Assembly (NCBI GenBank): GCA_052327205.1
Contig: CM126214.1
Location: forward strand, 181,040,001 to 181,104,000
Length of the DNA stretch: 64,000 nucleotides
Reading direction: 5' to 3'
Source: Somniosus microcephalus
Taxonomy: Eukaryota
Within the stretch, counting starts at the first letter, position 1, and each line of letters begins with the position of its first letter. This document shows positions 1 through 64,000 of the stretch, piece after piece. The notes under the pieces are model-generated. The model saw nothing but the letters and a program-made list of their open reading frames with translations, was not told the DNA's origin and made no database searches. The translations under genes were made by a program, and so were the position numbers.

Positions 1-91
1 TGGACCGGCTTAATCTGAGGCAGGTCTTTTGGTGTGTGTGTGTACACAACTCAACTCCCTCCCAACAAACAACAGGAAAAAAATCATCAAA

Positions 92-115
92 ATGAGCCTC
101 GAACACCTCTCCCAG
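92..115 (+). CDS. TOP1: TOP1 exon 1 coding part (MSLEHLSQ)
   Basis: tcaaaATG context, CAG|GTAGGT donor, phase 0; resembles human MSGDHLHNDSQ. Confidence 0.85.
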
Positions 116-3100
116 GTAGGTAGAAGCAGCTGTGAAATCTTAGACTTTGAAAAAAAAAGCTTTAGCGATTTAAAACTTGTGAAAAAATCCATTTTTTTCC
201 TGTCTGCTGAGCTGAGGGGGAAAAAAAAGTTTTAACGTGATATTTTTTCGATTTGCCTTGTAGATCAACACGGATTCTCGCTTAAACGGTGAGTGTTTTT
301 TTCCTGAAATCTCCTCACAGACTATTTTGTTTTGTTAATGTCTTTCTCTTCTCTATCCTCCTCTTTTTTCTCCTTTTTTTTTTGTCCTCTTGCTGTTTGA
401 GAGAGAAAGAGAGGATCAGACATGGCGTCCAGAGACTAAGTCCCGTCTACGTGCCCGCAAGCCCTATTGTTCAAATCAGCCTCCCGAATCATTGCCTTCC
501 GCCCGCCGCCCGCGGCCCCGAGCAGCGGCAGTCGCCGCCGCCGCACCCCGGCTTCGGGAGCCGGGCGCCGGCGGGCCGCGGGCGGGCTGGGCCGGGCCGG
601 GAGAGCGAGCGGAAAACCGGCTTTTCGGCCGTTAGGACTTAGTCTCTGCGCCATTTTCTTTTCTCTCTCTCTCTGTGTGTGTCTCTCCTTCGTGTGCATG
701 TTGCAAGAGCGAGGCTCCTGCATGGGAGCAGTAAAAATGTGAGCCGGGCATTGAAAATAGAAAGCTGGCAAGAAGAAGGGAAAAAGAGGGTTTATTTATT
801 TTTAATTTTTTTTGCAAGAATTGCACCTTTTTTTCTGCCTCCCTCCTCCAAAAATTTTTTTTTTTTGCAGTTCAATTTTCTCTCTGCTTGGTGGTGGAAG
901 CAGAAATGCCTCCACTCACATGGCGAGCAGCATCGTGAAGGTTATTTTTTTAAACAATATGATTCATCAAATTTTTTTAAAAATTAAAGAGCAAAATATT
1001 TTTTTTTCAATTTGCATCTTTTAACCTTCTCCCTGGTGTTTGAAATTCCTGGGGTAATATTGTATTTAAAAAATATATATTTTATTTTTATATGTATATG
1101 TGTGTGTGTGTATATATATGCTACTAGACTGACGTGTAGATACTTCTAGAAGGTGCTGCAGAGTGTATATTGTTTATATATTAATTTATTAACTGAAAAC
1201 AAATCTGTACTGAGATGGTGATTGTCACATCCTCTGACATGTGGAGTGCAAGCTTAATGTCCAGTGCAGTTAACGTTTCATTTTTTTAAATCTTAATTTT
1301 GCAAGGACAAAAAATAGCTTTCACCTTTCCCAAAGTCAATGGGGAACTTAGTGAGACTACAGCAGGGCAATGCCAGGGGTGGTGGGGATTTAAAAAAGAT
1401 TAGTTTTGTGATCAGTTAGGTTCCATTTAGCACCTCTCTCCCATCTCATCAGAAAGGATCACCGTGCATATTTGTATGAGGCTTAAAATGATTGTCCTCG
1501 GTGAAAATGAGTTAAGATATTGATCTAGTTAAAAGTTTTTCATTTGAAAAAGGTTGATTTTGATTGGAACTGTGTTGCATGTCATTCTGAATTCATGCTC
1601 ACCATGATAAGCCAAGTGCTTTTTAAAAAAAAATTGCGTGTGTCACCTTAGCTTGACAGGATCTACCAAAAATGCATCAAGTGCAACATTTTCCTTTTTT
1701 TTATAAGGTTCAACTTGCCCAATAGTATAGTATCTGGGTTTTGATTTTCAGTGTGTGGAAGCCATCCTGTCAAATGGCAGACCTATGCCAGGTTTCATGA
1801 GAATTGGTCAAGTACTTCAAGAAGGAAATGAAGGGAGCAGAGAATTGTACTTAACTGTTTTAAAATGAACGGAGAGCAGGAGGTGCATGAATGCCATTAG
1901 TTTTGTCTTGGGGAGGAGGTGTAGGAGATGAGTAATACAGTTGGAGAATATTAATGAAAAGAATAAAACCAAAAAAGCACATTTTCAAAAAAAACTACTT
2001 CAATTTGAAATGCATCTCATTTAATTTTGCTGATCAGTGAGGTGTTGCACCCCCAGTGATGCATTGGATTTGACTTTTCAGATTTCATTTGTAGAGCAGG
2101 GTGTGATTAGATTTGAGGGCCTTACTCCTATGAATATGCACATCAATAATTATTTGGATGGTTATTAAGTGAGATCCCATTTCAAGGCTATTCTCCTCAA
2201 TTTCTCTTATCAAGACAGTGCGGTTCCATATTTCTGATGACCCTTTGGTATTTTTGTGGCCGTTCTTCAGCTATGTATCTAGAGGGAGAGTATTGAGTAA
2301 GACTAATCTACCATGAGGGGCATCACAGCAGAGCCCAATCCAGTCCTTTTGTGAGCACATTTCAGCTGATGTCAGTGGATGGAGATCAGAAGCAGGAACC
2401 TTGTCTGACTTCTTCCCTTCTTTCGCCACTGAGATCAGCTCATTCAGCAATGGCCCTGGATTGAACCTGGGATCTTGGTCTGTTCCGTGCCAGATGCTGC
2501 ATTTACCACAAAGCCATCATGGCGCACAAGAATTTCTGACTTTCAGCTAAAATTCTTGAAAGTGATCCTGTGGAGAACAGAGTGGTATTGAACATGGTGG
2601 CTGACTAGCGGCACGTGATGTGAATTATGACATGGGTGGGGAGGTTGAGGGAACTTGGCCCTTCTACCGTCTCCTATTACTTCTAAACCCAGTACAGGAA
2701 ACTTTGTGCTATCCGGCGCCGACGGGACCAAGCTGCTGCCGTTCCCTCAAAACTGCCGGACACTCCAGAGCTAATGTTGAAACATACGGAGATTTATCAT
2801 CTCCATATGAATCAACAAACCATGTTGCTTAGCAACAGCCTCTAAACAGTCGGCAAGCGTCTCTAGCTGAAGCTGTTGCTTAGCTACAGACCCTGCAGAG
2901 CTTGACTGTTCAAAAAAAAAAAAAAAGCAAAGAAACGAAAAGAATAAAAAACGGCTCCTGATTTTTGCCGGTGGCCCCAGCTTGCCGGACGGTTCGCCTC
3001 CGGATAACACAAAGTTTCCTGTATTCCTTCCTCTTGATCCTTTTCCTGGAGCGCCCAACTCACTGGCAGTAGAGGGAAAGCATTGAGATCTGCATAGTCT

Positions 3101-4487
3101 GGTAACTGACTAACTGGAATATTTAAAGATATAAATTGAGGGTTTTTTCCCCCCTTCTGGAAGTGCGGGCTCATTCTGGGATCTGACTTCATGGGTGTTG
3201 GGCATTTTTACTCGAGTGTCTGCTCTTTACGATACAGCCTAGATTAACGTGGTGTTGGGCTGCTCGGCTGGTTGGGGAGTACGCAGCAAAGATTTATCTG
3301 ACCCATGTATGCGCACCTTCCAGCGGGAATTACTGATGATCAGCTACGGAATTTGCCTGCCCCCACAGCCCAGGAGAACTGAGGCCAGTTATAATACTTG
3401 CCTTTCTGGTTGAGACCAGTTGACTGAACAAGGACTGAAGATCAAAGCTGGGGCCTACCCGGTTGGATTTAGCTCAGGCTGTCAACTTACCAACTGTGCT
3501 AATGAGGGAACTCGCCTTTTTAAGAGAGTTTATTTATTTTCCCCTTGAATCAGTGAGTCATGCTGTGATGTGATTCCACTGATGCTGATAGCCCTCTACT
3601 ACCTTGCCTAAGTGCCTGCTCTTCTCATGCGAGCCTGGGCTGTTTCATTATCAAGGGACATCACAACAGCGTACGAGCTCTGCACGTGCACATTTTCCAC
3701 TAAGGGTCGCTGGCTGCTGTTCAGGAGAGGGGCAGTTGTGCTTTATGGAGGTGAGATCAGCCCAAAGCAGAGACCAGGGATCAAATGTGGGGCCGCCTTT
3801 GTGTGGCTCAGTACACACAGTATTTACCCAGTATGTTTTTTTTGGAGCAGCAACTTAATTCAGTGGGTTGAAGGAACTCTCTTTGCATTGGTAAGTATGG
3901 TCATTTACCCAAGAGTGCTTCAGCATCCATTGTGTATTCCACTCCCTTGTTGGGCTTTATTTCTCTCTCTTCTTAGAAAAGGGCGATTTGAATTTAAATG
4001 GGATGATGCTTTTACATCCAACAGTTCATGCTGTGGAATAACAACAGAAAATGCTGGAAAAACTCAGCAGGTCAGGCAACATCCGTGGAGAGAAATTTTG
4101 AGTTGCCGTTTCGGGTCGAACCCTTCTTCAAAATGCTGTGGGCTGTTTCTGTAATGAAGACCCATTTCTTTTTACGTGGCCAGATAGTTAGCCTGACCGG
4201 GGGGGAACCAGCCAGATACGATTGGGGGGTGGTGGTCACCACTCCACTCCCATCGGATGCAAGTACCCTGCTGGATGTCAACTCACTGGCCTCCTGCTCG
4301 CAGATACTATGACGGGAGGGCTGCTCTGCCCCCATCGGATGTGAGTACTCCGCTGGATGTCCCAGTATTCAGAGACTTCAGAATTCTCATCTCCACTCGC
4401 TTTGTCATATGTACATATATGCATCAGCGAGGACAAATTTTATATCTTCAACCAGTTCACCAGACTTTTTCTCTCTCTCTCTCTTTT

Positions 4488-4518
<31 letters not shown>

Positions 4519-7500
4519 CTACCCCTAAAGTCAAAAGACACTTTCTTAAAGCTTGTTATAAACTCTGTGAGGATAAGTGACGACCTCTGAATTTGGGAAT
4601 TGTCCTCAAGTTTTGAACTCCACTCCTAACTGATAGATTGGCTTGGTAGCAACCTTGATCTAGTTAAGTTTGATGTCAGAGTATTCAAGCTGTAGGTTAG
4701 GGCTCTTTTAACTAATTATAGTGACATTATCATAGTGATAGCGCATGTTGTGTAGGTGTTAATGCACCTACATTATTATTGGCTGGGCATGGCGCTGCAC
4801 AGGGAACAATGTTACTCATTCTAATAACTTTTTAAAGCCTGGCACGATTTCAAGTTTTCTTTTGCCTACTAATGCCATGCAAAACCCTCAAAACATTTCT
4901 AATATGACCTGAAACGTTAACTCTGTTTCTCTCCACGGATGTTGTTTGGCCTGCTGAGTTTTTCCAGCGTTTTCTGTTGTTATTTCCAATATGACCTGGT
5001 TGTTTTTCCCGGTAATAATGTTGGAAGTAGATGAGCAATAAATAGTGCAACACTTTTCAACGCTTCCAATTTGGAGGGGGAAATTTAAAAAGCTTGATGC
5101 AGGTGAGGGGCATAAAAGTAAGTGCGAGAGGGATTGGATTTCTCACCTGGCAGGAGGGCAGGGGAAACGGGACAGTAATTTGACAAACCCATGCGAGACA
5201 TTGAAGGAGAGCAACAAGGGCTGAGGGAGTGGGGAGGAAAGGAAGAAAGACGTTCTGATCCAGCGCTCCACATATCTGAGGAAAAACGATATAATCCTTT
5301 AGCAGTGAGAAGGGGGCCTGCTAGAGCATCATCACAGTAGCTTTCCTGGATGGAAGAGGGTTCTTTTTTGGAATGACATCTTCAGCTGACTCTTGCTGTT
5401 TAAGGGGTTAGATTTGCATTCTTCCTGTTCGTGAATGCTAATCACTGTAAAATAGTGCAAGTGACTGACTCTTCTCAACGTTCTTTCACGTTGCTGAGGT
5501 TATTAGTATTGAAATAAGATCTCTGATTGCTTTCTACTGCTAATTTCTGGTCATGTTTTTTTCGTATGTAGCTTATATGTTTGGGAACTACGTATTTTTG
5601 TTCAAAAAGGAACTGAAACCAATGAAATCCAAAGACTGAAATAGTGCTGCTTGTCAATAAGGTTGAGATTTTTGAACACTGAGTGAGCAATTAGCTCTTT
5701 GGAGTTTGAGGAATATGTGGTTGGTTCGCTTTGAATGTCATGAGGAAATTATTAAAATTCATACAGTACATACTGGTATAGAACTAGTTCAAGGTAGGCA
5801 TTCCTAGAAGACCAAACGCAGATTGGGTGACCGCTTTGCGGAACACCTCCGTTCAGCCCGTAAGGGTGACCCCGAGCTTCCGGTCGCCTGTCATTTCAAT
5901 TCACCGCTCCATTCCCACTCGGACCTCACCGTCCTTGGCCTCTTGTACTGTTCCACGGAAGCTCAACGTAAACTCGAGGAACAGCACCTCATCTTCCGAT
6001 TAGGCACTCTGCAGCCTTCCGGTCTCAATATCGAGTTCAACAATTTCAGATCATAACCTCGGCCCCTATTTCATTTTTACTTATATTTTTCCACTCCTTT
6101 CCTCCCCCCCCCCTTTCCTTTTGTTTCTCTCTCACACCTGGCAGCTATCTTTTGCCCTGCCAGTACACTTTACACCTAATCCCAGCCTATTACCATCTCG
6201 TCTAGCTTCTAATCTCTTTTACTTCTTTTATTCTTTTGTCCGATCGCAGCCCTGCCTTCGATCTAGTTCCTTTTCTCTCCAGTTTTGAAGAAGGGTCAAA
6301 CCCGAAACGTCAACTCAAATTTCTCTCCACGGATGTTGCCTGACCACCTGAGTTTTTCCAGCATTTTCTGTTGTTATTTCTGGTATAGAACTAGTTTTCT
6401 TTCATTTTGTGTTGAGTGCCCACCAGTACAGACTCTTTATCACCTTTGGTTCCATGCTACTGCTGTGTGGTTATTTTAGTGTGTGCTGAAACATTTTTAA
6501 TTGTGGCCAAGTAAAGGATTGGCATTGTGGCTTGGTTGCTGTGTCCTTTTGTTTCTGGATAAATGTTTGGATCTCTTGGGCAGACTGCTGACTATTGTGA
6601 GGGGAGGTTGTTGGGCAGTAACCCTTTACAGTATGTTTGTGCCGACTGGCTACAATCTAAAGCATCCCCCCACTTGCGATGTCTTTGTAGTTTCTGTTCT
6701 GAGTTTTGCATTTGCCCATCAAACTTGAAGGTCCAGTTATACAAATGCCAAGCAAGCATATTCAGCGAGGACACTTGAAAAGGCCCTCTTCCCTTCCCGA
6801 GGCAGGCTGCCTAATTAGATACGGTTCAAAATGTAACTGGTTAACTTGCCTCGTTGAATTGGTAGCTTTGGTGGTCTGCAGTTGTGTTGTTGACAATGGA
6901 GAGGTCACGTTGGTACAAGTCTTGGGGGAAGGGGAATGAATTATGTCTCCTCGGTGGAGGTCAAAAGGCACCGTCTGGACACTGTAGAGTTGTTCCATCC
7001 TGGTGTATCAGAATTATTAGCGCTTCATCGAATTCTGAATGGATGATTCTGCATGTTCCGTAGCTGTCTTGGTAAAGGTGAAGAGATCAGCTTCATACAC
7101 TTGGCCTGAGCACTTCCCCCACGGTGTCTCCTCATCTTCTGAAGATGTTAATATATGCTGTGGTAATGATTCTACAGTGCTGGCAGCCCTTTGGTGCCTT
7201 CCCCAAGTCGGCATTCTTTTAAGGGTAGACTTTATGCAGGTGATTTGATAATAGCCGAGGGCATCGCGGGTAGGCATAATCCTTCCCCATTTAAAATTCT
7301 GCTGTAAAGCTAAAGCTGATTAGGAGTGGGGAAGCCTGGCTGCTGTTTACCCCCTAAATCCAGGAGATATCTGATGGCTAAGGCAGTTCTCCCACTGGTG
7401 CCTTTAGTTGAGAGCACCGTGTACAGGTGGAACCTGGAATCCTCTTGGTCTGTGCCGCACTGCACCGAACCATGTGGTTCACCAGGAAAACGTCTCCATT

Positions 7501-10500
7501 TCTTTATCAAAATCTTTTTTTTTTCCCAGGGTGTGTTGTATTTACGTTTTTAAATGAACTTTCTTCCCTGGTGGCGCTGACTGTTGCTGAGCTGCCATTC
7601 CAAAGGGACCAAAAGCCCTCCTTTACTTTGCCCAGGTAGCCGTTCTTCCCATTTTAAGCCGTCTGCTACTTGCCTCGGGCAGAGTTGCACACGAGTTAAA
7701 TCCAATCCTGTCCTCGCCTGACTTTCGTGTGGCTGCACCTTCCGGCAGAGTACACTGAAACCGGGTGGAGGAGTCTTAGCTTCTACCCTCAGCAAGGAGA
7801 CCAAGGCCAACTTTAGCTGGCCAAGCTGAGCTCACCTGTCTCTGCACGGGGCAGGAATTGAACCTGGGGCCATCAGGTCTGTGTGGCTCTCTTGCCCACT
7901 AACTCACCAAGGTAGTTGATTTCTGTCTCGCCTTCCATTTCTGGAGTAAGTACATGATCCTTTCCGCTATGGCTGGTTGCTGAGTTTGTGAAGGTGATTC
8001 CCCTTCCTCTTTTCTTGCCCCCCTACCCCACTCCACCCCATCAAGGAGAAATCCAAAATGGAGAGTCATGAACCCCCATCTTGCCTCTCTGTTGGAATGT
8101 GCTGGTACACCAACACATTCAGTGCCCTTGACCTTCAACTACTGGGTAGAAATTGCACAAGGCAGACTGGAGAGTCTGCATTTATGCTCCCATTTCTGGT
8201 TTAGGCCCAGTTCCGATCTCTGCTGTCTGATTTGCAAAAGGGTGGGTAATGATCTCTGCTGGCAATCCTGGCAGAGCGAAGTGTTTCCCTTCCACCCCTC
8301 CCTCCCAATCTTCTCTCTGCACCTTCCTTCCCATCCTATCGCCATGGTTGCCAGCAATGGCCGGCCTTCATTCTGTTCTGGCAATATTTCCAGTCCAACG
8401 CCGTAAGGCAACTCTTGCAAATGCAGAACCTTTGACAATCTAAAATTTGTAGCACTGGTCTTTCATTATGGTTTACTATTTAGTTCGTACTAGTCTGTTT
8501 AGGTCTGGCTTTCTACATGACTTCAAATTGCCATGATCGAGACCATATGGTTCTGGTTACGTGCTAAATGTTGATTGTAGAAAGATATGGTCTTAATGAG
8601 CCTAGTAACAGCAATGGATATTTTATTTTTTGCTTTATTTGTTCTTTTCCCCCCTTCCCCCAATCCAGAAAGCATCCCAACAGTTAGTTGGGTTTATTCA
8701 CCAGAGGTTGGTTTCCCATGAGATGGAGCACGTTTTTCTATTGTGAGGCCAGCATTCAGGCAGTGGCTGTTGCTTCCCCTGGGTATCACCGGTCCAGGGT
8801 GATTTGAAGCAATCTAGAACATTCTTGAATATGTACCAGCTTTGACTAAAGCTTTGTGTTTCTCTTTAAATCCTTTTCTGTATTTAATGCAGGCAGCACA
8901 ACAGAACCAGATTCTTTCTTGCCTAGCAATATTAACACGGTTAATGAGCAGGACAGATTGTGCTTGGCCTTTGCAGTAATACTTTTTAAATCTGATTTTA
9001 TTTCTTGGCGTGCGGTGAATGAGAGGAGCACGATAACTTTTTAGTGAGATTATTTTGTGACCAACCTTCCTGCTTTATTTAAATGACACCACTGAGTGCG
9101 TGCAACAAAATGGTGCTGACCTTGATATGACTTGCTATTACTGTTCGGATGCTAGGATTGATTTGATCAGCGAGTGCAGGAATGGTCTCTGATTTCAGGA
9201 AAAGTATATTGGATCTCTATCTGGTGTGGTGTGTGAAGTATTTACTTCGTTTTCCCTTTTTGTCTCTTTTTTAAAAAATTTAATTTATTTTTAAAAATGA
9301 TGTTTTCCCCATTCTTCCTTTCCAATACCTCAGATAATTACGCATTTCAATCTATAGGGCAGCGTTTCCTCGTGCTCCATAGCAAGAATGAGTTACTTCG
9401 GTCTTGCTGAGCAGTAGGGCCAAGTCCTGTCTCCATTGTTGGAGACTGATAATAAGTGCAGCTTAATCATGTATGATGTTGACTGTATGTATAGTGTGTT
9501 TGGTCTAGTAGCCTTACTGAGACTAGTGTTCACTATGGGTTTCCTTCCTTCTCTCCATCCCCACCTCCAAGTACAGGGACCCTGAAGGCAGTTGTAGCAA
9601 TGCTGCAAGTGATGGTGGCTGCCTCAAGATAAATAGATACAGACAAGGAAGACCATTTGGCCCACTTCAGCTCATCCATTTTGAAAATGTCCTCCAGTCC
9701 CCCCCCCCCCCATCACAGTATCCAACTGCTTCTTAATCCAAGAGTTTTTAAACTCCTCCACCTAAGCATCCAGTCCATGTGTTGATCACTGTGCAAAGAA
9801 CCTTCTTGTGTCAGTCCTAAATTTTCCATTTACTAGTTTGAACCTTTGTCCCCATTGTCTTACTCTTACTGGTGGTGTTCTGGATCGATCTTTTCTGTAC
9901 TAATTACTGCCTTGCATGAGGTTACCGCTTAGCTTTTCAGCCATGAGAGGAGATGACTAACGTTTCACCAGTAGTTCCTCCGATCTTTGACACTAGGGAT
10001 CAGTCAGACAGCTCTCTTTGAACTGCATGCAGGGCTTTACATAAGAACATAAGAAGTAGGCCTGCTCCGCCATTCAATAGGATCATGGCTGATCCGAACC
10101 TAGACTCACGTCCACTTCCCTGCCCGCTCCCCGTAACCCCTAATTCCCTTATCAGCTAGGATGCTTTAATGTCTCCTTGGTGTCTGTGACCAGAGCTGGA
10201 CATAGAACTCAAGGGTATCGTTTGAAGAGCATTATATAGTTTGAACCTGACTTTGTTCATGCAACATGAATACATCTTGCATATATCACATTTTAAATCT
10301 CATACTTTTCTGATTTTTGTTCCTTGGAAATATGAGCTAAACATAAGAATTAGGAGCAGGAGTCAGCCATACGGCCCCTCAAGCCTGCTCCGCCATTCAA
10401 TAGGATCATGGCTGATCTTCGACCTCAACTCCACTTTCCCGCACTATTCCCATATCCCTTGATTCCCCTAGATTCCAATATTCTATCCTCAGCCTTGAAT

Positions 10501-13500
10501 ATACTCAATGATTCAGCATTCATAGCCCTTTGGGGCAGAAATTTCCAAAGATTAACAACCCTGAGTGAAGAAATTCCTCCTCATCTCAGTCTTAAATGGC
10601 CGACAACTTTATCCTGAGACTATGTCCCCTAGTTTTAGACTCTCCAGTCAGGGGAAGCAACCTTTCAGTATATACCCTGCCAATCCTCCTCAGAATTCTT
10701 ACATATTTCAATGAGATCATCTCTCATTCTTCTAAAATCCAGAGGGTATAGGCCCAATCTACTCAATCTCTCCTCCATAGGACAACCCTCTCATACCAGG
10801 GATCCTTCCTCAGATAATCAAATATACCTCTAAGCACTGCTCTTGCATTTGTATAATCCTTCAAGCAGCCATGTCTTCCTGAAACTTTCGCTGCACTGAC
10901 TAAATGAGCAACACCACAGGAGATCTACTGGTTATATACAGGATTCATTGTAGATTCACCTGATGGCTCAGGTCACAAAGGTCCTTGGTTTGATCCCCAG
11001 TTTGAACAGAGTTAGCTGATTTCAGTTGGGGAGTTACAGTTGGCCTCCGTCCCGTCTGTTAGGGTGGGGAATTGATAGCCAGCAAATCCTGCTGAAAGTG
11101 TGCCAGAAGGCAGCCAGTGCCCATGGATCCTTACGTCAGCTAAGAATTGATGCCTTCAGAAGACGAGGAAGCATATTGGTGTGAAAAAGATTAGTACAGT
11201 AATGATGGCAAGACTGGATGGATACAAATATGCGCAATGCAGTATTTTAGTAAAATGGAGATGTGCAGGAACTAGTGTGTGTTTGTGTATCTTTTTGCTA
11301 ACTTGTGTAGAAATTCCGAGATTGCTTGCATTATTGACGAGCTGGAAGGAAAGGAAACAGAAATGACAGCAGCCATTTGGTTTTTTTCCCCCTCCATATA
11401 CTTGCAGACTCCCACAAGTCCAGCAAAAGCGAAGAGAAACACAAGCATAAAGAGCACAAGCATAAGGAGCACAAGTCAAAGGATCGGGACAAGGATCGCG
11501 AGAAATCGAAGCACAGCTCCTCCGGCTCCAAGAATCATAGCAACAGGTACCGTTGATCATTTGTGCATTTTCTACCTGCTGTGAAATGTCGCTGTTCTGC
11601 GTGCGGACTGGGATTGAAACTTTACAGTGCGGTTCATTTGGGCGAGCACGTCCCTCGCATTGGGAACGTAATGAAAGGACTAGAAATGATCACAAGTTGA
11701 CTGCACCTCTTGAGGTGATCAGGGTGTCTCCTGGGTCGCTAATAGCTATTCTGACGAGTGCTAAATGAAAATGGCTGTTTGTGACCAACCACCAGCCTTG
11801 CCATAGACAGGTGACACTTGGTATTTTAAAAAATTTTCTCCTCCCTAACTTTCTCTGGGGTGTGGTGTCCTGGCTGCCCTTTGATACCTGGCCAAGGGCC
11901 CAGTATTCATTTTGCAAGGCTTTGGTGGTATCTGCGAGATGCCGACTACTGATGCTGAAGCATGGCAGCCGCGTCTAATTCTGTCCTTGCTCAGTGACAA
12001 CACTGATGATTTGTAATAGAACTATGGCGTTTTTCCTGCTTCATGGGCACCCGGGGTTAATAATGCCTCCAGTGCCAATCTGGCTAAGATCAGCTAATTT
12101 GGCACGGAACAGGGATCATCCGGCTCTTCTATAGCTCAGACTGAACCAACAGAACCACAGGATGTAGGTTTGAGCATCCCCATTACTGCTCTGAGGTCAA
12201 TTGGCCTCTATATCTGCCCACCTTGGGAGCAACTGGCTAGTGGCATTGATGGGCAGAGGTTCATCTGTTCCCCATGGTCTGGGATGTGAAGGAAAAAAAA
12301 GGGAAGCAAACTAGATCCAATCATTAACTATCTCTTTCCCCTCTCCAGTATACATACAACAAATATTGGCACACTATTTGATTGTGGGGGAGATCACAGT
12401 CAGTTTTGGTCCTGTCCTTAACTGACATCCACTTTCTTGCCAGGGTCATTGAATAGCAGTCAGGAACAGAACCCGGTGTGATTTTTTTTTTTCGTGTTTG
12501 TCACGCCTAACCCAAAGGTACAGCGGCCAATTATAGCGCATTTTACGTGAACTGGCGGCAGAGTCCGGCTTGGCTGTGGTGCCCGCCCCAGTTGAATAAG
12601 GTGATGCTTGCGTGTGTTGGCTCACACAAAGAATGGCTCCTTTGGTGAGGTGCTGGGGGTGGCTGTGGCTTTGGGAAAGAAGGGATGAAAATTGATGAAT
12701 GTGACGGGAAGCTCGTTTTCTGATTTGTCGGGCAACTGTATAACATGCTTTCTGATTATTCCTAATGAACTGTTCTGGATGCCTTCAGGTTTGTACATTA
12801 GGCAGCATGTCCGGCTTGCAAAGACTGAGGTAGAGTTTACGATTTGACGTACCTTGCACGATGGGAGCACATATTTTAAAATTTGGCAATGGATGTCAAC
12901 GTGACTTCCGTCCATTCGTTTTGTCGCGTGGAAAGTCATGCCGTGATCCAAACCCTGAATTTCCAATATGAAGAGCGCTCCTGTTTGGGAAAACATTCCT
13001 TCTTTTATCTCCTGTGCAGGTGCAGTGGGTTGGAATGTAATCTTTCTAGTTGCTGAGCTTTCCGTCAGGGAAATGCATTTTATTTTTTAAATTGCCACTT
13101 TTTCCAGTGCTGAATGGCCAACCATTGACCCTGCAAAAAATCTTTGCCAGAGGGCTTATGGTCCTAAAGTTCCGTGATCTCAAAATGCCTGATAACCCAG
13201 TTGCACAGAAGCGGCAATTGTAAATCGAACTATTACAAGTGGTGCCCATGGCCAGTAACTCCTCCTTCTGATGCTATCCTGCAGAAAGCTAGGAGGAGTT
13301 GAACTTAATGCTTACCATTAGTGTGTAAATAGCTTCCTAACAATGCCTGTAACTTGCATCTCTTGTCTCCCGTACGCATCTACTTTAAGAAACGTCTCTA
13401 ACCAATTTGAACCCGCCCTCTTGTTACCCGTGTTGCATCCACTTTGTAAGCTGGAATAGAAAGTCACTGGCAACCCTGTGATGCAGTCTAGCCTGTGGGT

Positions 13501-16500
13501 GGCTTGGCTGTTGAAACAGCGGTGAGCTGCTACTTTATTACAAGCTGCCCTCCTGTGTTCACAGAATCACAGAAACCCCACAGTGCAGATAGAGGCCATT
13601 TTGGCCCATCGAGCCTGCACCGACACATATCCCAACCGATCCCCGTAACCCCTACACCAACACATATCCCACCCTATCCTGTAACCCCACGTATTTAATC
13701 CCCCTAACACTAAGGGTCAATTTATCATAGCCAATCAACCTAACCTGCACATCTTTGGACTGTGGGAGGAAACCGGAGCACCCGGAGGAAACCCACGCAA
13801 ACACGGGGAGAATGTGCAAACTCCACAGAGACAGTCGCCCGAGGCCGGATTCGAACCCGGGTCCCTGGCGCTGTGAGGCAACAGTGCTAACCACTATGCC
13901 ACCGTGTTGCCCGTGTTGTCCCACAAGTGCCAGCTCTTACCAGGGTATGTTCCTACGGGTGTGCCTGCAGCCCTCTGGTACTTCACCAGTCCTCTGGTAC
14001 TTCACATTCTTGGTGTTGGAGAGTGAATGCCCACAGGCTATTTATTGTGAGAGTGTTGAAGCCAAGCCTAATCCTGTCCACGGCCGATTGTCAGGATGTC
14101 GCAATTGGCCGGGGGGGGGGTCCTAGCTGCTTTTCTCCACCCTCCCATCATCCAGGAGCACCAAGAGCAATTGTAGTACCTCAACTACTGCTGCCGATGA
14201 GATGAGTTAATGCAGCACGGACTGGGGATTGAACCTGGAACTCTTGTCTGCATGCCATAGTCTTATATGGCCTCTATATTTTACCTACTGTGCCAGTAAG
14301 GAAAGTCTGTGCAACTTTCTTTGCAAGTATAGTAACGTGCATGTTTGTGCTACATACCTGTAGAAGGATAATTGGCATCAGCAAGTTTCAACTTTGAAAT
14401 TCCCTCTCCTCCATTCTCGAGTGCTCCATGGTCCTCTGGAAAGTTCCAAATGCTTGCCCCTTGAGTCGGGAGCAGCAGGCACTGTCTTCGGATTATTAAT
14501 GATCCTAATACCACCAATGTTCTCTTGAACCTGGAGCAGCGCCACTTAATCCACCATTCAAATTGTATAAGGAAGAAGAACGGTGTCCCTTTCCTCCCCA
14601 CTGGCTAGTTTGAGTGTAACACGTGTACATCCAGAGCCCGGTGAGTTGGCTTGGCTGTGGTGGGAGGTTAATAAAACTAATATTTATAACTAGTTTACTT
14701 CACTGTTGAATCACTTTAGTGATTGGCACAGAACACTGGTCTATGAAGATTCATTTGTGCAGACAGAAGAATGGAAGTGTGGCTGCAAAAAGAGGAGGCT
14801 AGGCATGAACTTCCACTTTGGAGCGCCAAATTCCATGAGGCTCCCTTGGATTTCGGTGTATTGTCAGCACTCATTATTTGGGGTGTGGTTGGAGGGTGAA
14901 GCAGCTCTGTTACTGAATTCCCGGTGGGAAGAGGATGCTGGGTACAGGGAAATTGCTGTATGGATGGAGTAAACCACTTTATACTGCGGGTCAAGGGTTA
15001 CATTGTGAGAACAGGCTGCATAGACTAGGCCTGTATTTCCTTGACTATATGCTCAAGGGGGCAATCTAATTGAGGTGTTTAAGATGATTTAAAGGAGTTG
15101 ATAGTTTATCTCTCTCTACCCTATTTCCTCGAGCGGGGGGGGGGTGGTGAAGGAGTCCAGTACAAGGGGGCCTAACCTTAAAATCAGAGCCAGGCCATTC
15201 AGGTGTGATGTCAGAAAGCACTTCTTCACACAAGAGTAGTGGAAATCTGGAACACTCTTTCTTTCAAAAACCTGTGGAAGCTGGGTTTTAAATCCCAGTT
15301 TTGAAATTTTTTTTTTTTATCGATATTTGTTAGACAAGGGTATTAAAGGGTTACGGAACCAAGGCGGGCAGATGGAGTTAAGATACAGATCAGCCCAGCC
15401 ATGATCTCATTGAATAACGGAACAGGCTCGAGGGGCTGAAAGGCTGATTCCTGTTCCTATTGAAAGGCGAGTAGGTTGTGAATTGTCAAATGGGCATCTG
15501 AGCAAGCACTGAGGGATTATGGGGAATAACTTCTCCCACTATGGTCCAAGATTTGCAAGGACTTGTTTTGATTTTACTGTGTTTTCCCACATTATGGCAA
15601 GGCTGGTGCTGGGTCCAGTTGCACAGATGGTGCTTGCCCTCTGCTAATTTGCAAATTATTCATGTATGAGCTTTCACTGAGTTTTGGTAGGCTACTTGGG
15701 GGTGAAGCAGAACATCACAGTTGAGCACGTTTCTTTCCTTGCTAATTCCCATTTACTGGATTGCCGTCGGGAGTCGGAACCCTGTCCATTCCCCGACCCT
15801 CCCTAACCCAGCTCGGCTCAGATCAGCTAGCACCGATACAGTGGTTGAACTTGTGATCTTGCTGGTCTGTGTGGCTTAGCTACTAGCTGGCTAAACCTTG
15901 TGAGCTATGGGGTAGCATATTGTGCATTTTGAACAGCAAGCTTCAACTTCCTGTTCTCTCGCTGCACAGAGCCCTCTGACCGTGTGTTTGATTGTAATTG
16001 GATGCTGCGCGACCCAGTCGGGACTGGTTAGGGAGGGGTGAGTCTGTGTGCTTTACATAGGATATACAGCACAGAAACGGGCCAATCTACCCAACCAGTC
16101 CATGCCGGCGTTTATGCTCCACTCGAGCCTCCTCCCGTCTTTCCTCATCTAACGCTGATCAGCCTTTTCTTTTCAAGAGAAAAGAGACCTATCCTGTTCC
16201 TCCTTTCCTGATGGGTGTAACCTTTCATTTATGGTATCATCCTTGTAAATCTTTTTTTGCACCCTCTCCAGTACCCCTCTATCCTCTTTATGATATGATG
16301 ACCAGAATTTTACACCATGCTCCAAGTGTCCAGTGCTTTATTAATCCTATACAGTCTGATCACCACAATCCAGATTCCCCATTTGCACATTAATTTTTTT
16401 TTAATTGTATGCTGTTCACTAATCTCTTCCAAGACCAGGGCACTGCAATTGGCTAAGGAAGGGGAACATTTTCTCTGGCTCATCTTCACTGCCCCGAGAA

Positions 16501-19500
16501 CCCTGCTGGTCAGTGTGTGCATGGAGCTCTGGAAAGGACCAGTTCATCTGTGATGTCTCCTTAAATTGAATAGCTTGCCAACACATACTGTCTAGCCTCG
16601 TGTATGAAAAAGGGCCACTTGTGTGAGGTACTGGAGGATGGCAGTGCCCAAGAACCAGGCTAGCTGTTGCCTGGGTGATCAGAAGTGTTCAAAGAGGCTT
16701 CTATCAAGTTAAAACAAATGTATATTGGAGGCAACATTCCTGCTAACTGGAAGTCCCACACAGTCCGCTCACTGGCTTCTCGATGGAAATCACCGCGCAC
16801 ACGCGAAAAATTGAATGGGCCGCGCAGCCAGTTAAAGAGCCCGTGCACAAAAAAAATTGCAGGACCATTGATTGGTGGTTAATCTGGTCCTCGGGTGATA
16901 TTTATGTTTGGGAGTCGGTGCCTGTTAGCAGAGGAAGAGAAGATGTTCCTTGTTACTGTGACCTCTTTTTATATTTATATATGGAGTGCTACTCATATAA
17001 AAATAAAGCATGCTGTTGAGTATAGTTAAACAGAAAATGCCATATGGTGTGCTGGAGTCCTTGGCTTACTCAGGAAGTGAGGCATCCCTGATACCTCGGG
17101 TGGAAAGGTTGCTGTATCCTGTGTTATCTTAAATACATGCCATGTATAAGGAAAGTTTAGAGTTGCCAAAGACTTCTGTAAGGCTTTATTCGGCCAGTAA
17201 CGGGAATCCACTAGTATGCTCTCCCAGGCAGCTCAATGCCACATCTCTCTCGTGAAGGTCATTTTGAATGAAGCACTATTCACGACAGAAGAAAGTTTGC
17301 TCACAAATGCAAATACCGCACAAGGGCTATATTGTCTGCCAACGTACGGAAACCATTAGAATGTTGTGTGTGTATTTGTTAACTGGGTCGAAACCTCGAA
17401 CTCTTCTGATCCTCCTTAAATAACTGTTCACTACCAAGTGCTGAAAATCAAATTGGCCAAAAGCTCAGCTGTCGTCTGGTGAAGCTGCGTGTCTTCCTCG
17501 CACGCTGAATTACATTGATCTATAGCCAGTTTTACTGGGGGAGAGGGGAGGAACTGAAGGTTTGCTGTGGGGGTGGGGTTTGTGCTTTAGGAACTCCCCT
17601 TTTCCCTCCATTGAGGGGTACTTTCTTGGGCTGTGTGGAATGACCAGTAGTGACATTTTTCACCCTATCTAAAGTTGGTTAGTAAGTGGCAATTGAACCC
17701 TGCCTCTTCCAGCCTTGGAATAACTATATGCTATAAGGAACTAGGCCCAGTAAGCTGTAAACCCAGCTCTTAATCTGTTCTTGTGGTAACTGAAACCTGG
17801 ATACCTGTCAAAAAACCAAAATTTGAGGTAAAAGATGTTTTATGCAGATACTAAATTTCAAATAACAGTATCTTTATTTTAAAAACAGCTTTTATTAAAG
17901 TTCTCCTGCTTTTGCCTCCCATCTACTGCATCCCTCTTCTTCCCCCACCCAAATCTGCAGCCAAGAATGTGGGCAGGTGAGCTGGTGCTAGGCCAGTGCC
18001 AGTTTTAGCTCCATGCTGGCACACAGTGCTGTGGTAAGATGGCGTGATTTGATCAGCGATGATTCATGATGGTGTGCATCCACCGTGAAACCCACAGTAC
18101 AGGATTTCTCTGCCTACTCTTTGGCAGTGTTATGTCAGGAAAGTCTGGAGAAGTAAAACTTGTGCGTCGCGGGGGGGCAGGCAGCAGTGGGCAGCGTTGC
18201 AAATTGAAAATACTGAGAACTGAATCCTTGGCATGGGTGGGGGGCGGGGGGAAGAGTATTGTAATTTTCTTGCGGTATTAGGAATGCATTGATTCCTTCT
18301 GGTATGTACAGCTCTTGTGCACTTTTATATTGGAGTGCAGTTGTGTCTGGGCATATGGTTCTTCCTGCTTCAGCGGCATCTCTTGGTTTCATTAACCTAC
18401 ACGGAACCCACTGCGTCGTAGGCTTGTGAGAATGTGATTCCAGGAACCTGCTCTTGGATCAAGTGCTCCTTACTGCTCAAACTGAATGAGGAGGCAGTCC
18501 CACACACCAGCAATCTGGTCATTGTGTTAAACGGCGGACGCCGGAGCATGCACAGATCAGCATCTTGCCACAAATCTAAGCCAGGGCAGAGCAAACCACA
18601 AGACCGTAAAACCCCTTCCCCCACTCCCTGACCAGAACCAAGAAATTACAACACTGAAACAGGCTGTTCAGCCCAACCAGTCCATTGTTTATTGTCCAGA
18701 TGAGCAGTGGTCCTTTGCCCAGTCTGATCCCATGTCCTTTTATCCCCATTTCCTTCAGACTGGCATGGTCTTTTCTTCAATCGCTAATTTAAAAAAAAAT
18801 CTTCTCTATTCTAAATCTCTTGCATAATTATTTGTATTTTCTCATTCAGCACGCTAGTGAATCTGTGCTGTACCCTCTCTATGTTGTCTCAACATCCTTC
18901 CTATAATGTGGAGCCCAAAACTGCACTCCGTTCTCTCCAATGTTGGTCTTGCTACGGTTTCCCATACGCCGGAACTATCAACTTCGATGGGGGTGTAAAA
19001 CAGCCAATCACAAGGAAAATTGGGCGGGGTGTATAAGGGCCAGCTGATGCAAACTCGTCTGTTTTATGCTCCCACTCGCGTTTAAAGATCCGCCCATGGA
19101 TTCACCCTTGCATCTTGACTTTTATATTTATATTCTATACCTACTTCAACTGTAGCTTTTAGTGTCTTGTGAACCTGAAGCCTCCCCCCCGCCCCCGGAT
19201 CAATCCGCTCTTCCACATAATCCAACCGTCCCTCATTCAAAGTATAATTATCACCTTTTTTCAACACAAAATGTACCATCTCCCTTTTACTGACCTTGGA
19301 ATTCCATCTGCCACTTTTTTGCCTGTTCCACCATCTTATCAGTATCTGCTTGCAGCTTCCTTTAGTCTTCAGTTATTTACAATGCCTCACAGTTTAGGAT
19401 TGTATACAAATTTGTACATGTCCCATTTAGCCCTATATTCAAATCATTGGCCCTGAAATTGCGGTCGGAGGTGTACCTCCAGAGTACGCCTCCAACCCAC

Positions 19501-22500
19501 GAAACAATTAAGTACGTATCTGCTGGCGCCCAGGCTGCAAAATTTGCGGTCTCGGGCCCCAAGGTGGAGGGCAGCGTAATGGCCCACGGATCCCGGGGGC
19601 GCAGGTAGTGCGGAAGCATACCTGGGATCACTGGGCCTGGTCCTCCAATCAATACGCAGAATTTCATTTCAGTCATTTACAAAGGGAACCCCCTAATGAT
19701 ATGTAATGAAATCCCGAAATGTAATAATTATACAATTAACAGAATTGGAATTTTATTCATCATTACCTTCATTCCACCAACCTCCATAAAAATTAAATTT
19801 TTAGATAATTTTATACATCATTAAACCTGTAATCTGGGCCTATATTTGCATAAACCCATTTAATATAGTATTTGTGCATAATTTGAGATATGAAAATGTT
19901 TAATTTAAGCCTTGGATATCTTCTTGCGCTGATGCAAGCAGGCCCTGCACCTGCTTGACCAACTGTAAGACTTACGTGGGCACTCGCTGGGCAGATAGCC
20001 CAACTCTGCGCCAGCGATTGCTTTTTCGGGGCCCCCGCTGATGGCCTATCAACGTGTATGTTGACAGGCTGCAAGTTCTGGATTTTGCACATGTGCATGC
20101 GGAAATTCCAAACGGAATATAACGGCGTATTCTGAGAGTACGTCGTCACAAGCACCACAATCTCCGGGCCATTAATGTGAACCGAAGTGATCCTAGAACA
20201 GAACCCTATGGGACTCCACCACCAACTCCACTACCAGTGAAAAACTGCCCCTAACGCCTACTCTGCTTCTACTTTTCTAACCAGTTTTAAATCCAATTTG
20301 CTACCCATCGGCTAATTCCATATCCCTTAATCTTCTCCATTAGTCAAAAGGCTTTCTCCAAGCCCATTTACCCCATATCCACTGCATTTCCCTTATCCTC
20401 CATGTATGAAATCTCCTCAAAGAACACTCAATCAGGTTTGTCGAGGACAATCTTCCTTTCTGAAATCCATATCGACTGCTTTTAATAATTTTCTACATCC
20501 TAGATAATAAGTAATTTCATCTTGGCAAAAGACTCCTACCACAGATATTAAACTAACTGCCCTGCAATTACCCAGGTTAGTTCTCTGTCCCTTTTTAAAA
20601 AATGGATATTGCATTGACCACTCTTCACTCCTCAAGCACACCTCCGCTCTCAGAACCCTGATGTGTAATTTCTCGGGCCTCTGCTAGTTCTTTCCCCATT
20701 TCAGGATTCTTCATGTATCCTATCAGTTCCCATCACCTTTGTCTTCCTTTAGCTTAACTAACTAACTTAAATACTGTCCTGTTTTATTTGATATATATCC
20801 TCTACTAACTCACTAGTCTCAACTCTTTGTGTCCCATCTCACATTTAACAATTCTCTTTTTGAATACTTTTTCTTGGGATTCGATCCTCGTGCTCACTTC
20901 TTGCTTTCCTTGTCCTTCTCTTAACTTTCCTTATTTTCTTGGATTCCCTGTTGGCTTTATCATGTCTATAGGCACTACTTGCCCTCTTCAATTTTAATTT
21001 GTTTCTAACCTCTCTCTCTATCCATTGAAACTTGAAGTAGTCTCCTTTTTTAATGATACATATTCTGCAACTTTGACACCTCTTTTTAAAAAAAAAAAAA
21101 AAAAAACATTTTAAAATCCCATCTTTATGAAGGTTTACTATGCTGCTCTGGCTTTGATTTTAAGGTGTCTTTGCAGTGCAGCACTGCATCGCAGGTGCTA
21201 AGGGCACAGCGGAGAACTCTGGGTACTGTTGGCTGACCTAATTTTCACTTGTAACTCATTCCCTCCTCGCTACCAGAATCTGAAAGGTTGTCCCATTTCT
21301 CCTGCCTACTCTTTCTTGGAAATCAATGATGCTCATCCAGTCTCTGAGCTGGAGAGCATTTGGTACTATACAGCTGTGCACTTCTCCTTTTCCTGTGTGC
21401 AGAAAACCCTGTGTTAACCTCCTCATGACTGGTTCATGAGAGAGGGCCCCAAGCAAGACCATAGCAACCCAAAGTGACCAAAATATTCAGGCCAAATCAT
21501 CGAGGTATATGAAATATCAAATGGTGTGGATAAGGTAAACCTGGTTTCCTACTGGACAGTAGGATCAGAAGACATGAATGGTAATTAGCAAAATGTAAAC
21601 ATAAAATGGATACCCTGATCTTTATTCAGATAGATAAATGTTTGGAACAATTTGCCAGGCAGGGTACTAGAGGTAAGAACATTGTTTCTGCAGAACGCAA
21701 GTGGATGCCAGATGGGAGAGTTGAGGTAGCAGAGGTGTCAGTTTTGATCAAATGAATGAATGGTTTTCTCATTGCCAACTTTTCTAGTGTCTTTTCAAGG
21801 TTTCTGGACTTAACCAGTGGTTTTTCAGGATGTAGGTTTGATGGGCAGACAGTAGTCTGTGAGGACAGCAACGTGGACTCTGGGAGGGTGGTGGAGCATC
21901 AATGGAGCACTGTTTTTGTAACTTGCTGGACTGTTGGCAACCGGCTGACCAAACTGGCAGCAAGAAGCTGTCTGCCAGCAAGGCCAAAACCTTGGCTGTA
22001 CTTGTGAAATGGGAATGACAGCAGCCAGCCTGAGCCCTGTGCTCCAAAGCCGAGGCCAGCTCTCTTGGGGCACAGTTAGCGTGGCGATCTGCCCTGTACA
22101 TTCACGGTTAGGTCTCGTGTGCAGAGACATTGCGTTAACCCCCTCCTGACTGGCTCAGGGAGAATATGCTAAAATCGAATGCTGAAACCATTTTTATTTT
22201 GAAGTTTATTGTGCAACCAGCTTTAAACCTTTGCTAACATTTTTTTAAGGGAACTGTGTGTGTGGGGGGGGGGAAATGTCAGTGCTTTGATTTAGCCTTT
22301 TAATATAAAGTCAATGATTTTGAGTAAGAGTAGGTCATTGTGGGGTTGATGAAGAACAACACCGTTTCAAATGAGACTTTTTTTTCATTTGTCCCTTTCC
22401 AACTTCCCCCCCCCCCCCCCCCCCCCCAAATCAATAATCCAGTGACCTCCAACCTGCCCGTCTAATAGCCTTTTCGCCCACCCCCTCATGAATTTGGTTA

Positions 22501-25500
22501 CACATTCATTCACTAATGGGGTTTTCATTTAACCTCTCTATTGTGTAATGGTGTGGAATTCTTGCTTCATTGGGAGGGGAAAAAGGGGAGATTTTAAGTA
22601 TTTGTTCTGCCATTGCTCCAGAATTGCATTCATTTAGGTAACTAAAAAGGACTGGCAGAGATCTGGGGGCATGTCTCCAGCCTGTTCTCTGAACTGGGGA
22701 AAGTACTTGTTGCAGGGAGATTGGAGGGAAAAAATTTAAAACTTTAGACTGGAATAGTGGGTGTCGTTCCAAAGTTGGGTAAAACTATCACAGGCTGTTT
22801 TAAGTGTATCGGACCTGACATCCTATTGGTAATGTAGTAAATCACCTTCTCCACTTGGAGCAGTTACAGCACGGTGGCATAGTGGTTAGCACTGTTTCCT
22901 CACAAGCGCCGGGGACCCGGGTTCGAATCCGGCCTCGGGTGACTGTCTGTGTGGAGTTTGCACATTCTCCGTGTTTGCGTGGGTTTCCTCCGGGTGCTCC
23001 GGTTTCCTCCCACAGTCCAAAGATGTGCGGGTTAGGATGATTGGCTATGATAAATTGACCCTTAGTGTTAGGGGGATTAAATACGTGGGGTTACGGGGAT
23101 AGGGTGGGATATGTGTTGGTGACGGGGATCGGGTGGGATATGTGTCGGTGCAGGCTCGATGGGCCAAAATGGCCTCTATCTGCACTGTGGGGTTTCTGTG
23201 ATTCTGTGAAGTCAGCTGTTGTGGTTACCGCATCTACATTAGAAAGGAAGAACAGGGAAACGCCCATCGAGTCCACCCCATCCAGAGAATAGTATCACCT
23301 CGCATACCATTCATCCAACCGGGAGAGGCAAAAAAATCCCGAGAGGAAAATAACCGATGATCAATGCATCTTAATTCCTTAAGGCAATCGAGCAAAGCCA
23401 TACAGACAGTGGTGGCCCAGAACTCCTCACAATCAGAACTAAGAACTTGCCCTCTTTAACTGGAAATGTCCTGTTTACAGCACTTCAAATAGGAAACTCG
23501 ACAATCTCCTGTGTAGTGAGTCTTCCTCTTTCCCCTCCCCTGTACATGTTCTGGCACTGTGTTCTAGATGACCGTGACTCTGAAGGCAATATTTCTTGGA
23601 ATCTGACCACCTTTTGTCTCTGGATTTTCTAAGCATGCCCTCTAGCCCTGCCATACATACCCATCTCAAATAACTCCTCTAAGCCTGCATTTCTCCAAAA
23701 TAAATAACCCTAACTCTAAGCGCCTATACTAAGCTCGGAGCCCTTAGATATAAGTATCCTTTTCACTGTCTTCCTCTGCAGCTACTCTAGAACCTTGATA
23801 ACCTTCATCTGCAGGGATTGAAACTGTATGCCAAGTGCAGACATACCAGAGCCTATATAGCCTATGTATAGTACTCTTCACTTGATATTTTATGACGCTT
23901 TCACCATAAAACCCTATTTGTTTTTTCTTCTACCATTTCACACAAGTCATTAGCTGATGTCCCCCAGGTCTTTTTCTTGATCCATTAAATTTAAAGGGTA
24001 TCCCTGTGTGATGCAAGCATGCCTGTCGTTACCTTGCCTGACATTGCACTTGTCTATGTTGAATGATGTCTGCCACATTCTGGCCCATTCATCTAACTTG
24101 ACTACATCAGCCTGCAACCAATTGATCTGATCTGCGTCAGTTAGCCCCCCTTCACATTTTCCTCGAGTTTTAATTTAAGCCCCCCTCCTCATCCCCTCAT
24201 GAATGAAAATGAACACCAGAGATTCCAATAGAGCCTTGTGGAACTCTACTCATGAGCAGACCCAGAGTCCCAATTAATAACAGCCCTCCGCCTACACAAT
24301 TTCAACTGGCTATCTATTCAATGTAATAGCTGAATTCATTCTCTGGATGTGGGCCTCGCTGGTAAGACCAGCATTTATTGCCCATCCCTAAGCTGCAGTC
24401 CATGTGGTGAAGGTACTCTCTCAACAGAAACATAGAAGATAGGAGCAGGAGTAGGCCATTCGGCCCCTCGAGCCTGCTCCGCCATTCAATGCGATCATGG
24501 CTGATCATCCAAATTCAGTACCCGGTCCCGGCTTTCTCCCCATACCCCTTGATCCCTTTAGCCTTGAGAAATATATCCAACTCCTTCTTGAATATATTTA
24601 ATGAATTGGCCTCTACTGCCTTCTGTGGTAGAGAATTCCACAGGTTCACCACTCTCTGGGTGAAGAAATTCCTCCTCATTTCTGTCCTAAATGGCCTACC
24701 CCTTATCCTTAGACTGTGACCCCTGGTTCTGGACTCCCCGACCATCGGGAACATCCTTCCTGCATCTAGTCTGTCCAGTCCTGTCAGAATTTTATAAGTT
24801 TCAATGAGATCCCCTCTCATTCTTCTAAACTCCAGCGAGTACAAGCCCAATCGACCCAATCTCTCCTCATACGTTATTCCTGCCATCCCAGGTATCGGCC
24901 TGGTGAATCTTCGCTGAACTCCTTCCATGGCAAGAACATCCTTCCTCAGATAAGGCGACCAAAACTGCACACAATACTCAAGATGTGGTCTCACCAAGGC
25001 CCTGTACAACTGCAGCAAGACATCCTTGTTCCTGTACCCAAACCCTCGCTACGAAGGCCAACATATCATTTGCCTTCTTACCCGCCTGCTGCACCTGCAT
25101 GCTTAACTTCAGCGACTGGTGCACAAGGGCGCCCAGGTCTCGTTGCACTTCCCCTTCTCCCAATCTATTGACATTCAGATAATAATCTGCCTTCCTGTTT
25201 TTGCTACCAAAGTGGATAACCTCACATTTATCCACGTTATATTGCACCTGCGATGCTTCTGCCCAATCACCCAACCTGTCCAAATCATACTGGAGTTTCT
25301 CGGTATCCTCCTCACAGCACACACGCCCACCCAGCTTTGTGTCGTCTGCAAATTTGGAGATATTACATCTAGTTCCCTTGTCTAGATCATTAATATATAT
25401 TGTGAATAGCTGGGGTCCAAGGACCGATCCCTGCGGCACCCCACTAGTCACTGCCTGCCACTCGGAAAAAGACCCGTTTATTCCAACTCTTTGCTTTCTG

Positions 25501-28500
25501 TCTGCCAACCAGTTCTCTATCCAAGTCAGTACCTTGCCCCCAATCCCATATGCCTTAACTTTAAACGCTAATCTCTTATGCGGGACCTTATCGAAAGCCT
25601 TCTGAAAGTCTAAATACACCACATCCACTGGTTCTCCCTTATCTATTTTTACCAGTTACGTCCTCAAAAAATTCCAGTAGATTAGTCAAGCACGATTTAC
25701 CCTTTGTAAATCCATGTTGACTTTGTCCGATCCTGTCACTGTTTTCCAAGTGCTCTGCTATTACATCTTTTATGATGGACTCTAGCATTTTCACTGCTAC
25801 CGATGTCGGGCTTACTGGTCTGTAATTCCCTGTTTTCTCTCTACCGCCTTTTTTGAATAGTGGGGTAACATTAGCTACCCTCCAGTCCATGGGTACTGTT
25901 CCAGATTCCATCGAATGTTGGAAGATGATCAGCAATGCATCTATTATTTCTAGGGCCACTTCCTTAAGTACCCTAGGATGTAGATTATTAGGCCCTGGGG
26001 ATTTATCGGCCTTCAATCCCATCAATTTCCTTAACACCATTTCCCTACAAATACTGATTTCTTTCAGTTCCTCCCTTTCATCAGACCCTATGTTCCCCGA
26101 CATCTCTGGGAGGTTATTTGTGTCCTCCTTTGTGAAGACAGAACCAAAATATGTATTTAATTGGCCTGCCATTTCTTTCTTCCTCATTATAAATTCCCCT
26201 GATTCTGACTGCAAGGGACCTACGCTTGACTTCACCAATCTTTTCCTCTTCACATATCTATAAAAGCTTTTACAGTCAGTTTTTATGTTCCCTGCAAGCT
26301 TACTCTCATATTCTATTTTCCCCTTCTTAATTAATCCCTTTGTCCTCCTTTGTTGAATCCTAAACTGCTCCCAATCCTCAGGTTTACTGCTTTTCCTGGC
26401 CAATTTATATGTCCTTTCCTTGGATCTTGTGCTATCCCTAATTTCCCTTGTTAGCCACGGTTGAGTCACCTTTTTTGTTTTATTTTTATGCCAAACTGGG
26501 ATGAACAAATTCTGTAGTTCATCCATGCGGTCTTTGAATGTTTGCCATTGCCTATCCGCCGTCAACCCTTTGAGTGACATTCCCCAATCAATCCTACCCA
26601 ACTCGCGCCTCAGACCATCGTAGTTTCCTTTGTTTAAATTCAGGACCCTAGTCTCTGAGTCAACTACTTCATTCTCCATCTTAATGAAGAATTCTATCAT
26701 ATTATGATCGCTCCGACCCAAGGGGCCTCGTACAACAAGATTGTTAATTAATCCTTTCTCGTTACATAATACCCAGTCTAAGATGGCCTGATCTCTGGTT
26801 GGTTTCTCGACATATTGGTCCAGGAAGCCATCCTGTAAACACTCCAGGAATTCCTCCTCCACAGTATTGTTACTAATTTGGTTAGCCCAATCTATATGTA
26901 GATTAAAGCCACCCATGATGACTGCTGTGCCCTTATTGCACGCTTCTCTGATTTCCCTTTTAAAGCCATCCCCGACCTCCGCATTACTGTTTGGAGGTCT
27001 ATATACCACTCCCACTAATGTTTTCTGCCCCTTGGTATTTCTCAGTTCTACCCATACAGATTCCACATCATCAGAGCTAATATCCTTCCTTACAATTGTG
27101 TTAATCCCTTCTTTAACCAGCAATGCTACCCCACCTCCCTTTCCTTTTTGCCATCTTTCCTGAATATTGAATACCCCTGGATGTTGAGTTCCCAGCCTTG
27201 GCCACCCTGGAGCCATGTTTCTGTAATCCCAATCAAATCATAATCGTTTACCTCTATTTGCGCAGCTAATTCATCCACCTTATTACGAATGTTCCTCGCA
27301 TTAAGACACAAAGCCTTCCGGCTTGTTTTTTTAACGCTCTTAGACCTATTAGAATTATTATTTACTGTGGCCATGTTTGATTTAAACTGTTGATTTCTCT
27401 GACTGCCACTTTTGTTTTTCTCCTTCCTATCTTTTTCTTTTATCTGCTGCTGGGTAGGGAGTTGTGGAATTTTGACTCAGTGATAATTAAGGAACTGTGA
27501 TTATATGTCCAAGTCGGGATGGTGTGTGACTTGGAGGTGGTGGTGTTCCCATGCACCTGCTGCCCTTGTCTTTCTAGATGGTGGAGGTTGTGGGTCTGGG
27601 AGGTGCTGCTGAAGAACCCTTGGTGAGGTGCTGCAGTACATCCCGTAGATGGTGCACGCTGCAGCCACAGGATCGAGTTGTGTTCTAATAATTATTTGTT
27701 ACTTTATCAAATAAGAAATAGAGACTCTTGTAGGAATGGGTGACTGATGTGTGGACATTATTCAAAGCAAAAACGTCAGAAGTGGAATATCGGTGTTGGA
27801 TCAGCTGCCGGGGCTCCCCTCTAACTGAGCCGGCCTGAGCCTGTGCTGCTACCAGTGACCCACTAAAAGATTCTGACTCTGGTGTTGTTCTGAGCCAATG
27901 TTTTCATCTGGGCCACGCTGCAAACATCATGTGAAGCCGAAATACAATTGTTGACCAAAGTAATAATAGCTCAGTGTGCTGTGGTATTAATTCCTGAAAT
28001 GTATGGTCTTTGTCACTGACGGACAGCCGTTGAATCGGAACCAACTTGTGCTGTAGCATAACTTTTTTTTCAGAAAACGGTAACCGAAGTTCTGATGTGT
28101 GATACACACTTGGGATTTTGGATCTATTCACCGGTCCGCCAGTTCGATTCGTGGTCTGTGCAGAGTTAGCTGATCGAAACCAGGGTGACTGCAGGCCATT
28201 GCACACGTGGGCTATGGGGAGCTGTGGGGTGGGGGGAAGACAACCAGGGTGAATGCAAGCCATTACACATGTGGGCTATGGGGAGACAACAAGGGTGACG
28301 TGGGCTATGGGAAGCTGTTGGGTTGGGGGGGGGGGGGGGAGACAATAGACAATGTTCCCCACTATTGATCACTATTCATTGACTCTTGTCGGGGTAATTT
28401 TAACCTAACTTGCCGGGCGGGAATCCCACAGGATGGGGTGGAACGCTGGTTTTACCCCCTGGCCAATATTACTCTCCATTGACTTCAATGGAGAGTTGTT

Positions 28501-31500
28501 GTTCCGAATGACGGGAAAAGCTTATTATGGGATGTCTAGTTCGGCTATCCATTCGATGTAGAGTAAAATTGGGTGCAGTGTAATACCAGCCTTGCACCCC
28601 ATCCCGCCAGTTTTCTGACTGGCGGATTAGGTTCAAATCGTCCCGTGTCTGTATTTGTGTCTATCTAAAAAGTCAGACTCTGCTGCAGTGATCTCGTGTA
28701 GCCCAATAAGCTGCCAACTCTCTTGTTTTGGTTCATCTGAATAACTCTGGAGGCGCAGTTGGTGACGAGGGGAGAAAGTTGGCAGGAATGGTGTGCCTTG
28801 TATAGCATGTAAACCTACAGTGTGGCTTCTGTAGCCCAGTGTCACGGACCTCTCTCTGTTTTGCAGTGAGCACAAAGATTCTTCGGAGAAGAAACACAAA
28901 GATAAAGAAAGGGAGAAAGACAAAGTAAAGCACAGAGATGGGAGCTCTGACAAACACAAACATAAGGACAAGGAGAAAAGGAAGGAGGAAAAGGTATTGT
29001 AGTTAGAGGTAGCTGGGCATTAGCCAATTGTCATTTGTTTCAACCTACTTTGCGCAGACATTTTATTCGAGGGTAAGCTAGCAACTAATGCATCCCATTT
29101 CTATTTTGCCCCCCTACCCCACACACGCATATCGAAACGCTTTCCCATTCTACCACCAGACAGTTTCACCAGCCTTCAGTTGCGTGTGCGATCTGTTTTC
29201 AACATTTCACAGGTTGTGCTCGGCTCCCTGTTGACTAGTGTAGACTGGGCCACTTTGAGCAGACTTGTCAAGATTCTTGGCAGGGACCAGAATAGCTGGT
29301 TAATAACTCGCTGCAAAAACGATACCAGTATAAGCTGCTCCTAAGGTAGCAGCAAAGCCAAGGAGTGTTCCTGATTGTATTTTAGAACAAAAGAGAAGAT
29401 ACATTTTTTCCAGAAAAGTCTCCCTTGTAAATGACCTGTAGAAACTGTGAACAGAGTTCACAGTTTCTACAGGTCATTTACAAGGGAGAATTTTCTGGAA
29501 AAAATGTATTTTTTTTGTTTAAAATAAACAGGAAACTCCTTGGCTTTGTGCTACATTGGGTTGGGATGCGGTGCTGGGTACGTTGTACTCTCTGACGTTT
29601 AGAAGAATGAGAGGTGATCTCATTGAAACATATAAGATTCTGAGGGCTTTACAGGGTAGATTTAGAGAAGCTGATTCCTCTGGCTGGAGAATCTAGAACT
29701 GAGGGGGTGGGGAGGGCATAGTCTCAGGATAAGGGGTCGGCCATTTAAGACTGAGATGAGAAATTTCTTCACTCAGAGGGGTTGTGAATTTTTGGAATTC
29801 TCTACCCCAGAGGGCTGTGGATGCTGAATCATTAAGTATATTCAGGGCTGAGAGCAATAGATATTTGGAGTCTCGGGGAATCAAGGGATTATGGGGATCG
29901 GGTGGGAAAGTGGAGTGGAGGTCGAAGATAGGCCATGATCTTATTGAATGACAGAATAGGCATATGGCCTACTCCTGCTCCTAGTTCTTATGTACCCTTC
30001 AAGCACGGGGCAGGGTTCTAGGGTTAGATATTTGAAGTGAACATGATAGCACTGGTGGGCATGGGAGGTGCCCTTGTGCTGAAATCAAGAGGTGTTCTTG
30101 GATGTGCTTGTATTGTAATAGTTTGTAGAGAAGAGGCCCTACAGATGTGCACTTACTAATATTTTTTAATTTTCTTTTTAAAAGGATAAGATCCACTCTT
30201 CGAGTAGTAGTTCTGGGGATAAAATGAAGAAGGAGAATGGTTTCACAAGGTAAGGGTCCCCTTTAAACTGTGTCGGCTATTAGTCACAGGGAAGAGGGTG
30301 TTTGGTCCAAAACTTTTAGAATGCATGCTCACTGCTAACTGAGTTTCACTTAAAGGTAGTGGAAATTCTTGGGAAGTGACGAGGGGGTGAAAGAGAGTAA
30401 CTCTTGCGGAGGGCGAGCGATGAAGGAGAGAGTCCCTCATTTTTGTGGGGGCAGACATGTTAAATTTTTAAAAAATCTTATCAACCCGCAGCCACCAAAA
30501 TAAGATTGTGGAGTTTTTTTTTAACAAACGCCTTGTTCCCTTAATAGTGGATGTGCTCCAGGGATGTCTGAAATGTTTTTTCTTTTCTGTTCTCCTGGTT
30601 GAAAGACAGATCACTGTGCTAGCGATTCCTTGTACTTGCACCTATTGGAATTGTGGAATTATATGAGGATAAACTAGATTAATCTCGAACAGGATTCATC
30701 TGAATTCCAGCAGTATCTGCCCCATGACCGCGATAGTATAGGTTTAGGAACTGGCAGGCCTAGCTCTCGAAGGTACGCTGTTTTTTAAGGCTGCCCGCTC
30801 TATAAAATGAACCACTTGGTTATACACGAGCTGAAAGTTTGTTTTTTGTCTCTCGATTTCCTTCCTGTCCTCCTTAGCCCTCCTCGTATAAAGCAAGAGC
30901 CAGAAAATGATTACGTCCCATCCATTAAGGTGGAAAACAAGCCATTGAAGAGAGCCCGTGAAGATGATGAGTAAGTTTCCTTATTAAAGCTCTGTGTCGT
31001 CCTTGTATCAGGTACAACATTCGGAGGGGATGGGGGATGGGGAGCGAGAAAGGGAAATGCCTCATGGGGGGGAAAAAACCAGCTGGTGTGATGCCCATTT
31101 CCTGGATGGTGCTAGTTTTAGAGCAATACGAGGCACAGTCAGACCACCAGAAAGGAATGTTATGGGTAGAAGTCGAAAGAACTCTTCTCTCTCACTGTGC
31201 ACAGCAATGAGAGAAAATACCAGATGGTGTGTTTTTGCAAGTGCCAATGGGTCTCTTACATCCACCTGAGAGTGCAGAGTGGCCTCTGTTTAACATCCCA
31301 TCCAAGAGACGGCACCTCTGCACTGAAAGATCAGCCTAGAGTTTTTTAGTCTCTAGAGTGGGGCTTGAACCCACGCCCTTCTGACTCTGAGCCAAGGCTG
31401 TTACCCTGGAAGATGAGAGCTTTTCCACTGAAAGACAAGCCCCTCCCTTCATGGTTTTTCCAAATTGTCTCTTTTTTAATAATTTTTAGAAAAATCCTGG

Positions 31501-34500
31501 GGCTTTGGGAGCTGCTCTGCTAACGGTTCATAAAAGGGGCACTGAGTCTGTATCTCGCCCAAGTTTTTAGCCCACTGCACTTTGCTTCTATAACCTATTC
31601 TGCAGCTGAAATGCTTGTGTAGTAGAAGTCAGGAGCTGCACTACCTGCAGGAACTTGGTATTGCAGTTGTATTTCCTGCTGTTTATTCTTTCATAATTTC
31701 TAAAATTGTCATTAGTTTTATTTATTTTTTTAATTCTAATCTCTCCTGGAGGTGATAACTTGCATGGCACAGGAGTAAGTGATTTTCTTGGCGGTAATGA
31801 CTGGTGAGGTACCAGAGAGCTATTCTTCATGGTTAACAACTGCAGGTGGCGGTCACCGCAGAGCCACGGGAACTCTGGCCTCCTGCATTCCTACCTGTGG
31901 CTGTCAAGGTCAGTCCTGCCCATGGCTGAGTCTGGGATTAAACCTGGGGCCATCCTGGTCCGTGTTGCTGAGCCGCACTCTGCAGGACCTTGGGCTAGAG
32001 AGAGGTGAGAGGCCAGCCACTGAAGTTGGCTGGAGACAGTACCTGGCTCAGCTTTGGCGCTCACCTTGAGCAACTTGCCTACCAACACTTGCCTCCAGTC
32101 CCGTACATGAAAAACGTCCATTTTAGATGAGGAAACTACTGCTGCTGTCTCCGGCTTGTCCCACAGGATGGGTCAGTGCCTTTTGGGAGAGAAAGGGAGA
32201 AATTGGGAATGGTGATGGGACTTTAAAACCTGGTCTCTGAAGTGAAGGAAAGATGAACAGTCTGGAGTGGTGGGGCAAGAAAGAGAAGAGAGTACACGTG
32301 CATAAGTTACCCCAGCTGGAGATAAATCTCACCTGGCCTGATTTTTGACAGTGCTTCCATTTTTTAAAGCTTTGTATAAATTGCAGTGTTTGGACTGTGG
32401 TAGTACATTGCAAGCTGCAAAGGAGATGGGAGTGGTGGCCTTTACCTTGCTCAAAACAAGGCACTATAAACCCATGGGGTAGGGATTTCATTTTGCCGCA
32501 TTGTCATTATCCTGAGCCTTGCTTGTTAAGCCTATATTGTGGGCAGTATTGGCCACAGGTAAGTTGTGTACAGCAAAGGTCCCTTTAAAAGTGTGAGGTT
32601 ATGCATTTGGGGAGGGCTAACAAGGCAAAGGAATACACTATAAATGGAAGGACACTGAGAAGTGCAGAAGATCAGAGGGACCTTGGAGTGCATGTCCACA
32701 GATCCCTGAAGGTAGCTAGACAGGTAGATAAGGTGGTTAAGGCATACAGGGTACTTGCCTTTATTAGCCGAGGCATAGAATATAAGAGCAGGGAGGTTAT
32801 ACTTGAACTGTATAAAACACTAGTTAGGCCGCAGCTAGAATACTGCATACAGTTCTGGTCACCACATTACAGGAAGGATGTGATTGCACTAGAGGTGGTG
32901 CAGAAGAGATTTACAATGATGTTGCCTGGGCTGGGGAATTTTAGCGATGAGGAAAGATTGGATAGGCTGGGGTTGTTTTCTTTGGAACAGAGGAGGCTAA
33001 GGGGAGAACTAATTGAGGTGTATAAAATTATGAGGGGCCTAGATAGAGTGGATAGGAAGGACCTATTTCCTTCAGCAGAGCGGACAATAACCAGGAGGCA
33101 TAGATTTAAAGTAATTGGTCAGAGACTTGGAGGGGATCTGAGGAGAAATGTTTTCACCCAGAGGGTGGTGGGGGTCTGGAACTCGCTGCCTGAAAGGGTG
33201 GTAGAGGCAGAAACCCTCATCACATTTAAAAAGTACTTGGATATGCACTTGAAGCGCCGTAACCTACAGGGCTACGGACCAAGAGCTGGAAGGTGGGATT
33301 AGGGCGGACAGCTCTCTGTCGGCCGGCGTGGACAAGATGGCCTCCTTCTATGCTGTAAATTTCTAGGATTCTGAGTGTAATCTGTGTGTCTGTCTACCCT
33401 AGTGTTGATTTTAAACCCAAGAAGATCAAAACAGAAGATGTCAAGAAAGCCAAAAAAAGAAAACTTGAAATGGTAAGTGTACGTTTTTTTATTTCCTCAG
33501 AGTCTCTGGGTTCTGTGCTGAGCTAGCTGGAGCAATTTCATTTTTCTAAACGTCATTGTGTTTAGGAGCTGTTTCATGGTTGTGGAAATGCTTGTTATGG
33601 CTCATTGAAAGGATAGCGAGTTCAGTCCTTTCTGTTGAGCCTTGAGTAAGTAGCCTTGCTAAAAGATTCTCCCGTTGATGCCTCCTGTGAAAGACTCCTG
33701 AAGCTGTATGTGGCAAAGGGTCCTTCACTGCCCTTCATGCTGTATGAAGGCAGTTTTTTATTTTGTGACCTATTTCCAAAATGCCCAAGCACCTTAAAAC
33801 AAAACTTGGTTTCCTTTTGAAATCTTGGGAAGATTTTGAGGGGTAGTAGCGTCTGAATCGAAATTTTAGTGAGTACTTATTAATTAGTCTGAAGTATTTA
33901 CACACGGGAGAATATTCTGAAGCAAGGTGGAAGTGATTCTGAAGTTTAATCTTGACATTTTTTACACCTGGTTTGTGTAAATATACTATTGTGGCCCAAT
34001 GGTTATTTTTCCATTTTTAAAAAATCACTTCTTTCCTGCCAGGGACCTGAAACCTGCCTTCTAATGTTTGACATACCTAGACCATCACAGTCTAGTTAAC
34101 TAAATTGTCACCTACAGTCACAAATGTCTGAGTCCCTTTTGTTGCAGGCATAGCCACTAGATTCCTGTAATATTTCTAATTGGGTGGGGGGGGGGTGGGT
34201 GGAATCTAAAGCAACATTTCTTAGTTTAAGCTCTGTTCGAAAAGCTTCCTCTGGGTCTGGTGGGTTCCTGAAGTTGTGAGTGAGGCAGAAACAGCTTAGT
34301 TTATCCGCATTTGAAGATTCTGGTCTTGCTGTTGTGCTGGGGAAATAAAAAAATTGAAATAAATGTCAACATCTCTGGAACTGGCCACATTGCTCACTCA
34401 GACCAGTTTGGGGGGCTGATTTTTGACTGCAGAACTAATACAAGTTAGTGAAATAATATGGAGCAGAAAGCTGAATGATACTCCACGATGCACAAAGCTG

Positions 34501-37500
34501 CAACAACTGAATGATTGATTGGCTTAAGGTGTTGAATTTAGCCATGGGGTTAATGAAAGGTGTGAATTTAAGGTAAATTAATGTGCAAAGTTCAATAATA
34601 CTGGTCATGTTAGGAAAAAAGTTTTAATTTATTTTTGAACTGTAGTCTACTACAGACAGTAATGGTTTCCAATCTTGTGGCCTACATAGTAAAACTGTAA
34701 CTGCCTTATTGAAGGAAGCAGTTACTGGGAATCAATTTGCTCACTCAAAGACACGTGCTCCCTCAAATCTTTTTAATGTATGTTTTGCTCCCTTTTCTTC
34801 ATCTGCCATGATGTCTATGACCAAGAGATCTGGCACGTGCTGCCAGTTAGGCCTGTAGCCAGTCACCCAAGATGTGAAACAAATTACCTAATTCTGGAAG
34901 CAGCAGCAACCTCAAAGCACTTGGACCTGGAGCAGAGTCTGAACCTGTCCTTTTCTATATAGTTTCTAGAAAATTGTCATGGGATGTTTTTTGTAATGGC
35001 TTTTTTTAAAGAAACGCAGTCGTCCAATGGTGTCACCAGATGATGATGCCATGCAGTCAGCTTGAACCAGTTAGTGCATGCTCCTCTGAGTCAGAAGGTG
35101 GTGGATTCTAGCCTCACGCCATGACTGGAGTATTAAATCGAGCCGGACTCTTTAACAATGCAGCTTTCTCTCAATACTGCACTGGAGGTTCTGTCCTTCA
35201 GGGGTGCTATGTCTGTTGATGTTGAAATTCAATGGCACTACTTAAAATAGGAATACTGAGTTCTTTAGGTGTTTTAGTCAACTTCTGTTCCTCAAACAAT
35301 GCCACCAAAAACAGATAATTGGTCATTCATCTCATTGCTGTTTGTGGGACTTTGTACAGAAAATGGTTGCCACATGGATTCACAGAATTATACAGCACTG
35401 TAGGAGGCCATTCGGCCCATTGTGCCTGTGCCGGCTCTTTGAAAGAGCTCTCCAATTAGTCCCACTCCCCTGCTCTTTCCCCATAGCCCTGCATATTTTT
35501 CCTTCTTCCTCCACAAGAAGATCTCCTTTTGGTCCCTAATCGGCCTCACCCTTCCTTTGACTACCCTTTTAATAGACTTGGGGGTTCCTGTTTATGATAC
35601 CAGCTAATCTTTCTTGTACATTCTCTTTGCCCCTCTTATTTCCTGTTTCAGTTCTCCCCTGTACTTTTTATATTCAGCTTGATTCTCTACTGAATTATGA
35701 ACCCAACATTATCAGAAGCTTCCTTTTGTCTGTTTCATTTTAATTGCTATGTCTTTAGCCATCCAGGGAGCTCTAGCTTTGGACACCCTTCCTTTTCCCC
35801 TCGTGGAAATGTGTCTAGTCTGCACCTGAACTATTGCCTCACAGCACCAGAGACCCGGGTTCGAATCCGGCCTCGGGCGACTGTCTGTGTGGAGTTTGCA
35901 CATTCTCCCCGTGTTTGCGTGGGTTTTCTCCGGGTGCTCCGGTTTCCTCCCACAGTCCAAAGATGTGCGGGTTAGGTTGATTGGCTATGATAAATTGACC
36001 CTTAGTGTTAGGGGGATTAAATACGTGGGGTTACAGGGATAGGGTGGGATATGTGTTGGTGTAGGGGTTACGGGGATCGGGTGGGATATGTGTCGGTGCA
36101 GGCTCGATGGGCCGAAATGGCCTCTATCTGCACTGTGGGGTTTCTGTGATTCTGTGTGAAGCCCTCCTTTTGCTTATTTACTGTCTTACCTGCCAATCTT
36201 TGATTCCAATCCACCTGGGCCAGATCCCTTTTCAACTCAAATTAGATTTTTCCTTGTCCTTTTCCATAACCACTCTAAACCTAATGATCTTATGCTCACT
36301 GTTTCCCAAATGCTCTCCCACTGAAACATGCTCCACTTCTCCCACCTCATTCCCTAAAACTAGATCCCGTCCTGCTTCCTTCCTCGTTGGGTTGGAAACG
36401 TACTGATCAAGAAAGTTCTCTTCTACACATTTCAGGAATACCTCCCCCTCTTTTCTCTTTACACTGTTGCTTTCCCAGTCTATATTGGGATAATTGAAGT
36501 CCCCCATTATCACTACTCTAAAGTTCTTGCAACTTTCAGCAATTTGCCTGCAATTTTTCTCCTCTGTCTCTCTCCCACTATTTGGTGGCCTATAGTATAT
36601 ACCCAGCAGCGTAATAGCTCCTCTATTATTCTTTAATTCTAACCAAATAGATGATCTTTTTGAACCCTCAGATCATCACTTTCTAGTTCTGTAACAGTAC
36701 TTTTGATCAATACTGCCACCTTTCCTGAATACACTGTAGCCAGGAATATTAGGTGCCCATTGTTTGAGCCAGGTCTCTGTTATTGCCACTATGTTATGGC
36801 TACACTTATGTTATGTTATGCAGCTCGCCAACCTTACCTACCACGCTGTGTGCATTTACACACCTGCACTCTAAACCCATCTTAATCTACCTCGCTTTCT
36901 CCCCAGCCACCCACTCCCCCTCCCCTCCACCCTCCGTCTGATCCCTCCTATTTCTGGACTACTCTTTATTCTAATTCTGTTTGCCTCTCCCTGTCCTCTG
37001 TGCCACGTGTATCTCCTCTCTAATGCTTCATCCTGTTGCCCCTAGCAACAGTGACTGCACTTCAAAGTAATTCATGGTATGTTAAGCACTTTGACGCCCT
37101 GACGGACATGATGAGATGCTATATTTAATGCAAGTTTTCTCTTCTATAATCATGGTTTGTGATTGTGCCAGGTACTGAAGTGCCTGCTGACTGTGCCATG
37201 GGCGCTGAACATAAGCCACAGTTGCAGACACTGGAAGTTTATCTTTCTGCGAATGTAATAACAGTACCGTTTCTGGGACCGGAGTGTTCTGCTGTCACTA
37301 AGTCTCAATCTTCCCTTTCCTTGCAGGAAACCAAGAACAAGAAGTCCAAAGTTAAAGTAGAAAGTGCTGGGCAGGGAAAGAAAAAGAAAAAGAAAGAGGA
37401 GGAGGATAAATGGAAATGGTGAGGTTCTGTAGAACATCTTGCATAGGTTGTTGAATCCTGTTTTCATGCTGCTTCCTTCCTCGCCCCCCTACCCAAACTA

Positions 37501-40500
37501 AGATGGACAACCTACTTGCTCCAGTTCTTCTGTAACTGGCTGCTTGCTGGGAGAACCCTAGAATGACTTGGTGTCTTACAGTGCTGTGATTTTTCTCTGC
37601 CAGCCTCGTGCCTGCCCCCTCCCCCCTTTTTTAAAATCTTTCTTCTTGTTGAGTTGCTCAACCGTACAATTGAAGCTGAGTTGGAGAGAGGAAAGATGTC
37701 TTCATTAAGCTCTTTTTTCTCTTGGTTTAAGTAGCCTCGAGTGTTGAGAAGTGTTCTTGTGATCCCATGACTCCTAGAGTGATTAAACCAGTGCAGATAC
37801 GCACAGTGCCATTTTCCAGCTCTCGACATTCGTTCATCAGGATTTTCTTTTGTTTCTGAGTTTTCTCTGGCAGTTGTTCTAAGATCGGTGGGTGATCAAA
37901 ACTTTTCATTGTCCTCCATAACTTCAAATTTGGTTTATATCTGTCAGTTGTGACCCAATTACTTCCTTTTGTTTATTCCATAAACGTGAGCTCATCCAAA
38001 ACTCATCTGCCCAAATCCTAAGTTGCGCCAGGGCCCGCTCACCCATGCCCCTGTGCTCAGTGACCGACATTGGCTCCCGGTCTGACAACGCCTTGATTTT
38101 TAAAATTCTCATCCTTGTGTTCAAATCCCTCTATGGCCTCGTCCCTCCCTATCTCTGTAATCTCCTATAGCCCTCCCAAGAACTTGGTGAATTGAGCGAG
38201 GGGGGAATTCAATTTGCATTCCTGCCCTCAGCAATGTGTTGGCACTGCAGCAAGCTGTGCCATCACTGTAGAATCATGGAACGATGCAGCACAGAAGGAG
38301 GCCATTTGGCTCATTGTCCCTGTCCTGGCTCTTTGAAAGAGCTATCCAATTAGTCCCACTCTCCTGCCCTTTCCCCATATTCCTTCAAATTTTTCCCCTT
38401 CGAGTATTTATCCGATTCCCTTTTGGAAGTTATTGAATCTGCTTCCACCACCCTTTCAGGCAGTGCATTCCAGATCACAACTGCTCGCTGCGTTTTATAT
38501 ATTTTTAAAAATCTCCCCATCTCCCCTCTGGTTCTTTTGCTGCCTTAAACTAGAATGTTAAAAACCAAAAGCTGAAAGATGCAGAAAAGTTCTCCCTAGT
38601 TAAAAGTCAATCGAAGGGGGAAATGACAGGTCTCTGGTTTCTGACCACATTGAAGCTGTTTTATGAGCGTGTGTGTTGTTACAAAGTGTTTCTGTGGGCT
38701 TGGAGGTGGCGCTGAGAGTAGAATCTGAAGAGTCCCCCCCCCCCCCCCCCCCTTTCTCGCTCTCCACTTCTCCCACCCACTGACCAGTGATGACAAACAG
38801 CAACCATGATGTGGGTTGTGGGACGGACCGTGCAAATCCAGACTGCACACAGCGTTGAACTTTTCACAGCCATGTGATTAACCAGCAGCAGCTGAAGTAA
38901 GAATTTTTATTTTGCTTTTGATTCCCCCTCGTGGAAAAGTAGTTTTTTCTTTTCTCGCATTTGTTGCTTTTGTCCTGAATTATTTTTTTTATAGAAAGTT
39001 TTTATTGGCCAATTTGTTTTCCTTGCCCCTCCCCCTTCTCTCGGCCATTCATTAACTGAATGTGCTGCTTCCAGCTTCTGGTTAAAGAGCCGACCCCTGC
39101 TTTATTTTTGTGCTTCAAAAATGGTTCGGTCTATGTGACACCCGTCAATTGATAAGGCGGGAGATGAAATGGCAGGCGGTGATGCACTCGGTGCACCAGG
39201 AATTGATGGAAGTGTTTTAAGAAGCCAAAGAGCAGTGAGATATTGAGAACTTGATCTTGACTGCACAACAGACTAAATTTGGGATTCTAGGGTGCTGATG
39301 GCTGCCAGTTGGTGCTTTGTACGTAGGATTACTGTGCCATTACTTGTAATTACACACTGTCTTTTGACACTTTAAATAGAAACCTTTTTTTTCCTGAATT
39401 TCATTGAAGTATTTCGTTTTATACTCGTTTTAAACCTCCTTTTTTGAAAAGACGGAAATAATATCTGAAAAAATCCCTCAAGGAAATTTTCAAGGAATCA
39501 AAAATGCAGAGCTCTTAGTGAGGCCTCTTGCCATACTGATGAACATTGTCGACAGCTGGTCTTGTTCAAATACCCAAGCAGAGAGTGGCATGCTAGTAGC
39601 CACTCGGACAAGATTGAGCGCAAAGAGCAAGTCACCTGCCAGCCATTTCGGTCTGGGCAATGTGCGAATGTAAGGTGGAAACAGTGACGGGCGGCTGGGG
39701 AAATGGGGGTAAAGCTTGGGCCTGGCGGGGGGAGTGTTGTGCAGAGGGAGGAAGAGAGAAGCCAATCGCCATTAACAACTGGTACTAGAAAGGGCGTGGG
39801 TGAGAGCGGCTTGGGCTTAGTTATGACGACCTCCACAATTCGGCCAGCATTCAATGGCTAGAGGGAGACTAACTCCAGTAGAGGTGTAACTCCACGCATA
39901 GTCGCTGCCTTCAAGAGCTGGAGGTGGGCGCAATACATCTTTGCATAATTTCCATACTGACCACAAGCCACTCACTTTTTAATGAAACTTTCATTGATGA
40001 AAGAAAATTGATCTGATTAACTGTTGCCACGTGTGGGCTAGGATTGCTAGCTGTGGTATAGTAATATTCTAGCGAAACCTCTCTCTCACTCACAGAAGCA
40101 TATTTTCTCTCGTGCAGGTGGGAGGAAGAACGCTATACTGATGGTGTGAAGTGGAAATTTCTAGAACACAAAGGCCCAGTATTTGCTCCTCCCTACGTGC
40201 CACTCCCGGATAAAGTTAAATTCTATTACGATGGTAAGTGAGAGTATGTATGTTGACGTTGAAAATATTCATAATTGGGAAGGAGAAGTGACTGAGAAAC
40301 AATAAAGTGAGGAGTGTATGTAGGGAAAATTTATCACGGTGATTCAATTAGTGATAAAGTTACAACCGTGACCTGATAACAGAAAGTAGAACTGTGCTTC
40401 ACAATATGTTGGGTTGTGACCGCCCCAATGTTTTAGTTCCGGATGGTTGTCCATGTCCTTTATTCCAGCATAATAACTGGCCATTATGTGACTGTAACTG

Positions 40501-43500
40501 TAGCTTCAAAGGGCAGTGTTTCACTGCAGGTAATGGCTGGTTTTTGCCTCATTGCAACACTTGTTAGTCTATTGATATCGCCGCTCTCCTGTGGTGTTAA
40601 CCACTATCTTTACTCATCAGGGACACCACTTTATAATTTAAATAAAACAACTCTTGAGGTTTTTATACCAATTTTAAACAGCGGCACTGATATTCAAGCA
40701 TCACCACCACTCGTGATTTTAGGAATTCTGACGCAGCGTCCAAACAAGTGTCCCGAGGTGGCACCAAAACCTGAGTGAAGGAGTAATTTGGCTTTGTTTT
40801 TGTACAACCGGGCAACTCCCACTTGAATGTCGTGCTCGGTCTTCCTTTGCAGCACTGAAAGAAAGTCTTGCATTTATATAGCTCCTTTCACGACTTCAGG
40901 ATGCTTTACAGCCGATTAAGTTCTTTTGAAGTGTAGTCACTGTTGTAATGTAGGAAACATGACAGCCAATTTGCACACAGCAAGCTCCCACAAACAGCAG
41001 TGTGATAATGATCAGATAATCTGTTTTTAGTGATGCTGATTGGGTTAATAAATATTGGCCAGTACACCGGGGATAACTCCTCTGCTACTCTTCGAAATAA
41101 TGTCGTGAGATCTTTTACGTCCACCTGAGAGAGCAGACGGGACCTCAGTTTAATGTCTCCTCTGAAAGACGGCACCTCCAACATTGCAGCACTCCCTCAG
41201 TACTGCACTGGCGTGTCAGCCTGCTTCAAGTCGCTGTCATCAGCGAACTAGCTCGGCAGATTTACCGAGACTAATAGGTGCACAGGATGTGTTGCTGAGG
41301 TTGACTTGTAGGTTAAGTATTGAGCCCCCCTGTTTTGTTTACTTTCAAGTGTACAAAGCCCCAATATTGTGGGCCTCTGTGATCCCTCAGTCAAGAGTCC
41401 ATCAACATCAGCATTTGTGATTTAGCAGCTTTTTATATATATAAAAAAGATCCTGATCAAGAAATTTTCTCTCAATGAATATTTTGAGCAGTTTGGGATC
41501 ATATGAGGAGTTAAATGGATGAATGTGACTTGTGCATTAGGAAACCCTGAAGCCTGCCAGTTTAGAAAGTGCCTCAGTATTTGATGAGCGACAGTACTGT
41601 TGCATTTATGTTGGAAGCTGGTTCAATGTGTAGAACCTACCCTGCTCGTATTATGGGCTGGTCCCGATAGCATCCCAACCATGTTTTAAAGTTGTTTTTA
41701 TTCAAGGCTGAGATCGATAGATTTTTGCACTCGTGGGGAATCGAGGGATATGGGGATGGGGTGGGAAAGTGGAGTTGAGGTCGAAGATCAGCCATGATCT
41801 TATTGAATGGTGGAGCAGGCTCAAGGGTCCGTATGGCCGACTCCTAATTTTTATGTGCTGAAGGTCGTTCTGCCCGCAGCAGCTGTAGATAGTTCCCCTG
41901 TGCCAATGGGGCTACCAACCTCTTGTTTATGTTGTTACCAATTTCAAGACAGCTGGCAGCAGTAAAGTAAATGGGGTACACACGGTAACCTACAGACATG
42001 TTCTCGTCTCATTTCAGGATTGTAGATCGCGTGATCGGGCCTTGCAAAAAAAAAATGGCTGATCCTGAATTCGAGCTCCGACAGCCACCGTCCTGGGTGC
42101 AATGAGCTTGACCCCCTGATCAAATAGACCTAACTGTTGGACCGAGATCCTCCTATTTGCTTAGTTGGTTCTTTGTGATTTTCTGGGGTGAGTTCAGTTG
42201 TGTGTTCCCACAGAATTCCTGTGGAGGTTGGAATAGACATGGAAAGTGTGTGGACCAGCCACATAAATACTGTGGCAACAAGAGCAAGTCAGAGGCTGTG
42301 TATTCTGCGGCGAGTGTCTCCCCTCCTGATTCCCCAAAGCCTTTCCACCATCTACAAGGCACAAGTCAGGAGTGTGATGGAATACTCTCCACTTGCCTGG
42401 ATGAGTGCAGCTCCAACAACACAAGAAGTTCGACAACCATCCAGGACAAAGCAGCCCGCTTGATTGGTACCCCATTCACCACCTTAAACATTCACTCCCT
42501 CCACCACCGGCACACCGTTGCTGCCGTGTGTACCATCAACAAGATGCACTGCAGGAACTCGTCGAGGCTTTTTTGGCAGCACCTCCCAAACCCGCGACCT
42601 CTACCAACTAGAAGGACAGGGGCAGCAGATGCGTGGGAACACCATCACCTGAAAGTTCCCCTCCAAGTCGCACACCAGCCCGACTTCGAAGTATATCGCT
42701 GGTCCTTCATCGTCGCTGGGTCAAAATCCTGGAACTCTATCCCTAGCAGCACTGAGGGAGTACTTCACACGGACTGCAGCGGTTCGAGAAGGCAGTTCAC
42801 CACCACCACCTCCAGGGCAGCGAGGGATGGTCAATAAATGCTGCCCTTCCCAGTGACGCCCACATCCCATGAACAAATTTTTTAAAATTCAGGAAGTGCT
42901 ACATCTGTATTTAAAGGGGGAAGGGACAGTCTTGTGGGTGGGGGAATACTTAACGTTCAAAGTATTTACCTGTTTTTTTTTTTTTTAATATAAATATATT
43001 TTCCTTTTTTTTTAAAAGCCATTTCTTGTCCTGGTATTGATCTTACTGATGGGGAAGACCAACCCAAGACCGTGGTCACCACATTGCAGGAAAGATGTGA
43101 TTGCACTAGAAAGGGTACAGAGGAGATTTACGAGGATGTTGCCAGGGCTGGGGAATTTTAGCTGTGAGGAAAGATTGGATAGGCTGGGGTTATTTTCTTT
43201 AGAACAGAGAAGGCTGAGGGGAAATTTAATTGAGGTGTATAAAATTATATGGGGCCCAGATAGAGTGGCTAGGAAGGGCCTATTTCCATTAGCAGAGGTC
43301 AATAACCGGGGGCATAGATTTAAAGTAATTGGTAGAAGGATTAGAGGGGAGTTGTAGAGAACTTTATTCACCCAGAGGGTGGTGGGGGTCTGGAACTCAC
43401 TGCCTGAAAGGGTGGTAGAGGCAGAAACCTTCATCGCATTTAAAAAGTACTTGGATATGCACTTGAAGTGCCGTAACCTACAGGGCTACGGACCAGGAGC

Positions 43501-46500
43501 TGGAAAGTGAGATTAGGCTGGACCGCTCTTTGTCGGCCGGCACGGATACGATGGGCCCAATGGCTGCCTTCTGTGCTGTAAATTTGTATGATTCTAAGAT
43601 GGTCCTCGTAATTTTAATAGAAACCCTGATTTCAGGTCTACCTGAAATCTGATCCTAACCCCCAAAAAGCATGCTGCTGGCTTGATTTGAGCTCCAAGTT
43701 TCCAGAATCGACACTTAAGTATTTCTGGTTAGATAGCTCAGCGAATGACACACGTGTTTGCTGTTGGAATAGACAGATGGGGTTTAATGTTGAGGGTTAA
43801 TGTTGAGCTCCGAGATTGTACCAGCGTCCCCTCCCGTTCAGTCCTCGCCAATGTCAGGCTCTACCTTGTTCCCAACACACTCATTTCTCTGAATTGTTCT
43901 GCAGTATTTTCATGGAAAGGCCTGATTTGGTGAGTCACTCGCTCAATGAGCAGGAAGTGTGGGAGTTGTTGCAGTGCAGAATGATCACCACGTTTCTGTT
44001 CAATTCCACTTCCTCCACTTGGCAACTTTTAAACCATTTCATAACCATAGCCATTCATCTCCCCCCAATTGTCTTTAAAACGTGACAATGCATAGCACCT
44101 GTGTAGCATGATGTCTGCCTGCCTGTTTGTTCCTTTAACTGGAAAATGGTATTGTGGGGGGGGGGGGGTTGTTTCTTTGAAAGCAAGTTTATCACTCTGA
44201 CCATTTGTTGCCTGTGTGTATTCCTGCTTCTTGGTGTAAGCCTGTCTTGACGTTTATTTCAGACCTGCGTAATCCATTGGTGTACTTTTATTTATCATAA
44301 TGCAACAGCTCTCATTTGCATAACTGCTCTTTGCACAGAAGAAAACGTGTGAGTGATTAAAATGGTGGAGCGGCAGCCCCATGAAGGAAAATGTAGAGGG
44401 GTTGAGAGATCAACGGTCAGACGATGAGGGGAAAGTCGCACTTTGAAATCTGGTATTCTCTGCCCCCAAAAGGCTGGATGCTGGGGCAGTGGAGTCTAAT
44501 CACCTCCCCATGACATTCAGTGGTATTAACATCGCCGAATCCCCCACCATCAACATCCTGGGGGTCACCATTGACAAGAATCTTAACTGGACCAGCCACA
44601 GAAATACTGTGGCAACAAGAGCAGGTCAGAGGCTGGGTATTCGACAGCGAGTGTCTCACCTCCTGACTCCACAAAGCCTTTCCACCATCTACAAGGCACA
44701 AGTAAGGAGTGTGATGGAATACTCTCCACTTGCCTGGATGAGTGCAGCTCCCAACAACACTCAAGAAGCTCGACACCATCCAAGATAAAGCAGCCCACTT
44801 GATTGGCACCCCATCCACCGCCTTAAACATTCACTCCCTCCACCAGCAGCGTACCGTGGCTGCAGTGTGTACCATCTACAAGATGCACTGCAGCAACTCG
44901 CCAAGGCTTCTTTGGCAGCACCTCCTAAACCCACGACTTCTACCACCTAGGACAAGGGCAGCAGGCGCATGAGAACACCACCATCTCCAAGTTCCCCTCC
45001 AAGTCACACACCATCCTGACTTAGAAGTATGTCGCGGATCCTTCATCGCCGCTGGGTCAAAATCCTGGAACTCCCTCCCTAACAGCACTGTGGGAGCACC
45101 TTCACCACACGGACTGCAGCGGTTCAAGGCGGCGGCTCACCGCCACCTTCTCAAGGGCAATTAGGGATGGGCAATAAGTGCTGGCCTTGCCAGCGACACC
45201 CACATCCCATAACGAAAAAAAAAAAGTTGGAGATATTGGGACTGAGCTCGATAGATTTTTGTTGGGTAAGACTGTCGAGGGGTAGGGAGCCACGGTTGGT
45301 AAATGGAGCTGAGGTGCCGATCAGCCAAGATCTAATTGAATGGTGGATCAGGCTTGAGGAGCTGATTGGCCTACTCCGGTTGCTATGGTACCGGGAGGGA
45401 ACTGCAGTGGGCACGGGCGGTGCCTGAAGTGCTTGCAATGGTAGAGGGAGGGAGTGAGTGAGTGAGCAGTCAGAGGAGCCGCGGGTGCATACAGCAAGTG
45501 TGACTTGAGATGCTTGTTGAAGCTGGGTGGGGAGGGTGTGAATATTTGAATGCTGACTGATTTGTTGGGGGAAATGGGGCCAGTGGAGATGGTGATTATG
45601 TCAAGAGAGCACACTGGCCAAACCAAGGAGAGTATTCGAGAAGTCCATCCTTGAGGTGCTGGGAGAGCGTGGGTCTTGTAGTTGGGAGCAGAGGTGAGTG
45701 TAAGCCTCTCTTCCGGAGGTGGAAGAAAGCTCCCTTGGCAACTCACTACACACTAGGTGCACAACTTGCATCAGGATTGAACAGGACACCAACGATCCAC
45801 CTCACCGGATTGCCCCGAGCATGCAGCCAAGGATAGTGGTGGGGTTGAGGTCAGGGGCGTGTGGCCACTTTAGGGAGGTACCCACTGACGCTTGTGGAAC
45901 TGTAACCGAGCATGGTGTGGTCACCTTCAGGAGCGGGGAGAAAGAGAACTGTTCCTTTATTTTAGAATGTGCAGGCTAGCAGGTTCCCTTCCCTGAACTC
46001 TCGAGTTTTTGCAACAATCCAGCTGCTGTCATGGTTTTTTTTCTCTCTCTCTGGTCCTCGTCACAGGTCACAACGTGTCATGCTGGGATTTGAATCCATG
46101 ACTTCGGAGTTGCTCGTCCAGTGCCATACCTGTAATATACTGTAATAATACAGTATCCTGTTCTGTGTGTGGTTGTTTCTCAGTTCTTTGTGTTAAATTG
46201 ACACCACTGGGCTTGTATCTCAACGTCATGTGGGATTTTACAAACTGTTGATGACAGGATTGGACTTGACCCTAATTTATTTAAGAACTTTTACAGTTAA
46301 ATAGTCCTTCGTCGCTCCCCTCTTAGCTTTGCCCACTCATGGTAATCCAGTTCTTTGAGTGGCCATGACCGAGGGGTAGAAAAATACTTCTTTAAAACCC
46401 AAAGCAGCAGCTTCCCCTGTGCTTTGGATCCTGTCAAGAGGGACAAATGTATTAATGGCCTGGGGTTGGGATTGCACGTGATTCTTCAATGGGATATCAA

Positions 46501-49500
46501 TTAACTGTTTAACTATCTTTTTATGCTGACACATTTGTGTTTTAAATGCCAAGCAGTGAGGACAATACCTTTTTTGAAAAGGTTATAAATGGATGGACTT
46601 GTGCACTATGGTGCCCAACCGTCATAACCTGTAATAAACGTTCACTCAAGTGATTGTAAAACATTGATCTCCATATATATAAAGATTGCACAAGCATGTA
46701 ACATCTATAGCCAACTAATTAGACAGCTTGGGAGTCTGTAGATTTCCATCCTCCATAGTGTCTCTGCACTTGCCATGAGTTAGATACCCCTCTTATTTGA
46801 ACGCATAAACGTGATCCCATGGCGCAATGTCCTCATTGTGTAGCTGCTGCTCTGTGCTGGACACAGCATGTAGCGATGTAGATCAGTAAAAAGCAAATTT
46901 GAGACAGCTGGCCTTTTTCTTTTGCTCTTTTATGCCCCCTTTTTTTGCTGTTTATACCTTCTGAGCTCCCTTTCTCGCATCTGGTGTGGATCTGTGTGCT
47001 CAGCAACGATTGGGTGAATGCTGTGTGGAGACAGGGATAGGCTGGGTTCCTTTTGTGATGAAAAACTGGTCTATTAATTTCAGAGTACGCTTTGCAAGGT
47101 TCCACTCCCGACGTGAGATTTCCAGTGATTCATACGAATGCTCTCTGTGAGCATTCCAGGTTGAAGAATCCCTCATTCCCTACTAAAAATGTGGGGATTT
47201 GGATAGCGCAGTGGGTTAGATGTTGACGTTTCACCTCTGGAGCTTGGGTCCCAAACCAGTGCAGACCAGGCGCACATGTCTCTTTCTCCTGCTGGATGTA
47301 AGGGTTCTATGTGAAACTAGTTTGGGTAGATTCAGTCCCGTTCATACCAGGCAAGAGCCTGTAGTGCCAAACTGCCTCCCATTTCTTTGCCTAGGTTACA
47401 GCAGTGACTACGCTTCAAAAGTACGTTGGTGGTTGTGAAGCGCTTCGGGGCGTCATGAGGGCGTGAGAGGCGATAAATGCAAGTTCTTCCTCTCTCGCAC
47501 GAATTGGGAGTGTCGCTTACACACGCCTAAAGGTAGTTGGTGTTGAAAGGGAAATGAGTGCCACACTGGTCCAGTAGCAGCAGTTCTTTGAGGCTGGGGT
47601 TTAGGTAGAGTGGAGGATCTTTTGCTCTGCACTTGACCTGAGAGTGCTTGACGCTGATACTGGGCGCCTCTGCATTGCTATCCCTCGCTTCAAGGCGCAC
47701 TAAATGTACCACACTCGCAATGTGCATAATGAGATTTCATAAGAACATAAGAAGTAGGAGCAGGAGTAGGCCATACGGCCCCTCGGACCTGCTCCGCCAT
47801 TCAATAGGATCATGGCTGATCCGAATCTAGACTCACGTCCACTTCCCTGCCCTCTCCCCGTAACCCCTAATTCCCTTATCTGCTAGGAAACTGTCTATCT
47901 CCATTTTAAATTTATTTATTGTTGCAGCTTCCACAGCTCTCTGGGGTAGCAAATTCCATAGATTTACTACCCTCTGAGTGAAGAAGTTTCTCCTCCTCTC
48001 AGTTTTGAAAGGGCAGCCCCTTATTCTAAGATTATGCCCCCTAGTTCTAGTCTCACTCATCAGTGGAAACATCCTCACCGCATCCACCCGATCAAGCCCC
48101 CTCACAATCTTATATGTTCTGATAAGATCGCCTCTCATTCTTCTGAACTCCAATGAGTAGAGTCCCAACCTACTCAACCTTTCCTCATACTTCAACCCCC
48201 TCATCTCCGGAATCAACCGAGTGAACCTTCTCTGAACCGCCTCGAGAGCAAGTATATCTTTTCTTAAATATGGAAACCAAAACTGCACGCAGTATTCCAG
48301 GTGTGGCCTCACCAATACCCTGTATAACTGCAGCAAGACTTCCCTGTTTTTATACTCCATCCCCCTTGCAATAAAAGCCAAGATTCCATTGGCCTTCCTG
48401 TTCACCTGCTGCATCTGCATACTAACTTTTTGTGTTTCATGCACCAGGACCCCCAGATCCCTTTGTACTGTAGCACTTTGCAGTTTCTCTCCATTTAGAT
48501 AATAACTTGCTCTTTGATTTTTTTTCTGCCAAAGTGCATAACCTCACACTTTCCAACATTATATTGCATCTGCCAAATCTCTGCCCACTCACTTAGCCTG
48601 TGTATGTCCCTTTGCAGGTTTTTTATGTCCTCCTCACTCACTGCTTTCCCTCCCATCTTTGTATCGTCGGCAAACTTGGATATGTTGCACTCGGTCCCTT
48701 CCTCCAAATCGTTAATATAGATTTCGATTTTGCAGTCAGAACTGCTTGTAATACTTTCGGATGGCGAGCATGGGTATGATTGAGTGGGACAGTGTTTAAA
48801 ATGAAGATGTAAATTTGTACCCATCTGTACCTGTACTTTCACGAGTCCCTGTCTTTTGGTGTCTGATTTAAATCTTCTTGTTTAGGGAAACCTATGAAGC
48901 TGAGCCCTCAGTGCGAAGAGGTCGCGACATTCTTTGCAAAAATGCTCGATCATGAGTACACTACAAAAGATATCTTTAGGAAGAATTTCTTCAAAGACTG
49001 GCGAAAGGTAAGTTTGAAGAGCGAAAAAAGCTAGTTTTGGATTGTGGGGGTGCTAATTAAAAAGCGAAGTCTTTCAGTATCCAAATCCTACAATTTAAAT
49101 GTCAACTTGGCTCTGTTTTGCTTGGATCTGTTATATTCATCGAAGCAGGCAGACATGGCCTTGATTTAATATCTCAGTCTGGAAAAACGGCAATGCAGCA
49201 CTCCCTCAGCACTGCACAGGAGTGTCGGCCTAGATTTTTGTGCTCCAGTCCCTGGAGTGGGGCTTGAACCCACAACCTTCTGACTCAAGAGGTGAGAGCA
49301 CTACCGACTGAACCACAGCTGACACCAAGCTTGGGTAAGGAGCTCCAAAGAGCAGGCCCAAAGTGGCTGAATGCTTTTCAGCAAGGAGAACGTGCACAGA
49401 AGCATTTGGGACTGGAATAGATTGAAGCGATAGAGAGTGGGATATCCTGAGAACGTGCTTTATAAATACAAATTCTTTTTTCTGTCATGGATACACACCA

Positions 49501-52500
49501 GATGGCCCTATTTTCCTTCCCACCTTTTGAAGCCAAGACCAGAGATTTAGAGAAGGCGGGAGAAATGACCAAAGCTGTTCCTGTTGGAATTTATTTTTGG
49601 GTGTGAGTGGGAAGATTCTTGTTCAAACAAAGCAAATGTTTTGACCGAGAGTGGCAGGAGAAGGAACAATTCTCCTAAACCAGATTGTCAGTCATAGCTT
49701 TTTTTGATTCCCGAGTTCTGTTGATGCACGAGATGATGAAGGCAGGATTTGCAAACTTGAGAGGAAGTGTTTTTCTTTCACTCGTCACCTCCGAACACTG
49801 AGATATAGCCCAGTATATTTTTATAATAGAGCTTGACCTAACAGGCCAACGATGCTGCTTTGCTCTTTGAACTTCTCCCTGCATGTTGGGTAGTTGACCT
49901 ATGCCCACACCTTGCCCAGTGCCACTCTCTGATCTGCTGCCACTAAGTGCCTGAGAAAGACGGCCCCCACAGTCATTTCTCCCTCTTGAGTTATGATTTT
50001 CGCACCGTGGTCAAACTTTCGCTGCCTTCCTTCCTTCCAGCCCGCGGCACAAATTGCATTTAATTAAGGCTTTGCTTTAATCTAGGAAATGAAACCTGAA
50101 GAAAAGTCGTCAATAACAGATCTCAACAAGTGCGACTTTGAACAAATTAGCCAATATTTCAAGGCCCAGTCTGAGGCTCGAAAGCAGATGTCCAAAGAAG
50201 AGAAACAGGTTTGTAGTGGGAGACGAGCTGAGTTATGCCCCCTCCTGCAGGGCACTGTTGGTGAATGTACCAGGTTGAATTGCTCTTGTATTTGCCAATT
50301 TCACCTGGCGTGCTGGTAGTGGCACTATAACCAGTTTCAGCACTGGGCTATGGAAGAGACAAGTACACGTGTGTGTGTGTGTTTGTTTTATCAGACTTGG
50401 CCATGGTGCCTCCAAGACCTAATACACTTGGTAATCACTGTAAAGCTTCAGATGTGAAGAATTACCCCTTCAGGAAAAGACGGGAAGAAGTTTAATTATT
50501 GGGATTAATTTTTTTTAACTTTTTTTTAAAAAACAACAGAAATTAAAAGTAGACAATGAGAAGCTTCTACAGGAGTACGGGTATTGTATAATGGATAACC
50601 ACAAAGAGCGGATCGCGAACTTCAGGATTGAGCCGCCGGGACTCTTCCGAGGTCGTGGTAACCACCCAAAGATGGGCATGCTGAAGAGAAGGATTAGGCC
50701 GCAGGACATCATCATCAACTGTAGTAAGTGAGTATCTCTGAGGGGAAGCCCAGGCCTTTGCTAGCTCAACATTAATGACGAGATTTTTAGAAAATTGTCA
50801 GGGCTACACCGATGGTCCAGTAGGTAAAGTTCAACACCTGATGATATAGTGCTGAGCCATACAGATCAACAGACTACACGCTTGATTCCAGTCTGTGCTG
50901 AGTTAGCTGGAGCAACATTTGGGCTACTTTAATTCGCCTGTCATCCCTGGGCGAGGGAAGGGGGGTGAATCTGCTGGAGTTCTCGTTCTTAACTTCCTTT
51001 CAGTTACTGCTGCTGCGAAGTGCACGTGGGTGATATTGGGCGAGAACACAATGAAGGTCTGTAGCGTCGCCAGCAACCACTTTCTAGCTTGTACGCGAAG
51101 AATGGGCCCATGGAGGGGGTGACCAAAGCCGCCTCAAACTAGCACTTTTCACAACCTCGGGACGTCCCAGCCAACGAAGTACTTTTGAAGTGTAGTCACT
51201 GTTGTAATGTAGAGCTAAAGGGTTAAGTCTCGCCACACAAGTTTGGTGGCCCCTCCTCTTGTCTTTTTTGTTCCACATACAAATGCTGGAACAATCTCCA
51301 GTATTTCTTTTTTTCGGAATGAAGCTGAGCTGAGGGGAAATTTTGGTAAGAATCTGACCACATACACTTATTGTTGGTGGGACCTTAATGTTTAACAATA
51401 ATGCTCACCCTTTTTTTCAAGAATTTATTGCATAACCCAAGACTGAGAATCATTTTGAGGCACATTTGATTGTTCAGGTTAATATAGGCCGTAATCCAAC
51501 TTTTCGCACTTGCACGTTTAGAGGTAAACCCCCATTTTATACAGAGGAAGGTTACATTAATGAAGTGCTGTATTCATTTCTGAATGTTGCATATTCTATA
51601 ATCTTTGTATATTTTTCAAGACCAGTCCTGGCAGTTCAGGTCAGCCCTCGTGCCAACTGCTCAACTGATGTATACTGCTTACAGGATAGTCAGTGAGCAG
51701 CACAGTGGGTGTTCCAGTACCAGTTCTGGTGCCAATCTCAAATCATCCAAATAGGGAGACGGGGGCTGGCTGGCGATTGCTGCTTGTAATGAAAGAAGTC
51801 CCTCAACTCTCATTACTTGCTGCTGAATGTTGGTGCTCCCTCAAGTGGTGAAGAATGGGCACTGCAACACTAAGTTCTGAACCACTGGTCAAATTGAATT
51901 TTCCACCTTTTTGAAAGTTTCGGGAAGGACGTGCTCAGGATAGTAGAGAACGGGAATTTAAATCCACGGACTGTGCAGGTGAAGGAGGTGGGTCACAAGC
52001 TGCGCTACATTATTAGACACGGGGAAAGAATGCAGGAAGTTGCTGAATGGACTGTGGAAATGCTGTTGTAGCTGTCAGCCTGAACATGTGTTCTCTTTGG
52101 GTTTCACGTGTTCTTTTATTAACCACCTTTTCTGAAGGCCAGAGTGTGTGTGTTATAAATGGTTATGGCAATTTTTAACATACAATGGGGTAGGTGAAAC
52201 GAGAGTCTCGACATATCACTGAGCTCTCCCCTTTATCTCCAGGAACTCTAAGGTTCCACCACCTCCTGAAGGCAGCAAGTGGAAGGAGGTACGACATGAC
52301 AACAAGGTGACTTGGCTAGTGTCATGGACCGAGAACATCCAGGGATCTATAAAATACATCATGCTGAACCCCAGCTCCAGAATTAAGGTACGATGAGCTC
52401 TAGAGGTTGAGAGAATAACTGACCTGATTGGTGTTCAGTCACAGGCAAAGACCAGCAGTCTGATCTGCTACACTGAAGCTATCCTTCTCACCGAGAGGTC

Positions 52501-55500
52501 TTGTCGAAGTTATTATTTACTACGCAAGACCGGATTGATGAACACTGAGATGCAAAACTTCCAGCTGTTAGAGAGGGGAGCAAGAGAATTTGTTGCCTGC
52601 TGGTAATATAAAACACAGCCTTTTGAACTGTGTAATATCAATAGCTGGGCAAATATTGCTGCTGATCACAGAAACCCCACAGTGCAGATAGAGGCCATTT
52701 CGGCCCATCGAGCCTGCACCGACACATATCCCACCCGATCCCCGTAACCCCTACACCAACATATATCCCACCCTATCTCCGTAACCCCACACATTTTAAT
52801 CCCCCTAACACTAAGGGTCAATTTATCATAGCCAATCAACCTAACCTGCACATCTTTGGACTGTGGGAGGAAACCGGAGCACCCAGAGGAAACCCACACA
52901 ACCACGGGGAGAATGTCTGTGTGGAGTTTGCACAGTCACCCGAGGCCGGATTCGAACCCGGGTCCCTGGCGCTGTGAGGTAACAGTGCTAACCACTATGC
53001 CACCGTGCTTGGAAGCTGGCAAGTAGCGCTAGATGGTGGGCATGTTGGTGGGTACAAGAACTAGGCTTGGATCTGCTGAAGGACAAGCAGCAACTGTAGA
53101 AAGGTGAACAGCGAACTGACAGTTTTTCTGTCTTGTGTTGGCCTTCGTGCCATCGGCACACTCCATTTGATTTCTCCTCGCGTCAAGGGTTGTCATCTTC
53201 GACTGAAGGTCTGTCGCCACTCGAAACAGGAGCTAGCGAGCAAAAGGGCATTGGTTTCAAAAGCAAATCCGATGCCCAATTTAAACCTAACTTAAGATAG
53301 TGATCCAAACGTGCCTCATGTTCTGTATAATGGCAGGATGTAATCGGGGAGGGAGGGCCTATATTCCTGTTTTTCAGTAACTATTGACCTGCTAATTGAA
53401 TCAGATTCTCAGAAATTGCCAGTTTCAAAGACGTGCTATCCAGTGTTCCCTGTAAGCTACGCTTTGTTCTGCGCGGCCTATTTCTTTTAATGCGCGATCC
53501 CATTAAATTTCTGCGCATGCGCGGTATTTCCAGTGTAAAAGCTTGAGCGGCCTGCGCAGGACCTAGCAGATTACTGCACGGCCACGCACACGGGCAGCTT
53601 AGAGGGAAGATTACTGCTATCTCCACATGCCATTAATTAACCTTGAGCAGTTTTGGGCCCGTGCTTGGCACTACCTGTCAACACTGACCCTGGGCCTAGG
53701 TCATCAGTCACCAGCTGATGAACCGCCCTCAGTCACCCACAGCTTAGAAAAACTGACCGTGCTTGTTCGGTTTAAATAGGGTGAGAAGGATTGGCAGAAA
53801 TACGAGACTGCTCGGACGTTGAAGAAGTTGGTCGACAAGATACGTGCACAGTACAGGGAGGACTGGAAGTCGAAGGAGATGAAGGTCCGGCAGCGTGCTG
53901 TCGCACTTTACTTTATTGACAAGGTGAGTGAAGGAAATTGTTGCAGGTTAGATCCATGTTGTGCATGGTATCTACCTGAATGGAGATAGACCTGGGTGGC
54001 AGGGATGGAGGACAACTGAGGGAGATATATTCCTCCACTCTCTAACTCTAGACCCCTTCAACATATCATTCTGTTAACGGGTTCCTCCACCATGGCTTGA
54101 TGATCCCATTTTACTGCACCTCCAACATCTTTAATACCAAAGCAGCCCTTGCCTCAGAGACTTCCTGTTTTATAGGAAGTGTTATGTGCTCACCCCAGAA
54201 TTAGCATGTTAAAAAAGCTAAACAACAAGAAATAAGAAAGACCTTGCATTTATATAATGTCTTTCACAACCTCAGGACGTCCCAAAGGTGCTTTACAACC
54301 AATGAAGTACCTTTTGAAGTGTAGTCACTGTTGTAATGAGGCTGCATAATGGATTTATTAATCTCGAATTACCACTTTAGAATCATTGAGCAAAAGATCT
54401 TCGCCAAAACATTGTACATCTGGTCCAGAATATTGAGGCAAATGAATGTAACTCTCACACCAAGCCGAATCATGTCGGAAATAACTTTCCTCATGGGGAG
54501 AAGAACTTGGAGTGAGTCAAGTTTTCGTGCCTGCACAGTGCACTTCCTGACGGCTGACTTGATTTGTTCCAATAACTTACATCTCCTTGGCTGGGAGCCA
54601 CATAGAAGAGATCTATGTGGGCAGGGCGAGAATATATCTGATGCAATTCCATTTTTAAATGTTTTGGATGCTTCCACGTAACCGATCCTTAGTTGCAGGG
54701 TCTGTGCAAATGCAGTGAGGTGCAAGTGTTTCACTGCAGGCTCCTTCCCGACCAGTGCCTCCCCAATCAATTTGCTCTGACTGTTCCTTTTCTCTTTCAA
54801 TGTAGCTAGCCCTGAGAGCTGGGAATGAGAAGGAAGAAGGGGAGACTGCAGACACGGTGGGTTGTTGCTCCCTGCGAGTGGAGCACATCAACCTGCACGC
54901 CGAGCTCGATGGTCAGGAATACATGGTGGAGTTTGACTTCCTGGGTAAAGACTCCATCCGATATTACAACAAAGTGCCAGTGGAAAAAAGGGTAAGATTT
55001 GGTGGGACTGCTGTTGTAGTCATTCTTCATAGTTTCACTCCACTATCAGTTCGGTTGTTAGAAGACGATGTGTAGCTGAGCCAAAACCAACCAGGGAGGT
55101 CCGCCTCCCGGTTTGATTCTCAGTCTGTGCCAAGCTAGCTGACCTGTTGTAGAGGTGGCAGTGTGGGTGCCGGGGGCTAGGGTCCCATTCCTGATCGTTG
55201 CCTCAGTGACCCCTGTGGGAAAGTGCGGATAACTGGTGAGAATTTCATTGCACTCCACTGTGAGGCCTTTCACAGTCAAAAGGCCCACTATGCTGTCTAC
55301 AGTACCTCACTTGGCCACCTAGACATGGTGCTGGAGTGCTGTTGGCACGTGAGGAACTCGTTTATATAGCGCCTTTCACGACCACTGGACGTCCCAAAGC
55401 ACTTTATAGCCAATACAGTACTTTTTGAAGTGTAGTCTCTGTTGTAATGTAGGAAACGCGGCAGCCTATTTGCGCACAGCAATGCTGTGATGACCAGATA

Positions 55501-58500
55501 ATCTGTTTTTAGTGATGTTGGTTGAGGGATAAATATTGGCCAGGACACCGGGGCTTACTCCCCTACTCTTCTTCGAAATAGTACCATCGGATCTTTTACG
55601 TCCACCTGAGAGGGCAGACAGGGCCTCGATTTAACATCTCATCTGAAAGACGGCACCTCCGACAGTGCAGCGCTCCCTCAGTACTGCACTGGAGTGTCGG
55701 CCTAGATTTTTGTGTTCAAGTCTCTGGAGTGAGACTTGAACCCACAACCTGCCGACTCGGAAGCGAGTGTGCTACCCACTGAGACACGGCTGACACAGCA
55801 AGGGGAAAATTGGAACTAACTTTTTAAAATTAAGTTTTTGTGCTCCACCAGTAGTTATTTCAAGATTGCACAACCTAGCAATCAATTTAAGTGCAGTCTG
55901 GATGATTGTACTTCAATGATGTACATAAACTGGCATTCAAGCGTTTTAAATGTTGCATTACTTCTGACATGCATGTGTGGTGTATATGAAACTCCAGATT
56001 ATCTGTGTTTTAAAATCTATTCAGAAGTAAAAGCACAATCCCCTTGGTATATCTCTGCCCCCTCCCAAATTATCCATTATTCTGTATATGGATCATCTGA
56101 ACTCGTCAGTTCGAATATAGCTTGTACCTCCAACCTAGATAACGTTATTCGAAACCCCACCATTGGATTACAGTTAAACTCTGAAAAGGTTCCCTCTGTA
56201 ATACAGGCCATTACATTGTTTGGCAAACAGTAAAACTGATGCCTCGTTATCATTTGTAACCCAGATAAATGCATCCTGGGATCTTAATGAGGCTGAAAGC
56301 AGATTATTTTAAATGTAGGCTTTGTGGAGCTATTCCATAGATCGGTGCTGCTAATGTTGTCCCTTGGTCACCCCCCTGTGGCCAATATCATGGTTAAAGT
56401 TTGGCATTTTTTATCTACCATGTTCATGGCACAAGCCAGTACTCCCAGAGTGGATCTTTGAACTGCACTATACTGAAGCTGAAATTCTTTCTAGTTCGGA
56501 TCTATTGGAGGGTGGGAGGAAGCTTGTTTGTAGTCCACAGTACTGTTAATGCATTTGGTCCTGGTTTTGTGTGTTTTAACATATGGTGTACATGTTCTTG
56601 CCTACTCCAAGTGTTGTGAAAGTTTAAAAGCCTGTTAAAAGGGTTGTTGACCTGACTATATCGGCTTGTTCTTTGCAGTATTGTCAATCTGTTTTAACCA
56701 GGCTTCCAGCCCTGCAGGCTTGGCTTTCATCACTTGTTTACCAGCCTCCATAGTACACTCGGTACTGTAGTGCGCAGTACAGTCTGTACTTAATTAACTT
56801 CTGTCTTGGCACTTGGCTGGTGTTGCATAGCATGAAATAAGCTTCTGGTTTTTTTTCTCCAGAAATTAGAACCAAGGGATTGGTCCTGTGGGATGCACAC
56901 TTGTATGTGGGTATTGTCATTGTTTGATGGGATTGTCTGTATAATGTATTACCTAAAAATGAGGATAAACCCTGTAGAAACTATGTAAATGTTCAGTTTA
57001 CGTAGAACTTAACAGCACAGAAACAGGCCATTCAGCCCTTGATAAGTTGAGAATGCACCTGACCGATCTGCACTCCTGTAAAGTAAAAGTACCTGAATAG
57101 AAAAGGATAAAAAGGATGGCGTGGGGGGTGTGAAGTTTATTTTTTTTTAAGTACTTTTCGGTTAAGTGAAGTTGCAGTGCCTCGTGATATTCTTGCCTTG
57201 TGTATCTAAGGTGTTCAAGAATCTTCAATTATTTATGGAGAACAAGCAACCTGAAGATGACCTTTTTGACCGGCTCAATGTAAGTAGCAGTGCTGTGCAA
57301 TGTGAGTGGGGCTCACGGGGAATCTGATACTGCTTTACGGTTAATTGGAGTAGCACGGCATGTTCAGTTTAGTGCCACAGTTTGGTGGATCGCATGTTTT
57401 ACCTTTCTCCCTCATCCACTGTTGCTGTGCACTGTCTCTTGTGTTGCGTAACTTTAGGAAGGTGCTCCGCAGAGGTCGAGCACTTCCTACAGAGAAGGGA
57501 GCAGTGCCTTGTTGTGGCCAGTTCCAGGACTGCTTCTTTAGCCACTGGCAATGTAGGCCCTGTGGTACGAAGGGGGAAGTGGGTGGGGTCGTACCTTTTA
57601 TTTTGGGTCAGGGTGATGGTTTTTACTACGCGAGCAGTAACTGCCACTGGTGGAGAACACTGGTGTTGTGGGGCAATGTATGTCCGGTGGCTTTTGGCTC
57701 ATGATAACAAAAGACTTGCATTTATACAGCGCCTCTCGCGATCTCTGGACGTTCCAAAGTGCTTTACAGCCAACAAAATATTTTCGAAGTGCAGTCACTG
57801 TTGTAATGTAGGAAGGAGCCAATCGTTCTAATTTACTCACCATAAAAATCAATGTTCCCATTAAACTGCACGGCCGCTCGGCAGTCTGGAGGTCCCGCGC
57901 GGGCTGCATGCCAGCTTTTACATGGGAGAAACCCCGCATGGTGATAATTTGAATGGGCCCCGCAGCCAAAGGGACCGCGCACGGGGGAAAAAAAATTAGA
58001 AGGAACATTGCTTATAATGCCCTTAAATTTCAATTTTTCAAGGAATGTCCATTGCCATTTTAAGTGGTGCAGCCCACACCTACCTGTTTCAGATGTTTCC
58101 ACAGTCTTTTTTCTCTCTTTATCCCCTCAAACACGCGCGCGCACACACACACATTGAATTGAACACACATGGGATGCATCTGGTGTCTTTACCGAATGAC
58201 CTGGGCTTCACAGTTATATCCTGTTAACCAGATTCTCTCTCCGATAGTCATCAGTGATGTACCTAGCAGCTCAAAACTTGTTCACACACACCACCTGATC
58301 CACTTCCTCCCCCAGCCTAGCATTCCTGGCGCCCTCGTGCATACATTCTACTCCATATTCTCTGGGTGAGCGTTTGAAAAAACATCAATGCTCCAAATCC
58401 CTCTGCTTTTTCATGATAAAATGAAATGACACAGTTTAAGTTGCTCTTGTTTGAGTAAAGAAATTCTAGAAATCGTCTTCGATCATAGTATTCAGGTGGG

Positions 58501-61500
58501 GAGTGGTCGTGTAATGGAGCTTCTATTTAGCACTGATTTTAGTTTCAGTCTCCAGATTCTAGTTGATATGCTATTTCATACATGTTTTACTGACTTTTTT
58601 TATATATAGACTTCAATCCTCAACAAACATCTCCAGGAACTAATGGACGGACTTACTGCTAAAGTTTTCCGTACTTACAATGCTTCTATCACCCTGCAGC
58701 AGCAGCTGAAGGAACTGACCAACCGTAAGTGAAAGTTGCAATGCCATCTGTGTGTTGGCGCCAGGCCGGAGCCAGAGCTGCTTTCTTCCCTCCTATGCCA
58801 GTTTTCATAAGGTGTCCCCCTTCCCCATTCCAATAGTAACATTAAGTACTGGTTTAGTTGCTTCAAGATAAGGCCAGGGTCGGGTGTTGCCTTGATGCGT
58901 TCGGACGATCAGTTTTGATCATCTCCCTGATATATTGCCTGTAGATTTTTTTTTTTAAATGCTTTAGATGTTTCCACAGTCTTTTTTTCTCTCTATCCCC
59001 TCAAAAATCTTTTCTCTTTTTTTTGTTTTGGTTTTAGTCCAAAACCTAATGCAGATGGTGAGGTTTAAATCTAGAGTAATGAATACTTTTTTGGAATGAT
59101 GCCAGGCCAGTGTTCCTGCAGAGGGATCCAGGTGACCTAAATTGCAAGAGCAAAGCTTGGCTTGTTTAATTGAGCCATAGTTTGAATCGGGCGAAGAGCT
59201 CAGGAAGGGGTTTGGGGTAACCTCTGTCACTGCCGTGGTATTTTTTGTTCAGCGTATATTGTTTCTTTGACATAAATGTTATAATATTGAATTACATTGA
59301 AACTTGGCCCATACTGTGGCGTAGCACTGATGTACGAGAGTGACTGCCGACTGTGATCTGTGCTGCACTGCAGCAGCACCACCTGTGCTACTGCGCTTCA
59401 TTGTGACTGCACAGCTCCTAATAATCTGTTTGTTTGTTTCCTAGCGGATGAAAATGTCGCAGCAAAAATACTTTCTTACAATCGTGCCAACCGAGCAGTC
59501 GCTATCCTTTGTAACCATCAGAGGGCACCCCCAAAAACATTTGAGAAGTCAATGCAGAACCTGCAGACCAAAGTAAGTAGGAGCGTTTCCCCCACCCCTT
59601 AATCCCTGTACAAAATAAACAGCTGTTAAAGGAACCAGTTACTTTCCACCTGGAGTCGTAGCGAGCCATACAGACCAAAGTTTGATTCTCCCCTCTGCTG
59701 TTGAGTTAACTGATCACAGTTGGCTAGGAAGAGGAAATATCAGTCAGGGTTCCTGCTCCTACCAGTATCCAATAATCCCCATGTGTGGATGTCCGGTGAG
59801 AATTGGATTTTGTCAATTGTGATGCCCTTTGTGGTCGAATAACCGTCAACACTCACTTGCATATGATGAATGGCTACCTGAGTGATGTACGCAAGAGCCT
59901 GTGATTTCAAGAAAAAGAAGGGAAATTGCAACGGAAATGTAGGCCAGATGATGCGGCTGATCTGCTGTTGATACCCTCATCCATTCCTTTCGTTACCTCT
60001 AGACTTGACTATTCCAATGCTCATCTAGCCAGACTATCACTTTGCACCCTCTGTAAACTTGCACTCATCCAAAACTCTTCTGCCTGTACCCTAACTTGCA
60101 CCAAGTCCCATTTACCCATCACCCCTGTGCTCGCTAACCTACAACGCCTCAATTTTAAAATTCTCATCCTTGTTTTCAAATCCCTCCTTGGCCTCGCCCC
60201 TTCCTATCTCTATAACCTCCTCCAGCGCTACAACCCTCCGAGATCTCTGCACTCCTCCAATTCTGGCCTCTTGCGCTTCTCCGATTTTAATCGCTCCACC
60301 ATTGGCGACCATGCTTTCCGCTGCCTAGGCCCTATGCTCTGGAATTCCCTCCCTAAACCTCTCCGCCTCTCTACCTCTCTCTTCCTTTTAAGATGCTCCT
60401 TAAAATCCACCTCTTTAACCGAGCTTTTGGTCACCTGTCCTAATGTGGCTCAGTATCGACTTTTGTTTGATAACGCTCATTTGAAGCACCGTGGGATATT
60501 TTACAACGTTCTAAATGCAAGTTGTGATGCATTACCAGTTTTCTTTGGATCGAATTAATGTTGTACAAGACGCCGTGATGCAGAATGTGAAGAGACGGGT
60601 CTGTGCCTGAGGTTCTCCACAAAGTTTGAGATTTGAATTTCGGCCATATTGATGAAGGTAGCAAGTGGGTGAACAAGGCCAGTTACTGCTTGTGACCGGA
60701 AATCTGTCTGGTTTCAAATCCTAAAATATTATATTTAAACATTTATCACCAACGTTCTTTCCATATTTATAATCTTATTTCATTTACTAGTCTACTAAGC
60801 TATTGCACTGCCACCAGCTGTCTCAATGGGACTTTGGTTGTTGGACACACAGCTCAGTTTGGGGTTGGAAACAGGCTCTGTGGACACCTGCCTAGTAGTA
60901 CTTGAAGTCTATTTTTGATGGCCCTTAAGCAGAAGCTGCCTGATTTGAGGTGCAAGTATAGCACATTTCCCAGTTCACTGGTTCCCTTTCTTGCTGTTTC
61001 CCGTGTAAAAGTGTTTAACTAATGCCTATTTTGCTTAAAACACTGCAGAGAGCAGTTAAAAGTATTCATTGTTATTGTCATGAAATAATCAAGTGAAATC
61101 TACTTTTGTTCTGTTTAATTTTACTTTAAGAAACCTGATTGCTAGTTTATAGCCTGAGATTTACGGTCAGAGACCAGGAGAGCGCGATGGTCTTGTTATA
61201 TGTTTAGGTGGGCCTATCGACAGTATAATGGGTTTATTGTTTCCCTCTTCTCCCCTCCCACACCCCTCCCTCAGGCACACCAACTCCGAGATAATTTTGG
61301 ATTAAATCTTCAATTTGTTTTGAAGATCTGGATTTTCTGTTGTGTTCAAATTAATTTTTTTTCCTTTTTTTTTTCTTTTAGATCGATGCAAAGAAAGAAC
61401 AAATCGGACTAGCCAGGAGAGAGCTGAAAGGCGCCAAAGCTGACTATAAAGTTAGAAAGGATGAAAAATATAGAAAGTAAGCAGTCTATACTTTTTTTTA

Positions 61501-62557
61501 AACCCACAAAGCTAATGCGCAACCATCCCCAAGCTTCTGTTCTATTTACTGCATTAACTTTACTGCATGCGCGGTATCGACAGTGAAAACCGGTGAGCGG
61601 CCTGCGTGGGATCTCGCAGGTGATAGCGCGGCTTAACGTGAGCATTGGCTGCAGGTTAGTCTGGTGATTCAGCCTAATAACACGGGTAAATGAATTGGAG
61701 CCTGTAATGTGCATCAGTACAGTAAAGATTATCTGCACACACTCTTTCCTCACCTATTAGGAAGACCAAATGGGAGTACATCTTAATTCAGGGTGACCAA
61801 ACTTCTTCTGTCTCCTGGGTCATATAGTTACAATCCATGGAGCCCAACAGACCACACACAATCAGTTAAATAACAGAAGAACTTGCATTTATATAGTGCC
61901 TTTCGCGACCTCAGGACATCCCAAAGCGCCTTATTGCAAAGCAACCAACTAATCTCCACCGTTGAATTTAAGAACTAATTTTGTGCAATTAAATTTGCAT
62001 CAGAGCACCCTTTTTATTAAAACCAAGTTACAGATGGGTTTAGATTGTTTCCAACTATTTCAAACTATTTGAGTTCAATCAGGCGAGCCAAGACATGTGA
62101 GGCAATGACAGACTGTTTCACTGTGGTTTTTGTGGGCTTGTTACGGGCCCTGTGCTCCTCACTTTTGAACAGCCCAGCTTTCATTAGCAGCCTATGCTTC
62201 ACTCACCAACCAGTATCTGCTCCCTGTTATCTTCTCCTAGGCCCTTGGCTTTGCTGCTTCTGCAGTATGGATGTTCCCACTGCTCTGCACTATTCTTAAG
62301 ATATGAGGGGTAACTTGCTGGTCCTTTGTTCATTCAGTGTGGCCAAATGAACCCTCGGTAGAGAGAGAGCTCCTCATAATGACTCACTTTATGTCTTTTC
62401 CGCACAGATCTATGGAAAGCAAGAAGAAAGCTCTCCAGAGGCTTGAAGAACAGTTGATGAAATTGGAAGTTCAGGCCACTGACCGGGAAGAGAATAAACA
62501 AATAGCCCTTGGGACTTCCAAACTCAACTACCTGGACCCTAGGATCAGCATTGCTTG
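92..62557 (+). CDS. TOP1: DNA topoisomerase I (nuclear, type IB); exons 1-20 of an expected 21, 3' partial
   Basis: Manual splicing of 20 GT-AG exons gives an open frame of 2216 nt: K/E/H-rich N-terminal domain, core, linker and C-terminal domain. Catalytic residues are present: R in LALRAG, K in GKDS, R in VFRTY, H in CNHQ, Y in KLNYLDPR (codon 62529-62531). Exon 9-20 lengths (116,122,123,188,145,144,186,69,115,128,95,150) match the human TOP1 structure as I recall it. The long charged N-terminus argues for TOP1 rather than TOP1MT. Confidence 0.98.
264..288 (+). CDS. TOP1: TOP1 exon 2 (INTDSRLN-D)
   Basis: ttgtag| and |gtgagt; 25 nt, like human IEADFRLND. Confidence 0.9.
420..657. promoter_or_regulatory. 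Small CpG-rich island in intron 2, bounded by inverted repeats with YY1-type cores
   Basis: Dense CpG in an AT-rich background; ACATGGCG at 420-427 and CGCCATTTT at 649-657; 14-bp perfect inverted repeat at 430-443 / 635-648. Confidence 0.65.
1089..1120. repeat. (TA)n/(TG)n microsatellite
   Basis: tatatgtatatgtgtgtgtgtgtatatatatg. Confidence 0.8.
2300..2515 (-). mobile_element. Old tRNA-derived SINE, AmnSINE2-like. Further degenerate copies near 3300-3500, 7700-7890, 10960-11130, 11980-12140, 14050-14220, 15670-15900, 16440-16660, 28130-28740, 31850-31970
   Basis: Recurrent motif gatcagct..tcagca..ggattgaacctggga..ctggtctgt shared among many copies; family name from memory. Confidence 0.5.
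2695..3021. mobile_element. Tc1/mariner-pogo (Tigger-like) MITE, 327 bp
   Basis: 22-bp TIR CAGGAAACTTTGTG(C/T)TATCCGG with 1 mismatch; TA on both sides (2693-2694, 3022-3023). Confidence 0.85.
4037..4132 (-). mobile_element. Penelope-like element 3' end (hammerhead-like motif plus tail)
   Basis: Near-identical reverse complement of 6284-6378; 9-bp TSD ATGCTGTGG (4028-4036, 4133-4141). Confidence 0.8.
4912..4987 (+). mobile_element. Penelope-like element 3' tail fragment
   Basis: aaacgttaactctgtttctctccacggatgttg...ctgttgttatttc; flanking duplication AATATGACCTG (4901-4911, 4988-4998). Confidence 0.75.
5790..6379 (+). mobile_element. 5'-truncated Penelope-like retroelement (C-terminal part of GIY-YIG endonuclease plus 3' tail)
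   Basis: [13 protein letters not shown]...PVACHFN...[24 protein letters not shown]; 17-bp TSD CTGGTATAGAACTAGTT (5773-5789, 6380-6396). Confidence 0.88.
6281..6315 (+). ncRNA. Minimal type I hammerhead-ribozyme-like motif (U3 core variant)
   Basis: AGUU-UUGAAGA-A-GGGU-caa-ACCC-GAAAC-GUC-AACU: stem I, core, stem II, GAAA, palindromic ACGU stem III, GUC site. Confidence 0.6.
10039..10817 (-). mobile_element. Two CR1 LINE 3'-end fragments (about 10039-10161 and 10340-10817) within or next to an older CR1 remnant
   Basis: acataagaacataagaa tail and similarity to the CR1 at 47739-48718. Confidence 0.75.
11408..11546 (+). CDS. TOP1: TOP1 exon 3 ([46 protein letters not shown])
   Basis: ttgcag| and |gtaccg; phase 1 to 2, H/K-rich. 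Confidence 0.92.
13559..13912 (-). mobile_element. HE1-like V-SINE, full length
   Basis: tRNA-like head with A/B boxes (tggcatagtgg, ggttcgaatcc), V-domain gtttcctccgggtgctccggtttcctccca, CR1-like tail ttctgtgattctgtga. Confidence 0.88.
15003..15460 (+). mobile_element. Degenerate CR1 3' fragment
   Basis: ttcttcacacaagagtagtggaaatctggaac and ggctcgaggggctgaa tail. Confidence 0.7.
16732..16870. mobile_element. hAT-type MITE (family also at 53441, 57850, about 61514)
   Basis: Degenerate TIR; 8-bp TSD ATTGGAGG / ATTGGTGG; internal similarity to 57850-58010. Confidence 0.65.
19449..20170. mobile_element. Non-autonomous DNA transposon, PIF/Harbinger-like, 722 bp, nested in an old minus-strand CR1
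   Basis: TIR GGCCCTGAAATTGCGGT vs GGCCCGGAGATTGTGGT (reverse complement of right end); 3-bp TSD ATT. Confidence 0.7.
22867..23209 (+). mobile_element. HE1-like V-SINE
   Basis: Same family as 13559-13912, opposite orientation. Confidence 0.88.
24425..27443 (-). mobile_element. CR1 LINE, essentially complete ORF2 (APE plus RT) and 3' end, about three frameshifts
   Basis: ORFs 27126-27374, 25639-27216, 24978-25628, 24515-25018: [62 protein letters not shown]. Confidence 0.95.
27444..27670 (-). mobile_element. Older LINE 3' fragment (same family as 42250 and 44490), split by the CR1; other half at about 24340-24424
   Basis: Both flanks of the CR1 match consecutive parts of the reverse complement of 44880-45210. 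Confidence 0.75.
28391..28645. mobile_element. Palindromic MITE
   Basis: TIR ggggtaattttaacctaa / ttaggttcaaatcgtccc; internal hairpin ctctccattga-ct-tcaatggagag. Confidence 0.6.
28867..28993 (+). CDS. TOP1: TOP1 exon 4 ([42 protein letters not shown])
   Basis: ttgcag| and |gtattg; frame consistent. Confidence 0.95.
29346..29554. repeat. Long foldback inverted repeat, 3-nt loop
   Basis: Arms 29399-29452 and 29456-29509 pair at 53/54 positions; more diverged outer arms extend to 29346 and 29554. Confidence 0.92.
29584..29993 (+). mobile_element. CR1 3' fragment
   Basis: tttagaagaatgagaggtgatctcattgaaac ... ctcctgctcctagttcttatgt. Confidence 0.8.
30185..30249 (+). CDS. TOP1: TOP1 exon 5 ([22 protein letters not shown])
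   Basis: T-tract aaaag| and |gtaagg; KENGF motif; alternative in-frame start at 30191. Confidence 0.88.
30878..30970 (+). CDS. TOP1: TOP1 exon 6 ([31 protein letters not shown])
   Basis: ccttag| and |gtaagt. Confidence 0.95.
32589..33373 (+). mobile_element. CR1 (HER1-like) 3' fragment with open RT C-terminus
   Basis: ORF 32601-33302 [13 protein letters not shown]...[13 protein letters not shown]. Confidence 0.92.
33403..33472 (+). CDS. TOP1: TOP1 exon 7 ([23 protein letters not shown])
   Basis: ccctag| and |gtaagt; [16 protein letters not shown] motif. Confidence 0.95.
35380..36890 (-). mobile_element. CR1 fragments (3' end plus APE region) interrupted by an HE1-like SINE
   Basis: ORF 36232-36513 [11 protein letters not shown]...GNSEH. 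Confidence 0.8.
35834..36156 (+). mobile_element. HE1-like V-SINE, 5'-truncated
   Basis: Same family as 22867-23209. Confidence 0.88.
37327..37418 (+). CDS. TOP1: TOP1 exon 8 ([31 protein letters not shown])
   Basis: ttgcag| and |gtgagg. Confidence 0.95.
37975..38180 (+). mobile_element. L2 LINE fragment
   Basis: Similar to 60060-60240 (ttttaaaattctcatccttgt..tcaaatccctc). Confidence 0.75.
40118..40233 (+). CDS. TOP1: TOP1 exon 9 ([39 protein letters not shown])
   Basis: gtgcag| and |gtaagt; 116 nt. Confidence 0.97.
40860..41222 (-). mobile_element. SacSINE1-like Deu-SINE, 5'-truncated
   Basis: Closely matches 55354-55700. Confidence 0.8.
42250..42875 (+). mobile_element. LINE 3' fragment, CR1 superclade (Crack/L2-like RT C-terminus)
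   Basis: [16 protein letters not shown]...[16 protein letters not shown]. Confidence 0.8.
43073..43596 (+). mobile_element. CR1 3' fragment, same family as 32589-33373
   Basis: [25 protein letters not shown]. Confidence 0.9.
44492..45225 (+). mobile_element. LINE 3' fragment, same family as 42250-42875, ending in an A-tail
   Basis: [17 protein letters not shown]...[10 protein letters not shown]. Confidence 0.82.
47193..47360 (+). mobile_element. LF-SINE-like 5' fragment
   Basis: tRNA-like head then tttcacctctgg ... ctgctggatgtaagggttctatgtgaaa..agtttggg..tcagtcc; resembles the LF-SINE consensus from memory. Confidence 0.5.
47739..48718 (-). mobile_element. 5'-truncated CR1 LINE
   Basis: ORFs 47833-48444 and 48495-48842 (FADDTK); 7-bp TSD AGATTTC (47732-47738, 48719-48725). 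Confidence 0.92.
48886..49007 (+). CDS. TOP1: TOP1 exon 10 ([40 protein letters not shown])
   Basis: tttag| and |gtaagt; 122 nt. Confidence 0.97.
50086..50208 (+). CDS. TOP1: TOP1 exon 11 ([41 protein letters not shown])
   Basis: tctag| and |gtttgt; 123 nt. Confidence 0.96.
50540..50727 (+). CDS. TOP1: TOP1 exon 12 ([63 protein letters not shown])
   Basis: caacag| and |gtgagt; 188 nt. Confidence 0.96.
50800..51125 (+). mobile_element. AmnSINE2-like SINE (similar copies at 55075-55350 and 59660-59900)
   Basis: ctgagccatacaga ... gtctgtgctgagttagctg ... gaagaatgg. Confidence 0.55.
52243..52387 (+). CDS. TOP1: TOP1 exon 13 ([48 protein letters not shown])
   Basis: ctccag| and |gtacga; 145 nt. 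Confidence 0.97.
52665..53009 (-). mobile_element. HE1-like V-SINE with an internal 15-bp inversion
   Basis: Same family as 13559-13912. Confidence 0.88.
53441..53613. mobile_element. hAT-type MITE, 173 bp
   Basis: TIR CAGTGTTCCCTGTAAGCT / AGCTTAGAGGGAAGATTA; 8-bp TSD GTGCTATC / CTGCTATC. Confidence 0.75.
53780..53923 (+). CDS. TOP1: TOP1 exon 14 ([48 protein letters not shown])
   Basis: aaatag| and |gtgagt; 144 nt. Confidence 0.97.
54806..54991 (+). CDS. TOP1: TOP1 exon 15 ([62 protein letters not shown])
   Basis: atgtag| and |gtaaga; 186 nt; catalytic R and K. Confidence 0.98.
55354..55796 (-). mobile_element. SacSINE1-like Deu-SINE, full length. Fragments also near 31250, 35080, 37050, 47390, 49160, 51150, 54240, 57710, 61880
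   Basis: tRNA-like head (gtgggttcaagtc), Deu-domain ctcaggtggacgtaaaagatcc..gtgtcctggccaatatttatccctca, L2-like tail. Confidence 0.82.
57211..57279 (+). CDS. TOP1: TOP1 exon 16 ([23 protein letters not shown])
   Basis: tctaag| and |gtaagt; 69 nt. Confidence 0.97.
57850..58010. mobile_element. hAT-type MITE, opposite orientation to 53441
   Basis: TIR CAATGTTCC ... GGAACATTG. Confidence 0.7.
58610..58724 (+). CDS. TOP1: TOP1 exon 17 ([39 protein letters not shown])
   Basis: atatag| and |gtaagt; 115 nt. Confidence 0.97.
59445..59572 (+). CDS. TOP1: TOP1 exon 18 ([42 protein letters not shown])
   Basis: tcctag| and |gtaagt; 128 nt. Confidence 0.97.
59960..60525 (+). mobile_element. L2 LINE 3' fragment
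   Basis: [10 protein letters not shown]...IQNSSA...[20 protein letters not shown]...[14 protein letters not shown]; tail ending taaatgcaagttg. Confidence 0.88.
61382..61476 (+). CDS. TOP1: TOP1 exon 19, linker ([32 protein letters not shown])
   Basis: ttttag| and |gtaagc; 95 nt. Confidence 0.96.
62408..62557 (+). CDS. TOP1: TOP1 exon 20 ([50 protein letters not shown]), catalytic Tyr
   Basis: gcacag| and |gtgagt; 150 nt. Confidence 0.98.
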
Positions 62558-62583
62558 GTGAGTGTATTTGATTCACTCTGGCT

Positions 62584-63924
62584 TAGAAGATAGGAGTCGG
62601 CCATTCGGCCCATCGAGCCTGCTCCGCCATTCAATGCGATCATGGCTGATCATCCAAATTCAGTACCCTGTCCCTGCCTTCTCCCCATATCCCTTGATCC
62701 CTTTAGCCTTAAGAAATATATCCAACTCCTTCTTGAATATATTTAATGAATTGGCCTCTACTGCCTTCTGTGGTAGAGAATTCCACAGGTTCACCACTCT
62801 CTGGGTGAAGAAATTCCTCCTCATCGCTGTCCCAAATGGCTTACCCCTTATCCTTATACTGTGACCCCTGGTTCTGGACTCCCCGACCATCGGGAACATC
62901 CTTCCTGCATCTAGTCTGTCCAGTCCTGTTAGAATTTTATAAGTTTCAATGAGATCCCCCCTCATTCTTCTAAACTCCAGCGAGTACAAGCCCAATCGAC
63001 CCACTCTCTCCTCATACGTCATTCCTGCCATCCCAGGTATCCGCCTGGTGAATCTTCGCTGCACTCCTTCCATGGCAAGAATATCCTTCCTCGGATAAGG
63101 CGACCAAAACTGCACACAATACTCAAGGTGTGGTCTCACCAAGGCCCTGTACAACTGCAGCAAGACATCCTTGTTCCTGTACTCAAATCCTCTCGCTACG
63201 AAGGCCAACATACCATTTGCCTTCTTAACCGCCTGCTGCACCTGCATGCTTACCTTCAGCGACTGGCGCACAAGGACGCCCAGGTCTCATTGCACTTCCC
63301 CTTCTCTCAATCTATTGCCATTCAGATAATCTGCCGCCTTGTTTTTGACACCAAAGTGGATAACCTCCCATTTATCCACGTTATATTGCATCTGCCATGC
63401 TTCTGCCCAATCACCCAACCTGTCCAAATCATACTGGAGTTTCTCGGCATCCTCCTCACAGCACACACGCCCACTCAGCTTTGTGTCGTCTGCAAACTTG
63501 GAGATATTACATCTAGTTCCCTCGTCCAGTTCATTAATATATATTGTGAATAGCTGGGGTCCAAGGACCGATCCCTGCGGTACCCCACTAGTCACTGCCT
63601 GCCACTCGGAAAAAGAGCCGTTTATTCCAACTCTTTGCTTTCTGTCTGCCAACCAGTTCTCCATCCAAGTCAATTCCTTGCCCCCAATCCCATGTGCCTT
63701 AACTTTACACGCTAATCTCTTAGCAGGACCTTATCGAAAGCCTTTTGAAAGTCTAAATACACCACATCCACTTGTTCTCCCTTATCTATTTTACCAGTTA
63801 CATCCTCAAAAAATTCCAGTAGATTAGTCAAGCACGATTTACCTTTTGTAAATCCATGTTGACTTTGTCCGATCTGGTCACTGTTTTCCAAGTGCTCTGC
63901 TATTACATCCTTTATAATGGACTC
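62584..63924 (-). mobile_element. 5'-truncated CR1 LINE, same young family as 24425-27443
   Basis: ORFs 62660-63271, 63287-63673, 63712-63948; very high similarity to 24433-25782. Confidence 0.95.
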
Positions 63925-64000
63925 CCAGGTGAAGAGTTTCCATGGCAACCCAGGATCCTATTCAGTTTAATCAAATCAACTTTTATTGTCATTGTTAGTG

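Follow-up and report, generated by a model that had tools for sequence, protein, structure and literature searches.

A conserved inverted repeat in intron 2 of shark TOP1 and its possible link to TOP1 feedback and the rDNA spacer

Intron 2 of the shark TOP1 gene contains an inverted repeat with perfectly complementary arms, and the question is whether this element is a selected RNA fold, a relic of a mobile element or of chance, or a set of DNA sites through which the gene is regulated. The window analysed here is a stretch of 64,000 nt of Somniosus microcephalus DNA, and positions refer to it unless another locus is named. The start of TOP1 was read from the window sequence: the coding part of exon 1 (MSLEHLSQ) occupies 92–115 on the plus strand and exon 2 occupies 264–288 on the same strand, a 25-nt exon with AG/GT ends that is in frame with exon 3. 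Exon 3 begins at 11408 and intron 2 extends from 289 to 11407 (plus strand). The exons of the catalytic core (PF01028) lie at 53780–59578. One TOP1 exon is identical at 60 of 62 residues to solved TOP1 chains in PDB, and the same exon scores 123 bits in the window gene versus 103 bits in a paralogue on contig C7. Judged by its coding sequence, the window gene is nuclear TOP1. The 5' end of its transcript lies upstream of window base 1. In RNA run X21, two reads cross an end of the aligned stretch, and of the end bins just the first has any depth. Two raw runs of RNA labelled as this species, covered to 24% and 31% of each, gave no reads over 153–760, at a depth too shallow for intron RNA, editing or ends (the first exon bin reached just 0 and 3.7). 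Contig runs X16 and X19, two of five such rows guessed to be RNA, yielded only short or low-complexity matches.

The paralogue on C7 is a second TOP1-family gene (L024-L043, G000:C7:57.62-57.82 Mb, minus strand) and is probably TOP1MT. Several K/E-rich sequences up to at least 57,768,697 are candidate 5' exons, which, if they belong to this gene, would make a long N-terminus for TOP1MT. Intronless, broken topoisomerase I retrocopies are present at L013 (G000:C18) and L014/L023 (G000:C28); they are 91–100% identical to exons of the C7 paralogue and are adjoined by transposon-like sequence.

The element in intron 2 is built of nested segments. A GA tract at 399–415 faces a CT tract at 657–673, a simple repeat (both plus strand), with weak predicted pairing (pair probability 0.60–0.64). 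Inside these tracts are the outer 6-bp arms, ACATGGCG at 420–427 and CGCCATTTT at 649–657 (both plus strand), in which 422–427 and 649–654 are perfect complements over 6 bp beyond a 2-nt bulge at 428–429. CGCCATTTT is the sole plus-strand copy of this 9-mer in 174 kb, and both outer arms resemble YY1 sites. Arm 1 (430–444, minus strand) and arm 2 (635–648, plus strand) are complementary without mismatch over 14 bp (430–443/635–648). Between them lie an inner 5' flank (445–489, plus strand), a GC-rich middle (490–592) and an inner 3' flank (593–634, plus strand). The middle has a GC content of 72%, one half being C-rich and the other G-rich, and includes perfect pairs of 13 bp (506–518/573–585) and 7 bp (547–553/559–565). 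The sequence-only reading that drew attention to this locus had reported these complements, and all of them are present as described; its GA/CT pair (399–414 against 655–672) is also in place, with imperfect pairing at a probability of about 0.6. Within the window, there are 15 perfect inverted repeats of at least 11 bp within 400 nt, and four others of at least 14 bp occur at two other places. By simple arithmetic about 0.1 such repeats would be expected, and the repeat by itself is only modestly unusual; it is regarded as non-chance because it is conserved. Elsewhere in the window, 29353–29548 is a long nested foldback with perfect arms of 14 + 19 + 34 bp and a 3-nt loop, probably a mobile element, and 2693–3023 is a MITE-like element of ~330 bp whose terminal inverted repeats measure 16 bp and which has further copies, several of them, in the vicinity.

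The element is a single-copy sequence. The stretch 390–690 has one match in the 6.4-Gb genome, the paired-arm pattern occurs at one place genome-wide, and the remaining copies of the arm alone lie mostly in the rDNA spacer. No target-site duplication flanking 422–654 or 430–648 was seen by eye, and the genome holds no match that would make the element a multicopy transposon, which bears out the earlier opinion that it is not a MITE. A scan of 1–3000 with Rfam 15 gave six weak matches, all far below gathering (E 0.13–4.2). No similar element was found in 200 kb around the C7 paralogue, where the start of the paralogue was not located, and a 17-mer scan of metagenomes hit 14 loci, 0/14 of which had the second arm inverted.

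Conservation was examined, at 80% likeness, in a single DNA run from each of four organisms (C, D, E and F) out of the five with 10–14% of the sampled words. D, E and F have most differences in common and represent about one lineage. In all four species a single contig covers exon 2 and both arms, and no substitution is listed in the arms, with the provision that differences near the ends of aligned pieces may go unlisted, which concerns 644–648 of arm 2, and that two rows are absent from the listing. The sequence is alignable from 398/399 in three of the four species and from 410 in the fourth, so that ACATGGCG falls within the conserved piece in 4/4. On the 5' side, there is one difference in the 70 nt of 410–479 in organism C and four in the 91–92 nt of 398/399–489 in D, E and F; on the 3' side, four differences occur in the 59 nt of 593–651 in D, E and F, and eight in the 89 nt of 563–651 in C. 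The middle has diverged with its length exactly kept, 103 nt in D, E and F and 83 nt (480–562) in C. The aligned pieces stop at 651 because the repeat at 652–691 is skipped in alignment, and nothing orthologous aligned past this simple repeat in the contigs of the four species.

The surroundings of the core behave differently. Intron 1 is far more diverged in D, E and F, with 16–17 substitutions and 13–15 gap letters in 89–188, and 300–397 is unalignable and changes in length. In all four species, the core is better conserved than intron 1 and conserved at least equally to the coding exons. Arms that stay while the spacer drifts had been named beforehand as the pattern to look for, and it is seen in 4/4 species, with the spacer length fixed in addition. 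Because the arms and inner flanks are kept nearly unchanged, the outer flanks drift and the middle is fixed in length, the aligned sequences indicate that the element is selected and is not a transposon. Further into the intron, a strong 3' splice-site-like tract is present at 855–870, and a third ACATGGCG at 918 and an ATTAAA at 983 stand among T tracts. A poison exon or early poly(A) site was considered here and rejected, the 855–870 tract and the ATTAAA at 983 being unaligned in the orthologous contigs.

The sequence-only reading had proposed a multibranch structure of about 270 nt, selected as an RNA fold or as a DNA stem-loop. RNA folding of 395–680 gave −160.6 kcal/mol with a z of −7.2 (0/200 shuffles as good; z near −6.5 under block shuffles), and pairing of the arms in the nascent RNA of the whole 5' region was predicted with P 0.97. 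Stability beyond composition is therefore a property of the whole element, and the outer arms drive it. The interior 444–634 folded alone had a z of −1.6 (14/200 block shuffles as good), or of −2.4 when its halves were shuffled (0/200 as good), the middle 490–592 alone had a z of −1.5 to −2.2, and the pairing of the conserved inner flanks was matched or beaten by 76 of 1000 shuffles. No fold preference for the transcribed strand was found: the plus strand reached −139.5 with 2 G-U pairs and the minus strand −145.9 with 6, so the opposite strand is equally good or better. Folded as DNA, 395–680 had a z of −6.65. The GAAAA-ccggc-TTTTC hairpin is missing from the minimum-energy fold, its bases pairing long-range there instead. 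Among the listed substitutions, 601 (changed in 4/4 species) pairs with 483 in the model, 595 (organism C) pairs with 496 and 604 is unpaired; partners 483 and 496 sit where the alignment ends or fails. As regards compensatory change, no arm change is listed, and the letters of the diverged middle are outside the alignment output. An RNA fold of this kind as the object of selection is not supported so far, given that the interior barely exceeds composition, that the minus strand folds as well or better, and that arm-type sequence occurs upstream of the gene and in the rDNA spacer without a notable fold.

The arm had been treated in that reading as a fold partner only; it is also a recurring sequence motif, which was missed, and a recurring motif can by itself explain a perfect inverted repeat. 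Exact matches to the 13-mer number 404 across the genome, versus 104 for the reversed control. Eleven of 14 loci inspected, which were picked from the listed places and lean to clusters, are one repeat with the same flanks, and 18S rRNA adjoins 8/8 of those repeat loci scanned. The sequence of window positions 431–444 recurs without change (14/14 nt) in the rDNA, 2531 bp upstream of 18S. A second rDNA copy (13/14 nt) lies in tandem 57 bp further upstream and is a duplication, not an independent occurrence. The rDNA-context pattern has 367 matches versus 324 18S starts, therefore about one per rDNA unit. Only 22 of 273,240 non-simple 14-mers from 374 kb (8e-5) match the rDNA unit; the match was noticed post hoc, and over all 14-mers of the 250-nt element the chance is ~0.02. 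An equally long low-complexity match to rDNA is also present upstream. A second word common with rDNA, TCAAATCAGC, was dropped because 10-mers often match the 19-kb unit by chance.

The spacer tandem (L059:2943-3013; G000:C40:8852382-8852452) is located between duplicated promoter-like repeats and 133-bp repeats and is a candidate TOP1 or terminator site of the rDNA of this species. Its fold is not notable (z −0.49). On the same strand as the spacer tandem, GACTAAG occurs 237 bp after the 28S end (L074:8447-8453), in the C39-type unit too, and is a possible polymerase I terminator; this 3' ETS site and the 13-mer have just 7/13 letters in common. In two metagenomes, a non-coding-looking 248-bp tandem repeat (L052:600-1100 and 1759, = L049, L051) carries, within 1.9 kb, five CTAAGTC cores on one strand, and 20 nt of it are identical to window 429–448. 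It looks like a eukaryotic rDNA spacer, the available part containing no rRNA.

The core of the arm points to a known substrate of the enzyme itself. The oligos CL14 and CL25 presumably derive from a Tetrahymena high-affinity site. According to the accessible text of PMC1636438, these oligos contain GACTTAG and are cut by TOP1 between GACTT and AG, the enzyme's own sequence preference is loose (mainly T at −1), and the references name, for the promoter region of Tetrahymena rRNA, a hexadecamer preferred by TOP1. The arm core GACTT-AG corresponds to positions −5..+2 of this standard cleavage substrate. It is on the template (minus) strand in arm 1, with a predicted cut between 438 and 437, and on the non-template (plus) strand in arm 2, with a predicted cut after 640, and the two predicted cuts are 203 bp apart. 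Both arms carry the full core, as do the two upstream sites and rDNA copy 2; in rDNA copy 1 the letter at −5 is C. The match to the standard oligo is limited to 7–9 letters, and the A/T tract that follows the cut on the 3' side in CL25 is absent at all six sites, which by sequence therefore fall outside the Tetrahymena site family.

In window coordinates, GACTTAG stands at −303 (minus), −22 (plus), 436 (minus) and 636 (plus). These are 4 copies within −303..642, where 0.068 are expected, versus 23 in the other 373 kb, and the cluster ranks first among non-simple 7-mers. Four copies were reached in 0/5000 shuffles and three in 1/5000; as the arms are not independent, the fair count is three copies (~5e-5, Poisson), and several GC-rich 7-mers of the same region have similar p-values. 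The upstream cores (L002:9697-9703, minus; L002:9978-9984, plus) are 281 bp apart and inverted like the intron pair, and their fold is not notable (z −0.01). Just upstream of the −22 core is an NRF1-like sequence, GCATGCGCA. Genome-wide, the core beside an NRF1-like motif has 11 matches versus 7 for the control, and GACTTAG is not a generic promoter motif. No GACTTAG cluster was found in 200 kb of the C7 paralogue. A switch in which the −22 site pairs with arm 1 was considered and discarded (−14.3 versus −34.1 kcal/mol for the arm pair).

We tentatively propose, from the sequence features above, that the element is an inverted pair of TOP1-type cleavage sites through which TOP1 feeds back on its own early transcription, and that it probably acts as DNA rather than as an RNA fold. 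TOP1 would nick GACTT-AG in both arms, the template strand being cut at arm 1 and the non-template strand at arm 2, and a single GC-rich nucleosome perhaps lies between the two predicted cuts. With TOP1 plentiful or trapped, a covalent complex would form on the template strand at arm 1 and halt polymerase II a few hundred bases past the start of TOP1, and such early stalling would lower the output of full-length TOP1. The foldback of the nascent RNA may then be a by-product or a second layer. This direction of the effect is proposed because elongation is blocked by trapped TOP1 (PMC3806802, accessible part). A feedback link to TOP1, suggested in the sequence-only reading, thus stays plausible, and the RNA fold that it gave as the means is what lacks support so far. 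A more far-reaching form of the proposal, which we consider rather unlikely, is that vertebrate TOP1 has a sequence-defined site, which occurs in the rDNA tandem and, inverted and at fixed spacing, as a pair in its own intron 2, and that it titrates itself against rDNA demand by self-nicking that stalls polymerase II.

Several other explanations account for parts of these data, and two of them, an RNA stem and another DNA-binding factor, are strong competitors. It is possible, though doubtful, that the nascent TOP1 pre-mRNA forms a conserved stem here, which a protein uses for pausing, termination or intron 2 splicing; the protein may be TOP1, recognising RNA that mimics its DNA site, and the middle would be a length-constrained hairpin. 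A stem agrees with the z of −7.2 and the arm-pair P of 0.97, with the stem-like order of 14 bp, 2-nt bulge and 6 bp, and with a middle that diverges at exact length, and it directly explains why complementarity continues past the shared 13-mer (one more pair, then the bulged 6 bp). A compensatory change is also possible at 601, which changed in 4/4 species and has its partner 483 at the alignment edge. However, the interior is weak (z just −1.6 to −2.4), the inner flanks pair like 76/1000 shuffles, the minus strand folds better (6 versus 2 G-U pairs), two of the three listed substitutions break model pairs unless unseen partners changed, and the rDNA match and the two upstream cores are left unexplained by a stem. 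The rDNA match is the starting point of another explanation, to which we give a limited and rather low probability, namely that the 13-mer is the site of a different DNA-binding factor that the rDNA spacer and TOP1 have in common. Such a factor, for example a zinc-finger protein or a terminator of the TTF1/Reb1 type, might act with the YY1-like sites to couple TOP1 output to rRNA synthesis or road-block polymerase II. TOP1's preference is loose, whereas an exact match of 13–14 nt suits a multi-finger or Myb-type factor, and a YY1-like neighbour is found at each arm. The position of the rDNA tandem between promoter-like repeats and 133-bp repeats is such as mouse and Xenopus spacer terminators occupy, and GACTAAG occurs once, 237 bp after the 28S end, presumably near the position of the Xenopus T2 site. 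What speaks against a factor of this kind is the agreement of just 7/13 letters with the 3' ETS site, the TOP1-type core rather than GACTAAG in the two upstream TOP1 copies, and the fact that no factor with such a motif was identified.

The two remaining explanations have little to recommend them. It is extremely improbable that rDNA spacer RNA bearing the sequence of arm 1 base-pairs with arm 2 in trans, opens the stem and so couples TOP1 to rDNA activity: the predicted duplex of −31.8 kcal/mol, versus −34.1 for the internal arm pair, would allow it, but the intramolecular stem is predicted to be nearly complete, and rDNA spacer RNA and TOP1 pre-mRNA are in different nuclear compartments. A neutral relic is very unlikely, whether it be what is left of an old foldback transposon or complementarity that arose by chance in a CpG-rich patch, with motif matches that are coincidental. 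It would be in line with the other perfect inverted repeats of like size in the window and with a GC-rich middle of C-rich and G-rich halves, but the single copy speaks against it and it is largely refuted by a core conserved at least like the coding exons in 4/4 species.

The element was also compared with known systems. Autoregulatory conserved intronic RNA structures occur in RNA-processing genes, and the shark element is like them in being a conserved inverted repeat, placed in an intron close to the 5' end of a gene whose dosage matters; it differs in that the aligned letters show no covariation, in that no Rfam match or conserved poison exon was found and in that the arm recurs outside stems. 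Polymerase I terminator boxes, such as the mouse Sal box bound by TTF1 and Xenopus T2/T3, resemble the rDNA copies in their spacer place after promoter-like repeats and in the partial copy just after 28S, whereas only 7 letters are common with the 3' ETS site and an inverted pair in a polymerase II intron is foreign to such boxes. Human TOP1 intron 2 may have a similar arm pair, and older work on TOP1 promoter and intron elements exists. The Tetrahymena rDNA TOP1 site with CL14/CL25 (accessible text of PMC1636438) has the same GACTT-AG core at −5..+2, and shark copies of it stand in tandem upstream of 18S, within the rDNA spacer; the shark sites are without an A/T tract after the predicted cut and also form an inverted pair inside TOP1. 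In bacterial topA homeostasis in E. coli and mycobacteria (PMC10969213, accessible part), a topoisomerase I gene is similarly proposed to sense the activity of its own enzyme, but there the enzyme is type IA and promoter topology is used, while in the shark a type IB enzyme and sequence-defined intron sites are proposed. In yeast rDNA, both the replication fork barrier and the 35S promoter have Top1 hot spots, which are site-specific cleavage complexes in the spacer as well; the main site is Fob1-dependent and has no TOP1-gene link in the accessible text of PMC4005688. A full-text literature search, which covered few subscription journals, listed nothing on the element or on TOP1 feedback via intron 2, and the accessible parts of Veloso 2013, Mabb 2016, PMC8866115 and PMC9570105 contain nothing on TOP1 self-regulation.

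TOP1 is an essential enzyme and the target of camptothecin drugs, and the way in which its level is set in animal cells is poorly explained. In one study of breast cancer lines, TOP1 gene copy number was no predictor of protein level (PMC6884793, accessible part), for which other explanations exist. A conserved element of 250 bp with defined sites would make feedback testable by a few point mutations. If the more far-reaching form of the proposal is true, it would describe a self-cleavage feedback loop for a eukaryotic topoisomerase, with an RNA hairpin possibly mimicking the same site. A natural vertebrate site common to rDNA and TOP1 would bring back the question of a regulatory use of TOP1 sequence preference, which is known from a ciliate rDNA site. 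Even with another protein as the partner, a motif common to the rDNA spacer and TOP1 would represent an undescribed link from rRNA synthesis to topoisomerase supply.
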